Below are positions 1 to 64,000 of a DNA stretch of 64,000 nucleotides, in pieces (the first letter of the stretch is position 1; every line of letters starts with the position of its first letter). Origin of the DNA: Epithemia pelagica (taxonomy: Eukaryota > Protista > Bacillariophyta). The stretch covers positions 1,488,001 through 1,552,000 of the forward strand of contig OX337229.1 of the NCBI GenBank assembly GCA_946965045.2. The letters are read 5' to 3'. The notes below the pieces were generated by a model. That model did no database searches. It worked only from the letters and a program-made list of their open reading frames with translations, and was not told the DNA's origin. Made by a program: the position numbers and the translations under genes.

Positions 1-323
1 CTTTAGGTCCCCACCGGGCACTTTTTCCATATCTGCCATCGTCATCGAGTTCTCTCTCATCATTGTAGGGTCTTTTTTTTTTTTGCGATTTGGCCGCTAG
101 ATTGCCCGTTGGCCGGTACATTCACCATGCGATTTCTCCACCAATACTTGACCAATTGCCATGAAATTAGAATATGTTATCGACCTTAGTGTAAATAAAA
201 ACACAACTGACCCATATAGGCTATCCCCAAGCATAGGATGCAAACGAGCTTCCACACCATTGCGTCGATTTTTCGACGTGGCACGGACCACATGAGATTA
301 GCCTACTCATTCATCGAAGTCAG

Positions 324-925
324 CTCCATGGATATGGCCGCTCCAGACGTCCTACTTAGTAGTCTTTTATGTTAGGCTCTACTTTAGCGATCTGAGGTAT
401 CAGATCGATCATCGGTGATATGGCCATTGAGAAAAGGCGATCCATCGATGGACGCTTCTTTTCGACGCATCACACACAACAGGAGTTTTCGACCAAAGGA
501 TGACGAGACCTGGCTCCATGGATATGGCCGCTCCAGACGTCCTACTTAGTAGTCTTTTATGTTAGGCTCTACTTTAGCGATCTGAGGTATCAGATCGATC
601 ATCGGTGGTATGGCCATTGAGAAAAGGCCATCCATCGGTGGACGCTTCTTTTCGACGCATCACACACAACAGGAGTTTTCGACCAAAGGATGACGAGACC
701 CAGCTCCATGGATATGGCCGCTCCAGACGTCCTACTTAGTAGTCTTTTATGTTAGACTCTACTTTAGCGATCTGAGGTATCAGCTTGATCATCGGTGGTA
801 TGGCCATTGAGAAAAGGCGATCCATCGATGGACGCTTCTTTTCGACGCATCACACACAACAGGAGTTTTCGACCAAAGGATGACGAGACCCGGCTCCATG
901 GATATGGCCGCTCCAGACGTACTAC
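324..925 (+). repeat. Left arm tandem array, type A, 190-bp unit, ~3.2 copies
   Basis: ctccatggatatggccgctccagacgt recurs at 324, 514, 704 and 894. Confidence 0.95.
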
Positions 926-1635
926 TTCTTTGACCGTTACTATAGAGACTAAGTTAGGTTATACAAGTCTCAGATCCGGCATAGGGGCCATGGTCCTCAT
1001 GATCGAGGCGATCATCCATGGACAATTATTCGTCGTGCCACGGAGCACAAGGATTTTGGACCAATGGATGATGCCATGCCAATATTCGACAATGGTTCCT
1101 CTGGACGTCCTACTTTTTTGCCCGTTACTATAGAGACTAAGTTAGGTTATACAAGTCTCAGATCCGGCGTAGGGGCCATGGTCCTCATGATCGAGGCGAT
1201 CATCCATGGACAATCATTCGTCGTGCCACGGAGCACAAGGATTTTGGACCAATGGACAATGCCATGCCAATATTCGACAATGGTCCCTCCGGACGTCCTA
1301 CTTTTTTGACCGTTACTATAGAGACTAAGTTAGGTTACACAAGTCTCAGATCCGGCGTAGGGGCCATGGTCCTCATGATCAAGGCGATCATCCATGGACA
1401 ATCATTCGTCGTGCCACGGAGCACAAGGATTTTGGACCAATGGACGATGCCATGCCAATATTTGACAATGGTCCCTCTGGACGTCCTTCTTTTTTGCCCG
1501 TTACTATAGAGACTAAGTTAGGTTACACAAGTCTCAGATCCGGCTTAGGGGCCATGGTCCTCATGATCGAGGCGATCATCCATGGACAATCATTCGTCGT
1601 GCTACGGAGCACAAGGATTTTGGACCAATGGACGA
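926..1635 (+). repeat. Left arm tandem array, type B, 188-bp unit, ~3.7 copies
   Basis: cgttactatagagactaag recurs at 935, 1123, 1311 and 1499. Confidence 0.95.
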
Positions 1636-1714
1636 AGCCGCGCTATGATCCAACTCTAAAGCTTATGTTTCCATATTTATCGTCATTGCTATACTTGACA
1701 GGCTTAACTATCAT

Positions 1715-2227
1715 TTATTTGCCATAGGTGTCGAAGAGGAAGTCACCGTCATCTTGTTGAGTCTCGGCAAAGTCGAACGAAAGATCGCTGTCTACAGCAG
1801 TTCCACGGGAAGATGCACTCTTGAGGCTACGTATGGAGGCGGTGCTCAGGGTGGATAAACGGGACAAAGGCTTCTGATTGTCTTCAGGGATGGGGCTGAT
1901 CTCATCAGCAAACTTGATCTTGGAATGGCGCACTGGAGTGTTGCTCCCTCCGTTCGATCCATGTTCCAGGAAATCGTCTCTCATCTTGAGGATTGATGAT
2001 CGACTCATTTCCACACCAATTGCATCACACCCGAGCAAGATCTCCTTCTTCTTCTCCGTATCTACGGCTTTCGCATTGTCGTCGTTGTTGTTGTTCTTGT
2101 TGTTCTTGTGGGCACCTTTTTGGGTTGGGCGCATAGTGGGTTTGGATGCACCAGTTGTGACAACACTTTTGGTCGTACGGCCTTGGAGCCTCGCACTAAC
2201 ACGGCGCTTGTCGATGTAGAGCGACAT
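1715..2227 (-). CDS. Hypothetical protein (170 aa), cargo of the piggyBac-like element
   Basis: ATG-initiated ORF with natural-looking Ser/Lys/Asp-rich composition; no recognised domain. Confidence 0.5.
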   Translation of the reverse strand: MSLYIDKRRVSARLQGRTTKSVVTTGASKPTMRPTQKGAHKNNKNNNNDDNAKAVDTEKKKEILLGCDAIGVEMSRSSILKMRDDFLEHGSNGGSNTPVRHSKIKFADEISPIPEDNQKPLSRLSTLSTASIRSLKSASSRGTAVDSDLSFDFAETQQDDGDFLFDTYGK

Positions 2228-2716
2228 GTCTTTCTTTCTTTGTCCTTGCTTTTGTCGTCTGTTTTCTTTTCCTTGCTGTCCTTTATGCCTTTATGGGAAG
2301 GTTGCTCTTGTTATTTGATTGATGATCGACCAGTCGTCTCACATTAAAATCTTGTCGCGCTGTAAATTGTGGAGGGCACGCGCTTCAACGGATGGAACTT
2401 TTCTTAAGCATATCGTCACGTTGTTTTAATTAATCCCGAGTGGCAATTGTAGAAAGTCCCCACCGTTTCCCCCAAACCACAACTGCATTTTTATGCATGC
2501 CGACTGGATACCACGGACGTGTTCGTCCTTTCGTGCAGAGAGGAGAGAATTGATCGGCCATCTGAGTGGCAAGCTCCTCTAACTAAAGACTTTTCATTTG
2601 ACAATCCAATAAGGAGTAGGAAAAGAGGTAAGTGCCTATCTCAAACTTGTTTTGCACTGTGCGACTCATCGCGTCTCACCCTTCATATTTTCTACATTTA
2701 CGATGGACGAAGGACG

Positions 2717-3253
2717 ATGTCGGAATACGAGCACGAATCGCGCAATAGACTTCTCCTTGCAAATGGGTTCAACGTGATGCAAGATGACGGGAGCGAGATT
2801 CAGCTCCATGGTAGCCGAGCAACGATCTATGGCGAAGCGGGCGTGAATGTGTACGTCCAAGACGCCGCTGGTGATGGGAAAGGTGGAAAGGGGACGCTTG
2901 TGGTGGATCGAGGTGTCGTTCTTTTACAGCGCTCCAAGTACGGGAGCAACGGTGGGATGCTATCAATTAGCGCATTTGGTCGGGAGAAGATGGATGATTC
3001 GATGCCTGATGTTGTCATCCCAGTCGGATCGATCTACAAGAAAATACGCTCCAAGAAGTTCCGTTCCAAGAGCGGTTCCCTTGTCAAAGGAGAGCTCACG
3101 ATTGAAACGGCTCATTCTTTGGATACCAAGATGGCCATGGGGCCCATGGTCATTACTGTGCGGATGAGTGTTGTTGGGATGGCTACGTTCATGTCACTTT
3201 TTGATAAAGCGACAGAGACGTGGCCCCATCAGGAGAGCGTTCGTACCTATTAG
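2717..3253 (+). CDS. Hypothetical protein (~178 aa from MSEYEHES), cargo
   Basis: First ATG of ORF 2519..3253; globular beta-rich-looking sequence; no recognised family. Confidence 0.55.
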   Translation: MSEYEHESRNRLLLANGFNVMQDDGSEIQLHGSRATIYGEAGVNVYVQDAAGDGKGGKGTLVVDRGVVLLQRSKYGSNGGMLSISAFGREKMDDSMPDVVIPVGSIYKKIRSKKFRSKSGSLVKGELTIETAHSLDTKMAMGPMVITVRMSVVGMATFMSLFDKATETWPHQESVRTY

Positions 3254-3384
3254 TCGTAGGATCCCATAGCATATTACACTTGAGTACTAAGATTTCGATG
3301 TTACTAAGCTCCTAATCATAATTTATTAATATGCAAAGACATGAAACAATGTAGAGTCGACCTGGTTCTCATGTTCGGGACAAA

Positions 3385-6126
3385 TCAGTTGTGGTTTTCC
3401 TTTTGGCTTGCCGCAATAACACGGCACATGTGCTCTTCAAGGCAAGTCCGCACTTGGTCGGGACGAATACCCATGGAGGGCTTACACAAAGGAACTCCAA
3501 CTTTGGCTTCCCCGCGAAACATCTTGATTATATTGCAGCATGTTGGATGCCCGCACATTGATCTCGTGTCATTTTTACAAATAACACATTTGCGCTTCAC
3601 GGGCCGCTGGTCAGATAAAGACTTTTCTGCCTGTTCCACAACCTCATGACAAACCAGTGAATCATTGGTCAGATCAGACACCATGGAGTTAGGAGATGCA
3701 TTCCCCCCCCCCCCCCACATTGTGCACGCTCGATGGCACAGAAGTTGAGGGCCCAACAGTGTGTACCGAAAGCGGCGGACGACGTGTCACTGGGATGTTT
3801 GGTAACATGCCCGCCTTTCGATTGCTGCGATCATCGGAAAAGTTGTTTCTCAAAAGGTCGTTTGCGAGCATATCCGCGAAGTCTTCGATCGTAAAGCTCG
3901 AGAATGGTTCCGCTTGCAGATGAAAACGCATGCCAAGGTAACAATCAGACACTGTCATTCCGAACACCGTTGTCGCAATGCGAAACCATGGATCAACTGT
4001 TCTCCAGTACTGCTCGAGACGGAGGATGCCCTGACGCAGATGATTGTGACGGTCAATTTTATTCGCACACTTGAAGTACTGGGAAATACAGTCAGGCCGT
4101 TCGACTCTCCGGCTTTTGACATTGCCGAACTCATTGGTAAATCGAGCAATGTACGGACATCCCGGGATCGTTTTCCCCGCATTTTTAGTCATAACAAAGA
4201 GGAGGACCTTCTGTGAGTTGTACTTGTATCCGATTCCAACAAGCTTTACTCCCGTCTCAGGTGCCGTGCACTCCATGACGAGATAGGCGCCGGATGGGAA
4301 GTCCTTCATCTCCTTCTCAAGTTCGTCCTTGGGGAACCAAGAGTGGGCGGTCTTGACGGCACCAATCACTTCTTGGGCGTCTGGGTTGACCCCTTTCTCC
4401 TTATCCACGTAATACACGAGACCATCATCATCGTCGTCCTCCGTCTGCTCGTGCCACGTACACTTGAGGTTCTCGGCCATCTTGACACTTCCAAACCAAG
4501 AGTCTCCGATATAGAGGCATCGCTTGGAATCGAGTTGGGATTCATAGCGACCATTTAATTGCTGCCCTGAGTATTGCGAGCCCTCAATCAGTCGCAGAGT
4601 TGTCGCTCCAGTTACTCCCAAACCATCAACATACTTCTTCGCACGCATCGGGAGTCTGCCTTCTTGGATTTCAAGAAAGGTCAGACACCCAGTCGCAGTG
4701 TCTGCAGTCACCTGTCAAGGGAATATCACACAGTGAGTAACAAAGCTTCTGGAAATATCCTCTTCTCCATTTACTCACCTTGAATTCAGTTCCAAGAGGT
4801 TTGGGCTTCCGTGCCACGTAAGACAGATGTGGCAACAATGATGACTTGGTTGTCCGTGGTTGAAATGCACTCATGCATTCATCAAGCACTTGTGTCGCGG
4901 ATGCTGCGACTACGCCTCGGCGATTCTGATTAAAGCCGTCAATCAATGGACGGATTTCATTCCAGGGGTCAGTGGAGTCCCGTCCCGCAAAGGCATGCCT
5001 GAGATGCTCTTTGATATCCATGAACCGACGCTCAGCAATAAAGTTTTCGCCTTTTGTACCGAGATTCACTGTGGACGACAGCCGTCGTTGTTCAGGCTTC
5101 TGGAAAAGAGCCTTTCCTCCCTTTTTGAGGGGATTGGCAGAGAGGATCACTCCCCATACAACCCACCATTCTTTCTCTGTCACGGGTCGAATCTTCTTCT
5201 TTTTATGGCGAGAAGGGTTTGTTCGCTCTAAGAATAAATTAAGGTTTTTTAGCTGATCACGCCAATTTCCTGTAATGGATGAGCAAATTGATAGAAAAAT
5301 GAGACATGGACTAAAGGGCATTCAAGAAAAAGAGTGCTGACTTACCAGGCCAGAAATGAATCAACAAGTCAAGAAAGGGGTACTTGTACTCAATATTATC
5401 TGCGCTAATTTCGTACGGAGCCATTTTCCCCAAAAAGTCGAAGCCTATAATTCCAACAGCCTCTTGGTATTCGGTGACTGACTCATCGGGAGACGAATCC
5501 CGTACAATCTTCCATACGAAAGTTCGGTTGTCGTCGGGCTTTCGGAGTTGGGTATGCTTGATATCTATGGTCGCTTCCTCATCTCCATCAAAATGCACCG
5601 TCCACAGGTTTCCTTGAGTAGCATCTGGATCCTTTCTTCCGCTGATGACTATCCCGTATCGAGGATTCGCACCCCTCTCGGAAACTCTATCCCCGACCTC
5701 AATCCCTTTCTTCTTTGGAGGTTTCATGGTCACTTTCCAGTTGGACGTAATGAGATGCTGTTTTCGAGCCCTATAGGCCGCGAATCTCTGACGGTGAATG
5801 TCGTCGTCTTGTTCAACAAGGGCCCCGAGAGCCATTGCATTGGCTTGCTCAGCCCCTTCATTCTCAAGATCTGCATCAAGCTCCGTTGGATCTTCAGCGG
5901 CTTCATTATCCGCTGCTGCAACCGACGAGTCATCCTCATCGGCGGCGGCAGCGGCCGCTGCCTCGGCAATAACAGCAGCACCACCTTCCTCTTCATCATT
6001 TGCATTGCCTTCATTGGTTGGGGGCCCGTGGTCTACATTCTCCGCTTCCGCAGCTTGCGCTATGATGTTCGGATTGATGTTCGTCTTCGTGTTCGCTATG
6101 ATGTTCGTCTTCGTCTTGGTCCACAT
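3385..6126 (-). CDS. piggyBac (PGBD-like) DDD transposase, spliced, with a C-terminal Cys-rich domain offset by one base
   Basis: Catalytic-type motifs VLDECMSAF, YIGDSWFGSV and NKIDRHNHLRQG are present. GT-AG introns at 5345-5270 (HFWPG/NWRDQ) and 4778-4712 (GTEFK/VTAD) join ORFs 5311..6126, 4671..5321 and 3689..4711 in frame. The Cys-rich tail (CVIC..CGHPTCC..LC..CLEEH) is in ORF 3385..3756 beyond a G14 run. Confidence 0.85.
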
Positions 6127-6808
6127 CTGTCAAAATCGGTGGGTGAATTGTACTCGCTTCCGTGACGGGTGGCTCAGCTCCTGTCGTTGTCGTTGTCGTT
6201 GCCGCGGCCTCGGTTGCGGTTGCGGTTACGGCCACGGTCTCCGTTGCAGTTGCGGCCACGGTCTCGGTTGCAGTTGCAGTTGCGGTTGTAGTTGTTGTTG
6301 TTGTTGTTGCGGCTGCGGCTGCGGTTGCGGTTGCAGTTGCGGGCTCGGTTGCGGCTGCGGCTGCGGTTGTGGTTGTGGTTGTGGTTGTGGTTGTTGTTGC
6401 GGCTGCGGCTGCGGCTGCGGTTGCGGTTGCAGTTGCGGTCTCGGTTGCGGCTGCGGCTGCGGTTGTGGTTGTGGTTGTTGTTGCGGCTGCGGCTGCGGCT
6501 GCGGTTGCGGTTGCGGTTACGGCCACGGTCTCGGTTGCGGCTGCGGTTGTGCTTACGGCTGTTTCATCTGGGTCCGGTACGGGTTCCCCAGGAAAGCGCT
6601 CATCTTTCTTTATTTTCCGTAGTCTCTTGGACGTGGCTTCTTCTATCTGGTCAGTAGGATTGCCTTGCCTGTCTACTACAGCAACACGCCACTTTTGCAA
6701 ATCAAGGGCCTCAATAATAATACATGCCCTGTCTCCTTGTCGTATGTAGCATTTCGTTCCAACTCCTAAAGGTGCTTTCTGATCTTTCGCCTTCTGCGTC
6801 GTGGGCAT
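6011..6808 (-). CDS. Probable N-terminal part of the transposase gene (SH3/Tudor-like segment + Ala/Thr linker); junction to the downstream exon unresolved
   Basis: ATG ORF of 265 aa overlapping ORF 5311..6126 in another frame; a TTTTGACAG acceptor-like site directly precedes 6126. Confidence 0.5.
   Translation of the reverse strand: MPTTQKAKDQKAPLGVGTKCYIRQGDRACIIIEALDLQKWRVAVVDRQGNPTDQIEEATSKRLRKIKKDERFPGEPVPDPDETAVSTTAAATETVAVTATATAAAAAAATTTTTTTAAAAATETATATATAAAAAAATTTTTTTTTTTAAAAATEPATATATAAAAATTTTTTTTATATATETVAATATETVAVTATATEAAATTTTTTGAEPPVTEASTIHPPILTDVDQDEDEHHSEHEDEHQSEHHSASCGSGECRPRAPNQ
6180..6560. repeat. Coding triplet/hexamer low-complexity repeat (GTT/GCG/GTTGCG) encoding poly-Thr/Ala on the minus strand
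   Basis: Runs of gttgcg, gctgcg and gttgtg are directly visible. Confidence 0.9.
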
Positions 6809-7213
6809 CTTTGATTATCTTTCTCTACCGCTTTGTCTCGCGTCTCTATTCTGAGCAATGTAAAAGGTAAAGGAAGACAATTTCCATCGTGGGTCGAAAG
6901 CAAATTTTCGATTTGGAAACATGGTTGTTGAATGAACTGTGGATCGATGTTGGAGGGAAAACCTCTCAGTTTGTGACGCAGTCGCATGTCGCATCAGTCA
7001 ACATACCGAAAAATGTGCCTAATGCAGTCGCAGCAGTCAACGCACCAAAAATGTGGCTTTGCCATGCGCACAGGGCATAAGTAAGTTTGTATTCTCAAAA
7101 GCGTTACTCAATTTTAGTTCAAGTCAACTGTGGATCGTGGTGTTTCGTCGCGTTTCAAGTGTTCGACCGACGAAGGAAACCTTTTGTTGAACACGAGAAT
7201 AAAACGATAAACG

Positions 7214-7274
7214 ATGCCAACGAGGTTTGATACTCTTTTGGATGCTGTAGACACTGTCTCACAGGCAGCCGCAC

Positions 7275-7318
<44 letters not shown>

Positions 7319-9898
7319 GCAACAGCAGCAACAGCAGCAACAACAGCAGCAACAACAGCAGCAACAGCAGACGAAGCGCCCGAAGAGGAGATGACAACAA
7401 CGAAGGAAGCGACACCAACAGCGGGTCATCATCGGTTTCTTTCGGACGCAGATCTTGCTATGGTGACCGAAAATAGGATTGCGGAGAGTCGTCGAGGCAA
7501 TCTGAAGGATGATAGTGACAAAGCCTACAGCGTCACGCACCGTGCGGTGAGTCAGCGCCTCGTTGACCGACGTAAAGAGGCCTACAGGACCGCCGTCGCA
7601 GCAGTGAAGCGCATTAAGAGCTCTACGCGAGATCCGCGTACCAATTTCATCCAAGGACTCACACATCTGGCCTCTACAATCCACGAAAGTGATGTGCTTC
7701 TCAACGCATACGGAGAGTTCGTCTCGCAGAAGATTAGCGTAACATTTTCGGTGAAAGCTGCTCCCATTCGGAAATCAGGGACAGGTATCAAGAAGGAGGT
7801 CGATGAGTACGGTGTCGAACTCGGAACAAATGCACCGAGATCTGTGGGAATTGGGATTCCGTTGAAGCAACACCGAGGGAAAAAAATGAACGTTTTCCCG
7901 AATGTCAGTTTCACGCTCGACCATGACCCGGAGTTCAACATTATGCTGGGAAAAACACCTCTCTTTGTTGTGAAGAAGTCGAAGGTCAAAGTCAAAGACG
8001 GAAAAGACGGTGGATTTGGTATTTTTGCAGCGCAGGAATACAAAGAAGGAGAGGTGATAGGTGTCTATGCAGGACAGGATGTAACAACAAAACTTGTCCC
8101 GCGGAGCGAGTACTCGCTTCAATTTGGAGCCAACGATGAACCACGCACCGTTCAACCTGACAACGAGAACTATTTTTTCATGGGATTCCATCTGAGCAAC
8201 GATCCCTACTACGACCTCTACGACAAGGGTGAAGTCCCCAACGAAGCAGATGAAATGTACAACATTAAAGTGGAAAAAAATCTTCTCGTCCGCGCAATCA
8301 GGGACATCGACGAGGGCAAAGAGTGTTTCTTGTTCTACAACATCACCCAGGAGAATGCAATGCAAGCTTCATCCTACATCCCTCGCGAGGGCGCAGGAAA
8401 GAAGCGTGGTAGATCCACTGGCGGGGAAGAGAGCGAAGATTTGCCGGGAAAGAAGAAGAACAAGAAGAAGCCAAATACACGTCGTTCTGGTGAGGCGGAT
8501 TCTCCAGTGCAGCTCTCTGAACATGGTCCGGTGGATGATGCTCCTGTTGTTTTTCCGATTCCTCAGGTCACTACTCCTGCCATTGCTGCCACTGCGACTG
8601 CCCCTGTTCCTCTTGGTTCCCCTCCTCCAGCCCGTGGTCTTGTCCCTGCTCACGACCATCAAACCTACGGCCAATCTCCTCCGTACCAACATCCACAGCA
8701 GCCTCCACCGTACTATCATCCTCCACGCCAACCTCCTCTGTACCAATCTCCTCCCCACTATCAGCAGTCCGCATTCGCGTCGGTGCACTACCCAGGGCAA
8801 AGTCAGCCTCATTACTCGCCGGCCTACGGGCAGCCACCTTATGGAGAATATGGGCAGGTACCACCACAGCCCATTCATCCTTCCCATCACCCGGTAATCC
8901 ATCATCTCTCCAGTCCGGGAGGATCGGCAGCTCCGTCACTCGAGCGCATTGAAGATTCCGTCGTCAAACAAGCGACTACAGAGCAGCAAGTGAAGGAACT
9001 GCACCGGAAGCATGCCCATTTGTTGGTCGATCTCGAGGGTGACCGCCGAGGACGTTTTGTGGTGGTTGCGAAGGAGCTGCTTGATATGTTGCGTCTACCG
9101 TGGTGTCTCGGAACGGACAGGCACGGAAAGGACAAGATCACGAAGAGGATGCGAGGGGTTCAAAACTTCTCGAAGCAAATTCAAATGCGCATGCAGGAAA
9201 ATGAAGGTTTTGTGATGAGCCATGACTTTAGCGCCTACTCTAAGGACGAGCTAGCTGCAATGACGAAGAATTTCAAGACAGTTCTCGCTCAAGCCCTTGT
9301 GGAGATGGGCTACGCAGCAGACGTCTCGTTTGCGGACGGAATCCAGATTCACCTGTCCTTTATCAAGACCGAAGAGCCAAAAGTCCAAGAGCCGCACCTG
9401 GACTTCATGTGGGAAGTTGTCACGCCGAGTTCCAATGACCTTTTGCCCGGTGAGAGCCCGAGATTGAAAGGAGTGACAACTCGGGGAGTGGGAAAGAAAA
9501 AGGCACCGTTCAAAGAACGTGTCCCGTTTGTTGTCTTCATGCCCCTGACGGAAGCCGGCATGGCCATGGAAATATGGCAGCATCGTAACAACCACACTGC
9601 CAAACTCCATCAGCTGGGTGAGATGGTTGAGATCCCTTATAGAACGATGCTGCTTACGCGAGGCGATACCGTTCACGCAGGAGGCTTCGTGAATGGTACC
9701 CAAGGTGATCCACGTGCCCATTTCTACGTGTACCAAGGACGCGATGAGACTGTCCATACATACCCACCCAGAAACAACTATGAATTACCGACCGAATATA
9801 AGATGAATGATCGTCTCGCAAAATTCTACAAGCACGGTCACAACATCCCTTACTCCTCACCAACGAAAGTGCTCGGTGGACTCGATTTGAACAATTGA
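7214..9898 (+). CDS. SET-domain + PhyH-like 2OG-Fe(II) dioxygenase fusion protein (894 aa), transposon cargo
   Basis: SET motifs: GFGIFAAQEYKEGEVIGVYAG, HLSND and VRAIRDIDEGKECFLFYN. Dioxygenase motifs: QEPHLDF (HxD), VFMPL, GDTVHAGG (distal His) and PRAHFY (Arg). A Pro/Gln/Tyr linker separates the two. Confidence 0.75.
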
Positions 9899-10405
9899 GA
9901 CTTATTAGTTTATAGCTGCATGTAATACTTTAGTTCATTGTTGTGTTGAATGAGCTCTCGGACATGGTTTCTTGTCTCTCTCGTCTCTCGTCACTTGTGT
10001 CTGCGATCTTGATCAGTTGACTTGCAATAAAATTCATCTGTGGATTGGGGGAAATTTGGGGGACGTGTGACATATTCCCTCCAACTCTCCTCCGACTACC
10101 CATGCTATGCCTGGCTATCATGCTGATGAGCGACCGAAAGATACGACGCCCTCAAGTAAGCACTCTAGCGCTCGAAAATTTATGGAGAGAAGGAGTGAAT
10201 TATACACTATTGATCTATATAGAATAGTGTTCGAAGAGTTGACGCTTGGGAGTCATTGGTTACTTGGTGGCATCGCCTTCCCAAAAAATTCCGAACAAGC
10301 AGCCACAAAACAAAAGATCTTCTCCCTCCCAACACTTTCATTGACTGGTACGGGGCGGGATTAGATTTGTCGGTCCTCAGTCCTGCCATCACTTGCAGTA
10401 AAAGC

Positions 10406-10978
10406 ATGTCGTCGCCATCGCTGTCTGATGCGGCCATCATTGCCGAACTCGTAGGACGAGTCTTGTTGGAAATGGACGCCATGCGGAGCAACCACAACGA
10501 AGGACGACAAGCCCAAGCAGAAGAAGAAGATGAAGATGATGAAGATGATGATTATGAAGAAGAAGAAGAAGAAGAAGAAGAAGATGATGATGATGATGAT
10601 TATGAAGAAGATTATGAAGAAGAAGAACAAGAAGAAGAAGAAGAAGAAGAAGAAGCCCACCAAGATCCAGCTCCTGCCGCACCGCATCGTCACTTGATTG
10701 CGGCCTCCCCCAAGCCACACGACGAATTGCATCACAACCATGCGACGAGTCCGTTTCAACCATTCAAGCCACGACCAACCAAACGCTGCCGCCAACAAGA
10801 TCCTCCCTGTGCCATCACCAAGGTCGATCGGAAACCTCGCTACAGTCGTGCCTCTTCTTTGTTTGTGCCGATCCCACACCGAGCCACCACGAAGGAAAAG
10901 GCACCGACTCATCACAAGCGCAAGAAGCCCAAGATTATGTTCTTCATTGACCTGTGCGATAGTTCTGAAGATGAATAG
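10406..10978 (+). CDS. Acidic low-complexity protein (~190 aa) with a GAA/GAT repeat, cargo
   Basis: ATG at 10406 within ORF 10256..10978; poly-Glu/Asp tract; basic C-terminus ending FFIDLCDSSEDE. Confidence 0.5.
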   Translation: MSSPSLSDAAIIAELVGRVLLEMDAMRSNHNEGRQAQAEEEDEDDEDDDYEEEEEEEEEDDDDDDYEEDYEEEEQEEEEEEEEAHQDPAPAAPHRHLIAASPKPHDELHHNHATSPFQPFKPRPTKRCRQQDPPCAITKVDRKPRYSRASSLFVPIPHRATTKEKAPTHHKRKKPKIMFFIDLCDSSEDE

Positions 10979-11074
10979 TTGAGTAACTACATATAGTGCT
11001 GACGTTAGAAACAAGGCAAGACACTTGCTTCATTAGTTAAAAAAGTTTCTGCTTTAAGATTGATTCAATCTCAA

Positions 11075-12280
11075 CAACCATGGCACCTACGCCAGATCTA
11101 AAGCTTGGGTAAGCTACTGTAGGAGCTAAACTAAGTGTCCATTGGGTAGGACGTGCAGAGAGCATATATTGAATGAGCCGCGTTGCGTCGTCGTTTGGTC
11201 AAAATCTCATGTGGTATGTGCCACGACGAGAAACTGCCCATCGACGATCGCATCGCGCTCGACAACCATGGCACCTACGCCAGATCTAAAGCTTGGGTAA
11301 GCTACTGTAGGAGCTAAACTAAGTGTCCATTGGGCAGGACGTGCAGAGAGCTTATATTGAACGAGCCACGTTGCGTCGTCTTTTGGTCGAAATCTCATGT
11401 GGTCTATGCCACGATGAGAAATTGTCCAACAACGATCGCATCGCGCTCGACCACCATGACCCCTACACCAGATCTGAGACTTCGGTAAGCTACTGTAGGA
11501 GCTAAACCAAGTGTCCACTAAGTAGGATGAGCCGAGAGCTCATATTGAACAAGCCGCGTTGCGTCGTCTTTTGGTCAAAATCTCATGTGGTCTGTGCCAC
11601 GACGAGAAATTGTCCAACAACGATCGCATCGCGCTCGACCACCATGACCCCTACGCCGGATCTGAGACTTTGGTAAGCTACTTTAGGGTCTACACTAAAT
11701 GGCCATGAAGTACGACAAGCCGAGAGCTCATTTTGAACGAGCAGCGTTGCGTCGTCTTTTGGTCCAAAAACCTTGTGGTGCGTGGCACGACGAGAAATTG
11801 TCCAACAACGATCGCTTCGAGCTTGACAACCATGGCCCCTACGCCGGCTCTGAAACTTGTAGAACCTAATGTAGTCTCAATAGTAACGGGCAAAAAAGTA
11901 GGACGTCCGGAGGGACCATTGTTGAATATTGGCATGGCATCGTCCATTGGTCCAAAATCCTTGTGCTCCGTGGCACGACGAATAATCGTCCATGGATGAT
12001 CGCCTCGATCATGAGGACCATGGCCCCTACGCCGGATCTGAGACTTGTATAACCTAACTTAGTCTCTATAGTAACGGGCAAAAACGTAGGACGTCCAGAG
12101 GAACCATTGTCGAATATTGGCATGGCATCGTCCATTGGTCCAAAATCCTTGTGCTCCGTGGCACGACGAATGATTGTCCATGGATGATCGCCTCGATCAT
12201 GAGGACCATGGCCCCTACGCCGGATCTGAGACTTGTATAACCTAACTTAGTCTCTATAGTAATGGGCAAAAAAGTAGGAC
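11075..12280 (-). repeat. Right arm tandem array, 188-bp register: diverged inner units (type C) grading into type B
   Basis: The catgg/catga.cctac anchor recurs at 11079, 11267, 11455, 11643, 11831, 12019 and 12207; the outer units are the reverse complement of the left B units. Confidence 0.9.
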
Positions 12281-13445
12281 GTCTGGAGCGGCCATATCCA
12301 TGGAGCCGGGTCTCGTCATCCTTTGGTCAAAAACTCCTGTTGTGTGTGATGCGTCGAAAAGAAGCGTCCACCGATGGATGGCCTTTTCTCAATGGCCATA
12401 CCACCGATGATCGATCTGATACCTCAGATCGCTAAAGTAGAGCCTAACATAAAAGACTACTAAGTAGGACGTCTGGAGCGGCCATATCCATGGAGCCGGG
12501 TCTCGTCATCCTTTGGTCAAAAACTCGTGTTGTGTGTGATGCATCGAAAAGAAGCGTCCATCGATGGATGGCCTTTTCTCAATGGCCATATCACCGATGA
12601 TCGATCTGATACCTCAGATCGCTAAAGTAGAGCCTAACATAAAAGACTACTAAGTAGGACGTCTGGAGCGGCCATATCCATGGAGCCGGGTCTCGTCATC
12701 CTTTGGTCAAAAACTCCTGTTGTGTGTGATGCGTCGAAAAGAAGCGTCCACCGATGGATGGCCTTTTCTCAATGGCCATACCACCGATGATCGATCTGAT
12801 ACCTCAGATCGCTAAAGTAGAGTCTAACATAAAAGACTGCTAAGTAGGACGTCTGGAGCGGCCATATCCATGGAGCCGGGTCTCGTCATCCTTTGGTCAA
12901 AAACTCGTGTTGTGTGTGATGCATCGAAAAGAAGCGTCCATCGATGGATGGCCTTTTCTCAATGGCCATATCACCGATGATCAATCTGATACCTCAGATC
13001 GCTAAAGTAGAGTCTAACATAAAAGACTACTAAGTAGGACGTCTGGAGCGGCCATATCCATGGAGCCGGGTCTCGTCATCCTTTGGTCAAAAACTCCTGT
13101 TGTGTGTGATGCGTCGAAAAGAAGCGTCCACCGATGGATGGCCTTTTCTCAATGGCCATACCACCGATGATCGATCTGATACCTCAGATCGCTAAAGTAG
13201 AGCCTAACATAAAAGACTGCTAAGTAGGACGTCTGGAGCGGCCATATCCATGGAGCCGGGTCTCGTCATCCTTTGGTCGAAAACTCCTGTTGTGTGTGAT
13301 GCGTCGAAAAGAAGCATCCATCGATGGATGGCCTTTTCTCAATGGCCATACCACTGATGATCAATCTGATACCTCAGATCGGTAAAGTAGAGCCTAACAT
13401 AAAAGACTACCAAGTAGGACGTCTGGAGCGGCCGTATTCATGGAG
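12281..13445 (-). repeat. Right arm tandem array, type A, 190-bp unit, ~6 copies
   Basis: catggag recurs at 12299, 12489, 12679, 12869, 13059, 13249 and 13439; reverse complement of the left A units. Confidence 0.95.
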
Positions 13446-14152
13446 CTGACTTCGACGAATGAGTAGGCTAATCTCATGTGGTCCGTGCCACGTCGAAAAA
13501 TCGACGCAATGGTGTGGAAGCTCGTTTGCATCCTATGCCTGGGGATAGCCTATATGGGTCAATTGCGTTTTTATTTACACTAAGGTCGATAACATATTTT
13601 AATTTCATGGCAATTGGTCAAGTATTGGTGGAGTAATCGCATGGTGAATGTACCGGCCAATGGGCAATCTAGCGGCCAAATCGCAAAAAAAAAAATGACC
13701 CTACAATGATGAGAGAGAACTCGATGACGATGGCAGATATGGAAAAAGTGCCCGGTGGGGACCTAAAGCATTGTATGAAGATGATTTCTATCATCCCATT
13801 TCTATGGAGGTGCTATATTGAGCTAGTAATCGTTAAAGACCACCATGGTCATTTGGCCGCTAAAATGCAGGGTCTGGCCGTATCACCCGTGAAGGCACTA
13901 GGTAGGTACCCTAGCTACCTAGGTAGAGGCTACAGGGCTCACTCTGTCCGTCCTCCGTCAGAGTCGCGCGCCTTCTCGGCGTGGCCGGCGATATCTAAAA
14001 GTGTCATCGTCTCTCTTCCGCCGCACGTCGTACAGCTGGTGCGCGTCGCTATCTTCAGCCTCGTGCGCGCCGCCAGAATCGCCTGAGTCTTCGGGCGCGA
14101 GGTGGCATTGTTGATACCATAAACCATAACACTGCAACACAACAAGTTGATA

Positions 14153-15139
14153 ATGACGGACCGCAAGAGAGGCGACTCGATAAGTTCCTCTTCTTCAGGT
14201 CGAAGCCCCAAAGCCAAAGGTGGAGGAGAGCGGCTGATCGATAGTAGTCGCGATTGCAGCGTCATTCGAAGTACGTTTGTGAGCGGTACACTCGATATCT
14301 CGAGTAACTTGGTGAAGGAAGTGTCCACCAAGGCTTGTGAGTTTTACATGACGTTTCGAAACCCGGGCACAGGCAACAAGTACTACCATGGTCAGGGCGG
14401 CTTTCTTCGTGGTGAGACTTCGTTGATGGCAGCGACGGGTCGTCGTCCCGGAGACGATTGCCAGGAGCCGGAACCAAAGCGCCACCGATCGGTCGCTTTT
14501 GTAGAGGACGAAAACTACAAAGCCACGCCTGTGACAGCAAAGCACAATTTACGAAATTCTGGTCAAGAAACGTACATGCGCACAACAGCCAAATGCTACG
14601 ACCATGTGGAAGAAGACATTGTACTACCTGACGGAGGATGCAAAATGGAGGAGAGAATCGAGATTCGTCCCGCCACTACCAGTCCTGCAAAACGCGCATT
14701 CATGTGGCGGAAAGACGACATATCTTTTGGCGACGCAATTAGCGACCCAACGAGCTCGTTGACAAAGTCCTCTCGACTCTTTGAAACAACACCCGACACA
14801 TTCACGCTTAGCGTAGGTGACAAAATCGGGCTGCTGGTATACCGCACGTTTGACATTACCCACGAAGATGCCAAGGCTCCGCTACACACGGACTTAGTGC
14901 AAGTGTATGGGCAAAAGTTCCAGGTTTGCATTTACACTGGTCAAGTTACAGAAGTGTCGGCAAATGGCAGAACGTTTTGTCACGACGCCAATACCTTCCG
15001 GGGTTGTTCGGGGGCCATTATTTTTCTGTTGGATCAGAACCAGCCTGCCGATGCGACTAACTATCCCGGAAAGGCGGTCGGGATCAATGCGGGTGGGTTG
15101 GATGTGAACAGCAACCTTGGGTTTTTGATCAACTGTTAA
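14153..15139 (+). CDS. Trypsin-like serine peptidase domain protein (~328 aa)
   Basis: C-terminal FCHDANTFRGCSGAIIFL (GxSG nucleophile motif) and KAVGINAGG. Confidence 0.6.
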   Translation: MTDRKRGDSISSSSSGRSPKAKGGGERLIDSSRDCSVIRSTFVSGTLDISSNLVKEVSTKACEFYMTFRNPGTGNKYYHGQGGFLRGETSLMAATGRRPGDDCQEPEPKRHRSVAFVEDENYKATPVTAKHNLRNSGQETYMRTTAKCYDHVEEDIVLPDGGCKMEERIEIRPATTSPAKRAFMWRKDDISFGDAISDPTSSLTKSSRLFETTPDTFTLSVGDKIGLLVYRTFDITHEDAKAPLHTDLVQVYGQKFQVCIYTGQVTEVSANGRTFCHDANTFRGCSGAIIFLLDQNQPADATNYPGKAVGINAGGLDVNSNLGFLINC

Positions 15140-16024
15140 CGCAAATCCTAGAAAGGACAGTTTGCCTGAGAACAATATGTAAGCTCAACAGCATTCATAC
15201 TATGCCCCGCTCTCAAAACAATGACTCATCGGTCGTGGTCGTCTTCTTGCCAGAACCAAAACTTTGCTGCTGGAGGCTGACATTATCTTTGTTGCTCGTG
15301 TTCATGGACGGACCATGATTGGTCGTGTTGGAAGATGCAGTGATCGCAGCATGATCGTTCTTGCTGCAGAACGAGTGCGTAGTTGGCTGTTGTTTCGTGG
15401 CTCATCGCTGTTGGAGCGAGATCACCGCTGCAAAAGCAGCTATTGTTCTTACTATTGATCTCTAAATATCAAATGATTCAAAGACAACGTACGTAAACAT
15501 AGACGACTACGTTCGTATGCATTACGAATTGTTGAAGTCCGTAGCAACTCGAGTACCTCAGCCGTGCTGAGAGTTTGAGTTTGGAACTTTAAAACTTCAA
15601 ACGCTGGAACCAGTGCTTCCTTTCCATCAATCTTACTCCCGCCGCGCCAAACCCAACGAAGCAGATACTCCTACATACGTACATCACTTCATCAGCTCTT
15701 GGTACCCTGGTACTGGTAGAGGTAGCTCACTCTGTCCGTGGTCGCGCGCCTTCTCGGCTTGGCCGGCGATATCTAAGTGTCATCTCTTCCCGGCGCAAGA
15801 AGTGTGGGGGCGGCGCAGGTCGATCATGGATGCAAGCCCTACCCCCAGCGGGGGTGAGTCTTTAGGCTGCTAGAGAGTCATTTTCTACGAGTACATTCCC
15901 TTACTCACCCCCAAGGCCAAGGCGCGATCCTCAAAATTGGCGATTTCCCGTTTTTGACCAAAACTCACATCCACCTCAACGCAACCACTACGAGCTCCAT
16001 TTAGTAACGACGTAATCTTCTCCC

Positions 16025-18196
16025 ATGGACCCTGTCAATCCTCCCCGACATGCACAAGTGGTCTCTACTACCTCAAGGTACCCCCACGGCGTTGAAATAG
16101 AGCGCCCAGTCCTGCAGACGGCTTCGATCGCTCCATACCAATACAACCAACAACAACCGAACAACAACCAAATGGATGACCATCCTTCCGAAGCCCCAAA
16201 TGCCTCTTTGCCGACCATCGAAGAGGTACACTCCGTACCTGACCCTTTGATTGAACATTCCGAAGACTCCCCTGATCTTGCATGGTCCATCGAGGCATCA
16301 TTCAAAGACTGGCATGGGAAGACCGTTCGACCGTGGCAGATGCTGGCATGCCAACAAGTCCTCCGTCGTCACGTCGAACACGTTCCCTCTCAACGTTTGC
16401 GTCCATTGCTCCTTGTTCGGTCCACCGGTGGGGGAAAGTCCGCCGTACGCGATGTATGTGGCTTCATCTGCGGCGGCATCACGCTTACAATCGTGCCTCT
16501 GTTGAGTCTATCAGCAGATCAAACCTCGAAGTTAACAAACCTGTCTTCCAATCAAGGCCTGGGCAAGCGTCTTCGTGTCTTTAACTTGGATGTCATACGG
16601 TCCACCAACAACAACGACTTTCTTCGCCAACGGTTGGAGAGTTTGTCTCCAGAATCCAAAACAACAATCGCTCTGTTTTCTTCCCCCCAAAAGTTGACGC
16701 GAGACCCTCAGTGGTGCCAAACCATTACCAAATGTTTCCAAAACGGAACCTTACGATTCATTGCTGTTGACGAGTGCCATCTTTATGCATGTCACGGCAT
16801 GGAGTTTTGTCAGGAATTCAGTGACCTCAAGCAGGTTCTTTTTCAGTGTGCCAAGCGTTGGGCCACTGCACCAATTCCCATTCTCTTCATGACAGCTACC
16901 GCCTCACTGACAATGGTGTCTGACCTTGAAGCGTGAACAGGGTTGTCTTTCTGTCCTACAAACGATCTTATTTGGCCCCATTGCCACTCAGGGGTAGAGC
17001 GTCACAACATTTCGCTTAACATTTGCTTTCAAGATACCCCCCTTCGTCGCATAAAGAGGGACCTCGTAAAAATATCTCGTGCATCCGGTGGAAGGAAGAT
17101 AATGATATATTCCAATTCACGGAAAGCCATTATCGGCCTTCATCAAAAATGTCGACACCATCTGAATGTACTGGGAATCCAAAAAGATCTCGTGTTGGTA
17201 CATGGAAACATGTACAGGGAACAAAAGTTCCACAACACAAATCTTTTCGTGGGAAAGCACCTTGTGGAAACCTGTCCGACCACCCGACGCCTTCTCCGCT
17301 TTGACCCGGTAGCATACTTCGCTACTGCTGGAACCACGAGCTCTGGTATTGATTGCCATGAAGTGGACGCAGTGATTTTCCATGGCTTCCCTCAGAGCCT
17401 GGAGGATCTGATTCAGTGCTCTGGACGATGCGGACGCAGCGTGACCGCAACCTTTAACACCTCCTCCTTCACCATGATCATATCACTAAACAGCCTTGTC
17501 GCGCTCATGACGAGGGTGTTTCTTATACCGTAATACGAAGTTGCCAAAAGAAAACAGGCGTCCGACAAACCTGCGGCATCCCAACAGTCAAGCAATCCTA
17601 CCTCTACAATGAAATCTACTACCATGTTGTCCATTGATGCGTTAGCAAAACGCCAATGGAACGCTATTCGAAAGGTTATAGCGCTTATTTGCTTGGACGA
17701 CGGGCATTGCGTGCATTTTGCGTTGGAACAAATGATGTTGAATCCACATCGACAGACACAATGTGACATTCCTACGTCTTGTGGGGGCGCCTGTTGGAGG
17801 TGTGCCAAACCACGGATTACTACGCCTCTTGATGCCGCAATCAACATAGAAACCTTCAAGGCATATCTCGTGAGATTGTTCATCACTGATAAGGTATCCT
17901 CTTCAAGGCTCTCCCTACACAAAGACTGCTTTCTTGACGAGCTCCTCTCCATATAGACTCCAGGTCCTGGTGGTAAGCCAATCAAAGCTTTCCCGAAATC
18001 CGTTTTGGGTTTGACAACTAACCGGTATGTTAGGCAAAGAACCAAAGCACTTATAATCAAGTGCTTCTGTGCCCAAATTCTGGAACCCGACGGTCTACAT
18101 CTACTTGTAAAGCTTGGCTATATGGATAATGGGAACCCACGCCTTAATGATCCGGATTCATGGACAGGTTTCAAGAGCTTACCTACAAAGGAATAA
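16025..18196 (+). pseudogene. RecQ-like superfamily 2 helicase, one reading frame broken by three in-frame stops
   Basis: Motifs STGGGKS, IVPLLSL, AVDECH, MTATA, IYSNS, SGIDC, QCSGRCGR and a Cys cluster CGGACWRC. ORFs 16025, 16943, 17609 and 18005 share one frame, separated by TGA 16934, TAA 17531 and TAG 17954. Confidence 0.9.
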
Positions 18197-18249
18197 CCAC
18201 ACGCCACTCTACTGTCCAGTATCATTTTAACATGTAGTACCGTTAGTAA

Positions 18250-20449
18250 TTAAGTTCTCCAATTTCTTTTGTAATTTTCAAAGTACTTGCCCGCCCGGTC
18301 TAGAGGGTCTTCATCCATTATGTCGTCATCTTCCATACCTGTACTTTCCTCGTCCCACCCAAGTCGGGCAGAATTCTCTTCCATCTCGACGAGTCGATTA
18401 TAAAGTTTAAACCGCAAGAAATGGTTTTCCCGCTCCTTACGTTCGGCATCTCGTTGCCTTGCGTCCAATATATGCTTCTCTCCCATTTTCTGTAAGGCTA
18501 CGGATACTATGTCCTTGCAAGCCAGGTCATTCATCTCCCACACCTTCATTCCTTTCACATTCTTCTTGACGTTGAGGGTCTGTTTAACTTCCGCTGGTTC
18601 CTTCTGGCTGTCATTGGAAGGAGACTCTGTTGCCTCCGTATCACTGCTCTCTTCAGCGTCGTCCTCAATGCCTTGGTCATCGTCCACAACTTCATCAGCA
18701 TCTTCCATTATCAATTCCTCTTTTTGTGTTTCAGGAATCTCCTCCTCGTCGTCTTTTTGGGTGCCGTTCCGAATCACGTCGACATCTTCATTCTCTTCCT
18801 CTTGGCGCGACATCTCCATGGACTCATCAAATGCCGAGTCTCCAACAGGCACTGTATCCAGGGCTTCCTCCTGATTCATGGCGAACCTTGAAGCTTCGTT
18901 CTCGACGTCTACAACAGCCACCTCGTCGTCGCTGAAGTACGACATACCATGTGCTTCAGACCCACATTCGTCGTTGTATTCTTTCATCTCAGCTTCCAAA
19001 TCAATGACCGTGCTTTCCTCGCCATCCTTGGTATTGTCATCGTTGGATTCTGCGTCGCCATCATCGTCACTGTCATCCTCTGAGTTGGACTCGCTCCTTT
19101 CGTCCTTCTCTTCCGTGTCGTCCTTTTTCTTCCGGGACGGACGCTTCCTCAAACCCTCCATCATCTTGTTAACCTGGATCATGACGTATTCGTCTGTCGC
19201 ATCCGTTTCCACCTTGCCATTATCAATCCTGGTTTTTTTCTTGTGTACTTCCAGGGTCGTCGACTCGATAGACTGCCAAAACCAATTCTTGTCAACAGGC
19301 GTCTCTTTGTCTAGTGCAATATCGTGGCATCCGGCCAGGGTGAGAATCTCCATTACAAGGACGCGGTTCATTAGATTTGACGGCTTGGTGGTAGCCTTGT
19401 GTTGTTGGCCAGGATCAACAAGCACCTTCGTGTCCTTATTTTGCGTTGTATCATTCATCATTTCTTTTTCCCGTTCTGCCAGCTCATATTCCGCGTCAGA
19501 TCGAGTCCGTGTATAGAATTCGAGAAAGTGCTTAGAGCGCTGACAAGCTGTCAACATCTTAGACACTTCAACGAACGCCATCTCAGTAGCATTGTGACTC
19601 ATGCCCTTGAAAAAGGGCATGAGTCGCTCCATTATTTGGTCCAAGGCACTTTCCTTGTTTAGAACAGGACTCGGCATTTGCTTTTGACACTTTGTTCGGT
19701 TGAGGCGGATCTGCTGCAAGACGGTAATAGGAAGACGATAATAATACAACTCTATCAAGCGTAGCTGTGTATTGAAGGACACACGTTTCTTGGTAATGTA
19801 CCAATACGGAAGGTACTCCACGATGATAGATTCCATTATGATTGCGTCGCCTTGTTGTTCGGCCTCAAGGAAGGTAAGATACTTGCGCATGAGCACAAGG
19901 TAGTTGCACAAGAATCGCATTAACCAGTGTTTTGATTCTCTCACTTGTTGGTTCAGGTAGTTCACATATTCCTTTGAAATAAAGATGGCCAATTCGTTGC
20001 CATCACCAAAATGGAGGATTTCATCTACTTTGCTCAACGTTAAGACCTTGGCGACGTAGAAATCAAGCATCAACCTGTCGAGTTCCTCAAAAACAAGGAC
20101 GGCCAAGCGAAGGGCCAGACGGTATGTATGAGACACGTCATTGGCATCCAAACGTTTCCACTTGAGTCTCCATTGAAAGCATTGAAGAAATCCACCGTAG
20201 AATAATCTATAAATGACGTCTAGCATGTGAAAGCGCACATGCAAGTCGCCATTGATAGGGACTATCCGGTGCATTACTTGGGTGATGTTGAGCGCTTGAC
20301 GATAGACCTGTCGAAACGACAATGTCTTGGCATCCAGAATACCAAGAATGTCGTCCATGAATTGGAATATCCTGTCCAACGACAATCCATCGCCAACAAT
20401 AAAGAGCCATTTCTGATCCCATCCATCACGCGGTTCGTACATTGTAGTA
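18250..20449 (-). CDS. Academ-type transposase, C-terminal part (split by LTR insertion)
   Basis: Motifs IVGDGLSLDRI, GDLHVRFHML and LDQIMERL, plus an acidic tail. It joins the 5' part in frame (KWNHA-TTMYEPR) once the insertion and one TSD copy are removed. Confidence 0.8.
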
Positions 20450-20454
20450 GCATG

Positions 20455-21238
20455 TGTTACAATTCTTTCTGAATCGTAGGGACATCAATGCTCGTTAGAG
20501 CAGACAATCAGGTAGTCACCAACCGATACAAACCTCTCCACGGGTAAGAGAGGAAAGCAAGTCGTAGTCTATCAAAAGGATAGTCGGGACACAAAAGAGG
20601 ATGTGATAAATGGTGATATTGTTAGATTGTGAGCTTTAGGACTATGGTGTGTGTTTTGATGTGCAGGTCTGGCCAGGGTGCATGACTGATATATTCATGG
20701 CGCTGACAGGACTGGTCTGGTTGGAGTAGACATGGATATTGTGTATTGGAAGTATATGCACTTGTATATCATATACTAATGCCAACAGCTCTTGCTTTGT
20801 TGTGATATAGGTAGTTTTCTTGGCGTGTTGCCGTTTGCATTCTTCGATTTGTAGGAATAGAGATATGGTCTCGCGTGATCGTGATTCGTGCTTCGGTTAC
20901 TTAGGCCGTTGGGCTAAGTCGTGGAGATGCGCACTCGGATAGTAGTTGCACGCGCTTGAGAATATTGGGTGCGCACGTGTAGGGCCATAGTTAATTTCCG
21001 AGCGGTTGTTGATAATGCGCGCATTGCGAGCATGCCATGGCCGAAATTAAAGGTACGCGAGCATGTCGTCACTCTGTTCTCACTTTTCATGAAATGCGAA
21101 GGAATATAGGTCGATATAGCGCCAGCTAGGGAACATAGGACAAAGATGGGCGGCATAGATGGTGCTTCGAAGCCTCGGGACTTGGCTAACCGATGAGATG
21201 CCGGATCTAACCAATGGATAACGGTGAGAATCCTACTA
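20455..21238 (-). repeat. 3' LTR of element 1 (784 bp)
   Basis: Direct repeat of 31455-32238 with about 7 substitutions counted by eye; a purine tract GTGGGGAG precedes it on the minus strand. Confidence 0.92.
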
Positions 21239-23953
21239 CTCCCCACAACTCGTTGGTTCAGCCTTGTCATCGTTGGATTTGTTGAGTTCTCGTACTTCTC
21301 CACTCCAGAATAACAATGGCTTGAGTAGGGGTCAGATGGTTGCAAATTCCCAATGCTTGCTAAGGATGTCAGCAGGGTTGGTCTCCCCATCCTTCCAATA
21401 GAATACAACATACTTTGCTGCGATGGCTTCTTGTACTCGGTGATACGACAGAAGCTTCCATTATGTGTTGTATGCTGGAATGTATCAACGATAACGTCTT
21501 CAGATTGCCGATCAAAGAATGGACAGAACTTCTCCCAGTCATATGCTTCCTGGTAATGACGGTGGACAGAGGCATGAAGGGTAATAGGATCATTGCCATT
21601 TGCATCAGCATATACAGAGAAGAATGATGTTTTGTCAGGTCCATGGTCATACGGCAAATCCAAAAGAAGATTGAGATTGCAGACAACACGATCTTTGTAC
21701 TCCCCATAATTGTCATATGGATAGTTCGCCATGCTACCATCAGTGTTGACTTGTTGCTAAGAAGTAGAAGCAGGGTCATGCGATGGGTCAGAATGTGAAT
21801 GATCCAAAACACCAGGATCCCATGTATCAGGTGATGTGAAGATGATCTGAGGTAACGTCTCCATGTCATCATCACTGGGGATACCTAAGGAGTGAATGTA
21901 TGCTAGTCCCTCTTTGATGTGCAGAGACATAGCACGGCCATCAAGTGTTGTGATGCATTGTTTTCCATCAACTTTAACGGATCGTTCATCAACAGCATGT
22001 CCGAAGTGCTCGAATTGTCCAGGAGCATGGATCGATTGTCCTTTTCCGTGGAATGCATATTCATTGAAGATGCCAATAATGGGTCCATCATTGGTTTCAA
22101 ACTTAGCGGCACATGTGACAATAGGAATCTCAGTAAGCTCATGATTGTCGACACCCATAATGGATATATGACAACCAGTCTTAGAAAGGATGCGCATGTC
22201 AGAACCAGCAAGTCCTCCATTAGCACCACGGTCAACCAATTGGTTTCCTGGGAGAGTAGATTTCCTGGAAGACAGATAGTGCAGTATGTGTCCTTCCTGT
22301 TTATGCATATTGGCCTTGAGGCTAACCTTCTTGCTTGTTTTTGACTTGGCGTTGGATAGAACACTGGTCAAGTCAGACGCTGGATGATTGATGTCAGTCG
22401 TCATGGCTTGGTTGATGAATTGTGTAACTGGATCTGACTCATCTTGATGCTCGGAAGTCGCACCCAGTGAAGCGTTTTTAGAAACAGCTTCTTGACTGGG
22501 GTCAGGATCAGGTTCCGGATCAATGTCAAGGGCATGCGTCTGCACTTTCCTTGGCGTTGTTGATGATGGTGCATGAATCATCTTGTTGTACTCAATGATC
22601 AACTTGCGATCTTCTTCAGAAAGTTTGAACCATAGGTCACGTGGCAGACTAACCTTAGATGAAGAGGATGGAGAGTCAGATGTCACGTTAGTGTTGTGAA
22701 CATGATATTCCATATCATCTTGTGGGGTTAAGTCAGCATCTGTATCTTGGCCGTATTGTGAATCATGTTGTTTGACATATCGACGGCGACTATGTGCAGA
22801 TGACTGGGTTGCTTGATCATGGTCATAAGCTGCGTCTAGAAGGAGACGGAAGTATGATTGATAGCAAAGGGATTTTGCACCGGATTTGGTGTTCACCACG
22901 TTGTCCAAGATCTTGACTTGGCCGAGATCAGGTACCTTTTCTACAGCTTGCATGAGGAAAGTCATCCTGGTATGATCAGGGATACGATCAGACAATGTCA
23001 CAAGATTGTCTAGCAAACGTAGCTGCTCTTGAAAGTGTAGAAGAAATTGGCGTGTTGTTCCGCGCCATGTGTCATCAAGACGTAGATTGGAAATGTAGTT
23101 GGTTAAACGTAGGACTTCTCGTTTTGCGAGATCAGATTCGGTATGTAATGAATGTAACTTCTTCAATACGGCACGCGCATCTTCATCATGTTCATGTTCA
23201 CGTACATAGGCTCGACCTTGGTCAGTCTGGATAATACGGACAAGAACGGAGTAAAGAAATACTTGTTGCTCTTGGAATAGTTCTTCAGCATACTCATCAT
23301 CTTTGGGAGGTATGTACTTGAAATTCAGAATGTTGGATAGGCCTTGTGCCTTAGCTGTAGTCTTGAATACACGCCAGAATGAATCGTAGTATCGTTCATC
23401 CTTGAATACCTCATATGCAGTTGCGTCGCGCTTAGTTCCCTTTCTGAACGCCGTTAGGTCTTGTTGAGATTGGGATGCGGCAGTAACTGTGCTGACAGAT
23501 TTTGCAGATGACGGCGACTTCATTGGCGAGACTGGGACTTGGCTAGGTTGTCCATTGGAGAAATTTGTATTGATCCTCCAAATGTTGTAGGTTCATCCAG
23601 TCGCTATTGGATAGCTCATCTTGAATTTCACTGGTCTTGTGTATGGCCCAATAGGCTAAGAGCTTGAGCTGTTGTCTTGTAGGACCTTGCAGATCATGTG
23701 TCTTGTTGTTTACCTTGTATTGGGTTAGTTCGTTCATGGATTCCTCAGTATTGGTTTGCATGTACGAGATAACATGAGTAATGTTCTCAAAACCATGGTA
23801 TTTCATCCACTTCATTAAATAGTCAGCTCTTTCTTTGGTAAAGTATTGACAGACAGTATATATGATGTGGTCGAATAAGTCTGTGTTCGAGACATTGTCT
23901 TGGTTATCTTCTCCCTTAGGAGTCGTAGGTGTCTTGGGTGGTTGAGGATCCAT
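21239..23953 (-). pseudogene. Degenerate gag-protease(-pre-integrase) of element 1
   Basis: Gag-like FKDERYYDSFWR..AKAQGL; protease LVDRGANGGLAG. A frameshift lies near 23580 and an in-frame TAG at 21757; the remainder runs into the LTR. Confidence 0.8.
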
Positions 23954-24860
23954 GGTAGTACTTGATTGGTTTTATTTAATGTGTGGTGTGATAGGAACCC
24001 GGATGTACCACGTATATGCCACGTATAAAGTACCCGGATGTGTGTTGTGATGTCCAAAAGGTAACCCGGATGTGCGGAACTCGGTTTGTCTCTGATTTGG
24101 TGTGAAAAAGACTTAAAGATACTTATTCTTGGTCTCTTCCAGACTCGTTGCGGTGATCGAGTTGAACCGGGGAATCAGGAACAGTGGTAGCTTGCTCGTC
24201 TTGCTCGTAGTCCTCAACAAAGTGGTTCACTGGTCAGGTGAGTATTGGGAAGGTAGTTGCACGGAGTCCTGGTGCAGCTTGAGGTCCTGGAATTAGGAGA
24301 GGGTTGGTGACCCTAGCCTTAGCCAGGCTGGCCCTGTTGTTGGGTTGGGTAGCTTTGTCCTCTAACTCTTGTTTGTTGGGGTATCTCAATCTGTAATGGG
24401 TGTTGATGGGTAAGTAAGGTTCCAAATGCAACTGCAGGGAAATAAGCAGTGAGACTGTTAATGAATAAATAATCACGTGCGCCCCCTTTGTAACCTACGA
24501 AGGGCCTCGCCATGCCTCGCTACGCACCGCCTGGCATCGCCCGGCCCCTAGTTATGTGTTCGCTAGTGGGTACCGTGGTCGCTATTTGGCCCCTACGTGA
24601 GCGATTTGCCCCCAAAGGGCACCCCTAGTTTAGTCATCATAATTTCTGATAGTTTGGTTGTTGCAAGCCGTATATTGCGTCTGGCCGTCAGTTTTTATTC
24701 AGTTTATCAGACCCACTGTCTGTTGTTTCCCCACTGTTCGCCGGACGGCAAGCGCCTGATCAACGCTCGGGAGTTGTTCGCGCTAAGCGGCTTCGTCACT
24801 CGCTCGCTTGCGTCATCTCTGTGACTTGTTTTTGTCACTGTGGGACCCACTCGCTAATTT

Positions 24861-26840
24861 GTGACTTGCGACTGCACAACGCACCGTGCACGTGCTCGTA
24901 CGCGTGGACCGTCCATCCAGCCGCGCCGTACGACTCAATTATATAGGTTCAACCTGAAGTTCCTTGGCTTCCGAATGTGGTTGGAATATCGTTCTGTCCG
25001 TGGTCAAAACCTTGATGCTGGTGGTTATACTGGTGACGTAATCACCAAGTGGATGAAACGCGTAACGGAACTCGCGAATGCCACCACCACTGATGGTCAG
25101 GATGACCCAGTACCACCCAAAAGGCTAACGAACCTTGCCGATTGGGAACGTCACGACGGAATGTGGCGCACGTACTTGGGTCAGCACCGTAATCCGACAA
25201 CGGGAGTGCCGCTCACCTACGTATTGCGTGAGGAGTCCGACGTACCGGACGACGCACTAACCGCCGATTACGACTGCATTGACGACGACCTAGTCGCGAC
25301 CACTCGTCATGAGGGGGACCAGTACAAAGCCGACCGACGCAGAGTGTATGAGCTGTACTACCCTCTTATCTACGATGGCCCTGCATGGACGTTTGCTAAA
25401 ACGCATGCGAAATCGAAGGACGGCCGTGAGGCCTACCTAACTGTCAAGCGGCAAGCCACTGGACAGGCCGCGAGCATCCTGCGCAAGAAACAGGCTTATG
25501 CGCAGATCGCAAATGCTAAGTTTACAGGACGAGGGAAGTACCGCTTCCATGACTACATCCACCGTCACCAACATGCGCACAACACCCTGGAAGAGCTTGG
25601 CGAAACGGTCGCGGAAACGAAAAAAGTGACCGATTTCATGAATGGGATCACCGATCCGACGCTCGTCCAAGCAAAGACCGTCGTCAACGGTGACCAGGAG
25701 AAGTTGGAGAACTTCAAAGCGTGCCAGCAATACTTCTTGACTGTGCACAGTGCCGCCAAAACCGAAACGCAGGACGACTCTCGCAAGATCGCCGCTGCTA
25801 GTACCACCCCAAGCAAAGGAAAGGGAAAAGGGCGCAATCAGAAAAAGAGCAAGAAGAAGAAGGACCGCGTTCATGCTGGTCACTACGATGCCGACGAATG
25901 GGCAGACCTGACGGAGGACGAACGCAAACAAGTCCTGGCTCTTCGCAGAGAGCGCAAAGAAAAGCGGAAGCTTGGATCCGTCACCACAGACGACTCTTCC
26001 AACGCATCGTCGAAGAGATCGAAAACGTCGCATGGGAGTACTGCTGAGGACGCAATCTCAGTAGACATTGACGAAGACGACGCTAAGCCGGAGGCTAAGA
26101 CCAACGTATCGGTCATTATGGAAGTAGACGAGAACTTGCTTGACTCCTCTGTTGACAACGTACCGTCGCCAGACAAGCACTCTAAGTTCCGCGCTTCCGC
26201 CTCACCTGCGAAATCATCCGAAGATGATTCGCAGCCGGCAAAGTCCTCAGCTGGCAACAGCTTTGGACGTTTCGCGCATAAGGCTAAAGCACAACTGAAC
26301 GAACCCGGATCTGCGTCCGTCAAATCCGTACGTACTCGCCCCATGGGGGAATACGAGACCTATCCACCGATGTGGCAATGGGAAGAGGACGGACGTCCTG
26401 ATATGAGTCATATGACCATCCCGCCAGTCCCGGAACACGGCGACATCTTTGTGAAGCTGCCGCTACCGGTCAAAGGCAAGTATGCTGAAGGGACTCGCAA
26501 CGTCCGCTCACTTACCAAGCATGACCAAAGTATGCTGAAAGGAAGCTTCCGCGAAGAGATCGACACTATTGTCCACAATAGTCCAATTTGGTCTTGGCGC
26601 TGGTCTAAAATGTCAGGCTATGAACGTGAAGAGCGCCAAATGTACCATGTGTGCAAACGCTTAGCCGAGCACACGGAAGTGTTCGACGAAGCTTTAAAAT
26701 ACACTATGCTTGCCAATGGACAATTGGCTGCCGCAGAGCGAAGGCGTAATGTATGCGGTCGTTATTCCGACGATCTTGAATTCGATGTCCGTGACCCGAA
26801 TGTCTCTGACAAGTCTGCCGACCTGTCTTCTTCCTCCTGA
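24861..26840 (+). CDS. gag: Gag of element 2 (true start uncertain)
   Basis: CoDi-type gag motifs TGVPLTYVLRE, AWTFAK..DGREAY, YIHRHQHAH, ETKKVTDFMNGI and AGNSFGR. Confidence 0.75.
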   Translation: MTCDCTTHRARARTRGPSIQPRRTTQLYRFNLKFLGFRMWLEYRSVRGQNLDAGGYTGDVITKWMKRVTELANATTTDGQDDPVPPKRLTNLADWERHDGMWRTYLGQHRNPTTGVPLTYVLREESDVPDDALTADYDCIDDDLVATTRHEGDQYKADRRRVYELYYPLIYDGPAWTFAKTHAKSKDGREAYLTVKRQATGQAASILRKKQAYAQIANAKFTGRGKYRFHDYIHRHQHAHNTLEELGETVAETKKVTDFMNGITDPTLVQAKTVVNGDQEKLENFKACQQYFLTVHSAAKTETQDDSRKIAAASTTPSKGKGKGRNQKKSKKKKDRVHAGHYDADEWADLTEDERKQVLALRRERKEKRKLGSVTTDDSSNASSKRSKTSHGSTAEDAISVDIDEDDAKPEAKTNVSVIMEVDENLLDSSVDNVPSPDKHSKFRASASPAKSSEDDSQPAKSSAGNSFGRFAHKAKAQLNEPGSASVKSVRTRPMGEYETYPPMWQWEEDGRPDMSHMTIPPVPEHGDIFVKLPLPVKGKYAEGTRNVRSLTKHDQSMLKGSFREEIDTIVHNSPIWSWRWSKMSGYEREERQMYHVCKRLAEHTEVFDEALKYTMLANGQLAAAERRRNVCGRYSDDLEFDVRDPNVSDKSADLSSSS

Positions 26841-26846
26841 TGGTGT

Positions 26847-29800
26847 GTGCCCTGTGTATCCGCTGCCGAAGCAGTAAAAATTGATAAAACGAATCTTATT
26901 GTTCAATCGAATGCACATGTAGGCACCCATTATAGTTATTCTCAACGTTTCGCACATCGTCTATGTGCTATGAACACCGACGAATATGGTGTTGAGACCA
27001 TTGAGCTCACCTGTGAGTTGGACTCACATGCGGACACCTGTGCCGTGGGAAGAGACTTCGCAATGCTCTCCGAAGCCCACCGCTATATCAGTGTGCATCC
27101 GTTCGCGGAGGAATATAACCCGCTGACCAATGTCCCTATTGCAACTGTTGCTACTGTCTGGACTGACAGCGAAAACCAGTCTTACTTGCTTGTTATCCAC
27201 CAAGCATTGTTTTTAGGGGACCGTATGGGCAGTTCGTTACTCTGTCCGAACCAGATGCGTGCCCATGGCATCGTTGTCAACGACGTACCTAAACAGTTTG
27301 ACCTGCACAGCACGCATAGTATCCACGTACCGGATGCCGACCTCACCATCCCGCTCACCATGGCTGGTGTGATAAGTGGTTTCGCCACTCGCAAACCCAC
27401 TTCTGACGAGCTGGAACACTTGCCACAAGTTGTGCTAACTGCCGATAGCCCATGGCAACCTCGTTCTGCCGCCTTTGCGGACGCGGAGGAGAAACTGGGT
27501 GTAGCTGCCGCTACTGTCGTTTGCAATGGCGATCCGAATTCGATTGCCGCATCCTCCATTCCACGACTCATCAAAGCAGTGCGAACGTACCAGCATGCTT
27601 TTGCCAATCCATCACCCGATCTGGACGCCGACGCACAAGGCGACGACCTGTACGAACGCTTAATAGCGACGGTCACTGTTCATCCAGAGAAGGAGGAGCC
27701 TGATGTAGTCCCGGAGGACAAACGTGAACGTCGGCTGTACATGATCAAGACTGCTAACGAGTCTTCCCCAGCCGAACCTGCTGGAAAGGGAGTGCTTGAC
27801 GCAGCCGTACTGTCACAACGTTGGGGCATTGGTTTACCCAAAGCGAAGAATACGCTTAAAGTGACGACGCAGGCTGGAGTACGAAACGTATTAATCCCAT
27901 CTGAACGTAAGGTCCGTAAAAAGGCACCGTGGCGCAAATTCCCGAATGTGAAAGGCCGTTGGTTCTCGGACGAGATGTTTGCCAAGGAAGTATCACTGAA
28001 CGGGGACACGGGCGCCTCGATCTTTACCGACGGCAAAGGATTCGACCACGTTTATCCCTGGAAGTCGAAAAAGCAACATCCTGAAGGATTGATGTCTTTG
28101 ATTCACAATGTAGGGATTCCCCAAACAATGGTATCTGATGGTGCCCGAGAATTGTTCCTAGGGAAGTCCCGTGAAATATGCAACGAGTACCGCATAAAGA
28201 TGGAGAAAACGGTTCCTTATAGTCCATGGCAGAACGCCACCGAAGCGAGCATTCGCGAGCTAAAAAAGGGAGTTGTCAAAATTATGAGGACGACCGGCGC
28301 ACCACGACGTTTATGGAGCTATGCTCTTAAATGGTGCTCACACGTACGGCAACTCACGGCATCCGATATCCCTGAATTAGATGGACGTACACCGTTCGAG
28401 CATGTAATTGGCTCAACGCCAGACATCTCTCCATTAGCCATGTTCCAATTCTATCAGCCGGTGTATTATCGCATGCCCATGGCACAGTTTCCCTTCGAAA
28501 AAAGACTGATTGGCCGATGGTTGGGCTTAGCCGATGATTGCACCGATGATATGGCCTATGAAATCCTAACGCAAGAGGGCAATCATGTCACACGGAAAGA
28601 TGTGTGGGCCATTCCGGAAGACGACCTGAAGAATCCGACGATTCATCAGCAGTTGTTGGACTATGATGCCGCTATTCAAACGCAAATGAAAGAGCCGCCA
28701 TCTGATGGCACAACTGGGAGCGATCCACCCCCAGACCTCTTTGACGAAGGTGAACTTCTAGAGCCCTTGTTCCCAGAGGCCGAAGCCCTGGAATCCGACG
28801 CGTACACACCGGAGGAACTAGACGAATACCTCACCGCTGAAGTCATGCTGCCGCGAGGAGGTGAAAGCGCTCGAGCAAAAATCATTGGACGCACGAAAGA
28901 TGCTCATGGGCGACCTATTGGTCAGCGCGACGCAAACCCAATCCTTGATACCCGGTACTACGATGTACAGTTTCCGGATGGATCGGTCGAGTCGTACGCA
29001 ACCAATATGATCGCAGAGAATCTGTATTCGCAAGTTGACCCGGAGGGCAATGCGTTCAACATATTGAAAGCCATTGTGGGTCACCGCAGTGATGAGACCG
29101 CAGTTAAGCGAACAGACGCATCGTTCCTTGACGGCACATCACACCACACAACGAAAGGCTGGGAATTGCAATGTGGACTGTCCAATCAATCGACTGTTTG
29201 GCTGCCGCTCAAAGACGTCAAGAATGGAAATATGATTGAAGCCGCCAAATACGCAGTATCCACTGGCATCGCAAAAGAGCCTGCTTTCGCATGGTGGGTG
29301 CCACGTGCACTTCGCAAACGAGACCGCATTATCAAAAAGGTAAAGTCACGTTATTGGAAGCGAACGCACAAGTATGGCATTGAGTTGCCCCACTCTGTGG
29401 AAGAAGCCCTGGCGATTGACCGCCGAACGGGGACTGACTTCTGGCGTAAGGCTATTGAGAAAGAAATGAAGAACGTTGGCATTGCTTTCGAATTTCCAGC
29501 TGATGGCGAAGTGCCTTCTGGATACAAGCATATTCCCTGTCATATGGTTTTTGATATCAAATCAGACCTGCGACAAAAAGCACGGTTAGTGGCCGGAGGC
29601 CACAAAACTGATCCACCCAAAGAATCGACCTATTCTAGTGTGGTATCACGCGATAGCGTACGCATTGCTTTTACTATCGCTGCACTAAATGGTCTAGATG
29701 TTCTCGTTGGGGACGTACAAAATGCATATCTCAACGCACCGACTAAAGAGAAGACCTATACCACCGCGGGACTCAAATTTGGACCAGATAAGGTTGGACA

Positions 29801-31082
29801 ACCTGCACTGATAGTGCGCGCATTATATGGTCTCAAAAGTTCTGCCGCAAGGTGGCGTGATCACATCGCCGCAACGCTCCGCGATATGGGATTTAAGATG
29901 TGTCAAGCTGATCCGGATGTATGGCTTCGAGCGAACACTCGACCATCTGATGGGATCCAGTATTACGAGTATGTTTTGGTCTACATTGATGATCTGCTGA
30001 TTGTTAGTCATGATCCCAAAACCGTGATGCAGGACCTGCAGAGGCGCTATACGATCAAGCCCGACAGTATCAAACCGCCAGACGAATACTTGGGATCCGA
30101 AATACGGCGTTATACCATACCCGACACGCAAGATCCGTCGAACCGTGATCGTTGGGCCATGTCCGCTGACAAATACAAATATTGTAAGCGTGCCCTTGCC
30201 GAAGTCGAAACGGAACTGGAGAAATCCGGAGAAAAGCTGAAATCAAAAGTGACGACGCCGATCGCCGATGGATATCGCCCGGAATTGGATGCAACTCCTG
30301 AACTCGACGCAAGACGTGCGAACTATTACCAAGGACTGATCGGTATTTTCCGTTGGATTGTTGAACTCGGTCGTATCGACATTACAACCGCAGTCTCCCA
30401 TATGTCCCGTTTTATGGCGAATCCACGAGAAGGGCATCTCGAGCAAACGTTGCACATCTTCGCGTATCTGAAGAAGTACGATAAATCCGCCATTGTGTTC
30501 GACGACACAACCCCTGACTTCGACGAGTCACGTTTTACCCGACCGGATTGGTCTGAGTATTATCCTGATGCTGCCGAGCCGATTCCGCCAAACGCACCAG
30601 CACCGCGTGGAAACGCTGTCACCACGACTTGCTTTGTCGATGCTGATCATGCTGGATGTCGTGTCACACGGCGCTCTCAAACAGGAGTCCTACTGTTCTT
30701 GCAACGAGCACCGATCATGTGGTATTCAAAACGACAAAACACTGTTGAGACGTCTACATTTGGCAGTGAGTTCGTGGCGATGAAAACTGCCATTGAAATG
30801 ATTGAAGCATTTCGTTATAAGTTGCGAATGATGGGTATCCCGTTGGATGGAGAGACGAATGTGTTTTGCGACAATGAATCTGTGTTCAAGAACTCGACGC
30901 AGCCGGAATCAGTCCTAAAGAAGAAGCACAACGCAATTGCTTATCATCGGACTCGTGAAGCGCAAGCTGCTGGACTTGTGCGCATTGCATGGGAAGAAGG
31001 TGAAACGAATCTTGCCGATATCCTAACCAAACTGCTACCCGGACCTCGATTGCGATTCCTGGCCCAACGTATCATGTGGTAG
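26847..31082 (+). CDS. pol: Pol polyprotein of element 2 (PR-IN-RT-RH, copia order)
   Basis: PR ELDSHADTC; IN WFSDEM / VSDGAREL / QNATEASIRELK; RT KARLVAGGH and YIDDLL; RH FVDADHAG, FCDNESV and LADILTK. Confidence 0.95.
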   Translation: MPCVSAAEAVKIDKTNLIVQSNAHVGTHYSYSQRFAHRLCAMNTDEYGVETIELTCELDSHADTCAVGRDFAMLSEAHRYISVHPFAEEYNPLTNVPIATVATVWTDSENQSYLLVIHQALFLGDRMGSSLLCPNQMRAHGIVVNDVPKQFDLHSTHSIHVPDADLTIPLTMAGVISGFATRKPTSDELEHLPQVVLTADSPWQPRSAAFADAEEKLGVAAATVVCNGDPNSIAASSIPRLIKAVRTYQHAFANPSPDLDADAQGDDLYERLIATVTVHPEKEEPDVVPEDKRERRLYMIKTANESSPAEPAGKGVLDAAVLSQRWGIGLPKAKNTLKVTTQAGVRNVLIPSERKVRKKAPWRKFPNVKGRWFSDEMFAKEVSLNGDTGASIFTDGKGFDHVYPWKSKKQHPEGLMSLIHNVGIPQTMVSDGARELFLGKSREICNEYRIKMEKTVPYSPWQNATEASIRELKKGVVKIMRTTGAPRRLWSYALKWCSHVRQLTASDIPELDGRTPFEHVIGSTPDISPLAMFQFYQPVYYRMPMAQFPFEKRLIGRWLGLADDCTDDMAYEILTQEGNHVTRKDVWAIPEDDLKNPTIHQQLLDYDAAIQTQMKEPPSDGTTGSDPPPDLFDEGELLEPLFPEAEALESDAYTPEELDEYLTAEVMLPRGGESARAKIIGRTKDAHGRPIGQRDANPILDTRYYDVQFPDGSVESYATNMIAENLYSQVDPEGNAFNILKAIVGHRSDETAVKRTDASFLDGTSHHTTKGWELQCGLSNQSTVWLPLKDVKNGNMIEAAKYAVSTGIAKEPAFAWWVPRALRKRDRIIKKVKSRYWKRTHKYGIELPHSVEEALAIDRRTGTDFWRKAIEKEMKNVGIAFEFPADGEVPSGYKHIPCHMVFDIKSDLRQKARLVAGGHKTDPPKESTYSSVVSRDSVRIAFTIAALNGLDVLVGDVQNAYLNAPTKEKTYTTAGLKFGPDKVGQPALIVRALYGLKSSAARWRDHIAATLRDMGFKMCQADPDVWLRANTRPSDGIQYYEYVLVYIDDLLIVSHDPKTVMQDLQRRYTIKPDSIKPPDEYLGSEIRRYTIPDTQDPSNRDRWAMSADKYKYCKRALAEVETELEKSGEKLKSKVTTPIADGYRPELDATPELDARRANYYQGLIGIFRWIVELGRIDITTAVSHMSRFMANPREGHLEQTLHIFAYLKKYDKSAIVFDDTTPDFDESRFTRPDWSEYYPDAAEPIPPNAPAPRGNAVTTTCFVDADHAGCRVTRRSQTGVLLFLQRAPIMWYSKRQNTVETSTFGSEFVAMKTAIEMIEAFRYKLRMMGIPLDGETNVFCDNESVFKNSTQPESVLKKKHNAIAYHRTREAQAAGLVRIAWEEGETNLADILTKLLPGPRLRFLAQRIMW

Positions 31083-31454
31083 CAGACCCCTTTTTAGATC
31101 CAAAAAATGGGATCGCCCCTTTTGAAGAATAGTCCGACGTACTGGACCGGCCTCTGCTGACATGACGAACTAAACGAAGTTGCCCACCCCGATTTTGTTC
31201 GCGGGGACTGAATAAATAATCACGGGCGCCCCCTTTGTAACCTACGAAGGGCCTCGCCATGCCTCGCTACGCACCGCCTGGCATCGCCCGGCCCCTAGTT
31301 ATGTGTTCGCTAGTGGGTACCGTGGTCGCTATTTGGCCCCTACGTGAGCGATTTGCCCCCAAAGGGCACCCCTAGTTTAGTCATCATAATTTCTGATAGT
31401 TTGATTGTTGCAAGCCGTATATTGCGTCTGGCCGTCAGTTTTTATTCATTAATC

Positions 31455-32238
31455 TGTTACAATTCTTTCTGAATCGTAGGGACATCAATGCTCGTTAGAG
31501 CAGACAATCAGGTAGTCACCAACCGATACAAACCTCTCCACGGGTAAGAGAGGAAAGCAAGTCGTAGTCTATCAAAAGGATAGTCGGGACACAAAAGAGG
31601 ATGTGATAAATGGTGATATTGTTAGATTGTGAGCTTTAGGACTATGGTGTGTGTTTTGATGTGCAGGTCTGGCCAGGGTGCATGACTGATATATTCATGG
31701 CGCTGACAGGACTGGTCTGGTTGGAGTAGACATGGATATTGTGTATTGGAAGTATATGCACTTGTATATCATATACTAATGCCAACAGCTCTTGCTTTGT
31801 TGTGATAAAGGTATTTTTCTTGGCGTGTTGCCGTTTGCATTCTTTGATTTGTGGGAATAGAGATATGGTCTCGCGTGATCGTGATTCGTGCTTCGGTTAC
31901 TTAGGCCGTTGGGCTAAGTCGTGGAGATGCGCACTCGGATAGTAGTTGCACGTGCTTGAGAATATTGGGCGCGCACGTGTAGGGCCATAGTTAATTTCCA
32001 AGCGGTTGTTGATAATGCGCGCATTGCGAGCATGCCATGGCCGAAATTAAAGGTACGCGAGCATGTCGTCACTCTGTTCTCACTTTTCATGAAATGCGAA
32101 GGAATATAGGTCGATATAGCGCCAGCTAGGGAACATAGGACAAAGATGGGCGGCATAGATGGTGCTTCGAAGCCTCGGGACTTGGCTAACCGATGAGATG
32201 CCGGATCTAACCAATGGATAACGGTGAGAATCCTACTA
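31455..32238 (-). repeat. 5' LTR of element 1 (784 bp)
   Basis: Direct repeat of 20455-21238. Confidence 0.92.
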
Positions 32239-35222
32239 GCATGGTTCCATTTGAGGAGGCCATGCAACACCATAAAGTCTAGGACAATTCCTGACGCTCC
32301 TGTTTTGGTAGTCTCGTCTAAAGCTGAGACAGGAAGTATCAATAATTCAGCCGCAGGGGGAGTGCTACGCCATGTCTGCACGACCTTCGAAGGAAACTGT
32401 TTCGCAATGGCAAAGATATTGCCTTGGCGGTTCTTCCTTAGCTTGTTCATACTGCGACAGACAGTTTGACGACAGGCATTACGAGCGAAAACAGTAGGCT
32501 GCAAAGTATAGTCAACATTGGAATCCGACCGTCGTCTTGTTGATAAATAACGCTTGATTGTCCCAAGTTCCCGACAGCAACTACGAATTTGTTGGTGGTA
32601 ACGTACCCTCTTGCCCGAACAGTCAAATGGATTGCCATGTTGTTGTGTATCACTGATGTACGTGCCGAAAAACATTGACTTTAGGACATCGTACCAAGCG
32701 GTATCCGGTGATTGTTCAAAGGCCGGCATGTTGAAGGCAGCGGGTATTGATTGCTGAATGAATGTCATGGAGGGACGCTCCATGAAAGAATAAACCCATT
32801 GTGGGAACTTCGACAGATACATTGTCATCATGAATCTAGCGGTCACCCGTGTGAACGTAGAACTCTCACCATGCTGGAACTGAAGTCTTCTACCGTCTTG
32901 CAAGTTGTCAAAGACGCAAAGGAGACTTGTAACACGACGAATGGCCTTCTTCGTCCGATTTTCATACGTATCCAGCCAAGGTTGTATACGACGTTCCATA
33001 GTTCTTTTGGACACAGACAGTCCCAACCAAACAGGAATTTGCATTGCCAATAGAGGGTGGCCACAGGCGTATTGCCCCATTGTAAAAACCATGGCAAAGG
33101 GGACCAAGCGGTGGTTGTTCTGCTTCCGAGCTTTGAGGATGAGCTGGAAGAGTACATCAAGTGAAAACCGCTGGCGCATCAAACTTGGACCTTCGGAACT
33201 AACAGAGGCCTCTTCTAATTTCTTGGTATAGCCACTCGAGCCCATGAGGCTGTTGAAATGCACCGGAAGCATTCGCTCAAAATCATTTGCAAGTTCTCTC
33301 GTTTCACTCTCTGAGAGGAGCTTGTCAAATATATTACAAAAACGACCAAAGCAATCCTCCATTCTATCTAAGATTCGTTTGTCAACCTTCTCGCAAAAGT
33401 CCTTGATGACATCTGGTTCAATGAATGGTGGAGGAACGGCGTTGGTGAGTTCTTCGCGAAGGGAAGCAATGGCGGATTCGTGCTCTTGCTTGAGGTCATT
33501 TAGGACGATTGTTGATTTGCAATGCTCCCAGACATGCCGCAAGTCCGACAACATATACCGGTCACCGGGTGTTTCTTGAACCAAACGATGAAGGAGGGTT
33601 GATCGGTCGTCTCCACTTGCTTTCAGCCCACGAAACTGAGCAAGCCAGGGTCGTTCAGGGTGATAGTCGGCCTGTACGAAGATAGATTGAGGGAACTGGA
33701 AGACCTCGAACCAACACAACAACTCCGGAATACAGTCCGTTGGCGGATTGGTTAAATTGAACTTGGAGGAGGGCGGAATGTATGGAAATTTTAAATGTAG
33801 ACCATGTTGATGGACTTCCTTGAGAGCCTCCTCAATCTCGGGATAGGGGTGAAGGCCTACGACCTTGGACCTTCGATCGTCCGGGTTGAGATAAACCCAA
33901 CCAGTCAATTGCTTAAATGACCAACCTTGACAGAGTACTTGTGGAAGATGCATTAATTGCAATGTATCATTCCATATCTTCATCCATTTCTTGGCATAGT
34001 GCGGTGGGAGTGATTCGTCATGGAAAAACAGGGCAACAGGAGTGCCTTCTTTCAAAAACCAGAGATCCTCCAGGAGAAGAGTCCTCATGGAAAACGAAGT
34101 CACAACTTGCAGGGAGTGTTGGTCGGACGAGGTACTGGAGGGATCTTCAGAAGCCGTAGATTCCTGGTGTTTGCGCTTGTTGCTCTTGTTGTCTTGGTAA
34201 CGCCGTTGTTTTTTTACACCAGTAGGAGACCTGCCAACGCCTTTTGAGTAGTTCTTGGCTCTTTTGAGGAGCAAGGAACAGTGGTTTTCAACTAAACCGA
34301 GGGACTTGTTGGGACCGAGATGGGTGGGAGTAACAGCAACCAAGGGAATGTTGTCCGTAGAGGGTCCAGGGTTGTTGCATGACAGAGGAGAGATGCGGCG
34401 CAATGGAAGGAGAAAGGCACCCTCCTCTACCTTTCGTGCCTTTACTTCAAGATTCGGGTGGCGTGCAGAGGAGGCATCACTGTCGGCCGCAGTTGGGGCG
34501 GAGGAAACGGGAGGAGCAGCATTGCCTTCGATGGCAGACAGAAGATTGAGTGATTTCTGTGGAGAGGTCTGGGTGCCGAACTCAACTGCGCCAAAAACTT
34601 GTTGACGATGCCACAAATTGAAGGAGAAATCCGAAATCCTGTTATGCGTCGAAGGTACGGGCGGATGGGCATTGATGGTGTTAGACAAAGGTGCTTCGGT
34701 TGATGGGGAAGAAGCAACATTCAAAGAAGGGAAGGCAGCCGAGAAAGAATCCATTTGTGGGGGCGGTTTTTGTTGCTGACTGTGATCGGTAGTCGAGGGA
34801 ATGGTGGACAAATCACTTGCGTCACCACTCGGTACAAATGTAGACGGTCCTGAGTAGTTGTTGTTGTCTTGTTGTGCTTGTAGGATGGCGGCTGAAAATG
34901 GAGGTCTGACAGCATCCGGAGTTTTGTAGGGATTCACTCCCTCCTCGTCTTCATTACTATCCTCTGAATCGTCGCGGCTTGAATCGTCCATGTCGTCGGG
35001 AGCAGGAGGAGGCGATCCTTCGCTTGGAGGAGGAGGGTCAGGGCCAGTGGCAGCACTGTGGTGTGAGGAAGATGAAGGTGGGTTTTCGGCGAGGCTCCCA
35101 GGGGCTTCTGTACTATCGGTTATGACTTCTTCTCGGACCGGGAGAGCAACGTAGACCTTGCGAACGTCATCTTGTGACTTGCGATGGCGTTTGTGTGAAG
35201 AGGATGACTTCTTAGACGACAT
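32239..35222 (-). CDS. Academ-type transposase, N-terminal part
   Basis: ATG (MSSKKSS) at 35222; motifs LCVFDNLQ and LPVSALDETT; the ORF runs uninterrupted to the LTR edge at 32238. The reconstituted protein is ~1727 aa. Confidence 0.8.
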
Positions 35223-36180
35223 GACGACCTGCTGCACCTCTACCCTCTGGATTGACTGTGGTGTGGTTTGCAAGTTTGTGTCAAAAACGGGTGAGCCAGA
35301 TCGCGCCTTGGGGGTGAGTAAGAGAATGCACTTTGTGCATTCACTCTCTAGCATCCTAAAAACTCACCCCCGCTGGGGGTAATGCAAGCCCATGTTTGCT
35401 GTCGGGCGTCTTTCGGCGCTCCTGTATCTCACGGCTGGCGACTTATGCGACGACCTGCAACGTAGATGGACCATAGCACAAGCACGATGGCCTGCCTATT
35501 GAAGTCGTGCAGCTCGGCTTACAAATTGAAAGAGTGACATGGCACAAGTAGTCTTTTGTTGCAGAAATAGAGAGGAATACGCAATCAAAAGCGATTGAGA
35601 CATGCAATGAACAATCTCCAAAAACTCGATTGTTCTTATTTTGCACATTGACACCCTTATTTTCAGAGTTTGTGTGAAGAACACTGCGGCGTTGTTGAGC
35701 CATCTCTCGAGAGATTCGATCAACCTTTCGAGTATCGTCATAGGCAAGAGAGGAGGCACAACGTACCAGAACACTGAGGCCAGATAGGGACAGGTCTCTC
35801 TTTTTTGTCCAGATACACTTGCTTTAGACCAGAAGATATCAGATATCTGCTTTGAGCGTCGTTACTCAGCGATCTTGCCCACTCACGGTGTTCCGAAACG
35901 AAGGAGGACAAGGAGTTGGTATCATAAAACATCCTCCTGTCTACTGATCACGGCCCTTTCCCCGCTTCAGACCCATCACCAAAACACTCGCAAGATAGAC
36001 AGTACACAAGAAGCAAGGCGAAGAGTATCCATGTTTTCGGTTTGGGTGGAGGACAAAAAAGAAAACCGAACTTCCATCATTTCGCTGGACTAGGAACAAG
36101 AGCTCGCTCAAAGGGACAGCCCCTTGAACCATTCGTCTACCAGAAGAAGGACTCAAGAGTTTTTCGCAATCAACAGAAGG

Positions 36181-39100
36181 ATGATTTCGTCATCTCATTT
36201 CAACGATATAGCCAAAGACGGCGATGACATGAGCAAAGACTTGGCTCCTCCTCCCGCCTTGGCCCCTGCCTTGGCTCAGGCGGAGCAAGACTTGGCCGCC
36301 AGCCTGGATTTTTTGCGTCGTCAACAACAAGGCAACGCCACTTCTACGAGTGGCAAACGATCCGTGGGTTCAGGCTTGTATAGTGACGATGATCCCTCGT
36401 CCTACAAGTTGGACGATTTGCAACGACACTTGTCACAAGCCGATTTGGATTTCTCCGCACACTACTTGGCGCAGAATCGAGGCTTCCACAACGACATGGA
36501 ATCGTGGGAATTTGCCATGCGACAGCAACAACTGCGACTCGAGCAGCAACAACGACAAGCACCTTATGTCCAAGATGAAGGACGTGGAGGAGAAGAAATG
36601 GGTTACACGAGGAAGAGTGAACGATTGAGTTCCAAAACTGACATTACTGGTGGATCATCATCCATTTTTCCTCAACAACAATCCTCTTCCGTATGTGCCG
36701 AGAAGGGAGGAGGCAGAACTGGTGCGTCCACGGCCGCCACATCTCTTCAAGAGTTGGCCACCTCCTGGAATGGCATTTTTAGCACGGACAAGGATGATGA
36801 TGGTGCGGCCAGTGGTAATGGCACCTCGTTTCGGTGGGGGCGGCAACGACGGAAACGACGGCAAGCTAAGGAATCGTCTTCCCTATGGCGTCGCAACAAT
36901 TTGCAGTCGCGGTCAAAATCGGCCGTGCAACATGATCGGCAGAATGTGGAGAATGACAATCATAGTAACGACCTTCATCATTTCGCACAACGGCGCGATC
37001 CGAACAATTCGCATGACGTTGTGTATTCCCATGATGTCTTTCTGGCCGAAACAGCGGGATGGCACGATATGCGAAGACCCGCCGCTGCAATGCCTGATAC
37101 TTCCACAGGTGTTTTACCGGATGCTCATATCTTCCTTCATCCTAACAGATCAATACGATCAGATCAATCGAATCAGGTGGATGATTGTGACCATTCCTAC
37201 GATGAAGAGGATGTCAGCAGTCGGTGGTCTGGTCTGACCAATAGTACGGCTGGTTTACGGAATATGCAACACGAAATGGCCATGGTTGAAGCGGCATTTT
37301 CAAATCAGCCCCAACCGCAAGGATCATCGTTTGATAGCAGTGTTGAACACAAAGGTAATCATCAGGCCAAGATAAAGGTTTCGCAAAACATGAAACCATC
37401 GGACGCATCGACAACTGGGCATATGATCCACTCTGCTTCAACTGAGGTCATGTTGGATGGCATCATCCGGGAAACTCCGTGTCAGGAGGTGATATCTGCC
37501 GACTCTAATCCAATTGGTGAAATGGAAAGATCTAAGTATGGGAAACATTCTTCCGAGCTCACCACCCTGGACTCTGGTGAAGTGCGTCTGGCAATGGAAC
37601 AAGCAACGGCAACTGCGACGGGTAGTGGGACCAAACATCCTTCAGCGGACACCGCACAGCTTGGCCGTGCCTGCAGTGGTAACCTTCATAATGGGGACGA
37701 TCAAAATGAAGAAGAAATTTCCATTACCTTTTCCATATCGACAACAGAATCGCCCCCATCTGCCGTTGTAGCCGCCCCAGAAGAGTGGTTGCGTGACGAC
37801 CCCCAACCACCAGCGGAAAGCTCGACCACTGTATGGATTGAATTGGACGAAGCATTAATTCATAGTGAACGGCAAGTTGCCCTTGACACAGAAAAAGACT
37901 GCCCTGGCTCGCAGGAAGAAAATAGACAAGAAAATGTAAATTCTCCACAAATGCCGGGCTCACAACCAGAGCTGCGCCACGATTCCCAAGCTGAAAAGAA
38001 TAATGAAGAAACGGAAACTCCACGAAATAGTTCCTTTTTGTTCCCGATTCTGCCCTTTCTGCCATCAAGGACAAGTGATGAATCTCCGCCGACTTACCGC
38101 TCGCGTCCTATCGAGCATCTCAATGACGACGCCAGAAATGCGCCAAATCCTTTTTCAAATAAGAATGTGAACCCGAACGAGAAGCAGACTTACACTTGGT
38201 TCTCATTATCATCCAACCCGAATCAACCACAGCGGAAGGAAACTGACGAAGTAAACGAGTCGCCCAGATCTGTATTGGATGTGGATCAATCCTCCAAGCC
38301 CGCCGCGCAGCACTTGAAAATAACTCACCATGATCCTCATACACTTCAACGCACTCCGATTTCCAAGGGCTCGTTATCAAATGTCCGTGCCTGTAAGGTG
38401 GTCGATAATCCAGAGGTCCACCCTTTCCAGCACGATTCAGTGACGCAAATGGCCGCCCAAACTTTTGGGAAGAACGATAATGTTATTGCCGGAAAGACCT
38501 CTGCTGCTGCTGCTATGGGAGCCTCAGACAAAATCACAACGCCTGTTAATGATCAAGAGCTTGGGAAGAAGACTAGTACTGGTCCCATACCAACAAATTC
38601 ATTACCAACGAATGATGAACTGCAACAATGTGAAGGAAAATCTTCTCTGGAGGTTGCCAACCTTTCAGAAGCTGACACGGAACAAGAAGTGACAATGAAA
38701 GCACAACCTAGAGATGAAGAACTGGACGTCCACTGCGACAGACCGCCCCTTATCTCCCAGAGATACGCTTTCTTCGGGTTGTTTGGATGGTCAATGTCTG
38801 CTCCGCGGCAATCGAGCATGGACCAAACTCTTTCAGTGGAACATACAAGGAACGACGAGATAGGCAGACAAGTATACCTGCCTGGTTCGGTACAGACGCT
38901 GTCGAAGTCTGCCTCAGATCAGCATGAGATGGCGCCACAAACTCATATAAGCGACAAAGATCCTCAAACGATGGTGACCGTTGCTCGTGAATGCACCAAC
39001 AGCAACTCAAGTATGACGTCGTTGTTGGTTTCGGTATTGTCAACAGTTGGTATATTGACCACACCCAAAGCTCATAATGGTGTCAAGGACAAAAGGGGTC

Positions 39101-39420
39101 CTCGTTCTCAACCTACCATTGATCACCGGTCGGTGGCTAAAGGAAAGGAAATCACTCGTGATTCCGAAGTGGAGAACGATGAAAAACCAGACGACGGAAG
39201 TGTACAACGAGCCTTTAAATCCCATGACCGCTACCTCGAAGCAAATATGACAGCGGACAACAAACACTTGGGTCATTTGATCACTCCTGTAGCTCCGGAA
39301 AAGAGCGCCATAAGTCGTGAAGAAAAGACAGCTTCCAACACGAAGAAAGGAGAATTTCCGAGGGGCCGATCTATGATGGGCCGCGGCTCCAGTCGTTGCT
39401 GTCCCTGTATAGCGTTCTAA
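36181..39420 (+). CDS. Large low-complexity hypothetical protein ending in a CaaX-like motif
   Basis: Open frame of >1000 codons, Ser/Gln/Asp-rich; C-terminus RCCPCIAF; first ATG at 36181. Confidence 0.75.
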   Translation: MISSSHFNDIAKDGDDMSKDLAPPPALAPALAQAEQDLAASLDFLRRQQQGNATSTSGKRSVGSGLYSDDDPSSYKLDDLQRHLSQADLDFSAHYLAQNRGFHNDMESWEFAMRQQQLRLEQQQRQAPYVQDEGRGGEEMGYTRKSERLSSKTDITGGSSSIFPQQQSSSVCAEKGGGRTGASTAATSLQELATSWNGIFSTDKDDDGAASGNGTSFRWGRQRRKRRQAKESSSLWRRNNLQSRSKSAVQHDRQNVENDNHSNDLHHFAQRRDPNNSHDVVYSHDVFLAETAGWHDMRRPAAAMPDTSTGVLPDAHIFLHPNRSIRSDQSNQVDDCDHSYDEEDVSSRWSGLTNSTAGLRNMQHEMAMVEAAFSNQPQPQGSSFDSSVEHKGNHQAKIKVSQNMKPSDASTTGHMIHSASTEVMLDGIIRETPCQEVISADSNPIGEMERSKYGKHSSELTTLDSGEVRLAMEQATATATGSGTKHPSADTAQLGRACSGNLHNGDDQNEEEISITFSISTTESPPSAVVAAPEEWLRDDPQPPAESSTTVWIELDEALIHSERQVALDTEKDCPGSQEENRQENVNSPQMPGSQPELRHDSQAEKNNEETETPRNSSFLFPILPFLPSRTSDESPPTYRSRPIEHLNDDARNAPNPFSNKNVNPNEKQTYTWFSLSSNPNQPQRKETDEVNESPRSVLDVDQSSKPAAQHLKITHHDPHTLQRTPISKGSLSNVRACKVVDNPEVHPFQHDSVTQMAAQTFGKNDNVIAGKTSAAAAMGASDKITTPVNDQELGKKTSTGPIPTNSLPTNDELQQCEGKSSLEVANLSEADTEQEVTMKAQPRDEELDVHCDRPPLISQRYAFFGLFGWSMSAPRQSSMDQTLSVEHTRNDEIGRQVYLPGSVQTLSKSASDQHEMAPQTHISDKDPQTMVTVARECTNSNSSMTSLLVSVLSTVGILTTPKAHNGVKDKRGPRSQPTIDHRSVAKGKEITRDSEVENDEKPDDGSVQRAFKSHDRYLEANMTADNKHLGHLITPVAPEKSAISREEKTASNTKKGEFPRGRSMMGRGSSRCCPCIAF

Positions 39421-40676
39421 CAAATCGCAGTTTCGTATTAGTTTCTTATGATGGACATGTATGCTTCGGAAGATGAGGTCGTGTCGGGATTAGAGGGGAA
39501 AAACTGCATCTCTGAACTGGACATCTTCCTTAGCTCAGAAGCGTTCATGGTGTCGCAAGTGCAGGTCCTACTACGAATGCTACGCTATACACTGAGCGGG
39601 ATTTAACTCGGCAATAGAAATTCCCTCATCCACAGCGTCGACTCTCTTCAAGTTTCAAGTCCCATGCCTGCTGCTACGAGGCGATCATCTGCGTCGAGGT
39701 AGCTGCAGACAACGTGGGCTTTTAATCTGACCTTACCAGACACATTGTGATATCTTTGTAGAATCATGGGCATTGGGCATGAGCATAAAAAAAATAACGG
39801 TATCCCTCTAGTCTCTAGTCCCTAGGAGTACATTCCTGATGCCTAATCCCTACCCTTTCTGATGACCATAGAATAAGAAGGAGGAGGGAGAAGAGGGAGA
39901 AAATGTGGGGCATGGACAATGGTTCCACTTCCACTCCCGTTTTCATGCGTTGTTTCCGTTTTAACAAAAAAATTGTCCTGAGAAATGAAACAACATGCAT
40001 TTGAAAATTCTTTTGTTATGTTGGATGTGGTCGCAATGTCATTAATTATTGGAAGTGCCTAGCCTCTACATGTACCCTTTCATTGCTAGCTTACTAGCTA
40101 GCTAGGTCATTCAGTACTCCCAAGTCTTTGCTATCTCTAGACAGAGAGATTCTAAGAAGTATCAGATTTGGTTTGAACTTCTCTACTTTCTACTTTCTTC
40201 TCTCTGCACTCTCTCGAGTAGAAGCTCTCTCTAGTCTCTAGTAGACTCTAGAGCTCTTTTACTATAGTAGACAGAGTAGAAGATCTAGCTCTCTACTAGA
40301 GATATTTGGAGAGATCTAATCCTGCTAGCACGAGTAGACAGAAAGTGGAAAGTAGCTAAGATCTGAGGATAGCAGATAGTTGGTAGACTCTACTGTTTGC
40401 TCTATACTCCATACTTCCTCAAAGAGTTCTCTCAGAATCCTCTCACAAACTTCAATCCCGATTTTCATAATGTATTCAGAACCGACGCATGCTCGATCTG
40501 GTTGCACTTAAGCCAAGCAGGTTTCGTCAGATTCCTGTCTTGCCCATTGCCCATGGTCAGAATGTTCAACAATGCAGGCCCCTCATTCCTGCTCACAAAT
40601 TCCCTGAACGCCAATCAATATCACCAACCGACACTGAAGTCTGCATAAAATACAAGTCCGAGGACCAACGCTAAAG

Positions 40677-41798
40677 ATGAACCTTTGGAAATCTTGCAAC
40701 ATCGCTTCAGGAGAAGAGACGAAAGAGGCTTCTGTTGAACGGCATCAATGCTGGCGTCGAGAAATTAATCAAGAATGCCCAACTTCGAACGTATGTACGC
40801 TGAGGACGAAAGACGTCATCTGTACAAGAAACAGTTCAGTCCACAAGCACCCGGGTAATCGTCGTTATACGGTTCTGATTCAAATGTATTACGAGGCTTA
40901 TCAGTCATCAACGTTGCGCGAAGACAAATCGCGAATCACTCGTCAAGTTATTCAAGCTGTCTGTGATTACGGTGGACGATTTGTAAAATACGACGAGAAT
41001 ACAGGAACGTATCAAGAAATTGACAGTGATGCTAAACGCGAAAAAGTATCGCATGCGCTCCGGACAGCTGTTGATCCTGCAAAAAGACAACGGCGACACA
41101 AACGGATCAACAAAAAGCTTCACTCCAAAGGCGACGTCCGCAACTGCCAGCAATCGATCACCGAAAACAACAACGACGTTTGCTCTAGTCTAAGCTTTCC
41201 CTTGTATGGAAAAGAAGAATGTAATCCTCTTGCGATGAGGAATCGTGTCATCACAGACGACAGCGCAAGGAGCATGGTCAGTTGTGATCGAGACGAAAGA
41301 TTGACTAGGGTTCAGGAAACATCACAAGAGAGAGATATGATCGTTGGTGTTCCATCACTCGCCATATGGTCTTCAGAATATCAGCAATCGGCATCAACTA
41401 TGACACAGGAAAACACACCATGTTTGTCGTCTGTCGACAACACACAGACAGTTCACAGAAAAGCAGCGCACCTAGAGGACAATCAGCACACTATAGGATG
41501 CGGATGTTGTATGGGCTTCGAGCCTGTCTCCTACTCAGAACTACTTGAACGGGAAAAGAGCAGACAAGAGATAAAAACTCATCAGCTGGAAGAACAAATA
41601 TTGATTCAAAAGCTATGCAGTGAGATTCAAGACCAAAGTACATCAATAAAAGGAAACCAATCTTCCGTGGTCGCACCGCCATCAACATTCAAGAATCCCT
41701 TTGAACCGACTCATATTTCGCCTTTCTCCAGGAGTACAATGCCAGAGGACGACCCGGAAGACATGCTGATGGCTTGGGCAAACGAGATTGTATTTTAA
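40677..41798 (+). CDS. DUF6824-type diatom protein (373 aa)
   Basis: DVIC...HPGNRRY..LI.......K..IT..VI..V...GGRF...REKVSHALR signature. Confidence 0.85.
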   Translation: MNLWKSCNIASGEETKEASVERHQCWRREINQECPTSNVCTLRTKDVICTRNSSVHKHPGNRRYTVLIQMYYEAYQSSTLREDKSRITRQVIQAVCDYGGRFVKYDENTGTYQEIDSDAKREKVSHALRTAVDPAKRQRRHKRINKKLHSKGDVRNCQQSITENNNDVCSSLSFPLYGKEECNPLAMRNRVITDDSARSMVSCDRDERLTRVQETSQERDMIVGVPSLAIWSSEYQQSASTMTQENTPCLSSVDNTQTVHRKAAHLEDNQHTIGCGCCMGFEPVSYSELLEREKSRQEIKTHQLEEQILIQKLCSEIQDQSTSIKGNQSSVVAPPSTFKNPFEPTHISPFSRSTMPEDDPEDMLMAWANEIVF

Positions 41799-43376
41799 AA
41801 TTAGGCATTCCGATTAAAACAAAGAAGGCACTATTTTTCCTTGAGTTTTTACCTTTGGCGAGGGTTACGAATAATGGTCTACGCATACCTTATTGACTGT
41901 ATTCGTTATTAGCTTTTGCGTGCCTTCCGTTGCTCACTACCAACGCTATGAATGCCTCTAGCTAGAGGGTACTAGCACTACTCTACCTACCTACGTAGCT
42001 TCGGGCAAGTCAAGCACACCAACCTCTAGCTAGGTACTCCTAGCTCCTAGAGTCCGAGCTCTACCTAGAAAGCAGTATCGTCCATCTCATCAGCTAGGAG
42101 TACTATATCTAGAGTACCTCCTCTCTAGTAGAGAGACTAGAGGATAGAGGTGCTTCGAGAGCTATGAGCATCGAGGTGCACTGTTTTCTCGACAGCCTCC
42201 TTGAGAGAGATCTCGCTGCCGTCCGTCTTCCGTGTCCATTGTCGAAAAGAAACATAAGGGAAGTCACAAGATCGATTTTCTTTTCAAGTAGCAGTATCTT
42301 CTATCCCCGTAATCGGTAATCCGTAGTGCCCTAGGTCAAAGGGTTGCATGGCAGATGGCACATTGTACAATGTCTATTATTTAATTCAGCATGGCGAAAT
42401 GGGACAAAAGACAACAAGAAGTAGTTTTAGGCTCTTGTCCTTCTTGCTTCCTCTTTCCACTTTCGACTTTCCATCTTTTCGATTATTGTATGGAAATTTG
42501 TCATCAGTCCGTACTCGTATTCCGTACCTTATTCCTTGTCAGTCTCATTTTTCGCAATGGATACTCGATACTCGATACTCGTATTCGAAATTCGTAATGC
42601 ATGCAAATAACATCATGAAACACTGGAAACACGTCATCAATCATCATACGTGATACTGATGCGTGATGCATGAGAAAGAGATGATGATGTATGATGTAAT
42701 GCACATGAGGCTTCTGCTTTCTCATTCCCATCTTTTCGATCAAACGCCAAGCTCACTTTACACAGTTCAATTTGACGATGTAGAATGCGTTCATGTGACT
42801 CTGTAGTCAAATCATTTATGGGCAAATGTAACAAGACACATGACATGTTACATGTAACATTGTAACATCATCTTCCAAGTGTATTGTGTGACCATTTGAC
42901 ATTTGAGATTTGAGATTTGAGGCTCCCTTTTTGTGAGTGCGACTGGTACGAGTATATGTACACCACAACATAAGTGAAATTATTGTAGAGAGAAAGAATT
43001 GTTGAACAGTCTGAGTGAGGAAGGAAGTTGGTAGGGTCGCTTTCTACTAGAATGCTGCCACTCTTTGGGGGAAGGCTATTGTACAAATAATTCGAAACCA
43101 ATAGTGCCTTTGCCGACAGGAATGGTGGAGCAGTTGGATTTAGAAACGATTAACCACACCCAGTTTTTTGGTCGCTTTCAGTCGCATAAGAACTGACCCC
43201 ATCTGCATTCCCACGCCTGTCAGCACCCCATGCTGCCGCTCCAGGCACGTGTCAAGACACGTGTATCAACTGTCCCCTCTTCCAACGGTCTCCCAAAGAA
43301 AATCACCTACTACCTTTGTACTTGCATGTTGCATGAGAGGGGCCAAAAAAACCCACTCTCACAGCCTTTGCTTCCT

Positions 43377-44440
43377 TTTCCAACACTCTCTCCTTCTACC
43401 CTTGATAACTTTCTACATGTAAGTCGGATTTCCAAATTGAATGGCTTGTTGGAAAGCCCTTTGCAAGACGGTTCTAACAATGCACCGTTTGGTTTGATTG
43501 ATTGGGTCCTTCAGAAGCGATTTGATTTTGGAATTTGGGGTCTTTTTGGTGGCTGTTCCAACACTCTCTCCTACTACCCTTGATAACTTTCTACATGTAA
43601 GTCGGATTTCCAAATTGAATGGCTTGTTGGAAAGCCCTTTGCAAGACGGTTCTAACAATGCCTCGTTTGGTTTGATTGATTGGGTCCTTCAGAAGCGATT
43701 TGATTTTGGAATTTGGGGTCTTTTTGGTGGCTGTTCCAACACTCTCTCCTACTACCCTTGATAACTTTTTACATGTAAGTCGGATTTCCAAATTGAATGG
43801 CTTGTTGGAAAGCCCTTTGCAAGACGGTTCTAACAATGCACCGTTTGGTTTGATTGATTGGGTCCTTCAGAAGCGATTTGATTTTGGAATTTGGGGTCTT
43901 TTTGGTGGCTGTTCCAACACTCTCTCCTACTACCCTTGATAACTTTCTACATGAAAGTCGGATTTCCAAATTGAATGGCTTGTTGGAAAGCCCTTTGCAA
44001 GACGGTTCTAACAATGCACCGTTTGGTTTGATTGATTGGGTCCTTCAGAAGCGATTTGATTTTGGAATTTGGGGTCTTTTTGGTGGCTGTTCCAACACTC
44101 TCTCCTACTACCCTTGATAACTTTCTACATGTAAGTCGGATTTCCAAATTGAATGGCTTGTTGGAAAGCCCTTTGCAAGACGGTTCTAACAATGCACCGT
44201 TTGGTTTGATTGATTGGGCCCTTCAGAAGCGATTTGATTTTGGAATTTGGGGTCTTTTTGGTGGCTGTTCCAACACTCTCTCCTACTACCCTTGATAACT
44301 TTCTACATGTAAGTCGGATTTCCAAATTGAATGGCTTGTTGGAAAGCCCTTTGCAAGACGGTTCTAACAATGCCTCGTTTGGTTTGATTGATTGGGCCCT
44401 TCAGAAGCGATTTGATTTTGGAATTTGGGGTCTTTTTGGT
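43377..44440 (+). repeat. Tandem array, 178-bp unit, ~6 near-identical copies
   Basis: caacactctctcc recurs at 43381, 43559, 43737, 43915, 44093 and 44271; the sixth unit breaks at ~44440. Confidence 0.97.
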
Positions 44441-44467
44441 TGTCTACATCAGGATTTGTCGTGGGTG

Positions 44468-45751
44468 ATGTCCAAGCAAGCCCTCAAGGGAGGTCGTTTA
44501 GAACCAGACCATAATGGTCAGGCTCTCACCGCCCAGTGCTTAGGCAGTACATCTTCAAATGTACATGCCAACAAAAGTACGGGGGGGCTTGCACGGAGAT
44601 TAACTCAGGATGAGATTCTGCAGAACATAGCTGAAGAACATACAAGCTTTGATGTTACTAATGCTTTTCATGTCTTCAAGTCCAACAAACCATGTTCTCA
44701 AAGGACACAAGTTGCTGCTTTGGTTGCCAAAGCATCTTCCATGCCAAGGTCTTCTGCACAACGATATCGCCGGAATAAGAAGAGACAAAAGCAGGAAGAC
44801 GCATTGAAAGAGATTACCGAAGCACCTGATTCTTTGAAGATTTCTTCTTCTGTTCTACACAAGTTCTGCCTAGTCTTCACAAATGACCCTACCGATGGTC
44901 CGCTGGAGCTATCAAAATGCACTCCATATGTCCCCCACCCTGTTTCCTTGTCAAGCTGGAAAGTAATTGGAGAGTCTGGTGACCAAGGAAGTATCTTTCG
45001 TCCAGATAAACAGAAACTTCCTGTGTTTCTCAAACCGCCACGTCAAATTATAACAAGTGATAATGTGACACAGAACCTACTTGATGTTCTTGAGAAGTTG
45101 GAGACAACGTGCAACCATCAATCACGTGGCAAGTCACGTTATGTCGGATGTGATGAACACAAGACAAACTACATCACTCTTGGTGTCCATGCAAATCGGG
45201 GAAGAAAAGGGCTGGTAGATTCAAAGTTTTCCAAGTTGAAAGCAAAGGAGAAACGGGTAATCTTACAATTCATCAAACAGCTTGAGACACAGCTGGAAAA
45301 ATGGATCGACTGGTCTTATTCTTTTGCCTTCGAGAACGCTGCAAGAAACGGTGAATTCAAGTTATGGTCCCACAAGGGCAAAAGTACACATTTCTTCTCC
45401 TCTGTTGCGTTCGGACGAAACGTTTTCCTTCAAGCCCATACAGACAACGACTTTGGTCTGTCCATTTCTGTTGTCATGCTTGTGGAACCAAGTAACAAAG
45501 ACAAGGATGAAGTTTTGGCTAAATTTGTCTTCCCAGAACATGGACAAGTTGTGGCGTTACGACACCTCGACATCATCATTTTCAATCCTCTTGAGTACCA
45601 TTGTGTCTCCAAGCGGGCAACCAAACATGACATCTTTTGTCTGACATGCTATTTGAAGACTGCAGTGGTGGGTAAGAACGACAACACAATTTCTATCACA
45701 GACAATGAAAAAGCAATTTTGGCAGCTGCCAAGAACAAAACTAGTCATTAA
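44468..45751 (+). CDS. TET/JBP-like 2OG-Fe(II) dioxygenase (427 aa)
   Basis: SSVAFGRN..LQAHTDND (HxD), FVFPEHGQVVALRHLDIIIFNPLEYHCVS (distal His) and CLTCYLK; first ATG 27 nt after the array. Confidence 0.7.
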   Translation: MSKQALKGGRLEPDHNGQALTAQCLGSTSSNVHANKSTGGLARRLTQDEILQNIAEEHTSFDVTNAFHVFKSNKPCSQRTQVAALVAKASSMPRSSAQRYRRNKKRQKQEDALKEITEAPDSLKISSSVLHKFCLVFTNDPTDGPLELSKCTPYVPHPVSLSSWKVIGESGDQGSIFRPDKQKLPVFLKPPRQIITSDNVTQNLLDVLEKLETTCNHQSRGKSRYVGCDEHKTNYITLGVHANRGRKGLVDSKFSKLKAKEKRVILQFIKQLETQLEKWIDWSYSFAFENAARNGEFKLWSHKGKSTHFFSSVAFGRNVFLQAHTDNDFGLSISVVMLVEPSNKDKDEVLAKFVFPEHGQVVALRHLDIIIFNPLEYHCVSKRATKHDIFCLTCYLKTAVVGKNDNTISITDNEKAILAAAKNKTSH

Positions 45752-45820
45752 AGTAAAACATAATATGTTGCATAAACAAACGCTCAATATTGTTTAGATC
45801 TGTTATGGGAGTTTTACAAA

Positions 45821-48800
45821 CTAGGTGAAAGATGTCAGACCTAATGTGGCACCACGGAAACGACGTTTATGCTGGGTTTGTTCAGCATTTGCTGAAACCC
45901 ATTCCTGACCTTGGTTGTGATGTCCCCGTTCTGCCATTTTCCGGCGTATGTCTCGACGTAGTTGGCGAAATGACTCAAGATGGGATAAAAGATTGTGATC
46001 AGAAGCGACATAGTTACCAGACCGGAAAAGATCCTGTAGTTCTGAAACCTCTTTGTGAATACATGAAATGAATTGTTGTGTTGTCATTTGCTCCCCAGCT
46101 TCTTCTTCAATTGCCTGCAGGAAAATTTCATTCTCCTCATTCTCCTGGGTGGAGAAATGCGCGTCGTACGTGCCTTGGCCATCTGTGTCATAGTCTTCTT
46201 TTTCTTCTGGAAACGAAGGAAATGCTGGCATTTGGGTTGTGTAAGCATTGTTTGTGATGTCATCATTTGTGACAAAACATTCTTGGGACAGATATCCAGG
46301 ATTAGGACATATCTCCCTTTCCCTTATTGTTGTTGTTGCTGCTGTTGCATTTGAGACAAGACTTCCTCCAAATGTATTGATAGCACGCAGTATTTGATCT
46401 TCTGTATAGTTGACACAACTACTTTTTGGATCAACGTGCAGATGTTTGAATTTGATGGGATTGTCTCCCGTGTTGTACGGGCCTTCTGTCCAGCCATCTA
46501 TATTTTGAAGGGGAAGGGGAAATTTAGGTCCAGATATGTCGTTGTCCAGCAAGTGCTGGATGCACTCATCAACATTGTTATCCCCATCACGGAGACCAAG
46601 GAAGACATGTTTCTTCCACCACACAATACTCACATCATGGTGGGTAAATCCTTTGTAGCTAGGATACTCGTGCATAAGCACAGCTGCTTGGTGAGCACAT
46701 GGTATCCCTCGTCGTTCAAAAGACATACAGGTGCACTCCAGGCGTCCCATTTTGTTCAGATGTACACATCGAGTGCGATGCCACACAGGAAGCAAATGTT
46801 TTTTTTCATTGTCGACAATAGAGGGGTCGCTTATAACAACGTGCCATTGCCATGGAGAAAAGGGGACAGGTGCACGACGGACACTATAGTTCTTCCCGAA
46901 ATTCCATGATTTTGTTGCCAGATCAAGACACAATTCTGTGACAAAACCGTTGACTGGAAGGTGGTTTGTCCAGGTGGCCGTTGCTTCTACACTCGAGGAC
47001 GCACGACGCATCTGTTCATCAATGGCCATGTCAGACTGGAGCTTGAGCATAGCTGCATTGAATGCAACAGTTCTGTTGGCCAACACTGGTGCAGAATGTT
47101 CCTTTAAGCCAAGATTTGTGCCTTCATGACTACTGTTTGTCGATTCTTCATAATAGCGGATTCCTTTACGATAATGGAAGCACAAGTGCCTGTCGTGAAC
47201 AAAGACATAGCCAATAAGAAAGTTATGGATAACTTTCCGGAGCTGGGGGGTCAAGAAAGTGCGAACAGGCCTGGAGTAAACAAAGGCAAGAAGAAGACAT
47301 TTTGAGATGTGGAGTTCCTGTTCACTTTCACAGTAGCGTGGATACATGAATGAGTAACACCATTTCTTTACAGTGGTTGCAAATTGCCGGTATGTGCGTT
47401 TGTATTCCCGTGGAATTGCTCCCTCAATGGAGCACTGCCTACTCCAACCCTTGAAAATGATATGCCAGCCACAACGGATTCTGATGCAGTGTGGCATGTA
47501 TCGTCGCATCGATTCTTCCAATTCTTCAATTTCATGGGAGTCTCCATCAGTTACTATGGCCTTGACCCGTGCTATCCATTGTGTTCCAAGAAGAGTCGGA
47601 AAAGCAATGCAGAAAACCCATCGAAATGTTGTTCTTCTCTCATTGGATAGAAACATTCGCATGATGACAAGATATTTTCCATAGGCCGTGCGCATTGACA
47701 CAGTCATTAAGGGGCGGTTTTCTCTATTTGTTCCTTTGGTGACATCAATCTTCAGTACATGCGGAAACAGTCGAAACATTCGCCGCTCCTTATTCGTGAT
47801 CCAAGCACAAGCAATGAACATATTCTGGTCAACATCAAGTTTCAGATTTTCCATTTCAGTAGTATATTCATGGAGGATCTCTTCACAAAAGTGAGTCAAG
47901 TCTGAAACACTGTGGTTCCCATCTTCGTCTTTGTTCTCATTGAAGATTAACCCTGACTGCCGTTCCATATGAGCATCGGTAACACTGTCTGGGCGCGCTC
48001 CCCAAATGCAGTAGCTTAAACTTTCGGCAGTACGAAGCCATTCAACTACGGCTTCTGCAGATGCATGTATTCCATCAAAGTGGTACATTCCTGTTGTGTC
48101 AGTTACACGAAAAGCATATCGCATTTGATCACGAGTAATGGTCAAATTGCCATTTGCGTGGAAGTAGTTGCGACCAGCCGCTGGTCCTGTAAATGCATTA
48201 CCAAGTTCACCCGCACGTTTGCGTTGTTGAGCAGTAAAGTTCCTAATGCGAAATGGAATGTCAGATGACATCTTCTTCATGTGGTTGCAGTGACATGCAT
48301 TCCCGGCGACTCTGGTGATATAGAAACCTTTGGAATTGGCAAAGACCGTGAAATGAAAAGAGCAAGTATGATCACGATGTAGGGCTCGGTTGGTGATGCG
48401 TTTACGCGCTTGTTTCCTACCCTCCGGTCCTCGACTATTAGCTCGTTGATCGTTGTGCAGAGAAATGCCACGGTATTGCTGAATGGAAGGTTCATCACTT
48501 GCTTTACGCTTTTGGTAGACTCTGTAACGTTCACATCGAAAGGTTCTTGAAAAAAAGGGAGGGGAACTTCCTTCAGGGAAGTGTTTACGGGAAGCAAGCG
48601 CAGAATTCTTGGTGGAGTTACCGTTGCTCACAAGAACAAAACCGGATGTTAAAGATTTTGTAACTAAATCTTGGTGAAGATTTGCCATTGAATTGCCTTC
48701 CTTTGAGAGTTCATCTGCAGATTGGAGAGGAGGGTATGTGCTACGATCAAAGTATGCGTACTTGCCCTTGATGCCATTCGCTGCTTGTAGTCGGCCAAAG

Positions 48801-48991
48801 AAGGCACAAATGTCCAGTTCCACAGTTGTGTCACTGTTGGCACAATTGTTGCCTACATGCATTTGGAATTGTAGTGGCGAGTGCCATTCTTTGTCCAATG
48901 ATGCAAAAAGATCATCCAGGTATTGTTGTGTTAGATCTTGGATAGGAACCAGGTTATCCTCAGATAGGGGCTGAGCGTCATTGTCCACCAT
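45821..48991 (-). CDS. MULE (Mutator-like) transposase with SWIM zinc finger (1056 aa from MVDNDAQ)
   Basis: N-terminal C/H finger (FRCERY..CSFHF..CHCNH); DDE residues KIDVTKGTN, VTDGD and SSHEGTN; RCGWH; SWIM CTC..RGIPCAH. The ORF is intact. Confidence 0.88.
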   Translation of the reverse strand: MVDNDAQPLSEDNLVPIQDLTQQYLDDLFASLDKEWHSPLQFQMHVGNNCANSDTTVELDICAFFGRLQAANGIKGKYAYFDRSTYPPLQSADELSKEGNSMANLHQDLVTKSLTSGFVLVSNGNSTKNSALASRKHFPEGSSPPFFSRTFRCERYRVYQKRKASDEPSIQQYRGISLHNDQRANSRGPEGRKQARKRITNRALHRDHTCSFHFTVFANSKGFYITRVAGNACHCNHMKKMSSDIPFRIRNFTAQQRKRAGELGNAFTGPAAGRNYFHANGNLTITRDQMRYAFRVTDTTGMYHFDGIHASAEAVVEWLRTAESLSYCIWGARPDSVTDAHMERQSGLIFNENKDEDGNHSVSDLTHFCEEILHEYTTEMENLKLDVDQNMFIACAWITNKERRMFRLFPHVLKIDVTKGTNRENRPLMTVSMRTAYGKYLVIMRMFLSNERRTTFRWVFCIAFPTLLGTQWIARVKAIVTDGDSHEIEELEESMRRYMPHCIRIRCGWHIIFKGWSRQCSIEGAIPREYKRTYRQFATTVKKWCYSFMYPRYCESEQELHISKCLLLAFVYSRPVRTFLTPQLRKVIHNFLIGYVFVHDRHLCFHYRKGIRYYEESTNSSHEGTNLGLKEHSAPVLANRTVAFNAAMLKLQSDMAIDEQMRRASSSVEATATWTNHLPVNGFVTELCLDLATKSWNFGKNYSVRRAPVPFSPWQWHVVISDPSIVDNEKKHLLPVWHRTRCVHLNKMGRLECTCMSFERRGIPCAHQAAVLMHEYPSYKGFTHHDVSIVWWKKHVFLGLRDGDNNVDECIQHLLDNDISGPKFPLPLQNIDGWTEGPYNTGDNPIKFKHLHVDPKSSCVNYTEDQILRAINTFGGSLVSNATAATTTIREREICPNPGYLSQECFVTNDDITNNAYTTQMPAFPSFPEEKEDYDTDGQGTYDAHFSTQENEENEIFLQAIEEEAGEQMTTQQFISCIHKEVSELQDLFRSGNYVASDHNLLSHLESFRQLRRDIRRKMAERGHHNQGQEWVSANAEQTQHKRRFRGATLGLTSFT

Positions 48992-49409
48992 GATAGGATA
49001 CAAACTATGTGACGGTTTTTGAACTGGAAATGGATTTGAATTTGTCCAGCGCGGGGTGGCCAATTTTATGGTCACGATGAAAGCGGGTTGTTTGTCTATA
49101 TATCCAATGCTCTTTGGAATACATAGGCGACTAGCCCTTGGCCGGGGGGCGTGCGTGATTGGAAGGGTACCCGGAGTTTGAAAAGGAAATGGGATTGAAA
49201 AACTGGGTGTCTTTAATCGGGAGTGGACTTGAGAGTTGGGCCACTGTTCGTAATAATACGAGTAATTAATAATATTATCTTTCTCCCTTGTTGAATCAAC
49301 AATGCCAAATCCGCTCCGCTTCTCCCTACGAATAAAACAAAAAAAGATTCTCATAAGTTTCCGCGAGTTCGTGGAGGACGCTGACGACTGGGCGACTGAC
49401 GACCTGTCC

Positions 49410-50017
49410 CAAGGTTGCTACTACGTCACGTCACGGGACACTACCGTGACGTGACGCCGTAAAAAATGACGGGAATATGTTCCCGTCAGGTTTTTCCCGT
49501 CACTTTCGTCAATTTTAGGGTACTCCCATTGATAAGACAATAGACAATAGGGATGTATGATAGAAATAGGATGTTTTGACTAGCTTGGTGTGTCTATATA
49601 ATGAGTAATGGTCTCTGGGATGTCTGTAAATGGTGCCTGAAGTGGACGGAAGCTCCACTTCGTCTCCATGTCCAAGAATAAATCCCCAAAGTTTGTCCTT
49701 GTCCCGTCACAAGTAGTGGTTCTGACATCCAACCACGGTAAATCAACATCGATCATGCACACATAAGAGTGTTATGACAATGCATGATCAACAATGGTTG
49801 ATTGTTGTTCATTCCTTGGATCACATTTGATGCCATTTTTGTGCGTTTCTCGACTTATCTGTTTGACTACCAAAGATCCACAAAAGATTTTTTGTTTCCC
49901 GTCACTTTTTTCATTCCCGTCATTCGTCACAGTCTGATGGCCTGACGTGACGTCGTCAATTTTACGTCTCGTCACGTGACGTGCGTCAATTGTGACGTCG
50001 TCACAGTAGCATCCTTG
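49410..50017. mobile_element. MITE-like non-autonomous element (~608 bp)
   Basis: Ends CAAGGTTGCTACT / AGTAGCATCCTTG are inverted with one mismatch; flanking direct repeat CCTGTCC(C) at 49403 and 50018; dense GTCAC/GTGAC subterminal motifs. Confidence 0.75.
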
Positions 50018-51967
50018 CCTGTCCCCCTTGGTGTTGCTGTGTCTGTGGACTGTGGACTGTGGAAAGTGGAAAGCGGAAGGTGTCATGGATTGCGACTCGA
50101 AACGAATGGCTTATTAATGGGACGACATGAAGCCAGAAGTTCGAGCGGGCTCCTCGAGCAATGTCGTTCAATATCGCCAACTTCCAACTTCTGATCCGAC
50201 ATTCGACTTTCGACTTCAGGGAATCCTCTGATATCTGACACCTAATTTATAGGACAAACTTAGGGATATCGGAAAAAATTACCGGACAGAAGTCCTAGAA
50301 ATCTTGATGATCAGTACCTAACCTAGCGCCACAGCACTGTACCATAGCCTACGAGCACAACAAGTGACCAGTTTTACTCAACAGTTCGCTGGACACTTGT
50401 CCGGCTCACGATAGCGCTGTATGTAGCAGAAGGGAATTTCACAAACCCTCGCATCACGCTTCACTGGACATCCCCATGAGGGAGTACTTGTTGTCGGAGG
50501 ACAAGAAACCGAAACGACAACAACCCACAGGTGCTTTTGCAAAAGCCTTCGCTCACATCAATGCCAGTACAGAGGAGAGTTCAATGAGGAGATGCTGGCC
50601 ATCAAGTGGAGAAGAGAGGGCATGGCCACCGCTGGCATTATGTTACATGAGGCGAAGGAGAGCCACGACAATGACATGCGGCAATCAACTGGAATGTTCT
50701 GACCCACACACCAATTGCAACAACCGCAGAGAAGGAGCCACCAAAACAATCGAAATGGATCACAATGGAAGACTACCATCATGAATGTCGGTCGATGGAA
50801 GCTTCTGCTTTAAGCAAAAACATCTACTCCCCCATACGAGACAATGGCAGCGACAATGACAACGAGCGCAACAATCAACTCCACCGAACGTACAAGACAG
50901 AGTCCAAAACAACAATCCACTGCAGTAACATTGAGAAAAAGAGATGAGGATGGTATGCATTGTGCCCTTGGCTCTGGGAGGCTTGTTTTCCCAGCTTTCC
51001 TACCGAAGCCAAAACAACAACCTGATGAAGACGAAAACAACAATCAACAACTACATGGATGAGCTAGATGCACTGCAGACTACCAATGCAACAACCAACA
51101 ACTCCTTGTCCAAATGCAACAATCCAACAATTGATTGATGTCAAAGAGGTGCAACAACACAACTACAAGGACGACACAAAACAAAACCTATGATAACCTA
51201 TGATGCCTGCTGCCACTGTGGACAAGAACACTACTGCTCTCGCCCAGACGACAAACATTAGTTGGATACTTAGAGCCCCAGTATCGTCCATAATAATGAG
51301 ATGGCAACGACCAGGGAAGTATCCTTGTCTCAAGGAGACGAGGTCTTCATTCTTCATGCCAAAACGCAAGCAAGAGCACAACCTCTCGTCTCTGCCCGCT
51401 CCACATCACGGGAATAAGACTAAGATTCCTTCTTTTCTATTCTACTTATACTTAGTACTACACCCTACATACGTGGCTTATGTACTAGTTCTACACGGTG
51501 GACGTGCTGTCCTATAAACTTTTGGGATGATACATCGTCTGATCTCCAATTCTAAGTTCTCTAGGGGTCTAAAATGTCTGATAGGCTCATGACGATTATT
51601 GTTTCAATTCCCAGTTCCCACAAACGACACAAGACTAGCGCTCCGAAAAACAAGAACTGTTTCTCTGAAACAGCATGCGACTTAACGTTCTCCCCCACTC
51701 ACACATCACATGTGCATGGGCAGTAGAGATGGGGTAAGACGGAGCGTGAACTGGGTTCCACCAGTTCATTATATCTGTTGTTCGTGGTCCTTTAGTGCTC
51801 ACAGTTGACGAGCATGGCATTTGATGCATGAGAGACTCAATGATGGACTTGATGAAGCACGGCCTATGACGGGCAAACCATAAACTGAATCGCAACATCA
51901 TCGTGAACATAATTCAGTCTCGACCATGAACAAATACTAGGGTTTCAAAATCAAGCTACAACTACTG

Positions 51968-53575
51968 ATGACAATGCTAATGTTTCCTACTGCTGGTGGT
52001 GCTGCGGAGATAACAACAACAACGAAAGAAGCAAGCAGGGGCGAGACACCACTGTGCTATACTACTTTGCCGGAACCTATTACGATTGCAAGTCTGGTAG
52101 GCATCATGCCAAATGACCAAGACACAGGCGACGTATCCAAGAAGACTAAAACCAAATCCATTGACAACACTAAGACGACAGCATCTGTGCACAAAAGTGA
52201 CGGAGCTTCTCCAAGTGCGACTCCTGACAGCGTCATTGGCAGTAACAGCAACACGAACCAGACCCAAGCGACATCGAAGGCAGCAGTGGTGGACGTTCCC
52301 CAAACCCAAGATGTTCTTTGTGCAACAAGCAGTTCTGCCTACAGTCGCCATCCGGGCAATCGTCGCTACACTGTGCTGATTCAACTGTATCGCCATACGT
52401 ATCAGACCACGACACAACGAGATGAAAAGTCTCGTATTACTCGGCAAGTTATTCAAGCTGTCCAAGATTACGGGGGTCGATTTTTGAAGTACAATGTGGA
52501 AACGCAGTCCTTTGTCGAACTGGATGACCATGCCAAACGAGAAAAGGTGGGACACGCCCTTCGTATTGCCGTCGACCCCGCAAAACGACGGCGAAGACCC
52601 CGTGGGGAAGACGGTCTCCTAATGGGCAACGTTGGTGGTTCCGGAATGGCGACGATGGGGGTAATCAACGCACCCTTTCCACCCGACTTCGCCGTCTCTG
52701 GTGGGGAGGAAACGGGTCGTGGAGGAACAGGTAGGACAAGAACAGTCGACAAGGGCACGACCGCAAGGGACAAAAAAGTTCCTCCTTTATTCTCACCTCT
52801 AGCAAAGCAAGAGCAAGGTCGACCTCAAGATATGAACCACTATCAGTCTATGCGCGGCTCTTTATCGGCAGCGTCGGCTGCTGTTGCATCTACACCAGCA
52901 ACTGGGGGGACCGCAGCGGATACGACGATGACGGGACGAGGTCATCAACAACAAGGTACCAATACAACTTCAAGTGTCCCCTCCTATCATTCATTCTTGG
53001 AGGAGGATGCAGGCATGATGTTCCCCCAGCAACAACGACAAGAACGCATGCTACCATTGCTGTACGGTCCACCGGGGACCCGACAAAAAACTGGATACTC
53101 ACAAGACCATGAGCAAAACCGATCGTGGACTCGATCAGACCAACATGTTCAACACGAATCATTGACTGATGCTCAGTCCCATGCTTCTTGGTCTTCCCGC
53201 GAGGAAAACCAAATGTACGCCAATTTTGCTCGTCGGTTGGGTGATGATTCTTCGTTTTCTTTTGTTTCTACTTCTCAGTTTTTGCCTCAGAAAACATCAT
53301 CCGCCATGGCGACGCCAACAACAAACTCAATTCGATTTTCGGAGCACTCAACCTCCAATATTCAAGCTAGAACTTCAACGCCTACTCCCAAATCACCACC
53401 ATTTCTTCATCAGCATCACTCGTTAACCTTGGAAATGCCGGATGACATGCCGGACGAGAGGAGGGAACGAAATAATAATGATGACGAGAACCAGAAACAT
53501 GAAAGCAATGAGGATGAGGATGAGGATGATGACACTCTTTGGGATATGGCCAAGGAAATATCTGACGAATTTTGA
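51968..53575 (+). CDS. DUF6824-type diatom protein (535 aa), paralog of 40677..41798
   Basis: DVLC...HPGNRRYTVLIQ...KSRITRQVIQAV.DYGGRF...REKVGHALR. Confidence 0.87.
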   Translation: MTMLMFPTAGGAAEITTTTKEASRGETPLCYTTLPEPITIASLVGIMPNDQDTGDVSKKTKTKSIDNTKTTASVHKSDGASPSATPDSVIGSNSNTNQTQATSKAAVVDVPQTQDVLCATSSSAYSRHPGNRRYTVLIQLYRHTYQTTTQRDEKSRITRQVIQAVQDYGGRFLKYNVETQSFVELDDHAKREKVGHALRIAVDPAKRRRRPRGEDGLLMGNVGGSGMATMGVINAPFPPDFAVSGGEETGRGGTGRTRTVDKGTTARDKKVPPLFSPLAKQEQGRPQDMNHYQSMRGSLSAASAAVASTPATGGTAADTTMTGRGHQQQGTNTTSSVPSYHSFLEEDAGMMFPQQQRQERMLPLLYGPPGTRQKTGYSQDHEQNRSWTRSDQHVQHESLTDAQSHASWSSREENQMYANFARRLGDDSSFSFVSTSQFLPQKTSSAMATPTTNSIRFSEHSTSNIQARTSTPTPKSPPFLHQHHSLTLEMPDDMPDERRERNNNDDENQKHESNEDEDEDDDTLWDMAKEISDEF

Positions 53576-53742
53576 AAATGAACCTACCATGCCCTCTAGG
53601 TCTCTAGGAGCATTTAGCAAGAAAACTTTTTGTACGTGTCTTTTAGCTGTAATACATAGCAAAGGTAGATTTTCGCCGTAGCCGCACCTCTCTCGTGTCT
53701 CGTATAATCATCTCTCTCGTCTTGTGCGTCGAGACGAGCACC

Positions 53743-56700
53743 ATGTCGAGTCTATTTCGAACGGCAGCCTTGACTATTTTAAGCAAGACCTTGCAAACTG
53801 TCTTGTCAAAGTATTTGGAAGATGTGGATGTTGAAGGTGTGGCTTTGCCATCGTTTTTGAGCAGCAGTAGTACAGATTCCGTTCCTTCTCTCAAACGCAA
53901 ACATCACAACAAGTCCAGCGGAACCGATGGCAATGCAACCTCGACTGATTCTTCTTCTGCTGATGCAGGATCATCACCTTCTAGTGATCCTGGAGGTTGG
54001 GGTGTCCGCTTGTCCAATGTCAAATTACGAAGTGGTGTCGAATTGATGAAACTGCCAGGAAAACCCCATTCGTCACGAAAGAAACAACAGAAACCGAACA
54101 AGAAACCAAACCGAACAAGAGCCAAAGCAAAATCATTGAACCAAAGAAATGGACGAAAAGGAATGAAAAGACCTCGTGACAAGATGAACGTGCAGAACGA
54201 TAACACAGATCCATCATCGTCATCGTTGCCATCATCAAAACAAACAGAATCCTTGACCAATGATGCTACAACTACGGTGGCAACAACAAACTGTGTTGAG
54301 AAAACAAACAAATTGGATCTAGAAGATTCTATCAACCCGCTGATTCCAGCTAAGGAGTCTGTCGAACCGGATGATTCAGTAGCCAAATCTCAGCAAAGCT
54401 CATCATCTTCATCCTCGTGGATTCTCTCAGGATGGTACTCCAAGAAACCACCAACACCAGAGAAGCAAGCAACAACATTAAAAACAGATCTAACACCATT
54501 TCCTGGTGCTTCAGAACAAAATGAGCAACGGCAAGTATCCGATCCAATACCTACATCACAGCAGGAGCTTCTACAACCAAACGAACTCCAAGCTCTAGAG
54601 GAAGAACAAGCACCGCAAACTGCGACTGAATCATCGTCAGAAGTGTCCATATCATCTCCACAGAAAGTGGAAGAAGAAGGAGACTCAAAACACACAAAAG
54701 AATCGACATTAGAGGACTCTCCACCACCAGTTAAAAAGTCCTCCTCGTGGTTGTCGGGATGGTATAAAACAACCTCCACCTCATCGGTCCAAGACCAACC
54801 GACTTCTGATAAACCAGCGCCACCTGCAGCAGAAACAGCACCATGTGATCAAGAGAGCAAAGAAAACATGGGCCAAACAAATGTCGGACTTTCGGAGGAT
54901 CGTCACTCCTCTGACCAGACCATCGATTCACGGCAAAAAGACGTCGTTGTTAGTACCAATGATAAAGATAACGATGAGGTGGATCATGACTCCGGCAACA
55001 TGTCCATTTCCGATGATGAACTGGACAAAGATGACGACGACTCACTGGGGAGTGACAAAGACTGTGATATCGGCAGTGAATCAGACCATTGCGCGGAGGA
55101 CCATGACACCAATGACCCATATTCGAATAGTCCACCTGTCGTGTTGCGATTCGGTGACAACGGCTGTATTGGAACCTTAGATGTAAGACTGGTTGGTCGC
55201 CGGGAACTGCATGTCTTGATCGAAGATGCCGATTTGACCGTTGAGGCCACCGTTCTCGTGCCGCGAAATAAAAATCAACAGCGTCAGACTGCAGACAGTG
55301 GTGAGGACAAGAAGAATCCAAAAATGGACTCTACTGCACCCAATCCTTCGACCGCCGATTCTGGGTCAAAGGCAACCAACAGCAAAAAGGCGAAAAAAAA
55401 GCCACCACCCGAGACCGTATCTGAACGCATCCTTGCCGAAAATTTCTTGGCGCGTCTTGTGTCCTGGTTACCCAATTTGCTGTTACGTGATATTCGCCTG
55501 CGTCTTATAGTACGAGAAGAATATCTAGAAGAATCAGACTTACCGTCCGGCGAAGACAAATCCACCACTCCCGGATTACCTGTAAAGGGCTCTACAGAAG
55601 CGGCTTCCTTGACTGACATGGGAACCTTAACCACAAACGAAAGCACTTCATCATGCGATGCTACATATAACACGAGTTTTCCCCTGTCTCCGCCAATGAC
55701 TGTGGAATTATCAATTGAACTCTTGTCGATCACTGATGGACAAGACTTTTTTGCTCATTTCCGCACAAACGATGAAGCTGCTAGAGCTCATGATGATGAC
55801 GATGACGAATCGGTGTCTTCATCTTCTTCCGGTTCCTCGTCCACAGACGACGAGGATGACGAAACCCGAGCTGCCGCTGAGGCGTCCTTTTTGCCTGGCA
55901 CGATTGTCAATTCCACCACTGACGCTCCCATCGTCCCTCGTAATAACTACATGACCAAACGGATTCGGACTGGACGGGGCAGTGAAGGGGGGATTGTGCT
56001 ACGGGTTGTTCCCAATTATGATGAATTTGGAGATTGGACCACAACAACAAATATAGCAACGTCGTCGGAATCTGAGCTTTGGCCACGACAACGGTGGAAT
56101 TCGGTGGTAGACAAGTACTGTGTCATGCGGTGTTCTGGAGTAGATATTCAAGCACGCATATTTTTAGGCAATGGTCAAGATGGGACAGGAGATTCTTCCA
56201 GTCGGACCACGACGACCGGGGCCAGTTCACTGTCGTCGTCCTCCTCCTCTTCAATCACTACTGCGTCATCATCGAACATACTCTTGGATGACTATTCGGT
56301 CGATAGTCTTTTGCTGGCTGGGGTGGACTACATTGTACCTGGACCACAGCCACCACCTGTTGTATTACCACCAATTGTGGAAGACGAAGAAGATGAAGAA
56401 ACGACGGGCAAACCACCGCCCTCTCCCACATTGGTGGACAAACTTGACCCGAAGAATCTCCCTCCATTGCGTTCTTCGCCGCAATCAGCCTCGCAGGAGG
56501 AGCTTCCCACGCCTTCTACACAGCAACCACCAGTTGTGTTGTGGGAATTACCAGGTGCGACTACCTACCAACTCGATTCTAACGGCATTCAGTCCAGTTG
56601 GGTGGACACGTCCTTCCATCGTGTTGCACGGGGATTGTTTCCTACAACCCATTGTTCAACTAGAGACAAATACGACAAAGTTTTGCCCTGCGAATATTGT

Positions 56701-59061
56701 CAAGAATCCTGGGAGGATCCGCTTCAACCACAAGATGACAACCATATCCCAAAGAGAACCTACAAGCGCCGCCAAAAAGGAGCGCAAAAAGATCGATCTT
56801 CAGCATCGAAACAACTGAATATTATGGATTCTGCTGCACCCTTGGGTGGACTGGTACTTCATGTATCGATTCGAGACAAGTTGGAAATAAATCTGGATCG
56901 TCCTTCATTGGAATCCATTGGAACAGTTTTGGACCTTTTCATCAAGAAGAAGTCCGAGCAACCCACCAATGCGAGCAGAGAGATGAATGACAAACAAACG
57001 TCACCTGATACTGATATGGCCGGTTATACCAACACAATCCATTCTTCCGAGCAGAAGATACAAAAGAAGAGTGACAAATCAGTCCAGGAGGACTTGAAAG
57101 TACCAAACCACAGCACAAAGTCGGCCAATCCTGCTGCTTCCCGTGTGGATGAAACGCAACAGAGCGCTCTCGATGCCAATGACGAGGATGACAAAAACCA
57201 ATTCAATTCCACGACAAAGACCAACACAACCAAATCCCAAAAGAAAACAAAGCCTCGCATGGACGCATTTCCTAGGTATATGCAACCGGAAAAGATCCAG
57301 TACTTGGGCCTCTATGTGGCTGAGATTGAAGTGCGACTTCACTTGATCCCTGTTCCCAGTACTATGCCGTCATATTTACGTCGTGGGTCACCGAAGTTCC
57401 GCTACAGTTTTTCGTATTGGGAGGCGAACTTACGGTGTCTCACTGCCGACTTACACTTGTTGGCTGGTCCCAAGAAGTTTGGGGATGACGACCCTTCTGC
57501 TCAAAAGAAGCACAACGTCGTGGAGGAAACAGGAAACTGTTTTGAGAATCCGGACGAGGTTGCTCGGTCCTTCGAAGATATTCGATTGGATATTGGACAC
57601 ATCACAGTCACTGAATTTTGTGGGCTCCAACCAACGACAGCTGCAAAGCCATCACCAGGACGACGACGCCACAGCCCTGTCGCTGACAATACCGTTGGTA
57701 CCGTGTTGGTATCCTTGGGGGTCCAACATCCGCCTCGGCGCAATACGGCTGATATGCTGGATGATGATGTCACAGTAGAAAGTATGATGACTCGGGAAGA
57801 CGATTGTCAACGGCCACCTTGGCCGTCAACCGCAGCAGTACTATTGGACATTTCTCCTCCGCTGGAAAGCTTGATATACGAAAACAGAGAACGACACGGT
57901 TTGCAACTTCGCTATGTGGCAGTAAGACTTCCACTCCCGGATAGTAGGATCAAGGCGACATCCAGCAGCATTGGCAACGATGCAACTGCCAGTCCGGACA
58001 GCTTTCAACAGGCAATGCTTCATGTCAAGTTGGGTACTTCGGCGGTAAATATACCTTCCCAAATCGGAAGCATTGTAAAGACGGTGATTCAACAAACCAA
58101 GGAATCTCTCTTTCCTCTTCCAATAAAAAAACATGAAGTTCCTGCATCCCAGTCGTCCCGTGAGAAGCAACATCATGATGGCACTGCCCCGCAAGCAAAG
58201 GAAAAGAGCAAGAAAAACAATGGCAGCGAAAGTATTCTGCGATACATGGTTGATTTGGAAGCTGGTAGTGTGCACGTTCATCCCATGGTAAAGGTCGGGT
58301 TACCCTCTTCTACGATAATGGGCGAGTTGTCGTCCACTTCAGGTTTTGCCATTGAAACTGTTTTGGATCATTTGGAAGTTCAGTACCAACAGCCAAAACG
58401 TGCGAAGCAACAGCAGCAAGGGCCACCCTCGTCGCTACAGTTTATTCATCAAGCCAACAAACGGCACTCCTTGTCCTTGACTACCTTAGCTTCGCTACCA
58501 GAAGCGCTTCGGTTGCACATATTTTTCTTCTTGACAGATTTGAATCCCTTAGCTCAAGCGTTGGGTGTGAAATCCAAAAAGAAGTCGACCACATCGTTAC
58601 CATTTCTCATGCACAAGGCAATTAACAAACAGATTGACAAATTAGCCCTTTCTCTACAGCAAGGCCAAGTGCACAATCTTCGTCGGGCCAAACTTCCCAG
58701 GGTTGCTCGTCGCAAAGAGGAGAATGAGCACAAGGCTGACGCGGTCCTGCAAAGTCCCTCTACGGAAACATTATACTCGGATGGTGTCCTTCAAAGTGCT
58801 TCAATTGACAGCTTGATGACTCCAACAGCAAAGGGTAATGAAGTTGCGTCCACGCCGCTACCAGAACACAGGAATATTAATGAAAAGGGAACAGTCCCAC
58901 GATCAAACTCAAGTGGTGAATCCGCATTGGCCCCTCCCCAGGACGGCCTACCTTTTCGTCGGCAAAGCATTTTGACAGAATTACTGAAACTGTCTGACCA
59001 AGAGCTAGAGGGTCTGTGGGCGACGCATGTGTTGAAGCAACAACAACAACAAATATCATAA
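53743..59061 (+). CDS. Large protein with a Chorein-N (VPS13/ATG2/BLTP-like) N-terminus
   Basis: TVLSKYLEDVD...VRLSNVKLR start; later beta-rich segments (WLPNLLLRDIRLRL, LSIELLSITD) separated by disordered inserts. Confidence 0.6.
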   Translation: MSSLFRTAALTILSKTLQTVLSKYLEDVDVEGVALPSFLSSSSTDSVPSLKRKHHNKSSGTDGNATSTDSSSADAGSSPSSDPGGWGVRLSNVKLRSGVELMKLPGKPHSSRKKQQKPNKKPNRTRAKAKSLNQRNGRKGMKRPRDKMNVQNDNTDPSSSSLPSSKQTESLTNDATTTVATTNCVEKTNKLDLEDSINPLIPAKESVEPDDSVAKSQQSSSSSSSWILSGWYSKKPPTPEKQATTLKTDLTPFPGASEQNEQRQVSDPIPTSQQELLQPNELQALEEEQAPQTATESSSEVSISSPQKVEEEGDSKHTKESTLEDSPPPVKKSSSWLSGWYKTTSTSSVQDQPTSDKPAPPAAETAPCDQESKENMGQTNVGLSEDRHSSDQTIDSRQKDVVVSTNDKDNDEVDHDSGNMSISDDELDKDDDDSLGSDKDCDIGSESDHCAEDHDTNDPYSNSPPVVLRFGDNGCIGTLDVRLVGRRELHVLIEDADLTVEATVLVPRNKNQQRQTADSGEDKKNPKMDSTAPNPSTADSGSKATNSKKAKKKPPPETVSERILAENFLARLVSWLPNLLLRDIRLRLIVREEYLEESDLPSGEDKSTTPGLPVKGSTEAASLTDMGTLTTNESTSSCDATYNTSFPLSPPMTVELSIELLSITDGQDFFAHFRTNDEAARAHDDDDDESVSSSSSGSSSTDDEDDETRAAAEASFLPGTIVNSTTDAPIVPRNNYMTKRIRTGRGSEGGIVLRVVPNYDEFGDWTTTTNIATSSESELWPRQRWNSVVDKYCVMRCSGVDIQARIFLGNGQDGTGDSSSRTTTTGASSLSSSSSSSITTASSSNILLDDYSVDSLLLAGVDYIVPGPQPPPVVLPPIVEDEEDEETTGKPPPSPTLVDKLDPKNLPPLRSSPQSASQEELPTPSTQQPPVVLWELPGATTYQLDSNGIQSSWVDTSFHRVARGLFPTTHCSTRDKYDKVLPCEYCQESWEDPLQPQDDNHIPKRTYKRRQKGAQKDRSSASKQLNIMDSAAPLGGLVLHVSIRDKLEINLDRPSLESIGTVLDLFIKKKSEQPTNASREMNDKQTSPDTDMAGYTNTIHSSEQKIQKKSDKSVQEDLKVPNHSTKSANPAASRVDETQQSALDANDEDDKNQFNSTTKTNTTKSQKKTKPRMDAFPRYMQPEKIQYLGLYVAEIEVRLHLIPVPSTMPSYLRRGSPKFRYSFSYWEANLRCLTADLHLLAGPKKFGDDDPSAQKKHNVVEETGNCFENPDEVARSFEDIRLDIGHITVTEFCGLQPTTAAKPSPGRRRHSPVADNTVGTVLVSLGVQHPPRRNTADMLDDDVTVESMMTREDDCQRPPWPSTAAVLLDISPPLESLIYENRERHGLQLRYVAVRLPLPDSRIKATSSSIGNDATASPDSFQQAMLHVKLGTSAVNIPSQIGSIVKTVIQQTKESLFPLPIKKHEVPASQSSREKQHHDGTAPQAKEKSKKNNGSESILRYMVDLEAGSVHVHPMVKVGLPSSTIMGELSSTSGFAIETVLDHLEVQYQQPKRAKQQQQGPPSSLQFIHQANKRHSLSLTTLASLPEALRLHIFFFLTDLNPLAQALGVKSKKKSTTSLPFLMHKAINKQIDKLALSLQQGQVHNLRRAKLPRVARRKEENEHKADAVLQSPSTETLYSDGVLQSASIDSLMTPTAKGNEVASTPLPEHRNINEKGTVPRSNSSGESALAPPQDGLPFRRQSILTELLKLSDQELEGLWATHVLKQQQQQIS

Positions 59062-59424
59062 ACTTCATAACGATTCGACTCGAACGGGCGAGGTAGACGA
59101 CCGTTCCTTCTTCGATCTCACAAATTGGGCGACACAACTAAGCTTGCACATGCTGGATCTCCGTGGTCCTCGGAGGCAACCAAAGTAGTGGGTCCAAGCC
59201 GATGAAAGTGGAAAGAGTAGAAAAAGGAATACTTAGATAGATATGCTAGGTCTTGGTAGACCACTTATCCTAATGCGAAAGAGCGGCTAGCTAGGGTAGA
59301 GTACCTACAGAATTTCTTTGGTCGCACCTTCTGAGGGGGGATTTGGATTTTGGATTAGGATTTGGATATTGGATATTTTGGATTGGACTGCCTGCCTCTG
59401 GGTGGTCATTAAGAGATCTTTACG

Positions 59425-61041
59425 ATGATGCGATTGACTTCAGGCAACAAATCCATTGCGACCTCATGGACTGCCTTGGCCTGTTTATTGTTGTCAGGGG
59501 TTGGCTTCGGAACTTTCAGTCTATGCACCATAGCATTCATGAGGACGGCAGATGCCTTTGTGAGTTTGGCTCCCTTGTCTCGCCAACATCCATCACAGCC
59601 GTTTCCGATGATACTGCAGGAACCGGTGGGAAGTCTGCTGTCCGAATTTTACATCGGTTGTTCAGGACCAAACACCGCAAAAATCCCAGGATTGCTTCGT
59701 CCCTCTGTCCGTTGTTACTCCACACCGAACAACGACGAAGAGGATGAAACGAATGAAAAGGCCAATCCATATGCCGATCCAAACTATCCTGATTTAGAAT
59801 TCATTGATTACTCCGATCCCAACTATCAAGTCGACATGGGATTAGACGATGCTGTTTTTATGTCTCAGCAAGAGCAAAACGAAGCGGATGCTGAAGAATT
59901 GGAATCCATGCGTGAAGAGCGACGAGTTCGTAATGACGAATTTCAATTTCAGTCTTATTTCAGTACGGCCCTGCAATCAGGAAAAGTCTTTCAAGGAGAA
60001 TGGACCGTCTACAAGTGCCTCTTTCCTGAAAACGACGAATCTAGCGCTGCACCACCACGATTGCTTCGAGCCGCATCCACCTATACCGTGACATCACAAG
60101 CTTCCAAACAAAGTGTTTCTTCAAACCAAGACTCGGATACAAGTGGTACCAAGGATGAACAATTCAGTAGTTCAGAGGGTATTTGGCACTCTGAAGAGTT
60201 GATTGTGGAAGATGAGGATGACGCGGCATCATCTTTATTGTCTGGTAGCAAGGATGACTTCTTGTATCGAACCTTGACACAAAATACCTTTTGGCCAGTC
60301 GATGAACCATTGCAACCACGTGACTTTCGTGGACCGCAAGGAAACATGTGTGTGAGCAATGCCTACACCATTGCCGTTGGATTTCCATGTCGAAACGAGG
60401 AAAAGGACAAGAGCACTACTCGTAGCACGTCGACGTTTGATACCATGGGTCCCTTTGCCGAATACAGGGCCGAAGTCGGACTGGTTTCAGACGATTTGCG
60501 ATTTCGAATCAAGTTAGATTATGCAGCCGTGGCGGAGGGAACCGAGAAGGCTCCGTTGGAGTTACGATCATTGACGGTCTGTCGCGAAATGCAACAACCC
60601 ATTTGGCAACAACGAAAGTTGTTAAAAGAAGAAAGGGACAAGCTATCAGTAGACATGGAGGAGAAAAGTGATGAGTCCACCATCAACTGGATGGCTTATG
60701 AAGAAGCTTTGTTTGGAATTCCCGGAGCCGACAATGGCTTGTACGATCCACCTCCTGTATCCGATCCAGAAAATTACTTGCAAGTTGATTTGGATGGCCA
60801 CGCAACGGCTCTCTTCCCCTATCGCATGGAACAAGCAAGCCTTGGTGAGGACGCCGATGACCGAACTGGATTTGTAATATCTTTGGACTGGACTCCAACC
60901 AACATGCGGTATCAAGTGGATCGCAAAATGCTCGGTGGTCCTAAATTGCTTGGATTGCGAACATTAGAATTGAGCTCTGTCTTGGCCAAGCAAGCGGAAA
61001 CATATCGACCACGTGATGGAGGGGCGAACATGAGGCAATAA
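59425..61041 (+). CDS. Hypothetical protein with a bipartite (signal + transit) plastid-targeting-like leader
   Basis: Hydrophobic leader ending TADA-FVSL, resembling the diatom ASA-FAP motif; 538-aa intact ORF. Confidence 0.7.
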   Translation: MMRLTSGNKSIATSWTALACLLLSGVGFGTFSLCTIAFMRTADAFVSLAPLSRQHPSQPFPMILQEPVGSLLSEFYIGCSGPNTAKIPGLLRPSVRCYSTPNNDEEDETNEKANPYADPNYPDLEFIDYSDPNYQVDMGLDDAVFMSQQEQNEADAEELESMREERRVRNDEFQFQSYFSTALQSGKVFQGEWTVYKCLFPENDESSAAPPRLLRAASTYTVTSQASKQSVSSNQDSDTSGTKDEQFSSSEGIWHSEELIVEDEDDAASSLLSGSKDDFLYRTLTQNTFWPVDEPLQPRDFRGPQGNMCVSNAYTIAVGFPCRNEEKDKSTTRSTSTFDTMGPFAEYRAEVGLVSDDLRFRIKLDYAAVAEGTEKAPLELRSLTVCREMQQPIWQQRKLLKEERDKLSVDMEEKSDESTINWMAYEEALFGIPGADNGLYDPPPVSDPENYLQVDLDGHATALFPYRMEQASLGEDADDRTGFVISLDWTPTNMRYQVDRKMLGGPKLLGLRTLELSSVLAKQAETYRPRDGGANMRQ

Positions 61042-62442
61042 CGTCCATTGGAGAGAGGGAGTGGTGGATTCGAAGCGAATTCTGAACTAGCTCCGGGGTG
61101 ATAAGCCTAAGGAGAAACCAGTTGACAGACTTTCCTGTAAAGTGCTACGAAAACAGGCTGCACCTATTGAGACTTGAGAAGTCGAAAAGGAGTTTGTCAG
61201 CCTTTATGGTAGTATCTCCAGAATTTCTCTCCTGTTGTGTTCATGTTCTTGTCCTCATAGAATGATGTCCTTCCCGTTAATCTGTGAAGATATATCGGAG
61301 TAGGTACATTAGGTATAGGAAATATGCGTCTTGACCTAAAGATTCATTGTGGGGAACTACGCCATACCCCAGGTAGGAAGGGGATCTGTTCCACAGATAC
61401 GCATGATGCCTACTTCTAACTCCAACAAAACATCCCGATCATTAGCCATAGGAAAAGGTAGTCCGGGTAACTGCGAGCGACAAGGATCACTTTCCGTCCC
61501 CTGCACAAGCCCAAGAAGAGATCTACGATATACGAAAGAATGGGTACTCGTAGTCTGATTGGAGGTTGGATGATGATAGATGATAGATAGTGTCGTCATA
61601 AGTCATAATAATGACGGAGGAGTACGCTCTTTCAGAAAAGAATAGATGATCGTTGATACTTTCCACTTTACACCCCATCGATTCATGATAAAGTACTTTT
61701 ACCTTTTGTGAAAAGTCTTGAGTCATGAAGAGTACTCGAGAGTATACCGCATATTCGTCAATTGTTCGATGCATCATTGCGAAATTCTCGCGAAAGATCT
61801 TTGACCATCTACGATGCCCAAGGCGATGTCTGTCATCGCCGCTAGTTCGGGTTCTTTGATTAGTTTATACATATCCTCATGATGTCGTGTTGAATAAGAA
61901 CATCTGTTTTCTTCCAATCAGATCCCTACGTCCACGGGTGAAATAGATTCAGTCGCATGTCCCCCACTGATGATGTCAGCAACGAATGTGATGATAGTAT
62001 CGCCCACCAGCAGCCGTTTTCATCTTTCGATGCTGACATGGCAAGAAAGAGAAGCAGCATCCTTGCGTTCGTCAAAACTTCGTCAGAGAAGATCAAGGAG
62101 GGTTCGTTTCACACCACCTGCGCCACGCACAACGGAGAATTCTGTTCTCTACTGTGCCACATCGTATTTTACTTAACCCCTTCTTTTTCTTTATGTCTCA
62201 GGATGTTCTTCTTTTTTCTTTGGTTCGGCCATCTGCTGTTTTTTTTCACGCTCCATGTCTCTCACACTCGAAACTGACGGCCTGCTGATTGCTGATTGCT
62301 GATGTATGTAAAGCTGATGCATGGAATTGTGCTGACGGGAGAGCCCACAAAATCCATTTTGCAACACCCTCTGCAACAAGCCATCGTGTTCGAGAAGACC
62401 ACTGTGGTGACAAAAAACCAGCTCATCGCAAGAATGTGTAAC

Positions 62443-62880
62443 ATGAAGGCATCACTGTCGTCGCAACACTACCTGTTGAAAGGTGCTGCCACTGAAGAGC
62501 TGAAAAGAGTGTCGGAAATGCAGCGAGTTTCGGTGAAAAGAAAACTTTCCATTCCCATCATCGAACCGGAACCAGCGAAGTCACTCTTTGATTTTACCGA
62601 CCTCTATGAATCTGTCTCTCCCGAAACAGAATCATTTCCAATCTTGACATGGGACTTCAACAGCGAAGATTGCGTCGCTAAAGCCTCTAAACCAAATCTT
62701 GTGTCTCCTGAAAATGAATGTGCGAGAAGGAACAAGAGGCAACGAACATCCAACCTGTCAGGAATGGTTCGCTCCAAGTCTTTCAAGGTGGGCCTCTCTA
62801 CTCTTGATGAATCGCCTCTCTTGTCTGGTCTTTCAAACTTGGAGGATTCTTCCTGTATGGGCCTGCGTCAATGTTGCTGA
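62443..62880 (+). CDS. Small hypothetical protein (145 aa)
   Basis: ATG MKASLSSQHYLL within ORF 62296..62880; basic motif MVRSKSFKVGL. Confidence 0.55.
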   Translation: MKASLSSQHYLLKGAATEELKRVSEMQRVSVKRKLSIPIIEPEPAKSLFDFTDLYESVSPETESFPILTWDFNSEDCVAKASKPNLVSPENECARRNKRQRTSNLSGMVRSKSFKVGLSTLDESPLLSGLSNLEDSSCMGLRQCC

Positions 62881-63431
62881 GTCGGTACCAGCAAACCTTT
62901 TTCTGGGAAACACATGTCACCTTCCCTGTGTTGCTCATACATTTTCGGCAGATTTTGTTTTCACTCCTGCCACGGGTTGTCAGATTGGATAGCTATTCTG
63001 CGGCCAAACAATTTTGGATGTTTTGTTACTTTATACTCCTAAATCTTAAAGATGAATGGAATTATGAACCTGCCTCATCCTCGTAGATTCAACGAATGGT
63101 TCAGGGACTACCAACAGTTCAGGCCCCGTATTGTGAGGTTTTTGTTTGTGCTCTTGTTGGTTATGGTCAGATCATTGTTCTTACCAAAAAGACCTCATTC
63201 CACCTTTCGCGTCTTCCAGTGGATCGTGGATGGGAAAGAACAAAGGCAGAGAACTCGATGCGACTTACACGCGATCTGATTAATATGAGCGACCCGTGTG
63301 AGATTGGTGCCGACGGGCTCTGGAGCCGACAGGCTCGACCATGATGGAGGGACTCGAGCAGCCAGTCGAGCCAGTGTAAACTTGCGAGGAACAGAGACTC
63401 TTTCTACACGTGTATCAATGCGATTATGACC

Positions 63432-63436
63432 CAACG

Positions 63437-63481
<45 letters not shown>

Positions 63482-63488
63482 GCAACAA
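63432..63488 (+). repeat. (CAA)n microsatellite
   Basis: A continuous caa run is visible. Confidence 0.95.
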
Positions 63489-63559
63489 GTCAACAGTTGT
63501 TACTGGATTACATGCGACAGATCCATTCTTGATGCAACATCTCTATCAGTAAAGGAAAC

Positions 63560-64000
63560 ATGTTGCGTTTCTCGTTCTCTTTGTCGACTAGTACAATCTT
63601 TGCTCTAACGGTGCAAAGTGTGTGTCGAGCGGATGCAACTCTTGCTTCCACGGCTACAATCAACACATTGGGTGAAGTGGACAGAAATCAAGACATTTCT
63701 GTTGGCGACCAGACAAATTCGGTGGTAATTGAATCTGAGGAGGTATCGAAGAACAACAAGTCTGCGGCCTCAATAGAGAATCCTCCTCCGCTCGAATGTG
63801 GGATTTGGTTGGCGCCATCCGCGCTGACTGGGGCTGGTTTGGGAATGTACGCCGGAAAAAACTTTAAGAAGGGTGACATGCTGCAACATGTTGGCGATAT
63901 GTGCATCCCCATCGTTGACATTAGCGTAAACACCAGAGGGACAGATTTCGAGTTTTTGTGGGATCAGTATACCTGGAACTCGAACGCTCTGGGCATGGAT
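63560..64000 (+). CDS. Signal-peptide-bearing SET-like protein, 5' part (runs off the window)
   Basis: Own translation: MLRFSFSLSTSTIFALTVQSVCRA...ECGIWLAPSALTGAGLGMYAGKNFKKGD...GDMCIPIVD...LWDQYTW, with no stop to the window end. It is absent from the ORF track. Confidence 0.75.
   Translation, partial: MLRFSFSLSTSTIFALTVQSVCRADATLASTATINTLGEVDRNQDISVGDQTNSVVIESEEVSKNNKSAASIENPPPLECGIWLAPSALTGAGLGMYAGKNFKKGDMLQHVGDMCIPIVDISVNTRGTDFEFLWDQYTWNSNALGMD

Follow-up and report, generated by a model that had tools for sequence, protein, structure and literature searches.

A Mutator-like transposon of the diatom Epithemia pelagica carrying a TET/JBP-class gene with a proposed role against its own methylation silencing

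Genes of the TET/JBP class ride on many superfamilies of DNA transposons in fungi (PMC12730594). The role suggested for them there is to free the elements from silencing by erasing methylation. According to the published record, transposon-borne TET/JBP genes have so far been documented in fungi only, and not in the Mutator superfamily. A putative 2OG-oxygenase gene lies beside tandem arrays in the Plavaka elements of red algae, and homologues of the accessory genes are reported from Mutator elements of Chondrus (bioRxiv 10.1101/2025.02.11.637652). Within the Mutator family itself, the VANDAL21/Hiun MULEs of Arabidopsis carry an accessory gene, VANC, that is thought to undo the methylation silencing of its own element, and internal tandem-repeat motifs are tied to VANC function.

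Diatoms are ecologically dominant, and DNMT5-dependent CpG methylation silences their young transposons. To our knowledge, no demethylase has been described in diatoms. In Phaeodactylum, the loss of DNMT5a leads to the disappearance of methylation and to increased expression of young transposable elements (PMC9998398). Here we describe an element of the diatom Epithemia pelagica in which a Mutator-like transposase gene is paired with a predicted TET/JBP-class dioxygenase gene and a tandem array.

Limits, copies and empty allele of the element

The first-pass annotation of the window, by which we mean the whole 64,000-nucleotide stretch analysed here, had placed the transposase gene, the dioxygenase gene and the array between 43377 and 48991, and had reported no terminal inverted repeats (TIRs). 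The latter point was contradicted by an inverted-repeat search, which detected a 22-nt inverted repeat, 91% complementary, at 43147–43168 and 49198–49219, outside that range. Because this repeat coincides with the similarity break points of three copies, the ends of the element were placed at approximately 43147 and 49224. In blastn, the window from 43147/43149 to 49224/49227 was 96–98% identical to two loci of the same assembly (L001 and L002), the flanks of which were unrelated, and read contigs diverged at 49224. The mobile unit is a TIR-bounded element of the Mutator type, approximately 6.08 kb in length (43147–49224, no strand assigned), and extends past the annotated range on both sides. 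At the left TIR (43147–43168, plus strand), the core common to all copies starts at 43149, and the 7 nt preceding this position vary from copy to copy. The right TIR (49198–49219, minus strand) is followed by 5 nt common to all copies, giving a right end of 49198–49224. The TIRs of this element and its relatives are short by MULE standards, with lengths of 22 nt (91%) here, 34 nt in L001, 36 nt (97%) in L004 and 53 nt (98%) in L005.

The window was 100% identical to ERZ21939226:ctg1306l. Loose read-contig ends split at 49224 into two further right-end flanks. At least four insertion sites exist for this subfamily. In addition, an empty allele of the locus was present in the DNA assemblies of three sequencing runs (X1, X2 and X3), the contigs of which carried CAGGAATGGTGGAGCAGTTGGATTT plus GACGT, followed by the sequence onward from 49224. 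In these contigs, the left host flank (43117–43141, plus strand), a 25-mer that occurs once in the window, is joined to the right flank. The occupied allele holds the element plus approximately 13 junction nucleotides where the empty allele has GACGT, and the empty allele is 5 nt off a clean join; the junction is ambiguous because of a GTTGGA-type periodicity of 12–13 bp in the host flank. No target site duplication (TSD) of 8–11 bp was visible at the five elements inspected or in comparison with the empty allele; the first-pass annotation had proposed to look for TSDs at copies. The RepBase group ‘MULE-Diatoms’ is entered as ‘No TSD’ (Dupeyron et al. 2019). The element is a Mutator-like DNA transposon that is autonomous, has moved recently and is still present or absent depending on the allele.

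Convergent transposase and dioxygenase genes

The transposase gene (45821–48991, minus strand) encodes a protein of 1056 aa with a SWIM zinc finger, and was recognized by Pfam matches above the cut-off. In the ORF at 45821–49354 (minus strand), PF10551 (MULE) scored 34.6 bits (cut-off 27.6), PF21056 (ZSWIM1-3 RNaseH-like) scored 45.4 bits (cut-off 27.2) and PF04434 (SWIM) scored 23.1 bits, likewise exceeding its cut-off. This ORF is uninterrupted and open up to 49354, and the stretch past the element end lies outside the element; the start at 48991, chosen in the earlier annotation, is the first ATG within the element. The intact MULE-SWIM transposase described earlier was thus borne out for this copy, while L001 and L002 are frameshifted. 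The convergent arrangement also held, and the ORF coordinates leave a spacer of 69 bp between the two stops (45752–45820, no strand assigned).

The dioxygenase gene (44468–45751, plus strand) is an ORF of 427 codons without interruption, encoding 427 aa. The HxD..H motif noted at first pass was confirmed as an iron triad, H324-T-D326 plus H378. These three residues were invariant in 17 sequences, and in an alignment of 91 sequences H378 was invariant and H324 and D326 were at least 90% conserved. In addition, R383 is conserved in most aligned relatives, and an invariant lysine, K397, lies 19 residues past H378 on the next strand, where, as judged by spacing, it would occupy the place of the arginine that binds the 2-oxoglutarate carboxylate in known TET/JBP enzymes.

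The AF2 model of the dioxygenase (pLDDT 76.5, pTM 0.80) showed a double-stranded beta-helix with TET/JBP-specific additions, and the fold resembled TET/JBP enzymes more closely than it did other 2OG oxygenases. The best matches by Foldseek and VIA-align were TET2, CcTet, CMD1 and NgTET1, and in Foldseek the top 23 matches in the PDB and the top matches in Swiss-Prot were all TET/JBP proteins. Language-model neighbours of the dioxygenase bear Tet_JBP and 2OG-FeII_Oxy_6. At the profile level, no Pfam model was above threshold on the protein, and neither Tet_JBP (PF12851), the model proposed earlier for checking 44468–45751, nor 2OG-FeII_Oxy_6 gave a match even at E = 1–10. Among 91 relatives, sub-threshold matches to Tet_JBP were obtained for five (best E 0.0023) and a match to PF20515 (2OG-FeII_Oxy_6) for one (E 0.015), and a search of family profiles against PDB sequences found no relevant solved structure. 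A set of 17 relatives likewise yielded no more than weak Tet_JBP matches below threshold. The TET/JBP-like identity given in the first-pass annotation is supported by the fold and the iron triad, but the Tet_JBP model is silent on the protein. On the modelled fold together with the iron triad, the enzyme is predicted to be a member of the TET/JBP structural class. Its clade, which domain databases miss, amounts in public data to approximately 1,560 clusters when grouped at 50% identity.

The enzyme might be a true cargo that acts other than by erasing 5-methylcytosine (5mC), with a benefit to the element other than demethylation. It could convert thymine to 5-hydroxymethyluracil, as JBP does, convert 5mC to glyceryl-5mC, as CMD1 does, remove 6mA, as reported for CcTet, or act on RNA or protein. 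The lysine K397 in the apparent place of the usual arginine is in keeping with such an activity. JBP1/2, CMD1 and the CcTet-6mA complex are among the structural neighbours and score nearly as the 5mC oxidases do; furthermore, NgTET is also active on thymine (PMC12344493). We judge this alternative to be unlikely.

Conservation of the cargo and the array across lineages

Selection was assessed by pN/pS between copies, which for the MULE gene was computed from a codon alignment. The values were 0.29 and 0.51 for the MULE gene and 0.27 and 0.13 for the TET gene; by this measure, both genes are under purifying selection (pN/pS 0.13–0.51). Four lineages in this genome, with TET identities of 39–46%, are all ordered as TIR, array with 178/179-bp units, TET, convergent MULE and TIR. 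TET genes with identities of 46, 43 and 39% each converge with a MULE gene and have a 178–179-bp array ahead, and the TETs of these MULE lineages form one clade (SH-aLRT 100). In this genome, copies combining the array, the dioxygenase and the MULE, for which a search was suggested at first pass, make up four TIR-bounded lineages. The earlier proposal that the dioxygenase belongs to the MULE as cargo is upheld by the TIRs, the copies in unrelated flanks, the empty allele, the selection and the four lineages.

These data bear on the alternative that the dioxygenase is a host gene located near MULEs by chance or via segmental duplication, or a non-functional cargo. The lack of detectable TSDs could be cited in its favour, as could the fact that Pack-MULEs often capture functionless host fragments (PMC6446971). 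However, the gene lies within the TIRs of at least four elements with differing flanks, the empty allele lacks both it and the rest of the element, and it is under purifying selection between copies. Moreover, the pairing with a MULE is kept down to 39% identity, and none of the copies seen in this genome stood apart from mobile-element genes. A host gene or segmental duplication was rejected, and the alternative as a whole is highly improbable. On metagenome contigs, relatives of the enzyme adjoin genes of Plavaka, Helitron and MULE elements, in many cases downstream of an array. On the 2.3-kb contig of one of the two best representative matches, the TET gene and a DEAD-helicase ORF are convergent.

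The tandem array (43378–44440, plus strand) was resolved by TRF as a single array of 6.0 units of 178 bp, with 98% matches and no indels. Located at a distance of 230 bp from the left TIR, it ends 27 nt before the dioxygenase ATG (44468), in agreement with the six near-identical repeats described at first pass. Homologous arrays with a period of 178–179 are located upstream of the TET gene in L001–L005. An Rfam search of the array gave no match, and RNA folding of the array showed nothing unusual (z +0.8). Each unit is characterized by GTAAGT, TTCTAAC 55 nt further on and CAG at +96. The GTAAGT is missing in one of the six units here and in approximately half of the L001 units, the final unit retains it in every lineage, and it is absent altogether from the arrays of non-MULE relatives. 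In the final unit, these signals would delimit a putative 5′-UTR intron (44309–44404, plus strand), with GTAAGT at 44309, TTCTAAC at 44362 and CAG ending at 44404. The putative exons are ATG-free once spliced, and the introns contain one or two ATGs. This organization suggests that each unit may be a copy of the leader exon and intron of the gene.

Subterminal repeats are widespread in DNA transposons, and the 178-bp array might instead consist of subterminal transposase binding sites that serve transposition and are unconnected to the dioxygenase. The 230-bp distance between the array and the left TIR would fit this function, as would the recurrence of ATAACTTTC of the array units as a palindromic pair at 47218–47237 inside the element. 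However, the array is one-sided and is in every case adjacent to the start codon of TET, and the splice-like signals are found at fixed offsets in the units. Furthermore, the kilobase ahead of the TET gene held an array at 24 of 48 loci, as compared with 11 of 55 on the downstream side (Fisher p = 0.0017), Plavaka and Helitron neighbours included. The upstream excess was also seen with Plavaka and Helitron partners, indicating that the array goes with the enzyme gene and not with the type of transposase. We therefore regard a set of transposase sites as quite improbable. The conserved position and the same period of 178–179 bp across lineages support the array as belonging to the module.

Proposed function and comparison with described systems

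Taken together, this Mutator-like transposon with a selected TET/JBP-class gene probably uses that gene to counter its own methylation silencing, with the array as an expression module. The enzyme, which contains a basic RRNKKRQK stretch, would enter the nucleus and oxidise 5mC, possibly thymine, on the DNA of the element itself. This oxidation would offset the CpG-methylation silencing of young diatom transposons, and the transposase promoter would stay usable. The array would form part of the expression module of the enzyme; since its unit resembles an ATG-free leader exon plus a short intron, it would supply repeated promoter, leader and intron copies. An additional role of the array as a docking or target site of the enzyme appears less likely.

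A rationale for such an anti-silencing role is given by the DNMT5a results in Phaeodactylum cited above and by base composition: the CpG observed/expected ratio of the element was 0.64, with TpG/CpA in excess, as compared with 0.94–1.13 in neighbouring host genes. On the other side, this CpG depletion shows that methylation has acted on the lineage despite its enzyme; methylation that was not escaped would also agree with an enzyme acting on another mark, as considered above.

We propose, only tentatively, that the array and the TET-like gene form a portable cassette with which transposons of aquatic protists in general counter their own silencing, and that this cassette is exchanged among Mutator, Plavaka, Helitron and helicase-type elements. 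Recruitment of the enzyme to its own array, or its expression from repeated leader/intron units in a manner that evades silencing, would leave the carrier unmethylated. If true, this would be the first enzymatic, sequence-targeted transposon counter-defence outside fungi and plants. Being active, polymorphic and equipped with an intact enzyme gene, the transposon offers an experimental handle on active DNA demethylation or other base modification in diatoms, and on the contribution of the conserved 178-bp array.

In line with the definition of a TET+ transposon (Kojima 2025), the dioxygenase and transposase genes are enclosed by the same termini, and the dioxygenase gene has been retained from copy to copy. 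The first-pass annotation had known of no description of the combination; precedents exist in fungal transposons and in red-algal Plavaka, but the published TET+ transposons are fungal and none is a MuDR. The present element would extend the strategy of the fungal elements to a diatom and to the Mutator superfamily, with an enzyme from a clade outside the domain databases.

In the fungal TET/JBP transposons (KDZ, Iyer et al.), a TET/JBP-class gene likewise lies beside the transposase inside a DNA transposon, the gene passes between superfamilies, and escape from methylation silencing is its proposed role. The relatives of the present enzyme also adjoin Plavaka and Helitron genes. In contrast to the fungal elements, the host here is a diatom, the carrier is a MuDR/MULE, a superfamily absent from the published set, the clade is unrecognized by the Pfam Tet_JBP and 2OG-FeII_Oxy_6 models, and the upstream array is conserved. 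At the protein level, identity to human TET2, Coprinopsis CcTet, Chlamydomonas CMD1 and Naegleria NgTET1 was 10–13%, with no sequence-profile match.

The red-algal Plavaka PAG3 (ParB-like plus putative 2OG oxygenase) is similar in that the accessory gene adjoins tandem arrays in DNA transposons; in that system, accessory genes shift among Plavaka, Zisupton and other elements, and self-targeted modification has been proposed (bioRxiv 10.1101/2025.02.11.637652). PAG3 is assigned only weakly as an oxygenase, with an HHpred E of 0.016 to 2OPW, and a ParB-like domain is present, whereas the fold match here is specifically to TET/JBP and no ParB-like domain was detected. The array and the accessory gene are linked here, and VANDAL21/Hiun MULEs also combine an accessory gene with internal tandem-repeat motifs, but VANC is a non-enzymatic DNA-binding protein unrelated to 2OG oxygenases, while the present protein is a predicted enzyme and no VANC homologue. 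Finally, the MULE that disrupted UMPS in Phaeodactylum tricornutum is also an active diatom MULE, and it too has a further ORF besides its MULE plus SWIM transposase. It is 3.7 kb long, with TIRs of approximately 200 bp, 9-bp TSDs and an E3-ligase-like cargo (bioRxiv 10.1101/2023.01.02.522487), whereas the element described here has 22-nt TIRs, no visible TSD and a TET-like cargo.

Structure and mobility of the element

The sole tandem array reported by TRF lies at 43378–44440 (period 178, 6.0 copies, 98% matches, 0 indels), and 27 nt separate its end from the ATG at 44468 of an uninterrupted dioxygenase ORF of 427 codons on the + strand (TET gene, 44468–45751, stop at 45751). The opposite strand carries the transposase ORF (45821–49354), for which the Pfam matches MULE, ZSWIM1-3 RNaseH-like and SWIM each exceeded the curated cut-off, and the convergent stops of the two ORFs are 69 bp apart. 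The first-pass annotation had reported the array close 5′ of the dioxygenase gene and two intact genes with nearly abutting stops, and its description was accurate with the sole exception of the statement that terminal inverted repeats (TIRs) were absent: a 22-nt inverted repeat (91% complementary) was found at 43147–43168 and 49198–49219. Two paralogous + strand genes with a DUF6824 domain (E = 1.6e-23 and 1e-19, respectively) bracket the element at 40677–41798 and 51968–53575.

Contig ctg1306l of the ENA assembly ERZ21939226 showed 100% identity to the window across 21 kb, indicating that the other loci taken from this assembly belong to the same genome. Two copies, L001 and L002, were 96.3% and 97.8% identical, respectively, to window positions 43147/43149–49224/49227 and unrelated beyond those borders, with which the inverted repeat coincides exactly; the L001 version of the repeat is 34 nt long. 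Among the three copies, both ORFs are intact only in that of the window, L001 and L002 being frameshifted. TIRs also bound two diverged elements, L004 (36 nt) and L005 (53 nt).

Contigs of three public sequencing runs (X1, X2 and X3; DNA assemblies, not RNA) were compared with 44200–49290. Some of these contigs diverged at 49224, into the flank of L002 and into a further, fourth flank. All three runs contained a contig in which CAGGAATGGTGGAGCAGTTGGATTT, the unique 25-mer of the left flank (43117–43141), was followed by GACGT and then by the right flank from 49224. This junction of the two flanks without the element indicates the existence of an empty allele of the same locus; the insertion is polymorphic, and probably heterozygous. 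In place of the GACGT of the empty allele, the occupied allele carries the element and, at the junction, about 13 further nucleotides, a mismatch that may reflect either imprecise insertion or an excision footprint. A search for copies with shared ends and target-site duplications (TSDs) had been proposed; shared ends were found, in L001 and L002 within unrelated flanks, and no TSD of 8–11 bp was visible in the inspected flanks of the window element or of four other elements. In a published tabulation of MULE groups, the entry for 'MULE-Diatoms' reads 'No TSD' (PMC6446971). Taken together, we regard the structure and mobility of the element as well supported. Contigs of X1 and X3 departed from the window at 49278, 54 bp beyond the right end of the element (loose end TAGAGCTGGGTCAAGCG...), a second place, close to the insertion, at which alleles or strains differ in structure.

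Identity of the dioxygenase and its carriage by the MULE

The first-pass annotation had suggested a TET/JBP-like enzyme, to be checked by HMM and structure searches. Pfam gave no match to the window protein up to E = 10, and a profile search with the dioxygenase family found no solved structure; by sequence, the enzyme is an orphan. Its family is nevertheless very large: when 1.84 billion representatives were searched with a profile, 1,560 clusters matched with E ≤ 0.001, 434 of them with E ≤ 1e-30. When an AlphaFold2 model built from 17 relatives (pLDDT 76.5, pTM 0.80) was compared with the PDB, the best 23 Foldseek matches were to CcTet, CMD1, TET2 and NgTET1, followed by AlkB/FTO with a drop to about 12, over only 170–200 residues. 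Matches among the Swiss-Prot models included JBP1/JBP2 and NgTet1, those among AlphaFold clusters included a fungal 'Tet-like 2OG-Fe(II) oxygenase' and a KDZ-transposase-associated protein, and language-model neighbours of the dioxygenase were annotated with Tet_JBP and 2OG-FeII_Oxy_6. H324-x-D326, H378 and, on the next strand, K397 were conserved in 91 relatives. The predicted fold and the triad therefore make the dioxygenase probably TET/JBP-like, although Pfam would not count it as a member. Known TET/JBP enzymes carry Arg at the place of K397, the equivalence of position being judged from spacing.

The TET gene gave pN/pS values of 0.27 and 0.13 between copies, and the transposase 0.29 and 0.51, indicating that selection acted on both during the spread of the family. 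In three further lineages of the same genome, L003, L004 and L005, the TET proteins are 46, 43 and 39% identical, respectively, to that of the window, and each gene converges on a MULE transposase gene. A maximum-likelihood tree grouped all five MULE-linked TETs of the genome in one clade (SH-aLRT 100). A host gene merely lying beside a MULE is refuted by this selection, the retained convergent pairing, the bounding TIRs, including those of L004 and L005, and the single clade, which together bear out the proposal that the dioxygenase is carried by the MULE.

At L003 (11285–20603) the MULE is broken up, its N-terminal part occurring twice (12337–13710 and 19209–20582) around an 820-aa helicase-type ORF (Pfam Herpes_ori_bp, weak AAA_30), which suggests nested insertions or rearrangement. 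L004 carries a second repeat (10038–10511; 180 bp × 2.6), with a repeated LKSGRLAPCLPGKKGLTALP... segment, within the N-terminal coding part of its TET-like gene (protein P0004).

The upstream array and relatives beyond this genome

Every lineage of this genome carries a tandem array of the same period just 5′ of the TET start codon: 179 × 6.7 in L001, 178 × 2 in L002, 179 × 6.8 in L003, 178 × 6.5 in L004 and 179 × 2 in L005. The units are distant homologues across lineages (52–60% identity in phase, z 2.4–7 versus shuffles). Conserved within them are GTAAGT with ATAACTTTC directly before it, CAAGAC..TTCTAA(C) 55 nt further, and a pyrimidine-rich stretch whose final CAG lies at +80 to +97. GTAAGT, a TTCTAA(C)-type motif and a pyrimidine stretch with CAG are signals of a short spliceosomal intron. 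Once spliced, the inter-intron segments of roughly 82 nt lack ATG, whereas one or two ATGs occur in the putative introns; GTAAGT is retained in the last unit of every lineage. From these motifs we infer that each unit may be a copy of the leader exon and 5′-UTR intron of the TET gene, perhaps including its promoter. The unit was neither a known RNA nor an unusually structured one. Apart from the array units, the 9-mer ATAACTTTC recurs a single time in the window, within the transposase gene (47218–47237), where it forms a palindromic pair, GAAAGTTAT nn ATAACTTTC; the window holds seven matches against 0.47 expected.

We fetched 80 metagenome loci encoding relatives of the TET-like protein and surveyed the neighbouring genes. 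A Plavaka transposase lay directly downstream and convergent at about 20 loci, as well as at L009–L014 and, weakly, at L006; a MULE lay on the same strand at two (L026 and L035), and a Helitron Rep/helicase lay upstream at seven (L016, 2622–10084; L060, L068, L070, L091, L074 and L089). At L008 (1–15984), L007 (4194–14569) and L096 (501–2272), encoding the relatives P0014, P0016 and P0018, the TET-like gene was convergent with a 1,200–1,330-aa ORF containing DEAD and Helicase_C, a pairing reminiscent of the helicase–dioxygenase fusion of JBP2. The partner type switched at least four times on the tree, L026 and L035 being nested among Plavaka-linked genes. Arrays of period ≥ 60 bp, which make up 4.3% of all bases in the metagenome loci, occurred within 1 kb upstream of the TET gene at 24 of 48 loci versus 11 of 55 downstream (Fisher p = 0.0017). 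This enrichment across partner types indicates that the array travels with the enzyme gene, not with a particular transposase.

Several of these loci have further features. The Helitron-type ORFs encode Rep/PIF1-helicase proteins, that of L074 and L089 being 2,000–2,300 aa long with an additional GIY-YIG nuclease domain. In L008, a unit of TET, a 77-aa ORF and the helicase is repeated head-to-tail about every 5.77 kb, which may represent either a mobile element of a new kind or genes arrayed in tandem. The TET-like protein at L009 (2926–7489; the same in L010–L014) is 602 aa long and has a fungal-type Zn(2)Cys(6) cluster (PF00172, E 6e-5) at its N-terminus; its gene converges on that of a Plavaka transposase of 911 aa, and near-identical contigs came from six different metagenome assemblies. 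L028, L032, L038, L039 and L041 share a conserved block of > 15 kb, in which the TET-like gene lies among ORFs of about 1,400, 513, 388 and 1,407 aa without Pfam matches; this block may be a large uncharacterized element.

CpG depletion and comparison with known systems

The CpG observed/expected ratio of the element (43149–49224) was 0.64 (array 0.51, TET 0.56, MULE 0.69), with an excess of TpG+CpA (1.33), compared with 0.94–1.13 for the two flanking host genes and 0.91 for the window; the right end, 233 bp lying upstream of the transposase, gave 1.02, from small counts. The CpG depletion of the element with its TpG+CpA excess is the signature of long-term CpG methylation. In Phaeodactylum, 5mC is confined to TEs (PMC12344493), and loss of DNMT5a depletes methylation and raises young TE expression (PMC9998398). 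In conjunction with this silencing, the signature makes an element-encoded nuclear 5mC oxidase plausible as a counter-measure, one that would not protect fully, since the element is CpG-depleted. We give an even chance to the proposal that the enzyme would act against silencing by oxidizing bases of the element's own DNA.

TET/JBP genes were reportedly described in fungal KDZ elements by Iyer and colleagues in 2014. Their presence inside DNA transposons is established in fungi (survey by Kojima 2025). In red-algal Plavaka elements, the accessory gene PAG3 adjoins tandem arrays, Mutator elements of Chondrus contain accessory-gene homologues, and Zisupton elements are likewise accompanied by PAG2/PAG3 (bioRxiv 10.1101/2025.02.11.637652). 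This precedent tempers the claim that such cargo occurs 'only in fungi', although PAG3 is ParB-like and the assignment of its 2OG-oxygenase domain is weak. VANDAL MULEs differ in that their cargo, VANC, is non-enzymatic. In Phaeodactylum, the cargo of a MULE that generates 9-bp TSDs is an E3-ligase-like gene (bioRxiv 10.1101/2023.01.02.522487). Full-text literature searches on TET/JBP genes and transposons in diatoms found no description of this element. Since the fungal, red-algal, VANDAL and Phaeodactylum cases all differ from it, the window element is new in its host group, its carrier superfamily, its unrecognized enzyme clade and its conserved array.
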